NCBI GenBank assembly: GCA_965240325.2
Contig: OZ251237.1
Span: 1,054,001 to 1,118,000, forward strand
Source: Rebecca billardiae RCC1528
Lineage: Eukaryota > Protista > Haptophyta
Length of the DNA stretch: 64,000 bases
Reading direction: 5' to 3'
Part shown: positions 1 to 64,000 of the stretch, one piece after another
How the letters are laid out: each line of letters begins with the position of its first letter
Position numbering within the stretch: position 1 is the first letter of the stretch
Notes under the pieces: generated by a model
What the model saw: the letters and a program-made list of their open reading frames with translations, nothing else
Told to the model about the DNA's origin: nothing
Databases searched by the model: none
Position numbers and translations under genes: made by a program

Positions 1-1327
1 GTGCGGCGCGGCGGCGGCGGCGGCGGCGGCTGAGGCTCCGTGCGCGGCCGCGGCACCGGCGGCGCCCGCGGCCGGTGCGGGCGTGGCGTCGAAGAGGACG
101 ACCCTGCGGCCACGCAGCCGCCCGCGCGCGCCCGGCACGACCCCCTCCGCCGCCACGCGCGCGCCCGACACCAGCGCCTCGGCGAGCGCCTCCATGCGCG
201 CGCGCACCGGCGCCGAATCCAAGTAATCGCGGGTAGCTTCCAGCATGGCTGCCAGCTCCTGGGGGGAGGTGGAGTCCAGCCCGACCTCGCACCGGCTGTC
301 GACGGGCTGCAGCCGCTCGTAGCGCACGCCGGGCATGAGCGGCGCGAGCGCGTCCAGCGCGTCCGCCACGAGCTGCGTCGACGTCGCCTGCTCGAGCAGC
401 ACCGACCCCATGTGCATCTTGCTCCAGGGCTGCTCGCGCGCGCGCGCGCGGCCGGTGCCCGTACCGATCGAGACGAGAGTTCCGATGGGCTCGCCCGGCC
501 AGAGGCGCTGCGCCTCCTGCACGCCGAGCACGGCGGGGTTGTTCGCGACGAGGCCGCCGTCCTGGAAGCGGGACCCGCCGATCAGCACGTCGTCGAAGTA
601 GTACGGCGCGGCCGACGTGCAGCGGATCGCGCGCCACACGTGAGTCTTACAGTCGCCGCCGCCCGCGCTCGCCGCCGCCGCCGACGATGATTCCGCCGCC
701 GCCGCCGCCGCCGCCGCCGACGTCGCCGACGCGGATGAGGCGCAGCGACGCGGCTCGGGGGCGGCCGCGGGCGCCGACGAGTCGGTGCGCGCGCCGAGCC
801 GATCGGCGCCGCCCGCCTCGCCGCCCTCGACGGAGCCCACGTCGCTCATCCGCCGCCCGCCCGCCCCGCCGCCGGCGCCGGCGCCACCCTCGGCCTCGGC
901 TGCCGCAGCCTCCGCGGGCGCGGGCCGCGCGCGCGTGTGCACGTAATTCCGGAAGAGGTGCGGGCTGGCGGGGACGGTGGAGACGAGCGAGGCGACGCAG
1001 CAGAAGCGCGGCACCGCGCGCGAAGACGAGTCGATCAGCAGCCCGTCGTGGAACGTGTCCATCAGCAGCCCGTCCAAAATACCCGTCCCGTATTTGGAGC
1101 CGTATAGCAGCGCTCGCACGCCGCCTAATTGCTCGACCGACGTCTTATAGACATCGCCGAGCCACGAGGACCAGCCCGAGCCGTAGGAGGAGGAGCCGCC
1201 GGCGGCCGAGCCCATCGGCAGCGCACCACCGCCGCCCGCCGCGTCGAGCGACCCCGCCGCCGGCCCGACGGGCGTGGTCGGCGTCGACGCGCCGTCGGCC
1301 GCCGCCGCCGCGGCCGCCGCGACCGCC

Positions 1328-1359
<32 letters not shown>

Positions 1360-2472
1360 CGCCGGCTGCGAGTCGCCGTTGGCGCTGCCGCCGTCGTCGG
1401 CGCGCTGGTCGAGGGAGAAGATGCGGCGGCCGAGGGTGTGGAAGAGCTGCTCGCACTCGCCTAGCGTCGCGAGGTTGTGGCACAGCAGCGCCGCGATGAT
1501 CCCGCCCGCCGACGTGCCGACGATCAAATCAAAGAGCTCAACGATCCGATGGCCCGAAATTGCTTCGAGCCGCTTGAGCACGCACAGCGTGACGAGCGCG
1601 CGCATCCCGCCGCCGTCGAGGCTGAGCACGCGGAGCGCGGCGGCGGCGTCGGCCGCGCGGCGCGGCGCGCGCGGCCCGCGCCCCACCGCGCGCTCCACGC
1701 TGCCGTTCTGCCCGAGCAGAGCGAGCAGGTGCACGGCCGCATGCCACACGGCCGCGCGCGCGCGCCGCGCGTCTCGAGCAATCAGCAGGGGGCTCGAGCC
1801 GCCACCGGCGGCGGCGGCGGCGGCGGCGGTGGCGGAGGGCGCGGCCAGCCGGGTGGCCTCGATGAGCACGAGCGCGCGCACGTCATCCTGCGAGCTCGTG
1901 CGCGCCATCGAGCCCAGCCCGAGCCAGCGCCCGCGCGCCGAGCGCAGCGTGGGCGAGAGAACGTGACAGGCGGGCTGCGCCGGGCCGTAGTCACCGCGCG
2001 GCGCGGGCCGCGCCGTGATTGCGTCGAGCGCGCGCATCAGCCTCGCGTTGCCCAGCATCGTCTCGACGTTGGCCGGCGCGAAGGCGAGCTGGCCGAGCGT
2101 GCGCAGCGCGCGCTCCTGCAGCACGTGCGCCGCCGTGCGCGCGCGCATGCGCAGCGCGCGCTCGCTCACAGACGAGCTGCGGCCGCGGCCGCCGCCGAGC
2201 GCGCCACCGTCAACGCTCGAACGCGACGGGGTTGTGGGGAGGGAGTGGTGTGCGCTCGGCCGCAGCCGCGCGCCCTCGCCGGGCGCGAGGATGGCGAGGC
2301 GGTGCGCGGTCGCGCCGCTCTCGTGCCGTGCGCCCGGCTCCTCCGCCGCCAGCTGCGTCGCCGACGCGCCGCGCGCCCGCGGCGACGCGGGCGCGCTCGC
2401 CGCAGACTCCGCGCCCGCAGCCGAGCCGCTCGGCGCGCCGGCCGGCGGGCGCGGGCCGAGGCCGCGAGGCCT

Positions 2473-2506
<34 letters not shown>

Positions 2507-4206
2507 AGGAGGTCGTCGATGTCGTCGTCGAAGCCATCGTCGTCGTGCTCCGCCGCGCCCTCCGCCGCGCACATCTCCACCAGCCGCTCGAACAGCGCGC
2601 GCTGCGCGACCAGCCGCGTCGCGGCGCCGTCCGAGGCAAAGCCGAGCTCTCCGATCAGCTCGAGAGCGGAGGCGTGCACGGATGGGGAGCGGCGGGAGCG
2701 GAGGAGCTGCAGCGCGGTCGAGCCGACGCCGCGGTCGACCATGGCGGAGGCGTCGGGCCCGGCGTGCGCGGCCACCGCGCACGTCACCGCGCACGCGTGC
2801 TGCGCCACGACGTCCACCTCCGCGAGCATCATCGACTGGAGCATCAGCAAAACACCCTCCTCCCTCAAGATGCACTCGTGCGCCGCCGACGGCTCGGCGC
2901 GCGAGAGCAGCGCGAGCCCGGACGAGACGAGCGGGTGCTGGCACGCGGTGGAGCGGAGCGCGAGGCAGACGAACTCGGCGACGGACTGCTGCCGCTCGCT
3001 CCCGCGCCCGCCGAAGAACCGCCGCGCGTGCGGCCGCTGCACGCGCCCGCCGCGCGCGGGCGTGCCCACGTGAGCCACGCGCACGCGCAGGCAGCCGACG
3101 GCGAGCGCGTCGTTCCCGGAAAGTACCGGGAAGCTCGACTCGACGAGGATGCCGGCCTCGTCGGCGGCCGCGCCGGCGGCGTCGGGCTGCGGCGTCTGCC
3201 CGCTCGCGCCGCCGCGCGCCGCGCCGCCCTCCTCCGCCGCGCCCGAGCGCGCGCCCCCGACGCTGCCCGCGCGCCCGCGCGCGGCCGATGGCGTGCCGGC
3301 GCCAGCGCCGGCGCCGTGGCCCGCGCCGCCGCCGAGCTCGGTGCCCGCCTCGCCCTCGCCCTCGTCCGCCTCGAGCACGGTGGGCGCGACGCCGCCGCTG
3401 CGTGGCGACGCCGCGCTCGCCCGGCCGCCGCGCTCGGCGGCGCCCACCGTCGCCTCATGCGCCACCGTCTCGCCCGAGATCTCAAAGTCGACAATCGAGA
3501 GCCGTCCCAGCCTGGTCAGCATGACGACCTGCGGGAGCGAGTCGAGCGGGTTGTACGCGAGGAGCAGGGTCTGCAGCCCGCCGAGCCGGGCGAAGGTGGT
3601 CGGCAGCAGCCGCGTGATCGCGTTGTCCTCGAGCCACAGGTGCACCAGCGCCGTGCACTGCGCGAGCTCCGCCGGCAGCGCGGTGATCGAGTTCTGTGAG
3701 ACGTCCACGAGCTGAACGCCTGTCAGCAGGCCGATCTCGGGCGGCAGCGAGACGAGGCGGTTGGCGCGCAGGACGAGGCGGCGGAGGCTGGCCGACGCGG
3801 CGCGGCACAGCTCGGGCGGCAGGGCGCTCAGCCCGACGCCGCCCAGGTTGATCGTGTGCAGCGCCGGCAGCGCCTTGAGGACTGGGCTCAGCGCGAGCGC
3901 GAGCTGCAGCTCCTCGACCTTGATGGAGGCGATGACGGCGGCGAGCTCGGCCTGGCGCGTGAAGAGGGCGACGAGCGGGCGCAGTGAGTTCGTACCCGAG
4001 CCCGCCGCGAGCGTGCCCTCCGCCCACAGCTTGAGCCGGCCGCGCGAGCGCTCGGTCGGCCGCCAGTCGGCCGCCGAGCGCTCGAGGCGGACGGACGCGT
4101 CGTTGGCGTCCTCGTCGGCGCTCCAGTTGAGCAGCGCGGGGACGACGCCGCGACAGCTGAGCTGCAAGTGCAGCCGCGCGGGCGCCGACGTGTAGAACCA
4201 ACTCAT
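1..4206 (-). CDS. LRR- and patatin-domain phospholipase (phospholipase A I / iPLA2-like), 3' end outside window
   Basis: Not in the ORF track, probably because no stop falls inside the window. Manual translation from ATG 4206 (MSWFYTSAPARL) gives LRR units at ~3480-3900. The same frame holds the patatin motifs LSLDGGG (~1606-1626), GTSAG (~1505-1520), SAAPYYF (~595-615) and DGGLVANNP (~535-561). Frame continuity was spot-checked, not read in full. Confidence 0.88.
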
Positions 4207-4404
4207 CCGGCCCTACGCGCGCCCGCTGGCCCCAGCCAGGAATTGCCCTCCGCCGGCCGCGCGGCTTTCTGCGCCCGCTCCCGCTTCGTGGCACGTTTGC
4301 GGCCCGCCGACCTGCCGCGACCGAAATCTAAATCTCAAATCGGGGGTGAGCAGCCATCCTGAACTTGCGGCGGCCGCGCGTTGCTGCAGCACGCGCTGGA
4401 CGCG

Positions 4405-5162
4405 ATGCAGCCGGCGGCGCACTCCGCCGACGACCTCGGCATCGCCGAGCAGGCGCGCAACTGCGACCACCCGCAGGTCGCCTTCTTCCACCTCTTCTTT
4501 CGCACGGCCGCCATTTTGACCTACGTCTTCTGCACGTGGTTCAGCGCCAACTTTGTGCGCATCTTCATCGTGTGCGTGCTGCTGCTCGCCTTCGACTTCT
4601 GGACGGTGAAGAACGTGTCCGGACGGCTGCTCGTCGGCCTGCGCTGGTGGAACGAGATCTTACCCGACGGCAGCAGCGAGTGGCGCTTCGAGAGCGCAGA
4701 TGTGCGCGCGCGCGCGCCCCGCACGCACCCCGCGCGCCGGCGGGGCGCGCCCTCACACGCGAGCCCGCCGCGCGCACCGCGCCGAGCAGACGAACCAGCG
4801 GCTTCCCAACACGATGGACAGTAGCATCTTCTGGGGCGGGCTGATCATCGCGCCCGCGCTTTGGACAGTCTTCGCGCTCGGCGCGCTGCTGCGGCTCAAC
4901 TTTGAGTGGCTGCTGATCGACGTGGTCGCGCTCGGGCTGAACGGCGCCAACGTGATCGGCTACATGCGCTGCAGGAAAGGTGCGCCAAGGCCCCGCGCCA
5001 CGGCCGCTGTGCGCGCGGGCGCGCCCGCCGGACGCACGCCCCGCTCACGCGACGCCGGGCCGTGCGCGCGGACGCGTGCGCGCAGATGCCGGCGCCAAGC
5101 TGCAGGGCATGGTGACGCAGGCAGGAATGAGCACGTTCTTGCGCGGCATGCCGGGCTTCTGA
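4405..5162 (+). CDS. TVP23: Golgi apparatus membrane protein TVP23/FAM18
   Basis: Motifs HPQVAFFHLFFR, AFDFWTVKNVSGRLLVGLRWWN, WRFES, IFWGGL, ANVIGY. Exons 4405-4701, 4790-4979, 5086-5162 joined by GT-AG introns give a continuous frame ending GMPGF*. Confidence 0.93.
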
Positions 5163-5681
5163 GGGTGGACCGGGACGGCGGATCACCCGCGGCGCAGTGC
5201 ACGCCCACGCCCGGTGTCCCCCGCGACCCGCTGGCAAGCGGACCCGTCGGAGCAGTGGTCGATCACTCGCGGCCGCACCCTGAACTTCCAACACCTGTCC
5301 GGGCTGCCGATCGACGGACTCCGCGGCACGTCTGGGTCATGCGAACGACCGCCTGCGTCCTTGTTGTCTCCGCGCATCAACTACGTCTACGGTCTGCAGC
5401 TGACGGCTCCGACCGTGTCCGGATTCACTGGCACCGTCCTTTGAGAAGCCAGCGGGCGCGGCAGCGCCGTGAGGCGTGACCGGTATCGGTGACGCCGCAG
5501 CCCGCCGGGCCGCGGGCGCGAGCGGCGGACAGCGCAGTGCCAGTGTCGTCTCTCGTCTCCGGGCAGTCTGCAGACGCAGTCACTTGGCACCGCAGTGTCA
5601 GTGACGGCCGTTCGCTGCTGAGCGCGGCGCGGCGGTAGTTACTCAGCTAGCTGAGCTGCTCAGTAACTTTTTAAGACGGTT

Positions 5682-5860
5682 ATGGCCCGCGGTGCAGGGC
5701 GGAGCGCGCAGCGTGGAGCCCGCACCAGCGGGCCCGAACCACGTTTCAAAAAGATCTTTGATCAAGAAAAAAGGGACGGGGGGCGATTTTTAGGGCTGGC
5801 GGAGACCGAGTTTCGAGTTTTTGAGATCGCATAGAGAGGTCTATTAGGCCGAAAAATAAA
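5682..5860. repeat. dispersed intergenic repeat, homologous to 11225-11240 plus 11815-12090
   Basis: Collinear shared blocks ATGGCCCGCGGTGCAG, GGGCGGA.CGCGC, CCACGTTTCA, AAAAGATCT, AAAAGGGACGGGG, GGCTGG.GGAGACCGA and TTTGAGA. Confidence 0.7.
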
Positions 5861-5972
5861 GTGCGATCTGGACGTCAGCTGGACGTGACATTAGTGTAAC
5901 GGTTCGTTACGAGCGCGATTTTAAGTATGAGATTGCCGCCAACCGCCAACCGATAAAAACGGCAAGGCAAGG

Positions 5973-6109
5973 GATCGGGAAACTTGATCACCTCCAACTG
6001 TGAATAGTAAAATGCTCTCCCCGAGCGCGCCTGTCGCCTCGATCGGGAAACTTGATCACCTCCAACTGTGAATAGTAAAATGCTCTCCCCGAGCGCGCCT
6101 GTCGCCTCG
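5973..6109. repeat. 68-bp tandem duplication
   Basis: GATCGGGAAACTTGATCACCTCCAACTGTGAATAGTAAAATGCTCTCCCCGAGCGCGCCTGTCGCCTC occurs at 5973 and again at 6041. Confidence 0.95.
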
Positions 6110-6214
6110 CAGGCCGCGCGTCTCGCCCTCTCGCAGCGTCTCGCTCCGCTCTCCCCGAGGCTGAGCTCGCGGCCCGCCTGTCACCTCGCAGGCGCGCGCC
6201 ACGGACACATGCGC

Positions 6215-7873
6215 GACGAGATCGCGGCGGGGGCGGCGAGATCGCGGCGGGGGCGACGGGCAACAACCTGCCCGCGGGCGCGTTCGTCACTCGAGGAGCA
6301 GCGCGCAAGGGCGAGCCGAGTCCGGAGCACGCGAGCTCGTCGCTCGCCGACCGGAGCAGAGCGCGCCGCCCGCCGCCGCCGAGCGAGCGGCGCGGCAGAG
6401 CTGATGAGCCGGATGCGCCCGGAGCTCGCGCGGCTGAAGGGCGAGCTCGAGCACGCGAGCTCGCGCCTCGACGCCGAGCCCGAGCTCCTCCTCAACTCGG
6501 TCGACGGCGGCGACGGAGGTCCGGCAGCAGCGTGAGGACTCACAGACAGTGTGAGTGAGCCGCGCGCAGCTCAGCCTGCCGCTGGCAGCCGCCGTCTTCG
6601 AGGCCGACGCGGCGGAGGAGGCGGCGGGCGACGAGATCGCGGCGGGGGCGGCGAGATCGCGGCGGGGGCGACGGGCAACAACCTGCCCGCGGGCGCGTTC
6701 GTCACTCGAGGAGCAGCGCGCAAGGGCGAGCCGAGTCCGGAGCACGCGAGCTCGTCGCTCGCCGACCGGAGCAGAGCGCGCCGCCCGCCGCCGCCGAGCG
6801 AGCGGCGCGGCAGAGCTGATGAGCCGGATGCGCCCGGAGCTCGCGCGGCTGAAGGGCGAGCTCGAGCACGCGAGCTCGCGCCTCGACGCCGAGCCCGAGC
6901 TCCTCCTCAACTCGGTCGACGGCGGCGCGGAGGTCCGGCAGCAGCGTGAGGACTCACAGACAGTGTGAGTGAGCCGCGCGCAGCTCAGCCTGCCGCTGGC
7001 AGCCGCCGTCTTCGAGGCCGACGCGGCGGAGGAGGCGGCGGGCGACGAGATCGCGGCGGGGGCGGCGAGATCGCGGCGGGGGCGACGGGCAACAACCTGC
7101 CCGCGGGCGCGTTCGTCACTCGAGGAGCAGCGCGCAAGGGCGAGCCGAGTCCGGAGCACGCGAGCTCGTCGCTCGCCGACCGGAGCAGAGCGCGCCGCCC
7201 GCCGCCGCCGAGCGAGCGGCGCGGCAGAGCTGATGAGCCGGATGCGCCCGGAGCTCGCGCGGCTGAAGGGCGAGCTCGAGCACGCGAGCTCGCGCCTCGA
7301 CGCCGAGCCCGAGCTCCTCCTCAACTCGGTCGACGGCGGCGACGGAGGTCCGGCAGCAGCGTGAGGACTCACAGACAGTGTGAGTGAGCCGCGCGCAGCT
7401 CAGCCTGCCGCTGGCAGCCGCCGTCTTCGAGGCCGACGCGGCGGAGGAGGCGGCGGGCGACGAGATCGCGGCGGGGGCGGCGAGATCGCGGCGGGGGCGA
7501 CGGGCAACAACCTGCCCGCGGGCGCGTTCGTCACTCGAGGAGCAGCGCGCAAGGGCGAGCCGAGTCCGGAGCACGCGAGCTCGTCGCTCGCCGACCGGAG
7601 CAGAGCGCGCCGCCCGCCGCCGCCGAGCGAGCGGCGCGGCAGAGCTGATGAGCCGGATGCGCCCGGAGCTCGCGCGGCTGAAGGGCGAGCTCGAGCACGC
7701 GAGCTCGCGCCTCGACGCCGAGCCCGAGCTCCTCCTCAACTCGGTCGACGGCGGCGCGGAGGTCCGGCAGCAGCGTGAGGACTCACAGACAGTGTGAGTG
7801 AGCCGCGCGCAGCTCAGCCTGCCGCTGGCAGCCGCCGTCTTCGAGGCCGACGCGGCGGAGGAGGCGGCGGGCG
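6215..7873. repeat. tandem array of four 414/415-bp units
   Basis: Unit starts (GACGAGATCGCGG) at 6215, 6630, 7044, 7459. The only difference I noted is a 1-nt indel (GGCGGCGACGGAGG vs GGCGGCGCGGAGG) that alternates between units. Confidence 0.96.
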
Positions 7874-8920
7874 AGCACGGCGGCGCGGTGGAGCAGGCGC
7901 GCACGCGCGGCGGCAGGCGCGACGCGCCGCTCGCCTCGTTCCACCGCCCCGAGCTCCGCTCGGTCGGTCTCGGTGCGCGGCTGCGCAGCCGGCAGGCCGG
8001 CGGGCCAGCAGTCTGCAGTGGCGCGCGCTCTCGCTCTGCCGGCACGAGGCGTGCCGGCTGAGCGACCAGCGGCCCGTCGTCGAGCGCATGGCGCAGGGCG
8101 AGTACCTCAAGCAGGTGCGCCCGCTCGCGCGCACGCGCCGGCTCGCGACCAGCGGCCCTTCGTCGAGCGCATGGCGCAGCGCGAGCACCTTGCAAGCTGA
8201 AGCAGGTGCGCCCGCACGCGCGCACGCGCCGGCCCGGCGCCGCGCGGCGCCTCTCGCCCTCTCGCCCAGTGCGCGCGCCGCCGCCCCGCTTCCCCGCGCG
8301 GCCCGTCCGCGCCTCTCGCCCTGCGAGCGCGCCGCCCCGCTTCCCCGCGCGGCCCGTCCGCTGGTGTCCCATGCCACCCTTGGCCGTGCGCGCCCGCATA
8401 CTCGCGCCGAGTCCGAGACTCGGTCTCGGGTCTGACTCTCCCTCTCAGAGTGGCTGAACTGTCTTTCTGACTCGGACTGACTGACTCGTCAGTCTCATTC
8501 TCAACCACTGCGCCGCGGGCCCCCAACTGCGTTGGTTCTACGGAAAAGGACCGCGGAACGCGGTCATTGCTACTGCTGTAGTAGAGTGCTGGTCTACTGC
8601 CGCAAGTGAATCCGGCGCCGCCCCAGCCACTGGTTGAAGGCTGCTGCAAGTCGGCCTCTTTGGCAGCGCTTGGTGACAACTGCTTTGAGTTCCGACTCTT
8701 CGGAGTTCGGGTCGGGTCGTCGCTCGAGCGCTGGGCGGCTGGTCAGCCACATGGGCCCGACAACCATCAATCCAGAGCGCCCACCGCCGGCAGTGGCCAG
8801 CTTTCAGCCGCTCGCTGCGCCGAGGCCGATCAACGACATCGTGCACTCGCGCGCGACAAGAGAGCGGCGTCTCCGAGCCCACGCCCGAGCTGCCCTTCCG
8901 CCCGCGCAGGTCGGGCCGGC

Positions 8921-9849
8921 TTACCAGCCGCCATCGCCAGCCAGACTGCTGCCGTCCACAAAGCGCTGGTGGCTCCACTCGCCCTGCACGACCGTGGGCG
9001 GATCGACGTGCACGCCACTCGCGTCCACGCGCGCGATTTGGATCTGCGCGCGGCGGCAGGAGCACGCGGCGCGCCCCGCCGAGGCGACGGTCAGCACGCG
9101 CGACGATAGGCGCCGGCGGAGGCTGGCGCGTGCGCTCGCGCTGCTGTGCGCGCACCTTGTTCGACGCCCGAGTGTCGCGGTAGTAGCACACCTTGAGCGC
9201 CGTCTCGAGGAGCGCGCGCGCCTGAGCCTCCGTCATCTCGGGCGTCCACTGGTTGCGCATCAGCGGCAGCGCCATGTACATGCCCAGCCCGGTCGCCACG
9301 TAGTCGTCCGCAAAGCAGCTGCCGTACAGGTCCGTGTACCCCAGGTACGCCTGGCCGTGGCGGAAGCCGGCGACGAGGAGCATGTTCCACAGCGGGTCGA
9401 ACTTGCACCGCTTCTGGTACATCACGCGGGTCAGGTACGAGTGCAGCTCCGCGGTCGTCTGCGTCGAGCCGTCGTCGATGCAGTACTCGTCGATCTGCTT
9501 CTGCTCGAGCATCTCCAGCACCTTCTGATAGTCCGACATCTCGCCGTTCATGGCGAGCACCGTGTCCTCGGAGACCTTGTGTATCCTCTCGACGTCCTTG
9601 TAGCGGATCCACGAGCCGTAGCACGCTGCGCACGCGGGCGGGCGCCGCGCGTGCGGGGAGAGGGGTTCGCGTCAGCCGAGGAGGCCGCGGCCGATGCCGC
9701 GCGCGGCCATGCGCGATGCGCGCACCGATCGTGTCGGTCGCGACCATGACGCCGCCCTTATACTTGATGCCGATCGCGCTCGTGCCCGTCACCGTCGGGC
9801 GCAGCGTGTGCTTGCTCGGATCGGCGGGCGCCGCGTGCGTCGCGAACAT
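8921..9849 (-). CDS. PSMB4: 20S proteasome subunit beta type-4 (beta7/PRE4)
   Basis: PTVTGTSAIGIKYKGGVMVATD, CYGS, GEMSDYQ, DPLWN, ATGLG.YMALPLMR, YYRDTR. Exons 9849-9726, 9625-9156, 9043-8921 with GT-AG introns. Confidence 0.95.
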
Positions 9850-10001
9850 GGCGATCGATGGCGGTGCGGTCAGCGCGCGGCGGCTGCTTGGCGCTCGCAA
9901 GCAAGGCTTTGCCGTGCGTCCGGTGCGGCGGAGCGCCGGACTTCAGTCTCCCCTTCTCGATTTACAGATTGGCGCCGCGTGGGCGCCGCGACTTGTCCAT
10001 C

Positions 10002-10482
10002 ATGGCGGAAGCCCCGCCTGTCAACCGGTGGCAGCAGAGGCGAGCCGAACGCGCGGCGCTGTACGCGTCGTCGACCGAGCAGGCTCAGCGCGTGGACATC
10101 CGGCGCACTCGGCCGCAGGACCGCCCAAAGTACGACCCCGCCGCGACGACAGGCGCGACGAGCAGCGAGTGGAAGGGCAAGGCATGGGGTCTGGCATCCA
10201 CCAAGGTGCAGGACCGGCAGAGCGCGGCGGCCACGCGCTACAGCGGCGGCGGGCGCGGCGAACTCTTCTACGGCCAGAAGCGGAAGTTCACCCTCGACGA
10301 GCCGCCGCCTGATCCGCCAAGCTTCCTCATGCGCGCGTCGAAGAAAGCTGCGCAGCAGCAGCCGGCCCGCGCAGCTCCTGACGCAGCGGCCGTTGTTGCG
10401 CAGCCTCCTGCTGACGCCGACGGACCCAAGCGCAAGAAGCGCCGCAAGCGTCGGCGCGAGGCCAAGTCGTCCTCATCGAGCG

Positions 10483-10533
<51 letters not shown>

Positions 10534-11036
10534 CAAGCAGCAGCACAAGCAGCGGCAGCAGCGGCAGCAGCGGCAGCAGCAGCACAAGCAGTGGGAGCAG
10601 CAGTCGCGGAAGCACAGGCAGCAGCGGCAGCACCGACAGCAGTGACAGCAGCGGCAGCAGCGGCAGCAGCGGCAGCAGCGGCAGCAGCGGCAGCAGCGGC
10701 AGAAGCGGCAGCACAGGCAGCAGCGGCAGCACAGGCAGCGGTGGCAGCAGTGACAGCACAGGCAGCAGCGGCAGCAGCGCTGGCAAGCGCAGGTCCAAGA
10801 CTGCTAAGCGCAGCGGGGGCAAGGGCAAGGGCGAGCCCGAGGCCGAGGGCGGGCCCAGGGGCGAAGGCGAGGCCGGGGGCACAGGCAAGGAAAAAGGCAG
10901 CGGTGGCAGCAGTGGCAGCGGTGGCAGCAATGGCAGCAGCGCCGCCAAGCGTGGCAAGGCCAAGGACACGGGCAGCGGCAGCAAGGGCAAGGGCAAGGAC
11001 AGTGGTGGCAGCAGCTCGCGCACAGGCTCGTCATAA
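10002..11036 (+). CDS. hypothetical Ser/Gly-rich low-complexity protein with basic NLS-like segment
   Basis: ORF from MAEAPPVNRW; contains PKRKKRRKRRR, an (AGC)n poly-Ser run from ~10485 and SSG/STG repeats. Divergent from PSMB4, about 150 bp between start codons. Confidence 0.7.
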
Positions 11037-11242
11037 TGCCACCGGGCGCTGAGGGGAACTACTCGCAGCCCGGGCCCTGGCCGGGGGCGCGGCCCGCGGC
11101 GGACCCGCGCGGCCGCAGCCCGTGTGGAGACTCACTAGACTGGAGTGGCAGTCAGACAGTCACAGTCAGTGCTCTACGTGCTGATAGGCTGCTCAGTGTG
11201 GCAGACCGTGACTGCTAAATCATCATGGCCCGCGGTGCAGCC

Positions 11243-11805
11243 TAGAGGGGTTGCCAGAGCCCCAGGCGGCTGGGGCCGCTGGGCCGGGGTGCGTGGCCCA
11301 GGGGCCCCCAGACGGTGGCCCAAACGCAAACTGAAACTATCCTGTGGCTGTAATCCTGTATCCAACTTCCTGTCGTCTTGACTTTGAGATGAGGCCGTCT
11401 CAAACAATTCGGGATGTCAATATTCGCCTGACGAAATGAGCTGGCGGGGTCACGCTGACAAGGTTTATTGCGAAAAAATGTCACATACTGGAGATATACG
11501 ACCTCAATCTCGACGCGATCTCGGCAACATTAGTAGGGGAGATATGATACACGATCTCCAAGGTGATCTCGCTATTTGCACCAGAATCGCACTGACCGTC
11601 TAGATCACATTTTGGCAGTCTGATTCAATTGGCACAGGCGGATTCTGCACCCTGGAATTAAGCCTAAACGAACTTAAACGGACTCAAACCGTTACAAACT
11701 ACCGAGGAGATATTTGGCATATTTCGAGATTTCGGGAGATTGTGTCACTCATCGCAAGTGTAACTGTAACAGTCGGAGCTCTGACGACTGACCCCACTAG
11801 CCCTA
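11243..11805. mobile_element. non-autonomous DNA transposon (MITE, hAT-like termini)
   Basis: AT-richer 563-bp segment starting TAG and ending CTA, flanked by direct repeat GGTGCAGCC (11234-11242 and 11806-11814). Imperfect terminal inverted repeats (TAGAGGGGTTGCCAGAGC / GCTCTGAC..CCCCACTAGCCCTA). Absent from the homologous repeat at ~5690. Confidence 0.72.
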
Positions 11806-12291
11806 GGTGCAGCCCGTGCAGGGCGGAACGCGCTGATCGGCAGCATAGTAACCGTATTTAAACGGTGAAGCCCGCCCGTAGGGACGCGGGCAGCCGCCGG
11901 CACTGCCAGTGACTAACCGCATTGCCACGTTTCATAAATTATATATATTCATCAAAAAGATCTAGCTTTATTGCAAAGGAAAAGGGACGGGGCGGTGCCG
12001 GTGTTTTCCAGGGCGGCTGGAGGAGACCGACGCCACTTTCATTCGATCTTTATTATTTGAGACCCTCTCACAGAGGCCACTTCACCGAAATCCAGGCTGG
12101 GGAGGCTATAAACGCGCTGCACTGGTGGTGATCGATCGAGTAGGCTAATAGTTAGTAATATCCGAGCCTCCGCCCCGCTCCCGGACTGTCCCAGCGGTGG
12201 GGAGGCCACACGGCTACACCGCCACCGTCGGCGACGTACTCATTGCCTGCCGCTGGCATCGGTGCGTCTCTTATATTCTTAGTACTGCCAG

Positions 12292-12345
12292 ACTGTATCT
12301 CGCCTGCCTGAGCTGTGTGCGTCTCTTATTCTGAGTAAAACTGTA
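12292..12345. repeat. copy of dispersed ~45-bp repeat (degenerate copy also at 12245-12287)
   Basis: ACTGTATCTCGCCTGCCTGAGCTGTGTGCGTCTCTTATTCTGAGTAAAACTGTA. Confidence 0.9.
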
Positions 12346-12702
12346 GCTCCGGTCTTTCGCCGCTGACAAAACTTTCGAAAACGAAAGTCGCGCCGTGGCG
12401 GACCCGGTGTTCATCACCGCCCGGCGGCGAAAGGGGCGCGGGGCCGGTGGCTCGCGATCCGAAGGGCAGTAGCTCGCGACCTCGCTTGGGCGGCGGCAGC
12501 GGCGCTGTGGCCCGGCGTGTACCATCCGCGCGGCTGTGCGCGATCGCGCGGTCCCGTTCGTCGCCACGCCGCGCGCGACCGTTCACGCCACAGTCTCATC
12601 CGCACTGGCCGATGCACCCCTCGCGCGCCCGCCGCTGCCGACGGTGCACCGCTGGGCGCGCGACCGGATGACGATGACTTGACGATCACACGAGCATTGC
12701 GG

Positions 12703-13383
12703 CTAGCGCTTCTCCTTCAGGCTCAAGGCGATCGCCACAAGAATCGCGGCGACCGCATCCAGCACAACGAGCGCTTGAGGAGGGATACTTCCATGGGACG
12801 CGACCTCGAGCACAGCATCTGCCACAATCTCGAGAATAGCCCCGAGAAGAAGCGGGGCTATCCCAAGCATCCCTGGGGCCACCGGCGGCTGGCTGTAGAC
12901 GCTATAGTGAAAGGCTGCCTCGCCGTACTTCCCGCCGTAGAGCCAGTCGCCAAAGCCAGCGTGGGGGCAGACATCGCCATCGTCGTCCGGCTGCAGGGTG
13001 ACGCGAGTCCCATCCGCCATCCGCAGACTCACGTCACCAAAGGTCGGGGGAATGCACAACTGGACGCAGACCACGTTGCTCTGGTCGCTCTGTGCACCGT
13101 CTTGCTCGGACGACGAAGAGGCGCTCGCGGCTCCCGTTTGGTGAGTGATGTGGAACATGTGCGCATCACTTGGGCAGTCGAACGGAGCGGCGTCCGGCTC
13201 GGCTCCGTTCGCGGGAGGCTCCTTACCGAGGCCGTTCACCCAGGCAAGCTGAATCGTCGAGCTTCCACGGAGGTGCTCATTGAGAGTGAAGCAGAGCAGG
13301 CACCCGGCCACCGTGAGAAGCAGCAACCGGACGTACGGGCCGGCCGCCAGTCGATCGCTGAGCGTCGGCGTTGATGATGACAT
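12703..13383 (-). CDS. hypothetical membrane protein
   Basis: 226-aa ATG-initiated ORF with ordinary (not Arg/Ala shadow) composition, an N-terminal hydrophobic segment and two C-terminal hydrophobic segments; no family recognised. Confidence 0.55.
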   Translation of the reverse strand: MSSSTPTLSDRLAAGPYVRLLLLTVAGCLLCFTLNEHLRGSSTIQLAWVNGLGKEPPANGAEPDAAPFDCPSDAHMFHITHQTGAASASSSSEQDGAQSDQSNVVCVQLCIPPTFGDVSLRMADGTRVTLQPDDDGDVCPHAGFGDWLYGGKYGEAAFHYSVYSQPPVAPGMLGIAPLLLGAILEIVADAVLEVASHGSIPPQALVVLDAVAAILVAIALSLKEKR

Positions 13384-13545
13384 CTTGTGCCGATGGACGC
13401 ACTCGCCTCGCCCTCGGACGGAACACGAGCAGACACTTTCGGCCCGAGGGGTTGACGATGCGCTCCGAAGCGTGCGACGAACCGCGCGCGCATATTATTC
13501 ACGCGATTTCACGCGCGCGCATTCGCTCCGGTCACGATTATCCGT

Positions 13546-13685
13546 CGCCTGCCTGAGCAGTGTGTGCGTCTCTTTCTTAGTAAACTGTACAGTACCTTAC
13601 TGAGTTACTGGTACTGCTCACCGACTGTCTACTACTGTATCTCGCCTGCCTGAGCTGTGTGCGTCTCTTATTCTTAGTAAACTGT
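13546..13685. repeat. two copies of dispersed ~45-bp repeat
   Basis: CGCCTGCCTGAGC(AG)TGTGTGCGTCTCTT..CTTAGTAAACTGT at 13546-13589 and 13643-13685. Confidence 0.92.
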
Positions 13686-13780
13686 TGATGAATCAGCATG
13701 AATACACGCTGCGGAGCGGGCGCCGCTGCGGAACGGACAGCGTCTCCGAGCCCGCGCGCGCCGATGGCCGATGGCCATGC

Positions 13781-16700
13781 TTATAATTTGCTTGGCGCCG
13801 AGTCCGAGCGCGACGGCCTGGGCGACGTCTCCGCTGAGCGCGACGGCTGCTTCCCCCGGAACGTCGCCTCGCACAAGGCCTCGAGGTGCTTGGAGCCTTC
13901 CTTCTCGTGCGCACCGACCAGCTCGCTCAGCTGCAGCGCGGGGCGCGCGCGAGCGCGCGCGGGGTGTGTGTTTGTGTCAAAGGCGTGTGAGGGATGGGGC
14001 GCGGCTGGCGTGGCGCGGCGCGTCGCGCCGCGCGCGCGCGCACATGCTCCTTGGCCTTGGCCATCGCGGGCTTGCTGCGCGCGTCGGCGTCCTGCGCCCA
14101 CGAGTCGAGCGCGGGCGCGACGACGCGCACCGCCTCGGCCTGCCACGCGTAGTGCTCGTCGGCGAAGGCGCGCAGCTCATCCCACAGCTCGGGCATCTCG
14201 TCGGCAAGCACCGCGCCCTTCGCGCGCTGCAGCGCGATCGCCTCGTCCAGCCTCGACTTGAGCCGCGCGGCCGCCTCGCCCTCGCGCTGCACCCAGCCAG
14301 CGACCGCGCGCACGCGCGCGAGCAGCTGCGCGCGCGCCTGCGTGTGCGCGCCCATCTGCGCGAGCTCGCGCTCTTCCGGGCTGGGCTCGGGCGCGGCGCC
14401 CGGCGGCGCCTCGCCCGGCGCCGCCTCCGCCGCCAGCCGCGCGCGCCCGCGGCCCGGCACGCCGCCAAACGATCGGATGAGCGTCGCGATCACGGGCGCG
14501 GCCTCATCCTCGACGCGCGTCGCCTCATCCAGCGGTGTCTCGCCAAAGACGGACTCGGCGCTCGCCTCGACGGCGGGCGCGCGGAGCAGGAGCGAGACGG
14601 CGGGCTCGTTGCGGCACGCCGCCGCCACGTGCAGCGCCGTGCGCCGCAGCGAGTCCGTCGCGTTCACGCTGCAGCCGTACCTGAGCAGCCGGCTGAGGTG
14701 CTCCACGTCGTCGCGCGCGGCCGCAGCGCACAGCTGGCTCGCCGCGTCGAACGCCGAGCCGAGCGCCGCGCCGCGCGCGACGAGCGCGTCGGCGCAGCGG
14801 TCGTGGCGGAAGCGCACGGCGAGCGCGAGCGGCGTCGCGCCGCGCTCGTCCTCCGCGCTCGCGTCCGCGCCGCGCTCGAGCAGCTGCTCGAGCATGCCGT
14901 GCCGCCCGTGCGATGCGGCCACGTGCAGCGCGGTGCGGCCGTGCGGGTCGGCGGAGCCCACCGGGTTCTCGCGCTCGATGAGCAGCCGGAGCTCGGCGTC
15001 GTCGCCGTCCGAGACGGCCTTGCACAGGTGCTCGTACGGCGCGCACGTGCACAGGTGCGACACGTTCCGCCCCTGCCGCGCGCCGAGCTTCTTGAGCGCG
15101 GCCACCGCGTCCGAGTGTCCGAGGATGAGCGCGTCGGTCAGCGGCGTGCGCCCACGCGAGTCCTCAGCATTCACGTTGGCGCGCGCGGCGACGAGGAGGC
15201 GGACGAGCTTGACGTTGCCGCCGCACGCCGCGAGGTGGAGCGCCGTGCGCCCCAGCCCGTCCGTCGCGTTCACGTCGATGCTCGTACCGAGCACCAGCCG
15301 GCGCGCCTTTGCGTGCTCCCCCTTTGCGCACGCCCAGCAGAGGCGCGCGTGGTGTGCGCGCAGCCGCGTGCGCCGCGCCATGCTGAGCACCTGCGCGCGC
15401 GACGCACACCGGGGGGTGGCGCGGGCCGCGGCGGCGCGGCGGGGGCGCGTGCTCAGCCGCGCCGAGCGTTGTGTGCGCTCAGCCGGCTCGCGCGCCGCCG
15501 CGCACGGGCGCATGCGCATGGCACCTCGGCGCGCGCCGTGCGCAGGCGCGCGCGCAACGGGCCGCGCCGACGCGTGCGGGGCCACGCTCGAGGCGCGCGC
15601 GCGCGCGCACGTTGTGGACCGAGTACACGGCCTCGCTCTCGCCCAGATCGGAGCGGTGGCTGCGGTGGCTCGAGTGGCCCGCCTCCGACCCGACGGTGGA
15701 GGCGATGATGCCCGAGTGCGCGCCCGACGTGACGCTGCTCGCCCTCGAGCGGCCCGAGCGCGCGCTGCCTGGGGCTGCGCGCGCGCGGCGGCGCGGCGGA
15801 GGGCAGCGGAGCGGGGCGCACGCGAGCGTGGGCGGGGGCGGCGGGGTGCGTACGCGGCAGTGGCGCGCAACCGCGCGTTCGGGCGCGCGCGCGCTTGCGC
15901 ACCGTGGCCCTCGTCGAACGTGCGCATCGCGTTCTCCATGATGAAGTCCTCCATCGAGGGGAACGCCTTGAGGAGCTCGCGGTACGCACCCTGGCCGAGG
16001 CTGAAGACCGTGCAGCTGCCCGCGCGGCCGACGCGCGCGCTCTCGATGTGGCGGATTGCGAACGCGAAGGGCACGTCGCCGAGCGTCGCGCCGCGCGCCT
16101 TCACCTCGACCGGCATGTCCTCCGACTCGGCGAAGACGTCGATCGTGCCGGACGCGACGAGCAGCAGCTCGCTGCACACGTCGCCCGCGCGGTACACCCG
16201 CGCCTCCGCGTCGATCACGCGCTCCGCCAGCATGGCCGCCAGCCGGTCCAGGAAGCCGGTCGCGCAGTCTCGGAAGAGCGGCGCCGCGCCGACGAGCGGG
16301 CGGCTGGTGGTGGCGGCGACGTCCATCTGCAGCGCGATGGGCAGCTGCGAGTAGATGTTCTCCGAGGAGACGGCGGAGAGCGAGGCGGTCGCCTGGATGC
16401 GCTGCACAAAGTAGCCCACCAGCCGCGCCTTCGTCTCGGGCGCGACGCGCAGGTGCCGGATGTACGCGTGCACGAGCTCGAGGGCAGCGCGCTTCGCGAC
16501 GATGTCGTCGTCGTGCCGCATCACGATCCCCGAGACGCCGCCCACCGTCCACGCATACAGCACCAGCTGCGCGCCGAGCACGGCCAGGACGTAGAGCAGC
16601 TCGGGCACGGTGGCGGGCAGCTCGAACACGCCCATCGTGAGCCAGCGCATGAAGGAGCGCGTGTACCGCGCGAACACGTCGTCAGCCGCCGGCTCGTGCT

Positions 16701-19700
16701 CGTCGTGGAACCCGTCGACGCGCGCGAAATCCTCCTCGTACTTGTCGCCCATCGGATGCTCCCACTCGAGCAGCAGCTCGCGCGGGCGCGAGCGGCTCGT
16801 GACCATCTCCCACGCGCACGCGAGCACGTGCGTCGCGCAGAGCATCGGCACGAGCCGCATCCCGATGTTGGCGGGCACGTTGCGCTTGCCCACCGCGCGC
16901 TCGAGCCCGGCCCACGCCGCGCGCACGTACCGCAGGTTGACGAGCCGGAACGCGCGCACGCCCGTCGTGACGAGCGCGGACGCGCCGATCGCGCGCGCGA
17001 TCGAGTCCTGCGGCCACGCGCCGACGAGGTCGAGCACAAAGTCGCCCTTGAGGTAGTGCGCGCGCACGGCGGCCGGCGCGCGCACCTCGACCGACTCCGC
17101 GCTCACGAAGCTCACCACAAAGCGCAGGCACAGTCGGAGCAGGCACCACAGGCTGATCGCGAGGTTGAGCGCGTCGAGCCGCGCGCGGAGCTCGCGCACG
17201 GCCGGCGCGCGCCACAGCGCCTCCGGCTGTAGCACGACGAAGCCGAGCTCGAGGGGGAGCAGAAAGAAGTCAGCGACCGCCGCACACACGAAGAGGCCGT
17301 GCATGAGCCGCCACGGCGCGGAACGCACGCTCAGCACGTACCACGCGCCGCCGTCGGCCGCGCCCGCGAGCTCGACCGCGGCGCTGCCGCCGCGCGCCAG
17401 GGCTGGCTGCGCGCGCCGCCCGGCGCCCGCCTCTCCCGCGTGCGCCGCGCTCAGCCGCTCGAGCAGCTGCGCCCACGTACACGCCTCCTCTGCCCCGAGC
17501 GGCTCGTCGGGCGCCGCGGCCAACGGCGCAGCGTCCTCCTCCTGCTCGTCCTCTGCGCGGTGGTGACAAACGCCGAGCGCGTCCATCGCCCAGCGGCGGC
17601 AGTCGTCGGCGCCCACGCCGTGCGGCAGCGTGAGCACCTGCCTGGCGATGCTCACAAACGCGCGCCAGTCGACCGCGCTGTCGGCGCGGAGCCGCTCCGA
17701 GCCGAGCCGCTGCTCGATGGCGCGGGCAAGCGCGCTCGTCGCCCCAGGCGTGGAAAGGTCACGCGCGAGCGCCTCGCGCGGGCTCGTGGGCGCGTGCCGC
17801 CCGTGCTGATGCTCCTCGGCGGCGGCGGAGGCGTCGGGCCCGGCGCCGCCGCCCGCGCCGCCGCCCGCGCCGCCGCTCCCGCCGCCGCCGCCGCCCAGGC
17901 CCACCAGGCTGTTGAGCTGCTCGACCGCGCTGCGCCGCCTGTGCGCGTGCGCCGCGCCATGCTCCTCGTCGGCAGCGGCCGATGCCGCGCCCCCGCCGCC
18001 GCCGCCGCTGCGCCGCGCCTCGAGGCCGAGCTGCGGCACGCGCGGCGCGGCCGGCCCGCTCGAGCCGGCCGGCGCGCGCTCGGACGACGCCGAGTGTGAG
18101 CCGTCGTCCGCGTCGCCGCCCTCCGCCTCCTCCTGCTCGTCCTGCAGGATCCACGACGAGAGCGCAATGAAGAACTGGGGTGCGCCCAGCCGTGCGTCGC
18201 CGCGCGCGCGCCGCCGCGCGATCAGGCCTGCCATGCCCGCAGGCAGCGCGGCGCCGCTGCTGCGACGGCGGCCCGCGCGCGGCGCCGCGCCCTGGCCATC
18301 GCTCGCGCCGCGCAGCGCGTCGAGCGGGCCCGGCCGCAGCGGCGCGACGAGCGCCGCCGACGCGCCCTCGCGCTCAGCGCCGCCGTCCGCGGCCGGCGCG
18401 CGCCGGTCGCCGTCGTCGCCGACGGCCGGCGTCGCCGCCGAGAGCGTGTACGCCGCATCGACCATGAAGCTCACCAGCGGCGCGATCTCGCCCTGATCTC
18501 CCACGCGCTGCCGGCTGAGCCACTGCATGTCGCGCACGCGCACCGCGCCCGCGCGCCGCCGGTCGAAAAGCGTGAAGAGCTCGAGCAGGATGTGCGCAGC
18601 CATGCTTACACTCTCGAGCGTCTGCGCGCGCGCGCGCGCGCGCGCCGCCTCGCGCGAGCCGTCGTGCGCGCCGGCGGGCGAGAGCTGGCGCGCGCCCGGG
18701 CCGTGCGAGCGCTGGACGGCGGATGGGAGCCGAAGGCGGCGCCGGGCTTGCGTCGCCGGCGACGAGCCGTCCGGCTCGGCGGGCACCGCCGCCGCCGCTG
18801 CGCACGACTGCTCGGGCGCTGCGCCGCTCGGAGCGCGCGGCCGGCTGCCGCCGCCGCTACTCTCGCCTTCGCTCCCCCCACTGCGCCCGGCGGACGGCGC
18901 TTGGCCGCCGCCGTCCGCCGCGCCGCCGCCCTCCGCTCCCGCGCCGTGTAGCGCACCTGCCGCGGCGTGCTGGTGCCGCGCGGCAAGCTCCGACACGAAC
19001 GTGCGCGAGCAGAAGACGACCACATGGCCCAGCTCCGAGAGGTACACCGGCGCCTCCTCCTCCGCGTCCTCGTCCTCCTCCTGCTCCTCGGTCTTGGCCG
19101 TGGGCTTCTTCGCGCCCTCCTCCGACGCGCCGACGCCCGTCGCCGCCTCCGCCTCCGTCGGCCCCTCGTCCGCGGCGAGCACGCGCAGCTGCCGCTGCAG
19201 CGCGCTTACGCGCGCGCGCTGCGCGCGCAGCAGCCGGTCCTCGCCTCTGGCGCGCACGAGCTCGGCGACGGTGGCGCCGACGTCCGAGGCGGTGCGCAGC
19301 AGGCCGCTCGACACGACGCGCGCCGGGCCGCGCAGCTCGCGCTCGGCCGCCGCGGAAGCCTCGATGCGCGCGCGCGCGCCACCCTCCGCTTCGGGGTCCG
19401 TCGTCTGCCGCCGCGCCGGCGGCTCGCGAGCGCCGCCACCGCCGCCACCGCCCGCGCCGCCGCCCAGCATCTCGTGCAGCGTCTCGAAGATCTCGCGCAC
19501 GACGGTCTCGACCGTCGCGTCGTCCAGCTCGAGCTCGTCGGCGAGCAGCGTGCGCAGTGCCGTCGTCTCGAGCTCGTGCCGGCACTGCGCGGCCTCGAAG
19601 CGGCCCGGCGCGAGCGCGGCGCGGAAGAGCGCGCGCAGCCGCACGAGCCCGCTCTCCGCCTGCGGCAGCAGCAGCATCGCGCGGAGGAAGTGCTGGTGGA

Positions 19701-22700
19701 AGGCCGCGCCGTGCGGCGCGGCGCCCGGCCCGGCGTGCGCCGCGCCGGCGGCGCGGTGTGCGCCCGCCGCGCCCTCGCCGCCGCGAAGCAGCACCGCCTC
19801 GCCCTCCTCCTCCTCCTCCTCCTCCTCCGACGAGCCGTCGGAGCCGTGCGTGTCGTCCTCCTCGTCCACGCCGTACTCGCTCACCCACACGTCCGCCTGC
19901 CGGCGCAGCGTGCGGTAGATCGCGCCGTGCGAGCGGCCGAGCGCCTTGAGCTCGCGGAGCAGTGCGACGAGCGAGCCGCCGATCTCGATCTCGAGCGCCT
20001 TGAGGCTCTCCTGTTCGTCCAGCCGGCGCGTGATGCGCTCGCGGATCGCGTCGGTGAGGCCGAGGATGTCGCGCGCGTGCGCGGCGGCGAGCGCGCCGCC
20101 GAGCCGCGCGCCGTCGGCCTCGGCCCACGCCGGCGGCAGCGTGGCGCCGCCCACGTGCGTCAGGATGGCCGCCGTCGCCGTGTCGCCCGCCTCGAGCGCG
20201 TGCACGAGCGCCGTGCGCCCCCAGCGGTCGGCGCAGCGCACGCTCGCCATCGAGGCGACGAGCAGCTGCACAGCCGTCTGCGAGCTGCTCCGCACCGCGA
20301 GGTGCAGCGCGGTGAGCCCGGAATAGTCCGGCGCGTCGAGCTGCTTGCGCCCCACCTCAACGAGCAGCTTGAGCTCGTCCACGTCGCCGCGCGCCGCGGC
20401 GGCGCGCAGCCGCTCAGCCAGCTCGTCGGCCGAGGGCGTGGCGGACCACTTGAAGAGCAGCCGCGCGAGCATCGAGTGGCCTCGCGCGATCGCGTCGTCG
20501 AGCGGCGTGCGGCCGTACACATCGGTCGCGCCTGCGTCCGCCAGGCTGCTCAGCAGCCACGACGCGAGGCGCACGTCGCCCGAGGTCGCGGCCACGTGCA
20601 GCACCGTCCGCCCGTCGTAGTTGCGAACGTTCAGCTCGACGCCGTGCGAGATGAGCATGGCGAGCTGGTCGGTGTCGCCGTGCCACGCGGCCTCGAACAT
20701 GCGCGAGGCGGCGTGCTCGAAGACGAGCACGCCACCGTGCTGCGCGAGCACCTCCGCCACGCGCTGGTGCTTGCTGTTCACCGCCTCGCGCATCGGCGTC
20801 GTGCCAAAGCGGCTGAGCGCGCGAGCACGCGCGGGCGGGCGGGCGGGCGGCGCAGAGAGCGGGGCGAGGTTGAGTGAGGCGCGGGTGGGGCGGGAGCAAG
20901 CGCGCGCCGCGAGGAGGGCGGGCTCGAGAGAGGCCGGCGCCGCGTGGCAGCACACTGCCGAGGTGCTCGCGCGCGCGGTGGCGCACGCGCCGCACTCACT
21001 CCTTGATGTTGACGTCGGCGCCGAGCTCGCAGAGCGCCTCCACGATCAGCGTGCTGCCGAGCCGGCACGCGAGGTGCAGCGCCGTGCGCCCGTCGTACGA
21101 GCCGCCGTTCACGTCGAAGCCGCGCGCGACGATGGCTCGCACGCCGTCCGCGTCCGCGCTCTCGACCGCGTGCATGAAGCGCGCGTGCTGGTCCTCCTTG
21201 GTCTCGACGATCGCCGCGCGCACCGCCTCGCGCAGGGCGTCGAACTCGCGCCGCTCGTCCTCGTCCATCGTGGCGGCGACGTCGGCGATCCCGGCGGTGG
21301 GCGCGCAGTCCTCGCCGTTGCCGTCGAGGCCGAAGCGGCGCAGCACGGTGCCGAGCACCACGCGCGCCTGCTCGGGGAACGCCGTCAGCACCTCGTCGTA
21401 CGCCTTGGACGAGAGCGCCGCGAGCGTCGCCTCGGCGGTGGGCGAGGTGGCGACAGTGACCGGCTGCGGGAAGCCGACGAAGAAGGGCGCCTCGCCCACC
21501 ACCTGCCCGGGGCCGATGTCGGCGCGCACGTGGCCGACCACCGCGTCGCCCTTCTGCACGACCAGCGACCCCGAGAGGCACCAGAGCAGGTCGGTCGCGC
21601 CGTCGCCGCGCTTGAAGATCACCTGCCCGGGCATCGCGTGCCACTCGCGCAGGAAGAGGCACACGTAGTCAACAAACTGGCGCTCCGTGCCGTGGAACAC
21701 CCACGCGGCGGCGACGTGGCGCGAGTACTGCTCGACCGCCACCTCGGTGCGCAGCGAGAGCGGCATCTGCCCGAAGATCCGCGCCGCCACGCTCGACACC
21801 TTGCGGTGCTGGAACTCAAAGTGCGCGCGCAGCCGCGTGCTTAGCTCGAGCGGCAGGTTGCGCTCGGACGAGTACTGCTCGACGGCCTTCATCAGCTCCT
21901 GGAAGTGCACGGTGGACTCGTCCGTGCGCGCGATGTAGTGGAAGAGCGTGCCGAGCACGAACGCGTAGTACACGGTCGCCGAGAGCGCGACGATCACCGC
22001 GACGACCATCTCGGCGTGCCGGTCGACGATGAGCTGCCCGTACCCCGTACGCGAGAGCCCGGCCCACGAGAGGTAGAGCGCCACGAGGTACGTACTCCAG
22101 CCGTGGACGAGGTTGTCCACGTCGAAGTGCTCGTGGTCGCCGATGACCTCCGCGGCGTACCACCACGCGCACGCGAGGTAGTGCGGCACCGAGAGCACGA
22201 CCAGCAAGAACTTGAAGAGCGCCACGAACCGGATGTCCGAGTTCATGTCGTCCGAGAGGTAGCGCACGAGCGCCATCAGCTGGAAGATGCGCGGCAGCCG
22301 CAGCAGCTGCACGACCTTGAAGGGCACGATCGCGTGCGTTGGCGTTGCGATGTAGACGAATCGCGTGCCGTGCAGCGCCATGATGGCGGCGAGGTCGAGG
22401 CTGCACCGGGCGGCGAGCTGCCTGCGCCGCTGCCGCGCGCGCCAGTCGGTCAGCGCGGGCGTGCCGTCGGCCTCGCCCTCTGCGCCGCCGCCGCCGCCCT
22501 CGCCCTTGGACGCTTCGCCCTGCCCCCAGAGCAGCGACCACATCTCGCCCATCCGGAACGCGTCCACGAAGACGTCGAGCACGACGGCGAGCCGCTGGTC
22601 CAGCACGGCGAGCGGCATGACGACGCGCATGGGGATCGCCAAGACCTCGTACGTCATGCCGGGGATCGCGAACGCGATGTAAAGCTTGTGCAGCAAGGCA

Positions 22701-23032
22701 GCGCGGCGCTGCTCGCGCTGCGCCTCAGCCTCGCGCTGGGCGTCGTCCTTGGCGGCAGAGTCGTCCATGTAGGCCACAATCGTCGGCCATTTCACGTGCC
22801 GTCGGCCCGCACCGGGCCGCGGCTCGACGCGGTGGCGGAGAATGGGCTTCAGCTTGCCGCGCGCGTCGGCATGCCGGCCCGCGAGGGTGCGCGAGACGAC
22901 GCGCCGCGCAGCGTGGAGCGTGCGGCGTGCGGACCCACCGCTCGCCTTCACCTCGACCGCACCATCGGTCTCGTCACCATCGCCGCCGCCGGCCGACGTC
23001 GAGATTTCGTGCACGTTAGGGTGGCGTGGCAT
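13781..23032 (-). CDS. giant two-module CNBD/ankyrin-repeat cation (K+-like) channel, ~2865 aa
   Basis: Exons 23032-21000, 20812-15903, 15768-15611, 15390-14044, 13930-13781 total 8598 nt and stay in frame through GT-AG introns. Module 1: S4 LLRLPRI, pore SRTGYGQ, C-linker/CNBD (PGQVIFKRGD..VVGEAPF), ankyrins (YDGRTALHLAC). Module 2: S4-like RAFRLVNLR, CNBD (VYRAGD..LGDVPF), ankyrins (GRTALHVAA). Confidence 0.88.
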
Positions 23033-23390
23033 GAGGACGTGCGAGTTGAGAGTTTTGTGTTGCGTGCCACCGAGCCGCCGCGCGGCAAGCTGGTCGTTTC
23101 GCGCTCATCTCGATCGGCCTGCTGATTCGTCGGCTCGGGGTGGGGGACCTCGTTCAATGATACCATTGGTTGACTGATGAAAAGTGGTTAAATTCTCAGA
23201 GTTAACAACGGAAATCACACAAGCACTATTCGCGCCGTTCAGAACTTTCAGCTTGGCGGAGAATATTATTAATAGAGATCATCCGGTCCCGTCAAACCTT
23301 GACCATTCAAGGACCAATAACAATGCGGCAGACGCTCGTCAGTCGTCAGAAATGGTTCGTCGGTCGTCGGCGGCGTGCGTCCCGCCCCTG

Positions 23391-23444
23391 GAGGATTCAC
23401 GAAACCAGCATCGGAACCTTCCGATGCTGGTTTCGTGAATCCTC
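23391..23444. repeat. perfect inverted repeat (26-bp arms, 2-nt loop)
   Basis: GAGGATTCACGAAACCAGCATCGGAA-CC-TTCCGATGCTGGTTTCGTGAATCCTC. Confidence 0.95.
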
Positions 23445-24025
23445 TCGGTCGGATGACTGCTACTAAAATTCGAAACCATCCGCCAAAAGGCGCGCCCGGC
23501 CGCTCCACCGCGGTCGTCGACGTGCACGCGGCTATGGCGCACGCGGTCGCACAGAGGCGCAGCGCCCTTCTGCGCCGCCGTGCGCCGCGCGTGAGTCAGC
23601 GCTTCACACAAGCCAGTCGGGTAGTTACTGTCGAGTCCCCGCACTGAACGGTATGCGCGCGCCGGACTGCCGGTCAGCCGGAGCCGGTCCGACGGACACG
23701 GCGGCCGGCGCCGGCTCCGTCACGGTGGTATTTTGTAAGCCCCTTGACGGCCTTGGCCCAACCGTGTCAGCAGACGGCGCGCTCAGGACTCCAATAATCG
23801 CTGACAGAGAGGCTCCGAGTCCCGCCGTCACCGAGGCCGAGCTGCAGCTTGCACGGCTGCACGGGCCGGGCTCGGCGATCGGCGATCCGAGACCGAGAGT
23901 CCGAGACGTTTGTTTATGGCGCCACAGTGTGACAGTCGTGAGTACAGTAGTGAGTGTAGTGACGCGTCGCTGGCGGGCTGGCACCCATGACCCAATAATG
24001 GGGCCTAGCTAGACTAGTATTAAGA

Positions 24026-26579
24026 CTAGCCGTCACCGCGCATGATCAGCACGGCGGCGTCGTCGTCGTCGACGTCGCCCATCCCGACCTCGCCCATCCC
24101 CAGCTCCAGCTCCAGGCTGCGCGGCGCGAGGTCGTACGCGCCGTGGGCGGGCATCATCGCGCCGAGGAGCATCGGGTCTGAGACCGCCTCCCACGCGCCC
24201 GCGGCGTCGTGCGGCATGCGCAGGGCGCTGCTGAACGGCGCAGCGTCGTCCTCGGCCGACGGTTGCGCCGGTGGCCGCGCCCACTGCTGCTGCGGCTGCT
24301 GCTGCACCGCCGCCGCGCCGATGGGCACCGCCACCGCCCGTCTGTCCGCCGCCATCGCCGCCGCCGCCTCGCCTGTGGCGCCGTTCGCGCCAGCCTCCAT
24401 CTCGGAGGCTGCACGCTTTGTCGCCTTCGCCTTGCCGCGCCCCTTGCTACCGTCGCCGCCGCCGCCCTTGCGCAACTCGCGCGCCCGCGCCTCGACCACC
24501 GCCGCGCCGCCCTGCAGGAAGGGCTGCAGCGCGCTCTCCTGCTGCGCGCTGCACGCCGCGAACGGCTCCGGCAGCTCGCGGCGCGCGGCGAGCAGCGCGC
24601 GCAGCGCGCGAGCGCGCACGCGCGCGCTGCAGTGCAGCGAGAAGAGCGGCGATCGCTCCCTGCCGAGGAGCTCGACGAAGAGCGCGGGCACGTCGATCTG
24701 CCGCACGACCGGGCGCAGCGGCGCGCACTCGATCATCTGGAACAGCGCGAGCGCCGCCGTCTCCGCGACCGCGTGCTCCTTGGCCTCGAGGCCGCCCAGC
24801 ACCGCGCGCAAGAGCGCGGCCGAGAGCTGCGGCGCCGCGGCCGCGACCACGTGGTCGAGCGCGCAGATGTTGCACAGCAGCGCCATCGCGAGCTGCGAGG
24901 CGGCGCACGCCGGCGTGCGCGCCGCCAGGCGAGGGAGGGGCAGGCGCGGGCGCGGATGAGCGTGCGCGTGGCGGTGTGCGCGCGCGAGCGCATGCTGGCG
25001 CCCGCCCGAGCGCCGCCGCGCCGCGCGCGCGCGTCACCTGCACGAGCATGCTGTCACGCTCGGTCAGCATGTTCGCGACGTGCCGCAGGATGCCCAGCTG
25101 CACCATGGACTCGCACGCCTGCGCGCTCGTCGAGAGCGTGACGGTGAGCGCGGCCGCGCGCTTGCGCACCGACTGCGCCGCCTGCCACTGCGTCGGACCG
25201 TCCGATCGCCCCTCCTCCGTGTCTTCCAGATCCGGCTCGGCGCCCGCGCCGCCGTCGCCGAGCTCGATCGCCACCTCGCGGTCGAGATGCTGCAGCAGCT
25301 TGGCGAGGAGCACGCCGCCCGACGTGCGCACGAGCTGCGCGCACGCCTCCGCGCCGCCGCTCGCCAGGTTGTGCAGCAGGCAGAGCGAGCGCAGCGTCGG
25401 TCGGAAGAGGCCAAAGCTGATCGCTCGGCTCACGCGCTCGAGCACGCCCGCGCGCAGCAGCGGCTCGTGCGCCGACGGGTCGAGCGCGAGGTTCTGCAGC
25501 ACGCCGAGCGCGTCGACGAGCAGCGAGCCGGCGGCCGGCGGCGCCGCGCCATCCGCGCAGCCCGCGCGCGCCGGCGTGCCGCCCGCCGCGCTGAGCAGCG
25601 GGCGCGCGTCGAGCGCGCGCACGAGCCCACCGATCGCGCCCGCGCGCGCGCACAGCCGGAGCCGGCAGCCGCTGTTGTGCGTGAGCGCGAGCAGGATGCG
25701 CATCGCCTGCGCGCAGCCCGGCGCGTCGAGCGCGCACGCCACCTCGCTCACGCTCTCGACCGCGCCGGCGACGAGCAGCGCGTAGTGGCTCGCTGGCTCG
25801 CGCGCGCACTCGTCCGAGATCCGCGCGAGCACCTCCGGCACCGCCTCAGCGCACGGCCCGGCCGAGCGCAGCGCGACGCGGAGCTCGTGCGCGAGGGGCA
25901 CCCAGCGCGCGCAGCGCTCGCGCAGCTGCACCTCGTCCTCGTTCAGCCACTGCCACTCCACGGCGGAGAGGTCCACCCACTCGGACGGCCCGGAGTTCAT
26001 CCGGACGCGCACGCTCGTCGGCTTGCTCAGCCGCACCGCCTCGATGCGGCCGGCGAACTCGAGCTGCATCTCGCCGATGAAGTAGTACGCGACGAGCCAG
26101 CGGCCGACCGAGTCGGCGGTCGGCGCCTCGTTCACGCCCTCCCACCACTCGGGCAGCTCGATCCAGATGCGCGGCTTCGCCGCGCGCGCCACGCGCTTCG
26201 CCGAGGAGGCGGGCCTGTTGCCGCCCGACGCGAGGTGCGCGCCGTCGCTGCCATTCGCGCCCGCATCGGATTCGCTCCGGCCGCCGGTGGACTTGCTCTT
26301 GCCCGTGCGCGTGCGCGTCTGCGCCCGCTCGTTGGGCGTGCTCGGCGGCCCCTCGCCGCTCCCCGCCGCCTCGTCAGGCGGCTGCTGCGCGGGCGCGGGC
26401 GCTGCGGCCGGCGCTTCGGCCGGCGCTTCGGCCGGCGCTTCGGCCGGCGCTTCGGCCGGCGCGTCGATGGCCGCCGGGGCAGCCGCCGGCGCGGCCTCCG
26501 CAGGCGACGCGGCCTCCGCAGGCGACGTGGGCACGTAGACGCCCACGTCCGCCGACCTGCGCACGCGCCTGCTGTCCAT
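24026..26579 (-). CDS. armadillo-repeat protein with possible N-terminal Tudor-like domain
   Basis: Exons 26579-25038 and 24892-24026 are in frame. ARM-like helices (ALGVLQNLA, SLCLLHNLA, AMALLCNIC), APAE repeats, and a beta-rich segment VGRWLVAYY..FAGRIEAV..VRVRMNSGPSEWVDL. Confidence 0.7.
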
Positions 26580-26653
26580 GAGCCCGGTGCGTGTGCTGCT
26601 CGGAGCGCCGCGGCGAGCACGCCGCGAGCGCGCCACAGCTCGAAGTGCCCACC

Positions 26654-28308
26654 GGCTTGGGGAGCAAACCCTCAGGATCGGGCGATGGCGACCAATCTGA
26701 CCCGCACCACGCGCGCTGCGCAGGCTGATGCGCGGCCCTCGCGGCGCGCACGCCCGCGCGCGCTGGGCGGATGGCACCGGGAGACATGGAGGATCATCCC
26801 CGTCCCTTCTCGCCTCGCACTCTCGCCTCTCTCCGCCGCGCAGGACCTGTTGCATTCCGCCCGGCCCGGCCCGGGCGGCGGCCACGCGCTCTTGAGGCTG
26901 CGCGCGTGGCCCATCCAGGGCGAGTTTCGAGGCGCTCTCGAGCTTGGCACGTCGGGGCATATACATGGGCAACTGCTGCAAGCGCGCTCGCCCGTGCGCG
27001 CGGCGAGTCGCCGGCGCTGGGCGATCTACTGAGGGTCGTGCAGTGTCGCAACTTCAGCCGTCGACAGCTGCCATCCGCGTAGGGTTGCGTGCGCGCCCAC
27101 TTACGGTCACGTCGGCGCGTCGAGGTGGGCAGATTACGGCCTATAGATGCTGCTACGATCATAGTAGGCGGCGTCGATCGCGAGCGTGCGTGCGGTAGCC
27201 TGAGCTGAGGCGCCGGTCGGTGCGCCGCGGCCGCCGGCGGCGCCGGGCACGACGACCTGAGTCAGAGGCGGCCGCAGACCGGGCGAGCGTGGTCGTGCGT
27301 TCGCTCAGGAGCTGATGGCGGCAGTCGTCGACGGCGACGGGGCGGGCGCTTGTGCGCGAGGCTCGTCGTGGCCTGCAGCTTCGGCGAGCGTGCACTTCGT
27401 GCCGACGTGCGTGAGGATCAAAGCCTTGCTACAGGTTCGGGCGACATGCGTGCCCCACCGACGCGCCGCCGCCGCCGGCCGAAGCGAGGCGGCGGCTGCG
27501 CGCGCCTGCGCGCGTAGCTCGAGCTCATGCGCCTTGGCCGGGAAGCTCGCGCCCATGCCTTACAAGGCTGCGGCGATCGCGGCGAGCTCCGGGGGCGCTC
27601 GGCGCGCAGCGCGGGCGCAGCTTGGCCGACCATCTTGCCATGCGCGAGCAGGTGCTGCACGACGGTGAGCACGGCGTCGGCGGTCATCCATGGCACCTGC
27701 GACAGATGCTGGCGACCGGACATATGCCTCGCCGCACGCTGAGCCTCGGCCAGCTGCCAGCGGTGCGTCTGGGTATTGAGCAGCAGGTAGTGAGTCGGCG
27801 CCGTCAGTTCAGCGGCGCCGAGGCGCACGCCTTGCAGGAGCCGGCCGTCCACAAAGCACACGCGGCTGGTGAAGTTGTGCGGGAGCCACTGCGGCGCGAA
27901 GATGGCAAAGAGTAGGCGGCCAGGCGCCTGCGCATGCCACGCGCTCGGCAGTGCGGCCTCGTTGTCCGCCGTGAGCGCGAGCGCGTACACGTCGAGGCCG
28001 CCGGCCGAGCCGATGACGACGAGCTCAGCGTCCCACTGTCCAGGGTCGCCGTCTTCGATGAGGAGGTCGATCTGGGGCAGAGATGGCAGCGCGGCGCTCG
28101 CCTGACCCTCGTCAGACTGCGCGCTCATCCGCGCGGCAGTTTCGAGCAGCGTACCTCCCGCCGTCAGCGCCGCAGGGCAGCGGCGGCCACAACCTCGCGA
28201 GGGCCGAGGTCCAACGGACTGGCAGAGGCGGGCAGGGGTGCGCCGCGACGGGGGGGGGGGTCGCGGCGCACCTCGCTCGCCCGATCCTGAGGGTTTGCTC
28301 CCCAAGCC
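26654..28308. mobile_element. candidate TIR-bounded element, 1655 bp
   Basis: Perfect 32-bp inverted repeats GGCTTGGGGAGCAAACCCTCAGGATCGGGCGA (26654-26685) and its reverse complement (28277-28308). ACC lies directly outside both ends. Confidence 0.5.
27418..28128 (-). CDS. hypothetical protein (3' end uncertain)
   Basis: ATG 28128 (MSAQSDEG). The first ~165 aa look globular with normal composition; the tail becomes Arg-rich, suggesting an intron or frameshift into the 27305-27556 frame. Confidence 0.5.
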   Translation of the reverse strand: MSAQSDEGQASAALPSLPQIDLLIEDGDPGQWDAELVVIGSAGGLDVYALALTADNEAALPSAWHAQAPGRLLFAIFAPQWLPHNFTSRVCFVDGRLLQGVRLGAAELTAPTHYLLLNTQTHRWQLAEAQRAARHMSGRQHLSQVPWMTADAVLTVVQHLLAHGKMVGQAAPALRAERPRSSPRSPQPCKAWARASRPRRMSSSYARRRAQPPPRFGRRRRRVGGARMSPEPVARL

Positions 28309-28409
28309 ACCGGTGTGCGCCGCAGCGCCTGCCCGCCTCGCTGGTGACGCCAGCAAGCGGTCCGGATCGTCCAACCGGACTGCCGCGCGGTTGCCACGAC
28401 CGGCGCGCA

Positions 28410-30227
28410 ATGCCGGGAATCAACCCTCGCACGGACGGGGGCGCCGACGGGGCGTCAATGGGCGCCGACATACCAGCAGACACGCGGCTGAAACGGCGTT
28501 ACGGGCCGCTCACGCTCACGCTCCTCGGCATTGGCGCATCGGTGGGCTCGGGCATCTTTGTCGTGACCGGCTTTGCCGCGCACCGCGCTGGGCCCGCGGT
28601 CGCTGCCTGCTTTGCGGCCTCCGCAGTCATCTGCGCAGCCAACGGCCTGTGCTACGCCGAGCTCGCCTCGCGCTTCCCCGTGAGCGGCGGGATCTACGTG
28701 TTCACGTACAACACCTTTGGCCGGCTGCCCGCGCTGATCGTCGTCGTCAATCTCCTGATCGACTACTACGTAGGTGCAGCCGTGCTCGCGCGGAGCTTCG
28801 TCTCGTACGCGCTCGTGTCGATGCCCGCCTCGTGGACCTGGCTCGCCGTGATCCCGGTGAACGGGCTTCTCTCCCTCAGCTTCACCGCGCCGTGCGTCAC
28901 GCTGCTGCTCACAGGCTGGCTCGCGCGCGGCGCCGCGCACGGCACCTCGCTGAACAACGCGCTGACGGCGCTCAAGCTGACCGTCGTGCTGCTCGTGCTC
29001 GGCGCCGGCGCGCGGCTGATCACGCCCGCGCTCTGGTCGCCGTTCGTCCCGTCGGACGTCGGCGCCGTGGAGCTGCTCCAGGTGAGCGCCCTCGTCTTCT
29101 TCTCGTACACCGGCTTCGACGCGATCGCGAACGCGGCCGAGGAGTGCGTCGAGCCGCAGCGCAGCATCCCGGTGGCAATCGTCGCGTGCGTGTGCGTGTG
29201 TGCGGTGCTGTACGTCTCCGTCTCGCTGCTGATCATCGGCGTGGTGCCGCGCGCCGAGATTGACATCTCGGCGCCCATCGCGCAGATCTTTGCGGACGGC
29301 CGCGGCGTCGGGTGGGAGGTGCCTGTCGTCTCGCTCGGCGCAGCTGTGGGCCTGCTGACCACACTGCTGGTGGGTATGTACGCGCAGGCGCGCACCGTGC
29401 TCGGCCTCGCGCGCGACCTCTCGCCCGCGGACGACGAGCCGGCGCTGGCGTGCGGCGCGAGGCTGATGCAGGCGCTGAAGCGCGTGAGCGCGACGCGCGG
29501 CACGCCGGTGAACGCGCAGCTGCTCTGCGGCGCGATCGCGACCGCGCTCGCGGCCGTGCTGGACGTGCACCTGCTCACACGCTTCCTCTCCGCCGGCGTG
29601 CTGCTGTCGTACTGCATGGCGTGCGCGTGCGCGCTCTCGCTGCGGCTGCGCCGCGTGGACGTGCGCGCGCTGCGCCGCTGGCCCGTGGTCCTCGCCGCGT
29701 GCGCCGCATCCTGCGTGCTCGGCACGATCTTGGCCCGCGTCGGCGTCCCCGCCGGCGCGGTGGTGTGCGTGCTGCTCGCCACGCTCGCGAGCGGACACAC
29801 CGCTCTCGCGCACGCCTACACCGGGCGGCGCGAGCGTGACGCAGCGCCCGCGGCCTCGTTCAGCATGCCGCTCGTCCCGCTGCTGCCGCTCGGCGCGCTG
29901 TGCGCGAACTGCGTGCTGATTGGCAACCTGCCCTGGGAGGCGCTCGTGCGGCTCGCCGTCGTGACGCTCGCGACCGTCGCGCTGCGCGGCTGGGTGATGC
30001 GTGGCGCTCACCTGCATCCGCAGCCCCTGACGGTGCACCAAGCGGGCGACGACATCGACAATGCGCTGGACGAGGTGCTCATGCAATCGGGCTCGCCGCT
30101 CTCGGACCAGCATGGAGTCTGGTCCGAGGGCGGCACAGGCCAGGCGGGTTCGCCTCTCAGAGTCTCTGCGATGCCGTCTCAGACACCGGCACGCATCCCC
30201 GCGGCCGCACCTGCAGCAGCGAGCTGA
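28410..30227 (+). CDS. cationic amino acid transporter / APC-superfamily permease
   Basis: LGIGASVGSGIFVVTG, AGPAV, CYAELASRFPVSGG.Y, FFSYTGFDAI..AAEE..PQRSIP and many TM segments; intronless. Start at 28410 or 28458. Confidence 0.93.
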   Translation: MPGINPRTDGGADGASMGADIPADTRLKRRYGPLTLTLLGIGASVGSGIFVVTGFAAHRAGPAVAACFAASAVICAANGLCYAELASRFPVSGGIYVFTYNTFGRLPALIVVVNLLIDYYVGAAVLARSFVSYALVSMPASWTWLAVIPVNGLLSLSFTAPCVTLLLTGWLARGAAHGTSLNNALTALKLTVVLLVLGAGARLITPALWSPFVPSDVGAVELLQVSALVFFSYTGFDAIANAAEECVEPQRSIPVAIVACVCVCAVLYVSVSLLIIGVVPRAEIDISAPIAQIFADGRGVGWEVPVVSLGAAVGLLTTLLVGMYAQARTVLGLARDLSPADDEPALACGARLMQALKRVSATRGTPVNAQLLCGAIATALAAVLDVHLLTRFLSAGVLLSYCMACACALSLRLRRVDVRALRRWPVVLAACAASCVLGTILARVGVPAGAVVCVLLATLASGHTALAHAYTGRRERDAAPAASFSMPLVPLLPLGALCANCVLIGNLPWEALVRLAVVTLATVALRGWVMRGAHLHPQPLTVHQAGDDIDNALDEVLMQSGSPLSDQHGVWSEGGTGQAGSPLRVSAMPSQTPARIPAAAPAAAS

Positions 30228-30421
30228 AAAGTGAAAGTCGCGGTGCAGTCTGCCATTGGATTGACGGTGGAGGCCATCGGACTACGGCGCACTTTTGACA
30301 GATCTCAGCCGCGGGCGCGGGCTCTTACGCGGAGTCGCGACAGTCTTAGTAGGTGTGTATGGCGAACGTCACTCGGCCGATTCTGGTTTCGCGGCACAGA
30401 TAGCTGCTGAGTTTTCAAACG

Positions 30422-30709
30422 TCACCTGCTTGCCGTATCACTGGCACCACGGGTCCGCTTGATGAACTCGCGGATGCACTTGCGATACAGGAACTTCTCG
30501 TCGTCGCACAGCTCGATGTTGTACTCCTCAACGCATGCGACGTAGCGATCGAGCAGTGTTGCGCACGGCCGGCTCGAATCATGCTCACGCAGCAGCTCAG
30601 CCGTGCGTGAATCCACGCTCACACCTCGCACCTCGCTCCCCATCTCGATCCACTCCGTCTTGCGAGCCGCTTCATCCTCGTCCCCAGCGGTCGGTGCGAC
30701 GTCCGGCAT
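30422..30709 (-). CDS. small twin CX9C (CHCH) protein, likely mitochondrial intermembrane space
   Basis: C-ATLLDRYVA-C and C-DDEKFLYRK-C form an exact twin CX9C in a 95-aa ORF from MPDVAPT. Confidence 0.72.
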   Translation of the reverse strand: MPDVAPTAGDEDEAARKTEWIEMGSEVRGVSVDSRTAELLREHDSSRPCATLLDRYVACVEEYNIELCDDEKFLYRKCIREFIKRTRGASDTASR

Positions 30710-30878
30710 ATTTTGCTCATCGTCGATTACTCGATTCCTCGGTGAGTCCGGGGATCTGGAGATCGACGCTTGACTTTCCAACTTGGTGAGCAGCGGGTCC
30801 GGAGAAGCCGCCGCGGCGGGTTTCAGCGGGCGCGGGCCACCAGGCATCGAGACGTTGGCCTCACCGCTAGCAACGGCA

Positions 30879-31652
30879 ATGGAGCTGCACATGGGCATGG
30901 CGGATGCCCTCGAGGCGGACCGGCGGAAGAAGGAGGTGAATGACGCCAAGTTGCGCGCCGTCGCACAGCACGTGGATTACGACCAGTTCTGCAACCTCGT
31001 CGCCGGCGCGCATCTCAAGCCCGTCAAGCCGGTTGACAAGAACTCTGGGCGCGAGGAGTTCAACTACTTTGTCATGCCGAAGGAGAAGGCGACGGGCGTG
31101 GGGGCGGCGGGTGGCACGCGGCAGCCGAACGCGGCCCCTGCGCCCACGCTCAAGGTGCCTAAGACGGGCCTCGAATTCCACCGGATGTGGCGCCGGCAAT
31201 GCCGGACGAGTGAGGCGCGGCGCGCCTACCTCGAGCTCGTGGACACAAAGCTGCTGCCGATGATTTTCCAGTCAGAGTTCGAGCCCGACATCCTCGATGG
31301 CGTCGTGCAGACGCTTGAGGCCGTCGTCGACCCGCAAACCCTCGACGCGCGCCTCACAGCCGCGGTGGTGCCGGAGAGCGACGGCGCGCGCGACGCGCTC
31401 GCCGATGACCTGCTGCTTGCAGCCAGCTGGCTGTCGATGCTGCCGGAAGTGAACCGCTTTGAGCTGGCCCTGGAGTTTGCCTCTGAGCAGACGCGCGCCT
31501 CACTCGCCGCCCTGGCCGTGGCCCTGCGCGACAAGCGGTGCGCCAAGCTCGGCCACAGCTCCGAACGACTCGCCGCCGAGATGCGTGAGCTGCTGCGGCC
31601 GCGAGCGCTTGCGGATTGCTTTGGCCGATTTGGCGTCGAGGCAGCCGACTGA
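30879..31652 (+). CDS. CCDC103: dynein arm attachment factor CCDC103/PR46b
   Basis: Signature ADRRK..VNDAKLRAVAQ.VDYDQFCNLVAGAHLKPV, followed by an RPAP3_C-like region (PKT..EF.R.WRR, NRFELALEF). Confidence 0.9.
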   Translation: MELHMGMADALEADRRKKEVNDAKLRAVAQHVDYDQFCNLVAGAHLKPVKPVDKNSGREEFNYFVMPKEKATGVGAAGGTRQPNAAPAPTLKVPKTGLEFHRMWRRQCRTSEARRAYLELVDTKLLPMIFQSEFEPDILDGVVQTLEAVVDPQTLDARLTAAVVPESDGARDALADDLLLAASWLSMLPEVNRFELALEFASEQTRASLAALAVALRDKRCAKLGHSSERLAAEMRELLRPRALADCFGRFGVEAAD

Positions 31653-32133
31653 CAATGGCAGCCCGGCTCCCGGGGCACCTCGACCGTGCGCGTGACACGC
31701 TGACGACTCTATTGACTCGCAGTGTCAGACTCACGCCCCAGCCGCGCAGGACGCCAGGCGGAAGTACTCTGGCGCTGACCCGGTGCGGCGGTTGGCTGAG
31801 TGGAAATCCGCGCTGAATAAAAAAAGGCACCTCAAAAAGCTCAGCTGCGTCAAACCTGCCCACGAGCCTGACGATCCGGGCAACTTTTCGAGGCCTGGCA
31901 GGCGTTTCTGCCAGGCTCGACGAAGGCCACGTCTCCCGTGCCCTCGTCTCGCAACGCCTTCGTCTGGGCAGCTCGGGAGGTTACGCCAAGCTCGATGCCG
32001 AGGATTCCAAGGGCACCCTTGCACAGGATTGGTGCGTTCGGCTCGCCTCGGACCCGCAACAGCGAACTCGCTGTGCGTCTCGGCGCCAGGGCCGAGCCAG
32101 CCAGCGAGCTATCGTCATCGTCGTCGGCCCATC

Positions 32134-33890
32134 ATGATGCGCAGCGCCTCGAACCTCGTGCTCCTCCTCCTCGCCGTCGCCGCGCGCTCGTCGGTGGCGC
32201 TCCGGGCGGGCCCGTCGCGGCTGCACCTCGCGCGGCCCGCGGCACCGGTTCTCTCGCGCACGCCGGCACGCTTCGGCCCGGCGCGCGCGCTGCAGTTCTC
32301 GGATGCCGCGGCAACGCCGCTCCCGCCGCCGCCCGAGTCTTCGAACGAGGTCGAGCTGTGCGACAGCGAGGATCCGGAGGCCGTGTGCACGCTGCCCATG
32401 GGCGTGACGGTCCCGATGTCCTGGGTGCAGACCCTGAAGATCGGGCTCTGCTTCGCCACGTGGTTCTCGCTGAACGTGATGTACAACCTGACGAACAAGC
32501 GCTGCCAGAACGTCTTCCCGATGCCGTGGACGATGACGGTGGTCTCGCTGGCGGTGGGCATCCCGTACGTGCTTTTCATGTGGGCCACGGGCCTCCGCGC
32601 GCCCCCCAAGATGACGATGGAGGGCTTCAAGAAGGTCTTCCCCATCGGCTTCTTCCACGCGGTCGGCCACGCGAGCGCGGTGATTGCGCTCGGCGCGGGC
32701 GCTGTCTCGTTCGCACAGATCGTGAAGGCGGGCGAGCCGGTGTTCACCTGCCTGCTCAGCTACCTCGTGCTCGGCCAGACCTTCCCCCCGGCCGTGTACG
32801 CCACCCTCATCCCCATCATCGGCGGTGTCGGCCTCGCGTCGCTCAAGGAGCTCTCGTTCACATGGCGCGCGCTCACGGGCGCGATGATGTCCAACGTCGC
32901 GTTCGCCTCGCGTGCGGTCTACTCCAAGGCGCAGATGGACAAGCCGGTGGGCGAGAACCTCGGCGCGGCCAACCTGTACGGCGTCCTGACCATCATCGCG
33001 TACGCGCGCCGCGCCGCGCCGCGCCCCGCCGCCGCCGCCCGCCGCGCCGCGCCGCTCGCCCGCCGCGCGGCGTCTCGAGGCGCGGTCGCCCGCGACCGCG
33101 CTGGCGTGTGCGTACGCGCTGCGCGCTCACGCGCAGCCCACCCCGCACCCCTGCGCACCCGCTCTCCGCGCGCGCGCGCACAGCTTCATCCTCTCGATGC
33201 CGTTCTTCATGTACTACGAGCTCCCGGGCTTCAACGCGGCGTGGCAGTCCGCCGTCGCGCTGAAGGGCCAGTGGTGGATGCTCCGCCAGCTCTTCCTCGA
33301 TGGCTTTTACTTCTACGCGTACAACGAGGTGCGTACCGCACCGGACCGTGCCGTCTCGTCAACTGCCCGCGCCTCCGGGGCGGCATGCGCTCGTGCGAGC
33401 GGCGTGCACGGAGCCACATCCGCGGGCGTGTGTGTGTGGGTGGGTGTGTGTGGGTGTACCTCGGGTGCTCAGGCGACACACGTCGGAGCGGCGCGGGGTC
33501 CGCACCGATGCGGCGGCTCCGCGCCCGGCGCGCCCCTGCTCACGCGCGCGGCCGCGCCCCGACCCGCTGCCGCGCCGGCTCCGAGCAGGTGGCCTTCTTC
33601 ACGCTCTCCCAGGTCAACCCGATCACGCACGCGATCGGTGCGCGCAGCTGCGGCTCGCCACGGACGCGTACCCCGCCGCGTGCGCCCTCCCCGCCGCGCT
33701 CGTCGCTCACACGCGCGCGCACGCGCGCACACCCGCAGGCAACACGATCAAGCGCGTCGCCATCATCGGCGTGACCGTCCTTGTCTTCCGCAACCCGGTC
33801 TCCAAGCAGTCGCTCGTCGGCTCGGTGATCGCCATCCTCGGCGCGATGCTCTACTCGATCGTCAAGGCAAAGACGGCCAAGGCAAAGTAA
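32134..33890 (+). CDS. TPT: plastid triose-phosphate/phosphate translocator with bipartite targeting peptide
   Basis: WFSLNVMYN..NK, GAVSFAQIVKAGEPVF, LASLKELSF, YNEVAF, THAIGNTIKRV. Exons 32134-32999, 33184-33328, 33589-33637, 33739-33890. Hydrophobic signal peptide followed by an R/P/S-rich transit-like region. Confidence 0.94.
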
Positions 33891-34416
33891 GCAGTCGATC
33901 GGCGGCGGCGCGCCAGCTGGCGCAGGCGCATCTCGATTCCGAGATGCCGCCGCTGCGTCACCGGCTCGCGCGAGGCTGCGAGCGGGTGGCACTCGTCGCT
34001 GGCTCACCTGCCGAGTCCGACGATTCCGAGATGATGGCTTCGTGCCGGCGGTCACCGTGGGCGCTCGGCATCGACACCTGCATGTACTGTGCTCTGCATG
34101 ACACGCACCCGGCACCACTGCTTTCAGACATGGCTGGGCTTAGCATTATCGACCGTGATCCGTTGACTGAGTCTGAGACCGTTGCATGACGCACTCCACC
34201 GCACTGTCTTTCTCCTGATGACTTTATAATGACTGTACATGTGTGACTGTACATGTGTGAGCAGTGAGGCTGATGGCCTGATGTTCAGATCCCATCACGG
34301 GGGACGGCGGCGGGCGGCACGTCGCACACGCTCCTCCAACTGACGCATCCCGAAAAGCCAGCAGGGAAGAGGAGGCGCGGGTGGGCGCGGTCACGGATAC
34401 GTGGGCGTGCTTCACG

Positions 34417-35529
34417 ATGGCCGTGCGGCGCCGTAAGAAGCGGCGCACCCACCAGCCGGTGACCCTCGAGAATGACGGCACCCCGCGGTCGTTCGTGTTC
34501 GCCAAGGGTCGGCCCGGCCCGACCATCACCGAGCTCGTCGCCGACATCAAGCGCATGATGGAGCCGCACACGGCCTCGCGCCTCAAGGCGCGCAAGCACA
34601 ACCGCGTGCGCGACTTCATCCACGTGGCGGGCCAGTACAACGTGAACTTCCTGATGATGGTGTCGAGCACGGACAAGGCGGCGTACCTGCGGCTCGTGCG
34701 CGTCCCGCGCGGCCCGACCCTGCAGTACCGCATCCACCGCTTCTCGCTCGCGGGCGATGTCGCGTCGATCGTGCGCCGGCCGCACTCGCCAGCGAGCGGC
34801 GAGTTTGCGACGCCGCCGCTGCTCGTGATGCACGGCTTCTCGAAGACGCTCAAGCAGGACCAGCTCGCGTCGGTGATGTTCCAGAACCTCTTCCCGCCCA
34901 TCGACGTGGGCAAGATGAACATCAAGAGCTGCCGCCGCGTCGTCCTCGTGCAGCACGACTCGGAAGCCGGGCGCACGCACATCAGGCAGTACGCCATCAC
35001 CGCGACGCCGACCGGCATGTCGCGCCCGCTGAAGAAGCTGATCCGCGACGGGCCCTCGGGGAAGCTCGCGTTGAAGCTTGGCCGCCTCGAGGACATCTCG
35101 CAGCTCCTCGACCGCGACGGCTACTCCTCCGAGAGCGGCGCCGAGACCGACCTCGAGAACGAGGCCGTCACACTGCCGCAGGACTACAAGGGGCGCGGCG
35201 CGCGCAAGTCGCAGCAGTGCGCCATCAAGCTGACCGAGCTCGGCCCGCGGCTCGAGCTCGAGCTGATCAAGGTGGAGGAGGGCGTTTGCGACGGGAACGT
35301 CATCTACCACCGCTTCCACACCAAGACGCCGGAGGAGCAGGCGGCGCTCGAGGCGCGCGCGCGCGCCAAGGCCGAGACCAAGGCGGCGCGCAAGCGCGAG
35401 CAGGAGGAGAACATCCGGCGGAAGGCGGAGGCCAAGGCGGCGGAGGCGCAGGCGAGGATGGGGGCGAAGCGCAAGCGAGGCGGCGCGGTGGACGCCGAGC
35501 CGGCCGCCGATGGCAACGCCGCCGACGCG

Positions 35530-35567
<38 letters not shown>

Positions 35568-35853
35568 TGGCCGCGGCCCGGCCGCTGACGACGACGACGA
35601 CATGTCAGACGCGGAGTGGTACCGCGCTGAGGTGGGCGAGGAGCCGGACCCCGCCCTCTTCACGCATCGGCAAGACGGGGAGGGCGAGGTCAAGCGGGAG
35701 AAGTACAACCCGCTCTACGCCAAGCGGAAGAAGCACGCGGCGAAGCCTGGTGGCCGCCCCCCCGCGGCGAAGCAGGGCGCAGCCGCAGGTCGTGGCGCTG
35801 GGCGCGGCCGTGGGCGTGGCCGTGGCCGCGGCGGACGGCGCTCAGCAGACTGA
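34417..35853 (+). CDS. PPAN: Peter Pan / SSF1 Brix-domain ribosome biogenesis protein
   Basis: MEPHTASRLKARKHN..RDF, PRGPTL, MFQNLFPPI, IKLTELGPRLELELIKVEEG, WYRAEVGEEPD. Confidence 0.96.
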
Positions 35854-36685
35854 TGTTCTACGTGACACAGTCTGATTTCATTCTGAATCAACGTTGATCA
35901 CGTGCGTCGTCGGCGTATGGCACTGTACGCTGATTCGATCGCGGCGCGTGATGACGATGCTGACCGCACCGTGATTCGTGAAGTGCCATCAGCATGAGCA
36001 GTCCTACGGCCTGCGACGGCGGCCGAGCTCGTGAACTCGTCTGTAGAGTGTAAGCTAGTGAGTACGTAGTGACTGTACGTGGAATCATATAGTGTGGACT
36101 GTGGTCTCTGAGTGTGGATCAGTGGATGGACGACGGCTGGCCCACGACTAAGCTAGTCTCTATAGCTTCAGTGAAGCTTAATAATGCGCGCGTCGGCGGC
36201 CATGACGGATCAGAAAGTATCGTCTGCGTATTAATAGACATTGGCGTGGGCGTGGCCGTGGCCGCGGCGGACGGCGCTCAGCAGACTGATGTTCTACGTG
36301 ACACAGTCTGATTTCATTCTGAATCAACGTTGATCACGTGCGTCGTCGGCGTATGGCACTGTACGCTGATTCGATCGCGGCGCGTGATGACGATGCTGAC
36401 CGCACCGTGATTCGTGACTCAGTGCCATCAGCAGTCCTCTGTCCTACGGCCTGCGACGGCGGCCGAGCTCGTGAACTCGTCTGTAGAGTGTAAGCTAGTG
36501 AGTACGTAGTGACTGTACGTGGAATCATATAGTGTGGACTGTGGTCTCTGAGTGTGGATCAGTGGATGGACGACGGCTGGCCCACGACTAAGCTAGTCTC
36601 TATAGCTTCAGTGAAGCTTAATAATGCGCGCGTCGGCGGCATGACGGATCAGAAAGTATCGTCTGCGTATTAATAGACATTGGCG
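35809..36685. repeat. ~436-bp tandem duplication of the convergent PPAN/ABCG 3' region
   Basis: Copy 1 ~35809-36246, copy 2 ~36245-36685; near-identical apart from a few micro-indels. Confidence 0.95.
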
Positions 36686-38612
36686 CTCGCACGTCGAGCC
36701 AGCAGGATCATCGCCAGCAGCTGCATCCCCACGAACAACGCAATGAGCACGCCCGCATACGCCCACTGCAGCTCGGGGTCGACGTCATTGAGCTCGAAGA
36801 GGGCGATGCAGCCGGGCACGCCCGCGCGCGCGCACTCGGAGAACTCGATGATGACCGCTAGGTTGAGCGCGAACTTGAGCGCGCAGAGGTACTGCGCCCA
36901 GCGCACGAACACGGGGATCTGGCTGATTTTGATGAAGAAGCCGGCGAACAGCAGCTGCGGCACGAAGATGATCGGCACCTGTTGCATCCGAGTCGCACAC
37001 ACGGACCCGTTTGCGCGCACAGGCGGAGGCAGCGCCGGTGAGCGGCTTGTCGTGGATGCAAGGGCGGAGGCTGGAGCGCACAGCGGGCAGACGCGGCACG
37101 CACCGTGTTGAGCGCCTCCTCGATGTTGCTCAGCATGCTGCCCACGAGCAGCGCCGTCGAGGACGCGATGAGCGCGAGGATCCAGCACGCGAGCACGAGC
37201 AGGATGAAGTTGCCTGTGAAGCCGATCATCCAGTGCAGCACCAGCCACGTGCTGAGCGCGTTGGCAAAGGCGAGCGGCAGCTCGAGCGCGACTTTCGAGA
37301 GGAAGTACGCGGTGGCGGAGTAGCTGCCCGCGGCGTACTCGCGCAGAAAGATCGGCCGCTCGACCGGGAACGCGATCAGCATCGGCTGAGCGCTCCCGAA
37401 CATGATGGAGATGAACGCGTTCACCAGCGCGCCAAAGTGCGACTGCTTGTCGTCCAGCCGCGCCGCCTGGAAGAAGATGATGCCGTAGATGACGTTGAGC
37501 ACGAGCGGGATGGCGTAGCGCGCGACGATGCCGCCGTAGTTGCGGAAGGTGTTGAGCACCTCGCGCACGAACAGCATGCGCAGCTGCATCGGCCAGCTCG
37601 CCTGCACCACGCGGTGCTCGTCGTTCACGCCGAGCAATCCGCCGAGCGTGCGCTGCCGGCTGGCCGCGGGCGGGCTGCTGCGCGGCCGCCCAGATGGCGG
37701 CTTCGCGCCGCCTGCACGACTGGCGCCGGGCAGCGCGGGCTGCTGCGCGTCAACGACCTTTTGTAGCTCCTCGTGCGGCTCCGTCTGCATCTTGAACATC
37801 ACAAAGTCCGCGGGGTTGTGCTGTGGCGGGAACGGGAAGCCCGCGCGCGCCCACGTGGGGGCAAGGGCGGACATTGCGTCCGTGAAGAGCAGCTCGCCAT
37901 GCGAGACGAGGAGCACGCGGTCGAAGAGCTCGAAGATCTCGGAGGAGGGCTGGTGGATGGTGCACACCACGAGCCGGCCGTCGGACGCCACCTCCTTGAG
38001 CTGCTTCACCACCTGCATCGCGGCGTACGAGTCGAGCCCGCTCGTCGGCTCGTCGAGGAATACTATCGAGGGGTCAGTCACCAGCTCGACGCCGATCGAT
38101 GCGCGCTTCTTCTCGCCACCGGAGATGCCCTTGACCATATCGTTGCCCACGATGGTGTCCGCGCACTCCTCGAGCCGCAGCGCCTTGATCATCCGCTCGA
38201 CCACGCGCTCCTTCTCGTCCGAGGGCTCATCCGCCGCGCGTCGAAGCTTGCATGAGAAGCGAAGCGACTCGCGCGGCGTGGCGAAGGGCATGAGCGCGTC
38301 CTCCTGCATCACGTAAGCGATGCGCGAGCGAAATGCTCTGCTCGAGGGGTCCATGTTCTCGCCGTCGAGCATGATCTTCCCTTCGATCTTTCGGGCTTTA
38401 TTAGACGTGACGCGCCCCGCGAGGATGTTCATCAGAGATGTCTTGCCCGCGCCGCTCGGGCCGAGGATGGCGACCACCTCGCCGCCGTGGAGCGTTGCCG
38501 ACACGCCCTTGAGAATGGGCTTGTCCCCTACCGCGAAGCGCAGGTTTTGGAACTCCAGCGTGACCCCACCGCCATCCTCAAGCGTGACGCCCGTCGCCCG
38601 TCCGCTCGCCAT
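36670..38612 (-). CDS. ABCG (White-family) half transporter
   Basis: Walker A GPSGAGKT, signature ISGGEKKR, Walker B VFLDEPTSGLD, TIHQP, ABC2 membrane domain. Exons 38612-37104 and 36978-36670. Confidence 0.96.
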
Positions 38613-38801
38613 TGTACTTCTCAAGAGCCGAGTGCAGCTCTTGATCCGGAGCCGGCGACCAATCTCGCTTTCTGAGCAAGCGCCGGTGCAAAAGTGCATC
38701 ATGCAGCAAAAGGTTCATTTGATCATTATTTTGATGGCAGCGGTCCTTTGTCATCAGTTTGTCACAGGCTCAGTGTCACGCGTAGCTGTGAATGACAGTT
38801 A

Positions 38802-38847
38802 CTCGCCTGCCTGAGCTGTGTGCGTCTCTTAACCTTAGTCAACTGTA
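38802..38847. repeat. copy of dispersed ~45-bp repeat
   Basis: CTCGCCTGCCTGAGCTGTGTGCGTCTCTTAACCTTAGTCAACTGTA. Confidence 0.9.
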
Positions 38848-38979
38848 CTGTAGTACTGTAGTAGTAGCATGACGAGGTATCACATGTGCCAGCAGGCACT
38901 GGCAGTCATGACCAGTCTTACCAGTTAGTACTGTAGTAAGACGACTTAAACCGTGGTAAGTCCGCACGGCCACGCCGGG

Positions 38980-40161
38980 TCACCCTGCAGCCGGGGAGGC
39001 TGCGGTGGAGGCGGTGGCGTTGCACGCGGCCACCGTGCTGTCAGGCCCGCGCTCGCCGCGCGCTCCATAGAAGACGTGCTCGAGCATGAGCCCTTGCGCA
39101 GGCGCGGTGTAGACGAGCGAGCGCGCGCGCGTCTTGCTCTCCGCCGAGGCGGGTGTCGCCGACGCCTGCTGTGGCGCCTGCACGAGTGCGCGGAAGTCGT
39201 CGACGGACATCCGGCCGAGGCCAACCATCACGAGCGTGCCGGCCATCATCCGCATCTGCTTGTACATGAAGCGGTCCGCCTCGGCCGTGATCTCCACGCC
39301 GCCCTCGCCGTCGGCCACGACCTCGGCCCGCCAGAGGTGGCGCACCGGCGAGCGCGGGTCGTCCGCGTGCATCGCAGAGAGCAGCGAGAAGTCGTGGACG
39401 CCCACGAGGCTCTTGGCCGCCTCGGCCATCGCGCCCACATCGAGCTCTCGCCGCGCGCCACGGACCAGCCGGTCGCCCACCGACCAGCACCACCGCGTCT
39501 CGAACGGCGACGGCGCTCGCTCGAGGACGCGGTACGTGTATCGCTTGCCCAGGCACGAGTGGCGCGCGTGGAAGTCAGGCGGCGCGGGCTGCACGTCGAG
39601 GACGCGCAGCGCGGGCGGCAAGCCCGTCTGCAGCGCTCGGAGTAGAAGGTCGGCCCGATGGGTATCCGCTTCGTCAGTGCTCCCACCGCCGTCCACGTCC
39701 GGAGTATCGCACGGCGCGTCGAAATGGAACACGGCCGCCCGAGCCGACACGCCCGCATCGGTTCGGCCCGCGCCCGCGATGGTTGTGGGCGTGCGTAGGA
39801 ATGCCCCGAGCCGCTCCTCGAGCGCACCCTGCACTGTCCGCACGCCCTGCTGCTGGATCATCCAGCCGTTGAACTCCGAGCCATCGTACGCACACGTGGC
39901 CCGGAAGCGGCGCATGCGCTGCTGCGCGGTTGTCCCCGCGGGTTGGCGTGCGTGATGCGTGCGAGCTGATCTCTGCGTCACAGATGGCGTCGTCGGGGTC
40001 TGCGTGCAGCGCGAGATGGTGCGAGCGAGCGGGCGATCCGCCGCCGCAGCGCCGCCCGACCACGAGAAGGGTGTGTGGCCGATCGGAGTGGCGTCCAGCC
40101 GGTTGGACGCCATCTTGACGATGCTCGCGATGCCCGCCGGCGCGGCGATGGACCTTGTCAT
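38980..40161 (-). CDS. truA: tRNA pseudouridine synthase A (TruA family)
   Basis: AYDGSEFNGW, GAGRTDAGVSA, FHAR, GVHDFS, FMYKQMR.MAG, TAPAQGL. The catalytic domain starts near 39915; the true start codon is uncertain (40161, 40113 or 39915). Confidence 0.92.
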   Translation of the reverse strand: MTRSIAAPAGIASIVKMASNRLDATPIGHTPFSWSGGAAAADRPLARTISRCTQTPTTPSVTQRSARTHHARQPAGTTAQQRMRRFRATCAYDGSEFNGWMIQQQGVRTVQGALEERLGAFLRTPTTIAGAGRTDAGVSARAAVFHFDAPCDTPDVDGGGSTDEADTHRADLLLRALQTGLPPALRVLDVQPAPPDFHARHSCLGKRYTYRVLERAPSPFETRWCWSVGDRLVRGARRELDVGAMAEAAKSLVGVHDFSLLSAMHADDPRSPVRHLWRAEVVADGEGGVEITAEADRFMYKQMRMMAGTLVMVGLGRMSVDDFRALVQAPQQASATPASAESKTRARSLVYTAPAQGLMLEHVFYGARGERGPDSTVAACNATASTAASPAAG

Positions 40162-40401
40162 GCGCTCTAACTCGGCCGCTCGCGGCAACCCTTTGCAGTT
40201 CATACAGTAGAATGAGTCAGCTTGCGACCTGATTGCGCACTGACGAACGCGTGGCGACCGCAGCCTGCAACCGGCACGCGGCCAACCTGCCGAGGACGCA
40301 CGGCACCGGCAGGAGACTGGAGAGTGACAAACTCACTCACAGTCGTCACACTGGAAATGACCCCGCGCGCTGAGAGTCTCAGTGTCGCCATCAGTCGGGC
40401 A

Positions 40402-41529
40402 TCAGTGGACACATGCGAACGAGTAGTTGGCGGCAGGAGAGGTGGCCGACAGCAGCCTGCTCATCTGGTCGCCGGTGAGTGCAAAGTCAAAGATGGCGGC
40501 ATCGTCGCTGAGGTGGCGCTTGGACGTGCTCTTGGTCACGAGCGCAAGCCCGAGCTGAGCGACGTACCGCAGCGACGTCTGCGCGCCGCTCCGGCCGTTC
40601 TCCTTCCCGATGCCCGTGACGAGCGGCCCGGTGATGAGCTCACGCGAGCGACCGTCGCCGAGCGGCGAGTAGGCCTGCAACACGATGCCGCGCGCCGCGC
40701 ACGCGCTCGCGATCCCGCCCTGGTCCGGGCCCATGCCCACGTGGTACTGCACCTGGTTCACAGCGGGCACGATGGTGGTCCCCCCGCCGTGCGACGGCGC
40801 GATGCACTCCAGGCAGCTTGGACAGAAGTTGGAGACGCCGATCGCGCGCGCCTTCCCCGCGTAGTACGCGTCCTCGAGCGCGCGCCACTGCGCGCGCATG
40901 CGCGGGCAGTGCGTGTGCGTGTACGGGAATGGGCGTGGAGGAAAGTGCAGCAGAAGCAGGTCGACCCGCTCGACTTTGAGCTGCGCGAGGTCGTCGTTGA
41001 TGTCAGCGGCCGTGCTGTCCGCGCACTCGTCGACCGACTGAGCGTCGCAGCCCGGCACCTTGGTGGTGAGGAACACGTCCGAACGCTGGCCGTGCTTGCG
41101 AATGGCCTCGCCAACAGCCTCCTGGTTCTCGTAGTCTGGGCGCGAGTGACGGAGGGTGTGGCCACGTGGTTGCGGGCATCAACAAACGGGCGGTGAGGCC
41201 GCACACGCACGCGACACCACGCGGCCGCGGGTGTCAACCAAGGGGCAGCGAGGGTACACATGCGTGCGTGACCACGTGGGCGACCCCTGCCGCAGCATCA
41301 GTCGGCACACACCATTCGCCGTATCGACGTGCGTGAACCCGGCATCGAGTGCATAAGCGATTGCCGTCTCGACCTCGTCGGCCGACAGCTCCCACACGCC
41401 GACGGCGAGCTGCGGCATATACACTGGACCATCGGGTGTGCGCAGCCTCATGACTGGATCGACGCCCTCCGCGCCGGCCGCAAGCATCATCATCATCATC
41501 ATCATCATCGCCGTGCGCGAAGCCGCCAT
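40402..41529 (-). CDS. aldo/keto reductase
   Basis: GFTHVDTAN|DYENQEAVGEA, FLTTK, DLLLLHFP, AIGVSNF, VNQVQYH, AYSPLG. Exons 41529-41313 and 41135-40402. Confidence 0.93.
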
Positions 41530-41616
41530 CGTGCGAACTGCGAATTACTCCGAAATTTCCGAACCGGATGGCGCGGGGAAATAAGATTACAGTAATGTCG
41601 CGCCAATATCCATGTA

Positions 41617-41659
41617 CGCCTGCCTGAGCTGTGTGCGTCTCTTATTCTTAGTAAACTGT
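41617..41659. repeat. copy of dispersed ~45-bp repeat
   Basis: CGCCTGCCTGAGCTGTGTGCGTCTCTTATTCTTAGTAAACTGT. Confidence 0.92.
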
Positions 41660-41873
41660 CACGGAGCCGGTGACTACCATCATTATGATTGTGACATGAC
41701 GGACGTGATGATCAGAGACAGTGTTTCTGCTGTATTGTAACTCACTAGTCTCAAGTCTGTTATAATAATAATGCGCAATAATAGAGTGATTTTCGTTTAT
41801 AGTTATTTCGTACGACTGCATCAGCAGGCCTGTATCAGGCAGTATCATCAGGCCAGTAGCAGACTAGCAGTGT

Positions 41874-42860
41874 TCACCAATCACCACGGCAATGCTGCTG
41901 CTGCAGCTGCTCGTAGTCCCGCGACTGACGATATTGGCCGCGCAGCATGCACACGATCTCGCGCGTGGTCTCGGTGAGCGCGGGGAGCGCTGCAAACATG
42001 ACGAACGCCGGCACCACGCTCTTTACCAGCGACGCATGCACACCGGCGAAGAGGCCGCCAGCACCGGCGGTGGAGAGCACTTTGCGGGCCACGCTGAGCA
42101 TTGACGGTGGCGTGTCTGCCTGGCTGGTCATCACGATGGACTTGATGGTGTTCAGCGGCGCAGTCGACACTTCGGCGAGCATGCCCGCGAGTACGCCGAC
42201 GAGCCCGGAGGTGAGAGCCGGATGAGAGTGCCAAGCTTCACAGCGCGAGGCGTGCTCGAGCAGCACGCGGTAGCCCACCCATTGCACGGTGGTGCCGAGC
42301 ACAGTCGGCAGCACGTTTGCGCCCAGCACAGTCGGCGACAGCAGCGTCATAGCGTCGAGGGCCAGCGCGCCGCCCGAGTTTGCGATGGCACGCTTCTTGG
42401 CCACCTCGAGCGGCGTGTTCACAACGGCCGCGGCGATCGCGCCGCCGAGGGACCGAGCAACCACGGCACCGGGCGGGAGCGACTGGGCAAGCTTCGCATC
42501 TGCAAAGAAGAACGCGACATTGCCGAGCGCGGCGCATCCGAGCGCCCAGCCGAGTCCGGCGAGGAGCGGAAATCTCGGCGCGCTCGCCACGCTACGCCCG
42601 TTGGCAAGGACCACGTCGCGCGGATGCGGATGCGCGACGCCGCGCTGCACCTGCGCGCGCGTGGCGGCGACTTCGAACGGCCACGCGGCAATCGTCGCGA
42701 GCACGCCAGAGCACGTACCAGCCACCACCCTGACGAGCACATCGTCAGAGCTCGCCTCAGTGGGCACAACAGATAGCTCTCGGTGCTTCTCAGGCCCGTT
42801 TCCCGCGAGCATCGTGAGCACGCGATGCGCGGGCTCGAGCAGGACGGGGTGGACGCGCAT
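41874..42860 (-). CDS. divergent mitochondrial carrier family (SLC25) protein
   Basis: Three Px[DE]xx[KR]-like motifs (PFEVAATRAQ, PLEVAKKR, PLNTIKS) plus GAGGLFAG; start uncertain. Confidence 0.8.
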   Translation of the reverse strand: MRVHPVLLEPAHRVLTMLAGNGPEKHRELSVVPTEASSDDVLVRVVAGTCSGVLATIAAWPFEVAATRAQVQRGVAHPHPRDVVLANGRSVASAPRFPLLAGLGWALGCAALGNVAFFFADAKLAQSLPPGAVVARSLGGAIAAAVVNTPLEVAKKRAIANSGGALALDAMTLLSPTVLGANVLPTVLGTTVQWVGYRVLLEHASRCEAWHSHPALTSGLVGVLAGMLAEVSTAPLNTIKSIVMTSQADTPPSMLSVARKVLSTAGAGGLFAGVHASLVKSVVPAFVMFAALPALTETTREIVCMLRGQYRQSRDYEQLQQQHCRGDW

Positions 42861-43371
42861 CGCGACGGGGGGCCAGTCTGGTTCCAGCGGGGGACGGGGT
42901 CTCGATCGCACAGCCAGCGTGCGTTCGCCGAGCGGGAGGGGCCGTGTGTTGTACAGATGTACAGTTTATTTGTTTTAACGTGCGTAAGGCTCACGGTGGC
43001 AGGTTGCCGCGCCATCCATTACTTGTACTTAGATTCCACGCGAGAATACTATCATACTGTACGTACTAGTATGCTTGCTCTGAAGGCGAAATCAAAGGAC
43101 GAGATATGAGAATTCTCGCGATGACGTCAAGCGCACGTCATTCGTCCACGTCTGGTTGCTCCAGACGCCCGCGGGTACAGTCCGACTCGACATTCGACCT
43201 TGATCTGGACCTCAATCCGAGATGTGCTGGCTCCCGATTCCCGACCCGACCGAGCAGGGCTTCTCGGGACGCGCGTTCGTAGCCACAGTCCACACACCAT
43301 CGGACCAGCCGCACCAGCCTGCGACAGCCTCTCCGCGCCGAACCGCCCCAACCCCGTCGTCGACGAGCCTC

Positions 43372-45541
43372 ATGAGCAACTGCGCGTACGTGACGTTCCT
43401 CGAGGGTGACAGCGAGTACCTTCTCGGTGTGCTCGCTCTCGCTCGCTCGCTCAAGCTCAACCAGTGCAAGTTCAAGCTCATCGTGTGCTGCACGCCGACG
43501 GTGCCGCCGAGCGCGCGAGAGCGCCTCGCCGCCGAGCCAAACGGTGCGCAGCGACGTGCGACCCGCGACGCGCTGGCCATGTGCAACGTGCGACGCAATC
43601 GCGTCGTGCAACCTGTAAATCCGTACTTCTCAACGACCCCTTCGCCCCCGCACCGCGCACTGGCCCGCGTCACCTGTGCTGTCCGCACGTGCGCGCGCAG
43701 TCGAAGTGCGCGGCATCGAGTGGCTGGAGCTGCCCGCCCACCTCGCAACGGACACGGAGAAGCTCGCCAACCCGCAGGTGCGCGAGCGTCATGCAATGCA
43801 ATGTTCTACCTCGCACCCGGCGGTGGCCTCGCCCGGCGATGCTGCGACGCTCGGGCACGTCCGCGTCCACGCGCCCACGTACGCGCGCGCTCACTCGAGC
43901 GCCCCGTCCTCCGCTCCCGCGCCGCGCAGTTCGTGCGCAACTTCACCAAGCTCCGGCTGTGGCAGCTGACCGACCTCAACAAGTGCGTGTATCTCGACGC
44001 GGACGCGCTCGCGCTGTCCTGCCTCGACGACATGTTCCTCGCCCCCGCCTTCTCCGCGGTGCTCGACAACATGGCCGCCGACGCGGAGTTCTCTGAGACT
44101 AAGTTCCAGACGCCCGGCTGGGCCGTGCGCACTGCGCACGCCGAGCCCAAGCGGTCCTACTTCAACGCGGGCGTGTTCGTCTTTGAGCCGTCCGAAGCCG
44201 AGTTCAACTCGATGATGGAAGACCTCGCCACCTTCCCGCTCACCCGCTTCGCCGAGCAGGACTTCCTGAACGCGCGGCACGCGGGTCGTTGGAACCAGCT
44301 GCCCCTGTCGTTCAACTGGGGCAAGCCGTCGTTCTGGCTGTGCCCGCAGCTGTGCTGCTTCGACGCGCTCAAGGTTGTGCACTTCTCGGGGCGGCTCAAG
44401 CCGTGGATGCGCGCGCGCGACGGCACGTGGCGGGCGACGGACGTGGCGGCGGCCAGCCCGATCGAGAGGGCGGCGGTGTGCGGCAAGGACGCCACACCTC
44501 CGGACGAGAACCTCGCGCGCGCCGTCGACCGCTGGTGGGCAGCGTTCGACTCGGGGCACGGCGCGCTGGCGTCGGTGCGCGGCGCGACGGCGCAGCCAGC
44601 CGAGCCGTCGTCCGTCGTGCTCCGCGAGCTGCCCGCGCCCGCGCCCAGCCCCTCCGTCTCCAAGGCCGCCCCGCCCAAGCTGCTCTTTGTCGTGCACCGC
44701 GCGTACCCTCACGACGGCGGCTCCGAGTACTACGTGCACTGGCTCGCCTCCGAGGCCGCGAGCCGCGGCGTGCAGGTGACGGTGCTCGCGGGCACGCACA
44801 AGGGCAGCCAGGTGCGCGCGCAGCCGCGCGAGCAGCGGGGCCAGCGCTCGCGCGCGCGCGCGCTCGCGTGCTCACCGCGGCCCGCGCTCGCCCCGGCCCG
44901 CGCCTGCACGCTCGCGTGCCCATCCGCGCGCGCAGGGCGACGTCCGCGTCACCTCCGACCTGGGCATCCTCACGAGCGAGCGCTTCGACGCGATCGTCGT
45001 GCACGGCAGCGACTGCACCACCCAGGACCAGGTGCTCACCGAGCTGGGCGCCGGCCGCGTCGCCTCTCCGGTCGTGTACCTCATCATCAAGCCGTCTGAT
45101 TCGCCGACTTCGCTCGCGGGCCTGCGGCATGCGGCGCTGGTCGGCTGCTCCACCGCGGCGGACTGGGCGCATGCGCGCGCGCACGGCGTGGAGGCGTCGC
45201 GGCTCGCGCAGATCACGCACGGCGTCGACGCTCGGACAGCGAGCGGCGCGCCCGGCTTCCGCGCGCGCCACGCGATCCCTCCGAACGGCCGCCTCTTCGT
45301 GAGCGCGGGCGGCTTCGGCCCGCACAAGCGGATGCTCGAGCTCGCGCGCGCGTTTGGCGCGGCGCGTCGCGAGGGCGACGTGCTCATCCTCTTCGGCTAC
45401 CAGCAGCACCCGGTGCGTGCGCTCGCCGCGCGCCGCGCGTGCTCGCTCGAAGCGCGCGTGTCCCGCCGTGTAGCTTGTGCTCACGCCACGCCCTCCGACC
45501 CCGCGTCTGGACCACGCTCCCTGCGCGCGCCCGGTGCCCAC

Positions 45542-45572
<31 letters not shown>

Positions 45573-47231
45573 GCCGCCGCTGCGACGCCGCCGCCGCCGC
45601 GCGCGCAGGACGGCGAGGACTACCTCGACGCGTGCCGCACCGCGTCCGAGGGCGTGCGCGTGGTGCTGGGCGCGCCGCGGCAGGAGGTGCTGGACGCGCT
45701 GGCGGAGGCGGACCTGTACGTGATGCACTCCGAGTGGGAGGGCTTCGGGCTCGTGCTGATCGAGGCGATGCTCAACGGCTGCTGCTGGGCGGCGAACGCG
45801 CGCGCGGGCGCGGCGACCGACCTCGGCCGCTTCGGGTACGCGTACGCCGACGACGAGGAGCTGATCTCGATCATGCAGCGCGCGCGCCGGCTGCCACCGC
45901 AGCGGCGCAAGGCGCTGCAGCTCAGCGCGCTCACGCGGTACAGCGTGCGCACGCCGATCGACGAGCTGCATCGCGCGCTCGCGCGGCGCGCGGGCACGGG
46001 CGTCGCGCTCGGCTCGGCGCCGCCGCCGCCGATGCCGCCGTGCCACGACCCGCCGCTGCTGCCGCCCTCGGCCTCGGCGCGCCGGCGCGCGTGCTACGCG
46101 ACCCTGCTGCACGGCAGCGGCGACTACTACCTCGGCGTGCTCGCGCTCAAGCACTCGCTCGACCGCGCGGGCGCCAAGCTCCCGTTCGTCGTCGCCGTGA
46201 CCGAGGCCGTGCCCGAGTCGCACCGCGCCGTGCTGCGCGCCGCGGGCTGCGAGGTGCGCGCGGAGGCGCTGCCGCGGTTCGCCCGCTCGGCCAGGGGCGC
46301 GCTGCGCCGCGAGTTCGTCGCGTGCTTCGCCAAGCTCGCGCTGTGGGGCTGGACCGAGTACGACGCGGTCGTGTACGTCGACGGCGACATGGTGGTCACG
46401 CGCTCCCTCGACCACCTCGCAGACGTCGAGCTGCCCGAGCCCGACGTGCCGCTGCCGATCGCCGCGGCGCGCGACCTCGGCGACGCGACGCGCCGCACCG
46501 GGCTCTCGCGCACGCGCGCGGGCAAGGTGTACTTCAACGCGGGCCTGATGGTGCTCCGGCCGAGCGCGGCGGCGTGCGCGCACCTCGAGGCGGCGGCGCA
46601 CGACGTGCACACGCTCTCGCTCCCGTACGCGGAGCAGGACCTGCTCAACGACCACGTGGACACGGCGCTGCTCGAGCTGCCGCAGACGTACAACTGCCAC
46701 GTGGACAAGCTCGGCTCGCCCGAGTACGAGGCGGAGGTGGACGCGGCGTGCGGCGCGCTCGAGCTGCCCGCTGTCTTCCACTACTGCGGGCCCAAGCCGT
46801 GGCGCACGCTGCCGCCCGTCGCCACCGCGCCCGACGCGCAGCACGCGGACGCGGGCGGCGTGCTGCACCGGACGCGCTCCGCCGCCGCGCTCGACGAGTG
46901 GTGGAAGCATGGCGCGTTCCACGTGAAGAAGTCGCGCCGCGCCGGCGGCGGCGCCGGGGCGCATGCGGACGGCGGCGCGCTCACCGACACGTCCGCCGGG
47001 GGCGACGAGATCCCGCACGTGGAGAGCCTGGCCTTGCTCGCGTCCACCGAGACCGCTCTGGACGCGGGGCCCGTCTCCGCGCAGTCCTCTTCGAGCAGCC
47101 TGGAGGCGGAGCAGCAGCTCGTCGAGGCGATGGTGGTCAAGCCGGACAAGGCGCGCGCCGCCCAGGCGAGCAGCACGACGACGGACTTGACCCTGGCCGC
47201 TGCTGAGGCGCGCGCTCGTCGCTCCGCATGA
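43372..47231 (+). CDS. tri-domain glycosyltransferase GT8-GT4(GT-B)-GT8
   Basis: Exons 43372-43543, 43701-43777, 43930-44811, 44936-45412, 45609-47231, all GT-AG and in frame. GT8 #1: AYVTFL, KLRLW, YLDAD, YFNAGVFVFEPS, FAEQDFLN, VHF..KPW. GT4: LFVVHR..GGSE, DLYVMHSEWEGFGLVLIEAM. GT8 #2: YATLL, KLALW, YVDGD, YFNAGLMV, AEQDLLN, HYCGPKPW. Confidence 0.9.
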
Positions 47232-47502
47232 GAACTACGCTAAGAACGCGCGCGGCATCATTGACAACTGCGCGCGCCGGCCGCGCGGCGAAATGCGCTG
47301 ACGAGCGCTATCGGACTCGGTACAGCATCACACGTCTGTCCGCTCGCCCGCGCGCGCGCCCATCAGCAGCCGTCGTCGTCATCAGTCATCATCTGACGTG
47401 CACTCATTGTAGGCAGTGATAAGCTAGTAGTTGCTGTCGCCGTGCTTTCCAACCAGCATCGTTCGATCTCTCGATCGATCTGCTGCTGCATGCACGCGAC
47501 TG

Positions 47503-49748
47503 TCATTCGGTCAAACCCTCCTCGTCGTCTGAGTCGAAATCGACGACGTGGCGGGGCACAGCAGCGTCGGCGCCGCCTGCCGCGCCCCCGCGATGCGACC
47601 GGTGCTGCCCCTCCAGCTCCTCGATCCGCGCCTGCGCCTCGGCGAGCTCGAGCCGGAGCGTGATCAGGTCCTTCACGTCGTCCTCCAGCGACGCGTTGTG
47701 GTGCTTGAGCCGCACGAGCTCGGAGCGCGCCTCCTGGTACTTCACCTCGAGCCACGTCATCTCCTCCGCGACCTTGCGGCTGCCGCCGCGCACCTTCTCG
47801 AGCTCCTGCGCCACCGTGCGCGCCTCGTGCCGCGCCTGCCCGGGCGCGGCGCGCGCGGCGCGCGCGCAGCGTGACGTGCCGCGCTCAGCGCAGCGGCGCG
47901 CGGCGTGCTCCCACGCCGCGAGTGCGCGCGCGCACCGCTCGCGCGGGTCGGGAGGGGGCGAGGGGCGAAGGGAGCGCGCGTGTGCGCCGCGCGTGCGTGC
48001 GCGCACACCTGCTCGCCCTCAAACTCGACGGTCGCCAGCGCCATCTTGGCCTCGACGAGCGCGAGCTGCAGCTCGGTGCGTGCCATATCCTCCTCCTCCT
48101 CCTCCTCCTCCTCCCCAGCCGCCGCGCCCCGCGCCGCCCGCCCCTCGTGCTGCGCGAGAGCGCGCGTGAGCTGGGCGCTGGTGTGCTGCGCGCTCTCCAG
48201 CTCACGGCTGCGCTCCTGCAGCGCGGAGTGCACCTCGAGCAGCTCGGCGCGAAGCTCGGCGGTGAGTCTGCGCTGCTCGTCCAGCTCCGCCACGAGCTCC
48301 GCGTCGCGCGCCCCAGGCGGCGACTCCGTCACCACCGCCGCGTCCGCGTGCGCGCCCCGCTGGTGCAGAGCAGCCTGCAGTGAGCGCGCGGCCTGCTGCG
48401 CGGCCACCGCCTCCGCCACCGCGCGCTCGCGCTCCTCGCGCGCCGCTGCGAGCTCGGCTCGCAGCTCGGCGAGCTCCTCGGACGAGCGGTGTTCGGCTTG
48501 CGCGTGCTCGGCGCCCGGCGGCGTACCATCGAAGCCGCCCTGCGCCCACGGGTCGACGTGCTTCAGCTGCCGCGGCGCCGCTGCTCCGCTGCCGGGCGGC
48601 GCGCCGGGCGCGCTGCCGTCGCGCGCGCCGTCCTGCGCGCCCGGCCCGCCAAGGTGCGGCTGCGCGTACGCAGCCGCAGACGCCGCACCTGCGGGCGCTC
48701 TCCCCTCGTCCTGCAGCCCCGGCCGCTCCTCCCCGCCCGCGTGCCCCGCGCCCAGCCGCCCGTCCGAGCCGTCGGCAGGCTGGGCGTGCGCAGACCCGCC
48801 GCCCGCAGGCGCCGGGCTGGCACGGGAGGGGAGCGAGGATGACGGCGTGTGCACCGCCGCGCCGCCCGCGCCGCCGGGCGTGAGTGGCGGCTGGTCGGCG
48901 GGGCCGAGGCGCTCGGCGGCGTGGATCGCCGCCGCCTCCGACCCCTCCGACCCGCGCCCCGCCGCACGCGCGCCAGCCGGCTGCGCCTCCGAGCCGTTGA
49001 CGCGCCGCTCGGACCGCTTGCTGTGCAGGCCCTCGCGGATCACACCGAGCTTGCCCATCCGCGCGCGCGCGAGCGCGGCCGCGCGCTGGTGGGGCGACTG
49101 GCGCGTGCCGTCGTCGAAGCCCTCGAGGTTCTGCTCCTCGTTCGACCCGGCGGACGGCCCCGTGTGCGGAGAGAAGCCGGTCAGGTTCGACGAGATCGAG
49201 CGTGCGTCCGAGGGCGAGGGCGAGCCTGCGCCGAGGTCGCGCAGCCAGCGGCAGCCGATCTCGGTGCGCAGCGTGGCGTAGAAGACGGGCTTGGCCTTCC
49301 AGCTCAGCCTGAGCAGCACGGGCTCGCGTGCCTCCGCCTCGCTCGTCCGCACGTACTCGGCGAGGTCGATGTCCGTGCCCGCCACCTCTGTGAGCTTCTT
49401 CTTGTGCGTGCCAAACTCTCCCGGCATCACCGCGCACAGCGAGATGCGGTACACCTTGTCGCTCCAGCGCTTGTCGGGCTTCTTGCTCGCGTACATCGTG
49501 CACACCACCGACATCCGCTCGTTCCACACGGCCTTGCCGTCCACCACCTCGCCCTCCGACGTCGACATGACCTTTGGACCGCGCATGCACGTCACGAGCA
49601 TGCCGGTCGCGCCGCGCATGTCCGGGATGTTGTCCACGGTCTGCACGACGAGGTCGAAGTGGAACTTGGACCACTCGCGCCCGTAGTGCTTCCCCGCGTG
49701 CGCCGCGCGGTGCCTGAGCGAGCTCGCCCGCTCCTTCACCTTGTCCAT
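47503..49748 (-). CDS. NT-C2 (EEIG1/EHBP1-type) domain protein with C-terminal coiled coil
   Basis: N-terminal KFHFDLVVQTV..RGPK..GKAVWNE..CTMY..DKVYRI..IDLAEY, a low-complexity linker and heptad-rich C-terminus. Exons 49748-48009 and 47835-47503. Confidence 0.82.
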
Positions 49749-49944
49749 CGCCCCGGGCCGCCAGTGGGAGCCCGCAGCGCTCGCAGTCCCAGTGACCCAG
49801 TCGCCGCTGCGGCGCTGCCGCTTACAGTACCTCGGCGGCGGACGGTGTGTTAGAACTCCGCAACGATGGCGGCCGGCGGACGCCTGGTTGTGGCATGACC
49901 TGGCTGGATCGCTGCTGGCTGGTTGTGGGGACCCCTGGTTTGAC

Positions 49945-51213
49945 ATGTCGGGCCTCGGACGCTCGTTCGAGACGCTGAGCTTCGTCTCAGGCGTGCTGAG
50001 CACGTGGCTCACCAACCGGCAGCTGCGCCAAGCCGCCGAGCAGCACGAGTCGGGCCTGCGCTACTCGGCGGAGCTGCACCTGCAGCAGCTCAGCAGCAGC
50101 TTGCAGGCGCACTACCAGGCGGTCGCCTCGTCGTTCGTCGAGGCGGCGCAGGAGGCGGATCGGGACGTGTGGGAGCAGCGCAACTCGCAGTTCAACACCA
50201 AGCTGCTCGCCTCCACCCTCATGTTTGGTGTGGCGATGGAGCTCACGATCGAGGGGCAGGTCCCTGACAACGCGAACGACACGTGCCTCGTGCTGCTCGC
50301 CACGTGCCAGGCGTGCGCGATCGCCGCGCTCGGTAACTCGATCCTGCTAGCGTTCATCCTCACTCGGCGCATGGCGCACTTCATGGTCGAGCGCGCCGAG
50401 CGCAACGCGCGCACCCGCCGCCGGCTGCTGCGGCACGCGCAGCACCTCACCCGCCGCATCGGCGAGTGGGCGACCAGCTCCGAGGCCAACTCCACGCAGC
50501 TCCTCGCAGCTGCGGACGGCACGCCGACTTCGGGGCCAAAGGCCTCTCCTCCGAGCGACGCGACCGTCGAGATGGTCGCTCGGCTTGTGCAGTGCATCAA
50601 TCGCTTCCAGGACGAGCTCTCACAGCCCATCCTGAGCTCGGCCTGCGCAGGCGTGGGCGCCGACGAGGACGAGCTCGAGCCCGAGCCAGAGGGCGTGCAG
50701 ACGTTCACGGCGTTCTGGGACACGCACTGCGACCACATCGCGCGCTGGTGCACGCAGGGCTTCTACGCGGGCGGGCTCGCCGTGTGGAGCGCGGTGACCC
50801 TCTACTTCGCGCTCGTCCTCGACGACGCACACCACAACTGGCTGGCGGCCGCGAGCTTCCTGCTCATCTCGAGCGCAGGCGGCGCGTACGCCGTGTGTGT
50901 GCTCGTGCGCGAAGAGCTCATCGACCGCACGGAGTACTGGCACCCCTTGCAGGCACGCGCGAGCCGCCATCGCCGGGCCAGCGTGGGCGGCGCAAGCAGG
51001 CGGCGTGGGGTCCATGCAAAGCGAGCCGCAGACCAACCCCAACGGCGGAGCCAGGGTGCCACTCAGCATTGGCACAAGCTCGACGAGACGGCCGCGCCCG
51101 CAGCGACGAGACGACGGCCATCGGCTGATGACTATGGTGACGACTACGACTCTGCTGACGATGACGATGAAGACGGCGGTGACTACGACGATGCAGCTGA
51201 CGGCGACGCCTGA
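49945..51213 (+). CDS. 4-TM membrane protein, Orai/CRAC-like
   Basis: TM1 STLMFGVAMELTIEGQ aligns without gaps to Orai TM1 SALLSGFAMVAMVEVQ as recalled; three further hydrophobic helices; acidic C-tail. Confidence 0.6.
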   Translation: MSGLGRSFETLSFVSGVLSTWLTNRQLRQAAEQHESGLRYSAELHLQQLSSSLQAHYQAVASSFVEAAQEADRDVWEQRNSQFNTKLLASTLMFGVAMELTIEGQVPDNANDTCLVLLATCQACAIAALGNSILLAFILTRRMAHFMVERAERNARTRRRLLRHAQHLTRRIGEWATSSEANSTQLLAAADGTPTSGPKASPPSDATVEMVARLVQCINRFQDELSQPILSSACAGVGADEDELEPEPEGVQTFTAFWDTHCDHIARWCTQGFYAGGLAVWSAVTLYFALVLDDAHHNWLAAASFLLISSAGGAYAVCVLVREELIDRTEYWHPLQARASRHRRASVGGASRRRGVHAKRAADQPQRRSQGATQHWHKLDETAAPAATRRRPSADDYGDDYDSADDDDEDGGDYDDAADGDA

Positions 51214-51308
51214 TGTGAGTCAACAGACTCAACTGAGTAACTGATGGCGGCTGACAGTGTCTGGCGATCGGTAATCATGTAGTAGTGTGTGATATCGTCA
51301 TCATCACA

Positions 51309-52234
51309 TTATAAAATTCTTATATTATGATGTGCGACTGCTCTGCCTGCTGCCCTGCTGCTGCCCAAAACCGCCGCCTGGCCATGGCAGTGATCCTCTC
51401 TATCATCTCCATAGTCGTCTTCTAACTTCTTCGTGTTCCGCTTGGACCTAAGCCTGAGGCCGCTGCTGTTGCTGGTGATACCAGCCAGCACATTGCCAGG
51501 GTGTGGCCGTGCCGCAAAGTTGAAGCCCCCCTCGTCAGTTCGATTATTATTGGGCGAAGGGCGGGCCACCCACCTCAGGAAGAGAGCAGGGTCCAACTTG
51601 CCCAGTGCCTTGTGGACAATGTGCAGTACAGCCACTGCTACCCTCCTTTCAGATGCAACAGAGCTGCCATACACCCTCAAGATGAGTCACCAAAGAGGAA
51701 CCACCATAGCCAATCACGCTCTGCTTCAACGTGCAAGCCTGCCCTGCTGCCACTGCTCAGTGCTGCCACGTACGCTTCCAGTAAGCATACTAGGTCAGCA
51801 CGGTACCCTCTGCCTTGTCGAGTATGGATGGCTGGCAGACATGCCTTCATCTCTGCGAGCGTGAGAGCCAGGTGCTTTTCCATATTTTCGAACCAGTAGC
51901 AGGTGTCTCCGTTCACCACGTTGGGGCCTCCTTCTCCTAGCCTTTGCACTGTCAGCGCGAGGAAGTCGTGGTCACCTATCCCCGTATCAGCATCACGCTC
52001 CACAGTAGCGTTCGCGGCAACGCCATCGACTGTGGCCGCCAGCGATGGGCCGACGTAATGCTTGACTCGCCACAGCTCTTGCTCACTGAGCCCCGTCAGA
52101 GGGTACTCTGGCACGCCCTGGGCCCAGCGCGCCGAACACGCCGGCCAGAGGCTGTCCGCGCGATGCACCCCATGAGCTGCGAGCAGCAAGCCGAGCACCA
52201 GATGCACTGTGGTGCGTGGGATCAAGATCGCCAT
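51309..52234 (-). pseudogene. degenerate coding sequence of unknown family
   Basis: Two abutting frames (52234-51677 and 51680-51309), lower GC, visibly CpG-poor and TpG/CpA-rich relative to neighbours. Confidence 0.4.
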
Positions 52235-52310
52235 CGACGGAGACGTGCACACTTGGTAAGGCGTGATTGACGCCATCCAACACTGCACAAAGACACCGCC
52301 ACAAAACAGA

Positions 52311-52997
52311 CGTAAGAATCAGAGACGCAGCAGACACAGCTCAGTGCGGGAACGTTCGAACAGCATGGCGCCGCCGCCCGGCGCACGCGCGAGGACACGC
52401 AGGAGGACCTGGGCGCGTGATATGCCGCGATCTCGCGCGCGACGCGGTGCGCGTGAGGAACATCGTCACATCAGCAGCAGTCATCGATCACATCGGTCGG
52501 TCGCTCAGCGCTACCCACAGCGCAGGGGCGGCAGCTTGAGCTGTGCCACGCGCTGCGGCGTCACGACGGTAGCATCACGCCGCTGCTGTTGTGCCCAAAC
52601 GTGGCGGTGATGAGTGCACCGTGCACGCTGCCATCCATCCATCCGCGGTGTGCACGTTAAACCGTAAGAATGAGAGACGCAGACACAGCTCAGTGCGGGA
52701 ACGTTCGAACAGCATGGCGCCGCCGCCCGGCGCACGCGCGAGGACACGCAGGAGGACCTGGGCGCGTGATATGCCGCGATCTCGCGCGCGACGCGGTGCG
52801 CGTGAGGAACATCGTCACATCAGCAGCAGTCATCGATCACATCGGTCGGTCGCTCAGCGCTACCCACAGCGCAGGGGCGGCAGCTTGAGCTGTGCCACGC
52901 GCTGCGGCGTCACGACGGTAGCATCACGCCGCTGCTGTTGTGCCCAAACGTGGCGGTGATGAGTGCACCGTGCACGCTGCCATCCATCCACGCGGTG
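52311..52997. repeat. ~350-bp tandem duplication, each copy starting with a reverse-orientation variant of the ~45-bp repeat
   Basis: Copies begin CGTAAGAAT.AGAGACGCAG..ACACAGCTCAG at 52311 and 52663. Confidence 0.93.
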
Positions 52998-53578
52998 GAT
53001 ACTCGATATATCCGGCCGAGTCCGAGACCAAGTCCGATGCCGGTCGGATGCGGGGCCTCAATCCTCTACTCATTCTATGCTTTAACGACACAGGTAGGAC
53101 GGCGCAGGTCTCACCTGATTCGTCGTCGGCAGTGCCCGATCGTCGACACGAAGTCGGCGCTAGTGGCAGAGCATAGCATGAACCGCGATCGAATGGCTTG
53201 AGCGCGGCTGACTTGAGCTGCTGGAGCGCGATCCACCTGCGCCGTGCGCGGCTCGCATGCGGACCTGCTGTGCGGTGTGCCCGCCCGGAGCCGAGGGCGA
53301 CTGGGTGCAGACTGTCCGGATGTCAGACGGCCGTCTCAGCCGCTGGGCCCTGGCGGGTGATCCGGCGGAGTGATGTAGTCGTCCCCGTGTGCCCTGCGCG
53401 GCCGCGTGGGCACACATACTTATTATATTATAATAATGTGCCCACTAATAATAATTATTATGTCAATCATATTCAACTGAACACGTCACTGCGCCGCGGG
53501 GCAATTCCGCGCGGGGACCGCCCGCCATGTAAATCATCATCACCGCCCCCGAGTCACGGGCGTGCTATAAGTGACAGC

Positions 53579-54841
53579 TTAGTGCGGCTTGCTCGGGTCG
53601 TGGAAGTGGAACTTGCTTGCGCCGAGCGCAGCCATGACGGAGTCGAAGATGCCAAACTGGCCCGCGGTGAGCGTACCGATCATCACGCAGCGGGCGCCCA
53701 GGCCCTGCGTGCACAGCTTCACGATGCCCGTCTCCGCAACGATGTTCGCCAGCCGCGACATCATCGGGCCGTCGCCGCCAGCGCCCGACTTGTTGATCTG
53801 TCGGTGGCAGCGGCGCGTCGGTGCACGTGCGCGCGCGGGATGGGCCGACCGGTCAGCGCGCGCCGTACAGCCTCGCCAACTCGGTGCGCGCCAGCGCACG
53901 CGCGCCTCGCACGTGTGCGAGCGAGCGCTCGCGAGGGCGGTGCGCGCGCGCGCGCACCTTGGAGAGAAGGGTGTCCGCGGGGTGCGAGATGATGGCCGCG
54001 GCGACGCCGGCGACCACGCCCGAGGCGAGCGAGACGCTCACGTTCCAAGTGCCGCCCGAGGAGGCCGGGGTCGTGCCAGTCGCGCCGTAGATCATCTCTG
54101 CGCTCCGCCCCTGCACGGCGAACTTGCACATGGTGTACGGGATCTGCTTGAAGCAGATGGGCAGGAAGCCCGAGTAGAAGCCGCCGAGGAGGCCCTCCTC
54201 CGCCGCCATGCGCGACGCCGCGCCGATCATCGAGGAAGCGTACTCTGGGTTGGAGACGAGGCGGATGCGCGTCGCCTCGAGCGGGCAGAGGAAGATGTCG
54301 GCGATGAACTCGGCCATGGCCGAGGACGCGAGGTAGATCGAGTTGCGGCTGTCCCACGCCGCCTGCGGCGAGAGCGAGTGCGCGATGTTGATCTTGAAGA
54401 ACTCCACGCCGCCGAACTTGAACCAGCCTGCCAACGGCGCGAGGCGCGTGCGTCGTGGACGCGTCAGCGGCGCCGTGGCGCGTGCGCCGCTCGGCCTGGG
54501 GGCACGCGGTGGGTATTTCGCGCGTACGCGCGCGCTGACGCACCCTGGATGAAGTATCCGATGAACGTGGGCGTGAAGCCTGTGAGCAGCGCCGCCGCGC
54601 CCTCGTTCTTAATGACCTGCTGGAAGCCGCCGACCATGCCCTTGTTGTACACCTCGGGCTCGAGCTGGATGCGCGTCTTGACGACGTCGACGGGTGTGAG
54701 CGCGCCGTGCGTGATGCCGCAGCAGATGCCACCCGCGAGCGCGCCCTTCAGGTAGTACATGAGGTCATACTTCTTCTCGCCCGCTGATTGTGCGGTGAAT
54801 GACGAGTAGAACGGCGAGAACGCGCGTGTGGGGAAGAGCAT
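53579..54841 (-). CDS. SLC25A3: mitochondrial phosphate carrier (PiC/MIR1)
   Basis: [80 protein letters not shown]. Exons 54841-54544, 54427-53958, 53797-53579 (987 nt). Confidence 0.96.
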
Positions 54842-55284
54842 GGCTGCGGGCACGCGCAGAGAGGCGGGGCGAGATACGTATGCTTAGCCACGACCGCCTG
54901 CGCCTCGCTCCATCACCGCATCGACAGCTCGCACGCCAGATTCGCGCGCGCGCACACCGATTCGCTCTGCTTGTTTAGGACCCCGACCTACACCCTGTGC
55001 CCTCGCGAGTTCGCGACGCGCGATTGATTCCACGGCCAGTGCACTACGCAGCAGGACCTGCAAGATTGCGATCTTGACCGCGAGCCCAGGACTTGCAGGG
55101 GACCGCCGTGGTGTCTCATGCAAGTGTACCCAGTCCGGACACGATGCATGGAGCCGCCCGGACCACATACATCTGTCGAAGACCCAGAAACGATTTTGTT
55201 ACATGCTGGCCCGGGCCGCGTTCAGTTGTTACGTGCGGAATACGTCAGTCAGCAAGGCGGCCGCGGCGGGCGCCTTCCGCCGCC

Positions 55285-56306
55285 ATGGCTTCGCCTGCCT
55301 CGCCCGACCTGATCGGGCAGCTCGGCTCGACGCTAGGCAAGCAGATCCCGTCCCAACGGAAGTCTGCGGCTTCATACAGCTTTGGCACCGCCGATAAGAC
55401 TCCCAACCCCAAAGGTGCGCGCGCATCTCGCGCCCGCCTCCGTTCTGGCCGGCGCCACAGGTCGGCAACGTTGCGCGGGTGCTGACGCCCTGCGCCCCTC
55501 GCTGCGCACCTCCGCCCGCGGCAGTCTTCATATCGACCGAGCACAACCACACCTTCTACGGCAGCCACTCGCCCGGCGCGAAGTACCACGTCGCGCGCGC
55601 ACTCGACGCGACCACGTTTGCGCCGACCTCAGCTGCGTACGGCTTCGGGACGAGCGGCCGGTACGACTTCACGCAGGGAGGGGAGCGCAAGTCGCCCGGC
55701 CCGAAGTACGACCTGGGGGACGGCACGTTCAGCACGCAGATCCTCTCGCGGTACAAAACGGTCAACGGCACCCGCTTTGGCACCTCCACGCGCGAGGTGG
55801 CCGCACGCGCCTCCCTCACCAAGGAGATGGCGCAGTCGCCCAACTTCGCCAACAAGGAGTCTCCCGGGCCGAGCCGGTATACGCTGCCGGTCTCGCTCGG
55901 CCGGCAGGTGGCGACGCGAAATGGCGGCATCGAGCCCAAGCCCGAGTGGGGCTGGGGCACCGAGGAGCGCTTCAAGAAGCACTCCGGGCTCGGCTCAGGG
56001 ACGGACACGACGCCCGGGCCGGCGACGGCCAAGCCGAACAATGCGCTCGGCCCGCAGAAGCTTGCGCGCTACAAGTCGTCGCCGGTGATCGGCTTCGGCA
56101 AGGGCGCGAGCCGCTCGACGGCCATGCGCGTCGAAAACCGCTCCCCAGGCCCCAAGTACGCGCCCTACTCTTCCGTCGGCCCGCAGGCAGTCACGGGCGC
56201 GCGCACGCCGCCGCAATTCTCGTTTGGCACGTCGAACCGCGACAGCTATGCGGCTCGAATGCACGGCACGGTGACGCCGGGCCCGGGCGCTTACAACCCA
56301 GTGTGA
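55285..56306 (+). CDS. STPGP/SHIPPO-repeat (ODF3-like) flagellar protein
   Basis: Repeated SPGPKY/TPGPGAY and FGT/FSFG motifs. Exons 55285-55414 and 55525-56306. Confidence 0.85.
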
Positions 56307-56537
56307 GACCGTCGAGCGCGGCTGCGACAGCCCGTGGGGCGCGCGGCCGGCAGGCCTGGTGCGGGACGTCAGCAGCGTCGGCGCTGTGGTTCGGACTTCT
56401 TGTCCGCAGGCTGGCCGGCGTTGCTAGCTGAAAACTCGTTCTCAGTACATATGACAGCCACTTAGCAGTAAGACTGTGGCCGCTGATGAGCAGAAGCAGT
56501 CAGTAGCTTAGCGCAGCGGTTAGCCACCACTGACGGC

Positions 56538-58109
56538 GGCGCGCGGTTCCGAGGCTTCACTAGTCCGAGCCGACCGCCCGCACTCGCAGGGTGCCTCGGC
56601 CAGTGGCACTGATCCGCGGCGGGACGGAGGCCCGCCGATCGAGCCGATCGAGTGCTCAGCAGCAGCGCCGTGCCTCCGCGCATCTTCAAATGGCCCGGTC
56701 ATATCCGGTAGCAGTCCAATAAGGGACCGCCTGGAGTGGTGTAGGAGCGATTAACGGATTATTGTAGCTAGATCATTATATATTATCAGAGGCGGCGATC
56801 CCGCCGATCTCCATGACCATGTCAAGACTCAAGATGAGTAACTACTGTAAGTGTAACGCTCCAGTGAGGCCCGGACTTAGTCAGGGGGCCATCAAGGCCG
56901 TCGTCTCAACCGAACCCGGTGGAGCCACCTGAGTTACCGCCAGAGTGAGCATGAGTGCTGACGCCTAATTCTAGTAACTAAGGACACTAGGCACCGCCTG
57001 CGCAGTTGCGCGGCCGCCACGATCCCGGGCTGGCCTAGCTCAGCCTGACGACATGCAAATTGCAATCGGCACTCGGCAGTGTCGGCGTCACACTGACACT
57101 CATGACACTGAATGAACTACTAGGCTTCGTACTATAGTGACTGTGATGATGGGCCACGACACGCGCCGCCGCGGGCCCGGCATCGCTAGCCGCATCGCTA
57201 CCTACACTCTACAGTCTGACAGTGTCAGAGACAGGCAGGCCGCTACTGACGATCTGGACAGCTCTGACTCTGAGCTCACCGTCGATACCGTCCGTCATCG
57301 ACGTCGTGCGATTGCACCGATGGCGCGCGGTTCCGAGGCTTCACTAGTCCGAGCCGACCGCCCGCACTCGCAGGGTGCCTCGGCCAGTGGCACTGATCCG
57401 CGGCGGGACGGAGGCCCGCCGATCGAGCCGATCGAGTGCTCAGCAGCAGCGCCGTGCCTCCGCGCATCTTCAAATGGCCCGGTCATATCCGGTAGCAGTC
57501 CAATAAGGGACCGCCTGGAGTGGTGTAGGAGCGATTAACGGATTATTGTAGCTAGATCATTATATATTATCAGAGGCGGCGATCCCGCCGATCTCCATGA
57601 CCATGTCAAGACTCAAGATGAGTAACTACTGTAAGTGTAACGCTCCAGTGAGGCCCGGACTTAGTCAGGGGGCCATCAAGGCCGTCGTCTCAACCGAACC
57701 CGGTGGAGCCACCTGAGTTACCGCCAGAGTGAGCATGAGTGCTGACGCCTAATTCTAGTAACTAAGGACACTAGGCACCGCCTGCGCAGTTGCGCGGCCG
57801 CCACGATCCCGGGCTGGCCTAGCTCAGCCTGACGACATGCAAATTGCAATCGGCACTCGGCAGTGTCGGCGTCACACTGACACTCATGACACTGAATGAA
57901 CTACTAGGCTTCGTACTATAGTGACTGTGATGATGGGCCACGACACGCGCCGCCGCGGGCCCGGCATCGCTAGCCGCATCGCTACCTATACACTCTACAG
58001 TCTGACAGTGTCAGAGACAGGCAGGCCGCTACTGACGATCTGGACAGCTCTGACTCTGAGCTCACCGTCGATACCGTCCGTCATCGACGTCGTGCGATTG
58101 CACCGATGG
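56538..58109. repeat. ~784-bp tandem duplication including the 3' end of the exonuclease gene
   Basis: Copies start GGCGCGCGGTTCCGAGGC at 56538 and 57322; the only difference I noted is a TA insertion (CCTACACT vs CCTATACACT). Confidence 0.96.
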
Positions 58110-59553
58110 AAGCACGGCACAGGGTCCGCGGCTGCTCTGAGACCCTGGCGCAGTCTGGCGCCATGCCGCTGTCGAGCGCGATGACCAGCGTGTGCGACGG
58201 GCATGCGAGCAGCAGCTGCCGCTCTTGGGCCGTGCTGAGGCTGCCAGCACACCACACGAAGGCGCGGCCCGCACACCCGCCCGACTGGGCGCCTGCGTGC
58301 GCCTCGAGCTGCTGCGCGACGAGTGCGCCGACGGAGTCCGACCCCGCCGGCACCACCGCCAGCCGCCCTCCGAGCTCGGGCGAGGCGGTCGGCAGATTCA
58401 GCTGTGTCTGCTGCTGCTCCGCAGGCACGGCGGGCGCCTCCACCAGCACAGCTCGCAGCCCTTCGTCCGCGCGCAGCAGCCGATCGGCGAGGGTTCCAAA
58501 GCAGCGCCGGCGCTTCGCGCCGAAGCTCGCGTTGCGCAGCCGCGCGACCACCAGTTTCATGCACGCGCGCGCGTCCTCGACGCTGTCGTGGCCCCCTCCG
58601 GCCGGCTGCTGGATGCGCGTGGCGAGCAGCTCGTGCGACAGGTCGCGCAGCCTGCGCTTGCGCCCGCCCTCCAGCGGGTGTGGGAAGAGAACAGACGTGT
58701 CGATGCAGCGATCGTGGTGCAGGCCAAGCGCGCGCAGGTCGTTCTCCATCGAGTGCCCCACGAGGATATCCTCCCGGCACACGACGGCCTGCACCGCGCG
58801 CTGTGCCTCCGCGAGCCCAAGCCGTGCGTCGGCGAGCCGCTCGGCTGTGAGACCTGAGAACTGCGTGCGATAATCCGTCACGGCCTGGCTCGGCCGCACG
58901 AGCTCATCGAGCAGCACGTCCCCCGCCTCGTCCACGATGGAGACGCGCGCGAGCGCGCTCGCACCGCCCTCGACCTCCACCATCTCGCAGTCGATCGCGC
59001 GTAGCCGCGCACGCTGCTCCGCCGGCCCCTCGGCAAAGCTCGCGGCGCCGCCTGCTCCGGCGAGCGGGTAGCCCTCTGCCTCGAGCTCTGCGCGCGTGAG
59101 GAGCAGGTCGGCAGGCTCCGCGCGGTGCTCAGCGAGGCATTCGGAGCTCTCCACGCTATCATTTGTGTACAGCAACCCGCGCAGCCCAGCCGGACGGCCC
59201 GCATGCGCCGGCGGCAGGCGAAAGGGCACGGAGTGCACGCTTGACTCGAGCAGCGCTGCGTGCCGCTGCGCGAAGGGCTCCGCCGGTGATGCTGTGTCGT
59301 TCGCAAGGAGCACCACTTGTCGGATGAGCGCGCGCTGTCCAATCGCGATGAACGGCGGGCACGGCCGGTTGAGCAGCACGTGCTCGACGAGAGCATGCAG
59401 CTCTTTCGGCTTCAGGGCCGTTTGGCCAGGCTCGAGGCGCTGCTTCAGCCGGTCGTCCAGCTCGACCTGCGCGTCGGGCCCGAGGACGCGATCAACCTCC
59501 GCGGCTGACGCCTTGCCCGCCGCCACGCGCTTGAGCAGCTTCTTCTTCACCAT
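58081..59553 (-). CDS. DEDDh RNA exonuclease (REXO1/REX1-like)
   Basis: AIDCEMV, LARVSIVD, VTDYRTQFSG, VGHSMENDL, IDTS, HDSVEDA; probable start MVKKKLLK. Confidence 0.92.
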   Translation of the reverse strand: MVKKKLLKRVAAGKASAAEVDRVLGPDAQVELDDRLKQRLEPGQTALKPKELHALVEHVLLNRPCPPFIAIGQRALIRQVVLLANDTASPAEPFAQRHAALLESSVHSVPFRLPPAHAGRPAGLRGLLYTNDSVESSECLAEHRAEPADLLLTRAELEAEGYPLAGAGGAASFAEGPAEQRARLRAIDCEMVEVEGGASALARVSIVDEAGDVLLDELVRPSQAVTDYRTQFSGLTAERLADARLGLAEAQRAVQAVVCREDILVGHSMENDLRALGLHHDRCIDTSVLFPHPLEGGRKRRLRDLSHELLATRIQQPAGGGHDSVEDARACMKLVVARLRNASFGAKRRRCFGTLADRLLRADEGLRAVLVEAPAVPAEQQQTQLNLPTASPELGGRLAVVPAGSDSVGALVAQQLEAHAGAQSGGCAGRAFVWCAGSLSTAQERQLLLACPSHTLVIALDSGMAPDCARVSEQPRTLCRASIGAIARRR

Positions 59554-59710
59554 CGCGGCCCGGAGGTGTCGACGCGGCCAGGGGCGCGTCCCCGCCGCCG
59601 GAAGCCGCGTCGCCGGTCGCTGCGCGCTCGCGAATCCGCCGCTGTCCTTGCCGCTGTGGTCCGGTTCGCTCGCGCCCGGTGCCGGACTCCATTTGAACTT
59701 CGCAATCATC

Positions 59711-60406
59711 ATGGCAGCTGCAGACGTCGGGTACAGCGCGGTGGTGTACACGGGGTCGGCCGCGCCGTCTCCAGCCACGGCCCACGCGCCGGGCTTCTCG
59801 CCAATGGCGCCGATGGCGTCGGCTTCGTCTCTGCAGATCAAGCGCGTCGCTTCACACATGTCCTCATCCTCTGCTCGCATCGCGATGGCGAACGATCCTC
59901 AGGGCTCGCCGCGCATCCCTTTCACCGCGCGCGTAGAGTACGACCCTCACGAGAGGCGGACCTCGAGCTTGCGGGAGCGGCACATCGACGCCGCCCTGCG
60001 ACATGCAAGCAACTGCACCTGGCCGGACCAGCCGTCTGGGCGCACGAGCCTTCGCCGCGCTCGCGTCGTGAGTGCGAGCTGCAACGACATGCTCGGCATT
60101 GCCAACTGCCATCATGTCGATGGCGACTACGAGTTCTCGATGAGCGAGTACAATCGCGCGCAGCACAAGGTCCCGCTTGGGTACGGTGTGGCGGAGAAAA
60201 AGTACATGGCCGCCGCCGAGGTGTATGACACGCTCCTGCGAGCCAACGATCGGCCAGTGGGGCTTGCAAGCAGGCAGCGCTCCATCACACTCGCCAGGCA
60301 TGCTGTTGCCGCGCACCGCGCGACTGGCGTGCCGCCGAAGGCGTTGCACCCAGCATTCAAGAGCGGTGTACGAGCATCGGGGATGATTAACTTCCGGCGA
60401 GCATGA
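59711..60406 (+). CDS. hypothetical protein
   Basis: 231-aa ORF with normal composition, divergent from the exonuclease gene (~160 bp between starts); no family recognised. Confidence 0.6.
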   Translation: MAAADVGYSAVVYTGSAAPSPATAHAPGFSPMAPMASASSLQIKRVASHMSSSSARIAMANDPQGSPRIPFTARVEYDPHERRTSSLRERHIDAALRHASNCTWPDQPSGRTSLRRARVVSASCNDMLGIANCHHVDGDYEFSMSEYNRAQHKVPLGYGVAEKKYMAAAEVYDTLLRANDRPVGLASRQRSITLARHAVAAHRATGVPPKALHPAFKSGVRASGMINFRRA

Positions 60407-60962
60407 GCGCGCATCATTGGTGCAGGGGCAGCGAAGACAAGTGCATCCACTTTGTCGACTGTCCGTTACTGCGTTCGAAAACGATTAACGAACGGTGTCG
60501 GTGATGACTCATTCGCATTGACTGGGTACACTGGTTCTGAGTGGTTGGACCTGCTGGCTGCTGATCAAGTCTCAATATCGACTAAGAGTCACACTGATCG
60601 ACCGTGAGCCCCCGGCCCTTGCACTCAGCACTGTTGCAGGCTTGCCATGATGCCCGGCCTTTGAACCCCGACAGAACCGCGGATTCCGCGTCGCGAACCG
60701 TTACCGTCATCAGCCATCAGGCGTCATCTCGAGCGAGTCGACCGTCTCGTCATTATGACATTACTAATAATTACATTTACAGTCTGTCGACTCTGTCGTC
60801 TCTGACAATACTTAATAACTTATACAGCCAGTGTCAGTAGTATTTTAAAAACTATAGCAGCCCGGAGTCACTATAGCTAGTTAATTACTTCGAGTTTCCT
60901 GAGCCCGGCGGCACGCGTGATGATTCACAGTCATCAATGATGACATTGGATTCAGCGAGCTG

Positions 60963-61763
60963 CTACGCACTGAAGGCCAGCCCGCCATTGATGTCGACAG
61001 CGACGCCCGTGATGTACGCGGCGTCATCGGAGAGCAGGAAGGCGATGGTGCCCGCGACGTCGTCGGCAGAGCCCTCGCGCTTGGCAAGCGTCGAGGCTGC
61101 CACCTTCGCGCGCACCTCGTCCGAGGTGAACTTGTCGTGGAAGCCCGTCGCGATCATGCCCGGCGCAACTGTGTTCACCCGCACGCCGCGCGGGCCGAGC
61201 TCCTTTGCGAGCGAGCGCGAGAACGTGTGCACGGCGCCCTTGGACGCGGCGTACGCGCCGGCGCCCGGACCGCCGCCGTCACGCGCGGCCTGCGACGAGA
61301 GCGTCACGATCGCGCCACCGTGCGCGAGCAGCGGCGCGCACGCCTGCGCAACGTACACGAGCGACATGAAGTTGAGGTCCATGACCTCGCGCACGAACGC
61401 AGCGTCGAGCTCGCCGAGCGCGCGGCGGGCGACGAGCCCGCCCGTGTTGTGCACGATGGCGTGAATCTCAGGGCCGAGCGTGCGCGCCGCGTCGGCCACC
61501 GCGCGCGCGCCCTCTGCAGTCGACAGGTCGGCCTCGACGGTCACGGCTCGGCCGCCGGCCGTCACAATGTCCTTTGCTAGTGCGCGCGCGCCGTCGCCAG
61601 AAGCGTTGTGGTGGAGCACGACCGCCGCGCCCTCGGCGGCCAGGCGGGCGCCTGTCGCCGCGCCGATGTCCCGCCCGGCGCCCGTCACGACCGCCACTTT
61701 GCGCTCGAAGCGCCGCGCCGCGACGTACGCAAAGTTCATTATCGAGCGCGATCGCGCCGCCAT
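60963..61763 (-). CDS. classical short-chain dehydrogenase/reductase
   Basis: VVTGAGRDIG, HNTGG, catalytic S and YAASK, RVNTVAPG.I.T, YITG..VDINGG; intronless; start 61763 or 61739. Confidence 0.95.
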   Translation of the reverse strand: MAARSRSIMNFAYVAARRFERKVAVVTGAGRDIGAATGARLAAEGAAVVLHHNASGDGARALAKDIVTAGGRAVTVEADLSTAEGARAVADAARTLGPEIHAIVHNTGGLVARRALGELDAAFVREVMDLNFMSLVYVAQACAPLLAHGGAIVTLSSQAARDGGGPGAGAYAASKGAVHTFSRSLAKELGPRGVRVNTVAPGMIATGFHDKFTSDEVRAKVAASTLAKREGSADDVAGTIAFLLSDDAAYITGVAVDINGGLAFSA

Positions 61764-61910
61764 CGTATTTCTGGACTGACCAAATAAAAATAATAATTAG
61801 CTGAGCGAGGACGGACGGGTGGCAAACGGCGATCGCTCGGCGATCCCCCACTTACTTACTGACTGACGGCTTGGACCGACCGCCCCCTCCGGCCGAGCGG
61901 GCGCTCAAAA

Positions 61911-63277
61911 ATGTTGGGGCGGACGTTCGGACGTAGGTTTGTTGGCCAGGGGCTACGGAACACCCACGGCGGCCCTGGGCATGCTTACGCACCGACCGTA
62001 TCGGTGAACGAGTCTCTCTTCGACCCGGCCACGTTCGCTGCGACACGCCGCGCGCGCGACGAGGCGCGCACGCTGCCGTCAGGCTGCTACACGTCCCCTG
62101 CGTGGTTCGCGAAGGAGACCGAGTCCATCTTCGCGCGCGGGTGGATGCTCATCGGCCGAGGCGACGAGATTGCCCAACCGGGTGCGTACCTCGCCCTCGA
62201 CCTGCCGGGCGTTGGCCCTGTCTTCGTAACGCGCGCCAAGGACGGCAGCGTGCGCGGCTTTGCAAACGTGTGCCGGCATCGCGGCGCCAGGATGCTCGAG
62301 GAAGGCCGTGGCGTGCTCAAAGCGGGAGTGGTCGTCTGCCCGGTACGCCGGTCCTTCCGCGCGAGCTTCCGCGCGAGCCATCGCCCTTCTCCTGCGCGCA
62401 CCTCTGACACGGCGCCCCACCCCTCGCCGCGCAGTACCACGCATGGACGTACGACCTGACCGGCGCGCTGCGCGGGGCGCCCAAGATGGGCCGCCCAGCC
62501 GCCGGCGCGGGCGGGCCGCACGCGTTCTGCAAGTCGGACTTTGGGCTGCGGCCGCTTCGGGTCGAGACGTGGGGTGGTTTCGTGTTCGTCAACGGTGCTG
62601 GCGGTGAGGGGGAGGAGGTCGGCATGCGCCCGCTCGACGAGAGCGTCGGCGACGCGCACAGCTCGCTGCTCCACCGCTGGGCGCTCGACTCACTCGTGAG
62701 CGTCGGTCGCGCCGAGTACGACGTGCCATGCAACTGGAAGTTCATCTTCGAGAATACCTCCGAGACGTACCACACGGCGTACGTGCACCGCTCCTCGCTC
62801 GGGCCGATGGCGTCGCACCCGGTGGCGGAGGAGCTGGGCCGCCCGCCGCGCGGAGAGTGGAACGCGATCCGCGTGCCCACCGAGCGCAGCGTCGTGCCCC
62901 TCCCGGGCGAGGAGGCGCCGTTCCCGGAAGTCGAGTCGGCCACGTACTTTGTCAGCCTGTACTGGTGCGCGACGCAGCTGAACGTGACGCACGACTGCGC
63001 GTGGTGGATGCGCGTGCTGCCCCGCACGGCGGAGAGCACGCGCGTCACGCTCGGCTTCCTCTTCCCGCGCGAGACCGCCGCGGCGCCCGGCTTCGCCGAG
63101 CGGCTGCAGCCGTACCTTCGCCGCTGGGACATCGCCGTGCGCGAGGACAACGACATCTCGCTCAACCAGCAGGCCGGCGTGGGCTCGGCGCTGTACGCGC
63201 CCGGCCCGTATGCGCCGGCGGAGCAGGGCGTGCACGAGCTGCACCGCTGGCTGCTCGACCGGGTGATCGTCGGCTAG
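61911..63277 (+). CDS. Rieske non-heme iron oxygenase alpha subunit (choline monooxygenase-like)
   Basis: Rieske motif NVCRHRG..CP|YHAWTY joined across intron 62343-62434; mononuclear Fe site NWKF..EN.SETYH..YVH and ED..I..QQ.G. Confidence 0.93.
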
Positions 63278-64000
63278 GCGTCGGAATATCATATGACAGC
63301 AATAAATAAGTTCTTCTACACTACTGCTACTACTCTGCGCGCGATACATATCGTCCACTACTGTGAGCAATATCGATCGTCTATACGCAGCAGTAAAAAT
63401 GACGCGCTGCGACGTACGACGCGATGACTACAGAATAGATAGGCAATAATAGCAGATGCCGTGTGACGACGACGCCGATTCGCATATATATATATATCGT
63501 AGTAGCGCAGTAAGCTATAGTCTGCTGCTACTTCAATGGCTCGACATACTAGCTATATATATATATATATACCGATAGCAGCAGATCGAGTTATGATAAC
63601 TATCATCAGTTCAGAAGAGAAATAAGAGTACGCCTGCTGTACGTCCGCCGTATATCGAGCTACAGCCGGCGGCGGCGTATATTGATGCCAGCTGAGCAGA
63701 TGATAATTGAGATCATCAGCACTGGCATCGTCATTATCGTGCCATCAGCATAGAAACCGGGCGTACCGAAAATGATCATCGCATTCCTGCGGCCGAATGA
63801 ACGCCCGAAATGTCCCACAGGGCCCCAAGTGGGGTTGCTATGGATGGCCAATAAGTGCCTAGGGTGTGAAAATCAGTTTGTTGAGTTCAGACTCTATTTG
63901 TCATAATCGCTATTTACCCAGTCCGGTGACCTATTTCCAATAGCTGCGGTGCATCCGGATCGCTCCCGGACCATGTTCTGATCAGAGTCTGAAATGGGTA

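What the first reader, a model, noticed from the sequence alone, without database searches (positions are those of the whole stretch)
43372..47231. GT8-GT4-GT8 triple glycosyltransferase in one polypeptide
Seen: spliced translation gives two complete GT8 (GT-A) domains, each with DxD, FNAG, EQD and H..KPW motifs, flanking a GT-B/GT4 domain with an EX7E motif (EGFGLVLIE). The GT8#1-GT4 and GT4-GT8#2 junctions lie inside exons, so the fusion is not a splicing artefact. Known: GT8 includes glycogenin and galactinol synthase, and GT4 includes osmolyte and sugar-phosphate synthases. Inference: a single-chain assembly line for an oligosaccharide, osmolyte or scale/wall glycan, possibly self-priming. 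I do not know this architecture from characterised proteins.
Basis: partly seen in the sequence, partly recalled or inferred. Interest (0 to 1): 0.8.

Follow-up and report, generated by a model that had tools for sequence, protein, structure and literature searches.

The report
Three-enzyme sugar-adding protein, alga
A GC-rich, haptophyte-like alga has one real spliced gene that joins three sugar-transferring enzymes in a single soluble protein, and the middle enzyme is of a type otherwise found mainly in bacteriophages; a few other algae share the design as unnamed proteins, but nobody has studied it and its product is unknown.

Summary
Window 43372-47231 (+) is a five-exon gene encoding a 1076-aa GT8-GT4-GT8 protein. 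All four introns are GTGCG...GCGCAG. Both domain junctions lie inside exons 3 and 5.

No RNA run was listed for this genome. Three relatives show the fusion is a single product:
- A complete 1014-aa Prymnesium parvum transcript (51% identity) has the same layout. Three GenBank "hypothetical proteins" share its 90%-identity cluster.
- An unidentified marine eukaryote encodes the same layout as one uninterrupted 1090-aa ORF.
- A 60%-identical metagenomic relative shares intron 3 and lacks intron 4.

All catalytic motifs are intact. The protein has no signal peptide or membrane helix, so it is probably cytosolic.

Both GT8 domains are glycogenin/galactinol-synthase-like. Chlorodendrophyte green algae have the same GT8-GT8 pair without the GT4.

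The GT4 belongs to a compact ~315-aa subfamily. It is 39-47% identical to hundreds of metagenomic proteins. Four of six contexts sampled were phage or phage-like, and the nearest Atlas structure clusters are 95-100% tailed-phage.

An exhaustive search of 1.84 billion representatives found only about ten proteins of the fusion family. No paper mentions it.

Most likely function (inferred): three successive alpha-sugar transfers that build a short soluble glycoside or oligosaccharide. Glycogenin-style self-priming is not supported. I rate it a new variant of a known kind, of moderate interest.

The parts
43372..43543 (+). Exon 1: start codon and N-terminal strand/helix of GT8 domain 1 (MSNCAYVTFLEGD...)
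   Evidence: Model. It aligns to P0003 and to relative L001. L001 also starts only 9 residues before the AY(C/V)TF motif, and the in-frame upstream stretch 43222-43371 is not conserved.
43544..43700 (+). Intron 1 (157 nt, phase 1, GTGCGC...GCGCAG)
43701..43777 (+). Exon 2 (77 nt): VEVRGIEWLELPAHLATDTEKLANPQ, part of GT8 domain 1
   Evidence: It aligns to P0003 'VVIRRIDWLELPPAI...ANPQ'. The equivalent small exon is found in L001.
43778..43929 (+). Intron 2 (152 nt, phase 0)
43930..44811 (+). Exon 3: catalytic core of GT8 domain 1 (TKL, DAD, FNAG, EQD, H..KPW), a ~35-aa linker and the N-terminal start of the GT4 domain (HRAYPHDGGSEYYVHWLA)
   Evidence: Pfam PF01501 E 4.7e-20, plus a weak PF13439, in one ORF. 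Glycogenin-1 is the best PDB match, E 1.7e-13. Covers aa 84-377 of the model.
44812..44935 (+). Intron 3 (124 nt, phase 0), inside the GT4 domain; the position is conserved in relative L001
44936..45412 (+). Exon 4: middle of the GT4 (GT-B) domain, from the end of the N-lobe to the start of the C-lobe (IKPS, ST..D, SAGGFGPHK)
   Evidence: It aligns to P0003, P0047 and P0007. The family-invariant residues are kept.
45413..45608 (+). Intron 4 (196 nt, phase 0, with a (GCC)n run); absent in relative L001
   Evidence: In L001, aa 376-971 lie in one ORF.
45609..47231 (+). Exon 5: GT4 C-lobe with EX7E (EGFGLVLIE), a Pro-rich linker, the complete GT8 domain 2 (DGD, FNAG, EQD, H..KPW), a ~115-aa non-conserved low-complexity tail, and the stop codon
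   Evidence: Pfam PF00534 E 1.4e-8 and PF01501 E 6.2e-17 in one ORF. PDB matches: Gat1 (6mw5) and glycogenin.

Best explanation
The region is one intact five-exon nuclear gene of a GC-rich, haptophyte-like alga. It encodes a soluble, probably cytosolic, 1076-aa protein with three complete retaining-glycosyltransferase domains.

Shown:
- The order is a glycogenin/galactinol-synthase-like GT8 (GT-A fold), a compact GT4 (GT-B fold), then a second GT8 of the same clan.
- It belongs to a very small, uncharacterised family found in Prymnesium parvum and in a few uncultured marine eukaryotes.
- The two GT8 domains are orthologous to the two halves of a GT8-GT8 tandem protein in chlorodendrophyte green algae.
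- The GT4 domains of all the fusion proteins form one clade. That clade sits inside a large family of stand-alone ~315-aa GT4 proteins, which in the contexts sampled occur mostly in glycan-synthesis cassettes of tailed phages.

Inferred history: a phage- or bacterial-type GT4 was acquired once and came to lie between two GT8 modules. It has since gained spliceosomal introns.

Inferred mechanism: GT8 and GT4 are both retaining families that use UDP- or NDP-sugars, and all catalytic motifs are intact. The enzyme most likely makes three successive alpha-glycosidic transfers in the cytosol, building a short alpha-linked glycoside or oligosaccharide on a soluble acceptor such as a polyol, cyclitol or sugar. 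Confidence is about 0.9 for the gene and architecture, about 0.7 for the prokaryotic-virus/bacterial origin of the GT4, and about 0.4 for the small-molecule sequential-transfer function.
For: Gene model:
- Canonical GT...AG introns, no internal stop, and GC3 of 95%.
- Colinear alignment with P0003 across all junctions.

Single polypeptide:
- The junctions lie inside single ORFs.
- P0003 is an MMETSP ORF marked 'complete', 1014 aa, with GT8 x2 plus Glycos_transf_1. Its 90%-identity cluster contains P. parvum KAL1519533, KAL1519535 and KAL1519537.
- P0111 is one uninterrupted 1090-aa ORF with the same layout on contigs L004 and L005. Its DUF501 neighbour is of eukaryotic type.
- L001 carries the same gene, with aa 376-971 in one exon.

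Intact sites:
- GT8 motifs align to the glycogenin motifs.
- 31 of 33 invariant positions of the GT4 family are kept, including G346/G347, H400, K505, E575 and E583.

Folds (modelled on orthologue P0003):
- The GT4 domain alone has pLDDT 93.9 and pTM 0.89. Its nearest solved structures are retaining GT-B enzymes.
- The full-length model has pLDDT 83 and pTM 0.69, with three folded domains and disordered linkers.

Soluble: maximum 19-residue hydropathy is 1.3-1.7 within folded cores, and there is no N-terminal signal in the window protein, P0003, P0094 or P0111.

GT8 relationships: domain-1 clade 100, domain-2 clade 99. The chlorodendrophyte halves fall in the matching clades. Domains 1 and 2 plus plant galactinol synthases form a clade with support 96.

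GT4 origin:
- More than 900 stand-alone relatives at 39-47% identity over 90% of the domain.
- Contexts include T4-like phage genes (gp44/45, RegA, gp23, gp15) and glycan cassettes.
- The eukaryotic GT4 clade has support 100 and lies within this diversity.
- Atlas structural neighbours have TM 0.94-0.95 and are 95-100% Uroviricota.

Rarity: about 10 fusion-family representatives among 1.84 billion.
Against: - No transcript data were available for this genome, so internal promoters or alternative isoforms cannot be excluded.
- Donor sugars, acceptor and product are entirely inferred.
- Fold neighbours of the GT4 span glycogen synthase, sucrose alpha-1,2-glucosyltransferase, BshA, MshA, SPS and WaaG without discrimination.
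- All NCBIfam hits are far below their cut-offs.
- The GT8 tree did not include glycogenin, Gat1 or PGSIP/GUX, so the 'GolS-like' placement is relative only to the sequences sampled.
- The phage origin rests on a few sampled contexts and on Atlas taxon labels. One context looks bacterial (L010) and one is ambiguous (L012).
- tblastn against deposited phage genomes found nothing.
- The GT4 tree is unrooted.
- Insertion of the GT4 versus its loss in chlorodendrophytes is unresolved (AU p 0.33).
- Cytosolic location rests only on the absence of hydrophobic segments.
Confidence: 0.6

Rival explanations
1. It is a co-polymerase. The three active sites act repeatedly rather than once each, and elongate a repeating alpha-linked polysaccharide. 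This would resemble LARGE (GT8+GT49) or multi-domain bacterial capsule polymerases.
For: Multi-catalytic single-chain glycosyltransferases are typically polymerases (established knowledge of LARGE1 and capsule polymerases). A TagF-like capsule polymerase, Cps3D, appears among weak PDB sequence hits of the GT4. The stand-alone GT4 relatives sit in polysaccharide-type cassettes in phages. The full-length model's pTM of 0.69 hints at a fixed domain arrangement.
Against: There is no membrane anchor, exporter or secretory signal that would handle a polymer. No cytosolic alpha-glycan polymer is known to me in haptophytes (my own knowledge, not tested). The chlorodendrophyte version works without the GT4, which fits modular stepwise addition better than an obligatory repeat unit.
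Confidence: 0.2
2. It is a cytoplasmic protein glycosyltransferase. It would modify a specific protein, as Gat1 does on Skp1, or itself, as glycogenin does, and so prime or regulate something else.
For: The closest solved structures of both GT8 domains are glycogenin-1 (E 3e-22 for P0003 domain 1) and Gat1, the cytoplasmic Skp1 alpha-galactosyltransferase (best hit for window domain 2, E 9.7e-7). Gat1 is a cytoplasmic GT8 of protists (bioRxiv 10.1101/764241). The Skp1 pathway also uses a two-domain fused glycosyltransferase (my own knowledge).
Against: In the window protein the region aligned to glycogenin's acceptor Tyr195 reads F-W-L, with no tyrosine. The aromatic position is W in L001's protein, Prasinocladus and Tetraselmis, and only Prymnesium has Y there. 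In the tree both GT8 domains group with plant galactinol synthases, which are small-molecule enzymes. The matches to Gat1 are weak. Haptophytes store beta-glucan, not glycogen (my own knowledge).
Confidence: 0.15
3. It is a Golgi or secretory enzyme that builds scale, wall or theca glycans.
For: The organism is a haptophyte-like alga with many multi-domain secretory glycosyltransferases, according to earlier unchecked notes of this scan. GT8 includes Golgi wall enzymes such as GAUT and GUX (established knowledge). Relatives occur in thecate Tetraselmis.
Against: There is no signal peptide or transmembrane helix in the window protein or in three full-length orthologues. The N-terminus begins almost directly with the GT8 fold, here and in L001. 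The GT8 clan it matches (glycogenin, GolS, Gat1) is the cytosolic one.
Confidence: 0.05
4. It is a gene-model artefact. In this genome the region would be two or three adjacent genes, or a decaying pseudogene, rather than one expressed fusion.
For: No RNA run was listed for this genome. Prokaryote-style gene callers split the region into pieces (P0001 here; 397 + 553 aa on L001).
Against: Both junctions lie inside continuous ORFs. There are no in-frame stops, splice sites are canonical and GC3 is 95%. Invariant residues are conserved. Orthologues exist as a single transcript and as a single intronless ORF. Flanking genes are on the opposite strand and unrelated.
Confidence: 0.04

Closest known systems
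Glycogenin-1 / Gat1 (cytoplasmic GT8 retaining transferases; PDB 3t7m, 6mw5)
   Same: Both GT8 domains share the GT-A fold class, the DxD and His metal-binding motifs, and the TKL, FNxG, (E/D)Q(D/G) and H..G..KPW motifs. Like these enzymes, the protein has no secretory signal. They are the best PDB matches.
   Different: Identity is only about 25-30%. The acceptor Tyr195 of glycogenin is not conserved in the window protein. GT8#1 carries a family-specific insert of about 35 aa. There are two copies in one chain, with a GT4 between them. No glycogen-synthase-binding tail is evident.
Plant galactinol synthase (GolS, GT8; UDP-Gal:myo-inositol alpha-galactosyltransferase)
   Same: Apart from the family itself, these are the best named sequence hits of GT8#1 (about 29-31% identity, E 1e-17 to 1e-19). 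Both GT8 domains group with streptophyte GolS against other algal GT8s (support 96). GolS is also a soluble cytosolic enzyme acting on a small acceptor.
   Different: GolS is a single-domain protein of about 340 aa. The window domains form their own long-branched clades. No assay or acceptor-site comparison was possible. Glycogenin, Gat1 and PGSIP were not in the tree.
Compact ~315-aa GT4 proteins of tailed phages (metagenomic; e.g. P0224, P0167, P0126; PHROG 2170 is matched only weakly)
   Same: 39-47% identity over about 90% of the domain. The same 33 invariant positions are present. Predicted structures superpose at TM 0.94-0.95 and rmsd 1.6-1.7 A.
   Different: These proteins are stand-alone and sit in phage glycan cassettes. 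Here the domain is embedded between two GT8 domains in a eukaryotic gene and is interrupted by two spliceosomal introns. The function of the phage proteins is itself unknown.
LARGE1 (GT8 + GT49) and PgtA (GT2 + GT74): bifunctional single-chain eukaryotic glycosyltransferases
   Same: They follow the same principle of fusing successive glycosyltransferase activities in one polypeptide. LARGE contains a GT8 domain, and PgtA is cytoplasmic (established knowledge).
   Different: The family combination differs: there is no GT49, GT2 or GT74 here. This protein has three catalytic domains rather than two, and all are from retaining families. There is no membrane anchor, unlike LARGE.
Chlorodendrophyte GT8-GT8 proteins (Prasinocladus P0004, Tetraselmis sp. 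GSL018 A0A061R241 = P0005)
   Same: Their two halves are orthologous to GT8#1 and GT8#2 of the window protein (clade supports 100 and 99; alignment).
   Different: They have no GT4 between the halves, only a linker of about 35 aa. They are also uncharacterised.

Membership tests
CAZy GT8 / Pfam PF01501 (two domains) | Significant match to the Glyco_transf_8 profile above the gathering score | tested here: met
   72.7 bits (exon-3 ORF) and 62.4 bits (exon-5 ORF), against a cut-off of 24.3.
CAZy GT8 / Pfam PF01501 (two domains) | DxD and a downstream His (H..KPW) for Mn2+/UDP binding, plus the TKL Lys and the FNxG and xQD motifs | tested here: met
   Domain 1 has DAD, FNAG, EQD and HFSGRLKPW; domain 2 has DGD, FNAG, EQD and HYCGPKPW. 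For domain 1 they align to the same motifs of glycogenin-1. For domain 2 the printed PDB alignments cover only TKL/DxD and FNAG.
Glycogenin (self-glucosylating primer) | Acceptor tyrosine (Tyr195 in human GYG1) in the loop before the H..KPW motif | tested here: not met
   The window sequence aligned to glycogenin's 'SIYSY' reads 'SFW-L' or 'S-FWL' in the two printed alignments, so there is no Tyr. Prymnesium has Y, but the other relatives have W. The domain-2 region could not be aligned.
Galactinol synthase (GolS) | Phylogenetic placement within or sister to characterised GolS, and myo-inositol acceptor activity | tested here: inconclusive
   Domain 1, domain 2 and plant GolS form a clade with SH-aLRT 96 among the sampled GT8s, but as an unresolved three-way split and without glycogenin, Gat1 or PGSIP in the tree. 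Activity cannot be tested with these tools.
CAZy GT4 / Pfam PF00534 (retaining GT-B) | Match to the Glycos_transf_1 profile, the EX7E motif and a two-Rossmann GT-B fold | tested here: met
   PF00534 scores 34.9 bits against a cut-off of 26.4 in the window, and 47.1 bits in P0003. EX7E is E575...E583. The AF2 model of the orthologous domain has pLDDT 93.9, and its top Foldseek hits are GT4/GT5 GT-B enzymes with probability 1.00.
BshA / MshA (GT4 enzymes with small-molecule acceptors) | Score above the NCBIfam equivalog cut-off | tested here: not met
   TIGR03999 BshA scores 32.5 bits against a cut-off of 273.7. All other NCBIfam hits are also far below their cut-offs.
Compact phage-type GT4 subfamily (unnamed) | About 315-aa domain length, the family's 33 (near-)invariant residues, and high identity across the whole domain | tested here: met
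   31 of 33 positions are identical in the window. Identity is 39-47% over 90% of the domain. Atlas TM is 0.94-0.95. The eukaryotic clade lies within the family tree.
GT8-GT4-GT8 fusion family (unnamed; P. parvum KAL1519533 and relatives) | Same domain order, colinear over the full length, and orthologous domains | tested here: met
   About 51% identity to P0003 (exon-3 region) and 49% to P0111 over aa 4-938, with a colinear full-length alignment to P0003. Domain trees place each window domain with the matching domain of the family.
Anti-phage defence glycosyltransferases (PADLOC; Pfam 'GT4-conflict') | Match to defence-system models | tested here: not met
   There were no PADLOC hits. PF20706 scores 23 bits in the window, below its cut-off of 26.

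The most novel reading that the evidence does not exclude
An alga domesticated a bacteriophage glycosyltransferase by placing it between the two halves of a tandem galactinol-synthase-like enzyme. The result is a cytosolic one-chain, three-step synthase for an alpha-linked glycoside or oligosaccharide, such as a compatible solute or signalling sugar, that has not yet been described in haptophytes. Finding the product would reveal a new algal metabolite class. It would also be a rare documented case of a phage auxiliary gene built into a spliced eukaryotic enzyme.
Probability: 0.3. Interest if true: 0.7.

Novelty: new variant of a known kind. Interest (0 to 1): 0.5.

Why it matters
Single-chain multi-glycosyltransferases usually mark a defined multi-step product, so this family points to an alpha-linked glycan or glycoside in haptophyte-type algae that nobody has identified. 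These algae include the fish-killing bloom former Prymnesium parvum. The family is small, soluble and intron-poor in some lineages, which should make recombinant expression and donor/acceptor screening straightforward. The middle domain also suggests that a glycosyltransferase type otherwise found mainly in tailed phages was incorporated into a eukaryotic nuclear gene and acquired introns. That is of interest for horizontal gene transfer and for understanding what the unstudied phage glycan cassettes make. By itself the finding does not open a long-standing question, and the function remains inferred.

Tried and rejected
- RNA evidence: the look-up of sequencing runs listed no run.
- Deposited phage genomes: tblastn with the GT4 domain found nothing.
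- IMG/VR: a pattern scan with P0111 found nothing, so the intronless copy is not evidently viral. Its DUF501 neighbour looks eukaryotic.
- NCBIfam, PHROGs and PADLOC gave no specific functional family.
- Foldseek against the PDB returned only generic GT4/GT5 neighbours, which do not indicate donor or acceptor.
- The Atlas feature search reported a 665-aa 'Bacteria' GT4+GT8 cluster. The exhaustive HMMER search listed no such protein among its best 150, so I take that cluster, without having checked it, for binned fragments of the eukaryotic family.
- The context of L012 was ambiguous: NYN, methyltransferase, GT2 and an SMC-like ATPase.
- Six literature searches found nothing on this architecture. 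Two papers read for leads on algal glycosides and osmolytes gave none.
- The upstream in-frame ATG at 43222 was considered as the start. I rejected it as less likely because the extension is not conserved in L001.
- Glycogenin, Gat1 and PGSIP could not be added to the GT8 tree, because no tool returned them as referable sequences and I did not type sequences from memory or printouts.
- The organism was not identified. Earlier notes of this scan call it haptophyte-like. The spliced 1076-aa protein has no single reference, so searches and folds used its exon pieces or orthologues P0003 and P0111.


Full report
**Observation and gene model**

The six-frame ORF list and the sequence show three long + strand ORF pieces in different frames between 43222 and 47231. 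GC is 68-78%.

Joining the pieces at GT...AG sites gives five exons: 43372-43543, 43701-43777, 43930-44811, 44936-45412 and 45609-47231. Together they total 3231 nt and encode 1076 aa with no internal stop. The four introns are 124-196 nt, and each begins GTGCG and ends GCGCAG.

Codon-position GC is 72/52/95%, against 78% in the introns. This is the strong third-position bias expected of real coding sequence in this genome.

Pfam on single uninterrupted ORF pieces finds Glyco_transf_8 (E 4.7e-20) plus the start of a GT4 N-domain in the exon-3 frame. In the exon-5 frame it finds Glycos_transf_1 (E 1.4e-8) plus Glyco_transf_8 (E 6.2e-17).

The flanking genes are on the opposite strand: a mitochondrial carrier at 41874-42911 and an NT-C2 protein at 47757-50015. 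The gene is bounded on both sides.

The start at 43372 is favoured over the upstream in-frame ATG at 43222. The closest relative also begins only nine residues before the first GT8 strand, and the upstream stretch is not conserved.

**Is it one polypeptide?**

No RNA run was listed for this genome, so direct transcript evidence is missing. Relatives supply it:

- P0003 is an MMETSP ORF marked 'complete', 1014 aa long, 51% identical over the exon-3 region searched and colinear over the full length. It has two GT8 hits flanking Glycos_transf_1. Its 90%-identity cluster contains three Prymnesium parvum GenBank proteins of 1014-1017 aa: KAL1519533, KAL1519535 and KAL1519537. GenBank labels them 'hypothetical protein'; UniRef labels them 'Glycosyl transferase family 1 domain-containing protein'.
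- My spliced model aligns with P0003 across all four exon junctions without indels.
- P0111 is a single uninterrupted 1090-aa ORF with the same three domains, on contigs L004 and L005 (GC 52%). It is colinear with the model at 49% identity. Its DUF501 neighbour most resembles eukaryotic (diatom-labelled) clusters, and an IMG/VR scan found nothing. I take it to be an unidentified intron-poor marine eukaryote.
- L001 to L003 are metagenomic contigs (L001 GC 71%) that carry a 60%-identical copy. It has the small exon 2 and intron 3 at the same place but lacks intron 4, so aa 376-971 (most of the GT4, the linker and GT8#2) form one exon.

**The protein**

No 19-residue window reaches membrane-helix hydropathy outside folded cores. 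There is no N-terminal signal in the window protein, P0003, P0094 or P0111. The protein is most likely soluble and cytosolic.

AlphaFold2 on orthologue P0003, using a 79-row alignment, gives mean pLDDT 83 and pTM 0.69. It shows three well-folded domains at about 30-313, 325-664 and 711-1005, with low-confidence linkers. The spliced window protein itself has no single reference, so it could not be submitted.

*GT8 domains*

- The best solved relatives are glycogenin-1 (E 3e-22 for P0003 domain 1; E 1.7e-13 for the window exon-3 piece). For domain 2 the best is the cytoplasmic Skp1 alpha-galactosyltransferase Gat1, PDB 6mw5 (E 9.7e-7).
- The TKL, DxD, FNxG, xQD and H..KPW motifs align to those of glycogenin.
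- Glycogenin's acceptor Tyr195 is not conserved. The aligned window sequence is F-W-L. Relatives have W at the aromatic position, except Prymnesium, which has Y. Self-priming at the homologous site is therefore not supported.
- In a tree of 43 GT8 domains, all first domains form one clade (support 100) and all second domains another (99).
- The two halves of the Prasinocladus and Tetraselmis GT8-GT8 proteins, which lack a GT4, fall in the matching clades.
- Domain 1, domain 2 and streptophyte galactinol synthases together form a clade (96), separate from other algal GT8s. Glycogenin, Gat1 and PGSIP were not in that tree.
- An AU test does not reject monophyly of the GT4-bearing second domains (p 0.33). 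Insertion of the GT4 into a GT8-GT8 ancestor and loss of the GT4 in chlorodendrophytes both remain possible.

*GT4 domain*

- Searched alone, it has more than 900 relatives of about 313-335 aa at 39-47% identity over about 90% of its length.
- Sampled genomic contexts are as follows:
  - T4-like phage contigs with gp44/45, RegA and endonuclease VII (L008).
  - A 314-kb contig with gp23, gp15 and a prohead protease.
  - Two further phage-like contigs, L006 and L009. The GT4 typically sits in a cassette with GT2, GT10, sugar methyltransferases and nucleotide-sugar enzymes.
  - One context looks bacterial (L010).
  - One MAG context is ambiguous (L012).
- A pattern-limited scan of 185,579 bacterial and archaeal species genomes kept only two full-length family matches, both on MAG contigs.
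- The AF2 model of the domain has pLDDT 93.9 and pTM 0.89. Its nearest ESM-Atlas clusters are 314-319-aa GT4 clusters at TM 0.94-0.95 and rmsd 1.6-1.7 A. Their labelled members are 95-100% Uroviricota. The feature search points the same way.
- In an 80-sequence tree the six eukaryotic GT4 domains form one clade (support 100) within this diversity. Their sister group has moderate support and includes a phage-like contig protein.
- The window keeps 31 of the family's 33 invariant or near-invariant residues, including the GG loop, H400, K505 and E575/E583 of EX7E.
- Foldseek against the PDB returns generic retaining GT-B enzymes: glycogen synthase, sucrose alpha-1,2-glucosyltransferase tll1591, HepE, BshA, MshA, SPS and WaaG.
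- NCBIfam hits are far below their cut-offs, PADLOC finds nothing, and deposited phage genomes give no tblastn hit.

**How common is the architecture?**

An exhaustive HMMER profile search of 1.84 billion cluster representatives found 136 proteins at E <= 1e-30. Only about ten belong to the fusion family, most of them fragments, plus the chlorodendrophyte GT8-GT8 proteins. The rest of the top hits are stand-alone GT4 or GT8 proteins.

The word-index search restricted to long proteins found seven hits. They included two GT2/GT7C-GT4 fusions and phage 565-aa proteins that use the same GT4 type.

Six literature searches found no paper on the architecture or on the accession numbers.

**Interpretation**

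Shown:
- It is a real, intact, single-chain GT8-GT4-GT8 gene.
- It belongs to a small, uncharacterised algal family.
- All three active sites look competent.
- It has no secretory features.
- Its GT4 is of a compact type found predominantly in phages.

Inferred:
- All three domains come from retaining families, so the protein probably makes three alpha-linkages in succession in the cytosol.
- The GT8 domains sit next to galactinol synthases, and several fold neighbours of the GT4 act on small acceptors. I therefore favour a soluble glycoside or short oligosaccharide (about 0.4).
- The alternatives are a repeating polymer (about 0.2), protein glycosylation (about 0.15) and a Golgi wall or scale role (about 0.05).
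- That the region is really several genes or a pseudogene I put at about 0.04.

**Comparison and novelty**

Fused successive glycosyltransferases are a known principle, as in LARGE and PgtA. Each domain here belongs to a known CAZy family, and orthologues are already in databases as unnamed proteins. This is not categorically new.

The three-domain order appears undescribed, as does the insertion of a phage-type GT4 into a galactinol-synthase-like tandem. I rate it a new variant of a known kind, with interest 0.5.

An earlier first-reader note on this same stretch (s1-360858) had already suspected a prokaryote- or phage-derived GT4 with introns. My searches support that suspicion independently.

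Noticed in passing
loci L008, L006, L009; proteins P0224, P0118, P0126, P0167: Hundreds of compact ~315-aa GT4 genes sit in glycan-synthesis cassettes of uncultured T4-like and other large phages. Their partners include GT2, GT10 fucosyltransferase, TylF-type methyltransferases, UDP-glucose dehydrogenase and epimerases. What these cassettes make is unknown, and no deposited phage genome matched the algal GT4 domain (P0003) by tblastn.
   Followed up: partly
proteins P0116, P0117 (646-648 aa, metagenomic): The same GT4 type is fused behind a GT2/Glyco_transf_7C domain in another architecture. The source organism is unknown.
   Followed up: no
proteins P0004 (Prasinocladus malaysianus) and P0005 (Tetraselmis sp. 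GSL018): Chlorodendrophyte green algae have the orthologous GT8-GT8 tandem without the GT4. Whether the GT4 was inserted in the other lineages or lost here is unresolved (AU p 0.33).
   Followed up: partly
window about 44050-44160 (model aa ~126-160): GT8 domain 1 carries an insert of about 35 aa (AVLDNMxADxxFxxxxFQxP...) that is conserved across the family. It lies between the DxD strand and the FNAG motif, is absent from glycogenin, and has low confidence in the model of the orthologue. It may be an acceptor lid or an inter-domain contact.
   Followed up: no
window 45413-45608: Intron 4 contains a (GCC)n run at about 45540-45600 and is absent from the 60%-identical relative L001, whereas intron 3 is shared. 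Intron gain or loss has therefore been recent in this lineage.
   Followed up: partly
window 41874-42911 (-) and 47757-50015 (-): The neighbours are a mitochondrial-carrier gene, divergent from the glycosyltransferase gene with about 460 bp between them, and an NT-C2 (EEIG1/EHBP1-type) domain protein with a long Ala/Gly/Arg-rich tail, convergent with it.
   Followed up: partly
Prymnesium parvum proteins P0093-P0095: P. parvum carries three near-identical copies. Two have locus tags two apart (AB1Y20_001089 and AB1Y20_001091) and one lies elsewhere (AB1Y20_023052). This suggests recent duplication or haplotigs.
   Followed up: no
window 46930-47228 (model aa ~965-1076): The C-terminal tail of about 115 aa is low-complexity (Ala/Gly/Ser/Thr-rich) and is not conserved in any orthologue.
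   Followed up: no
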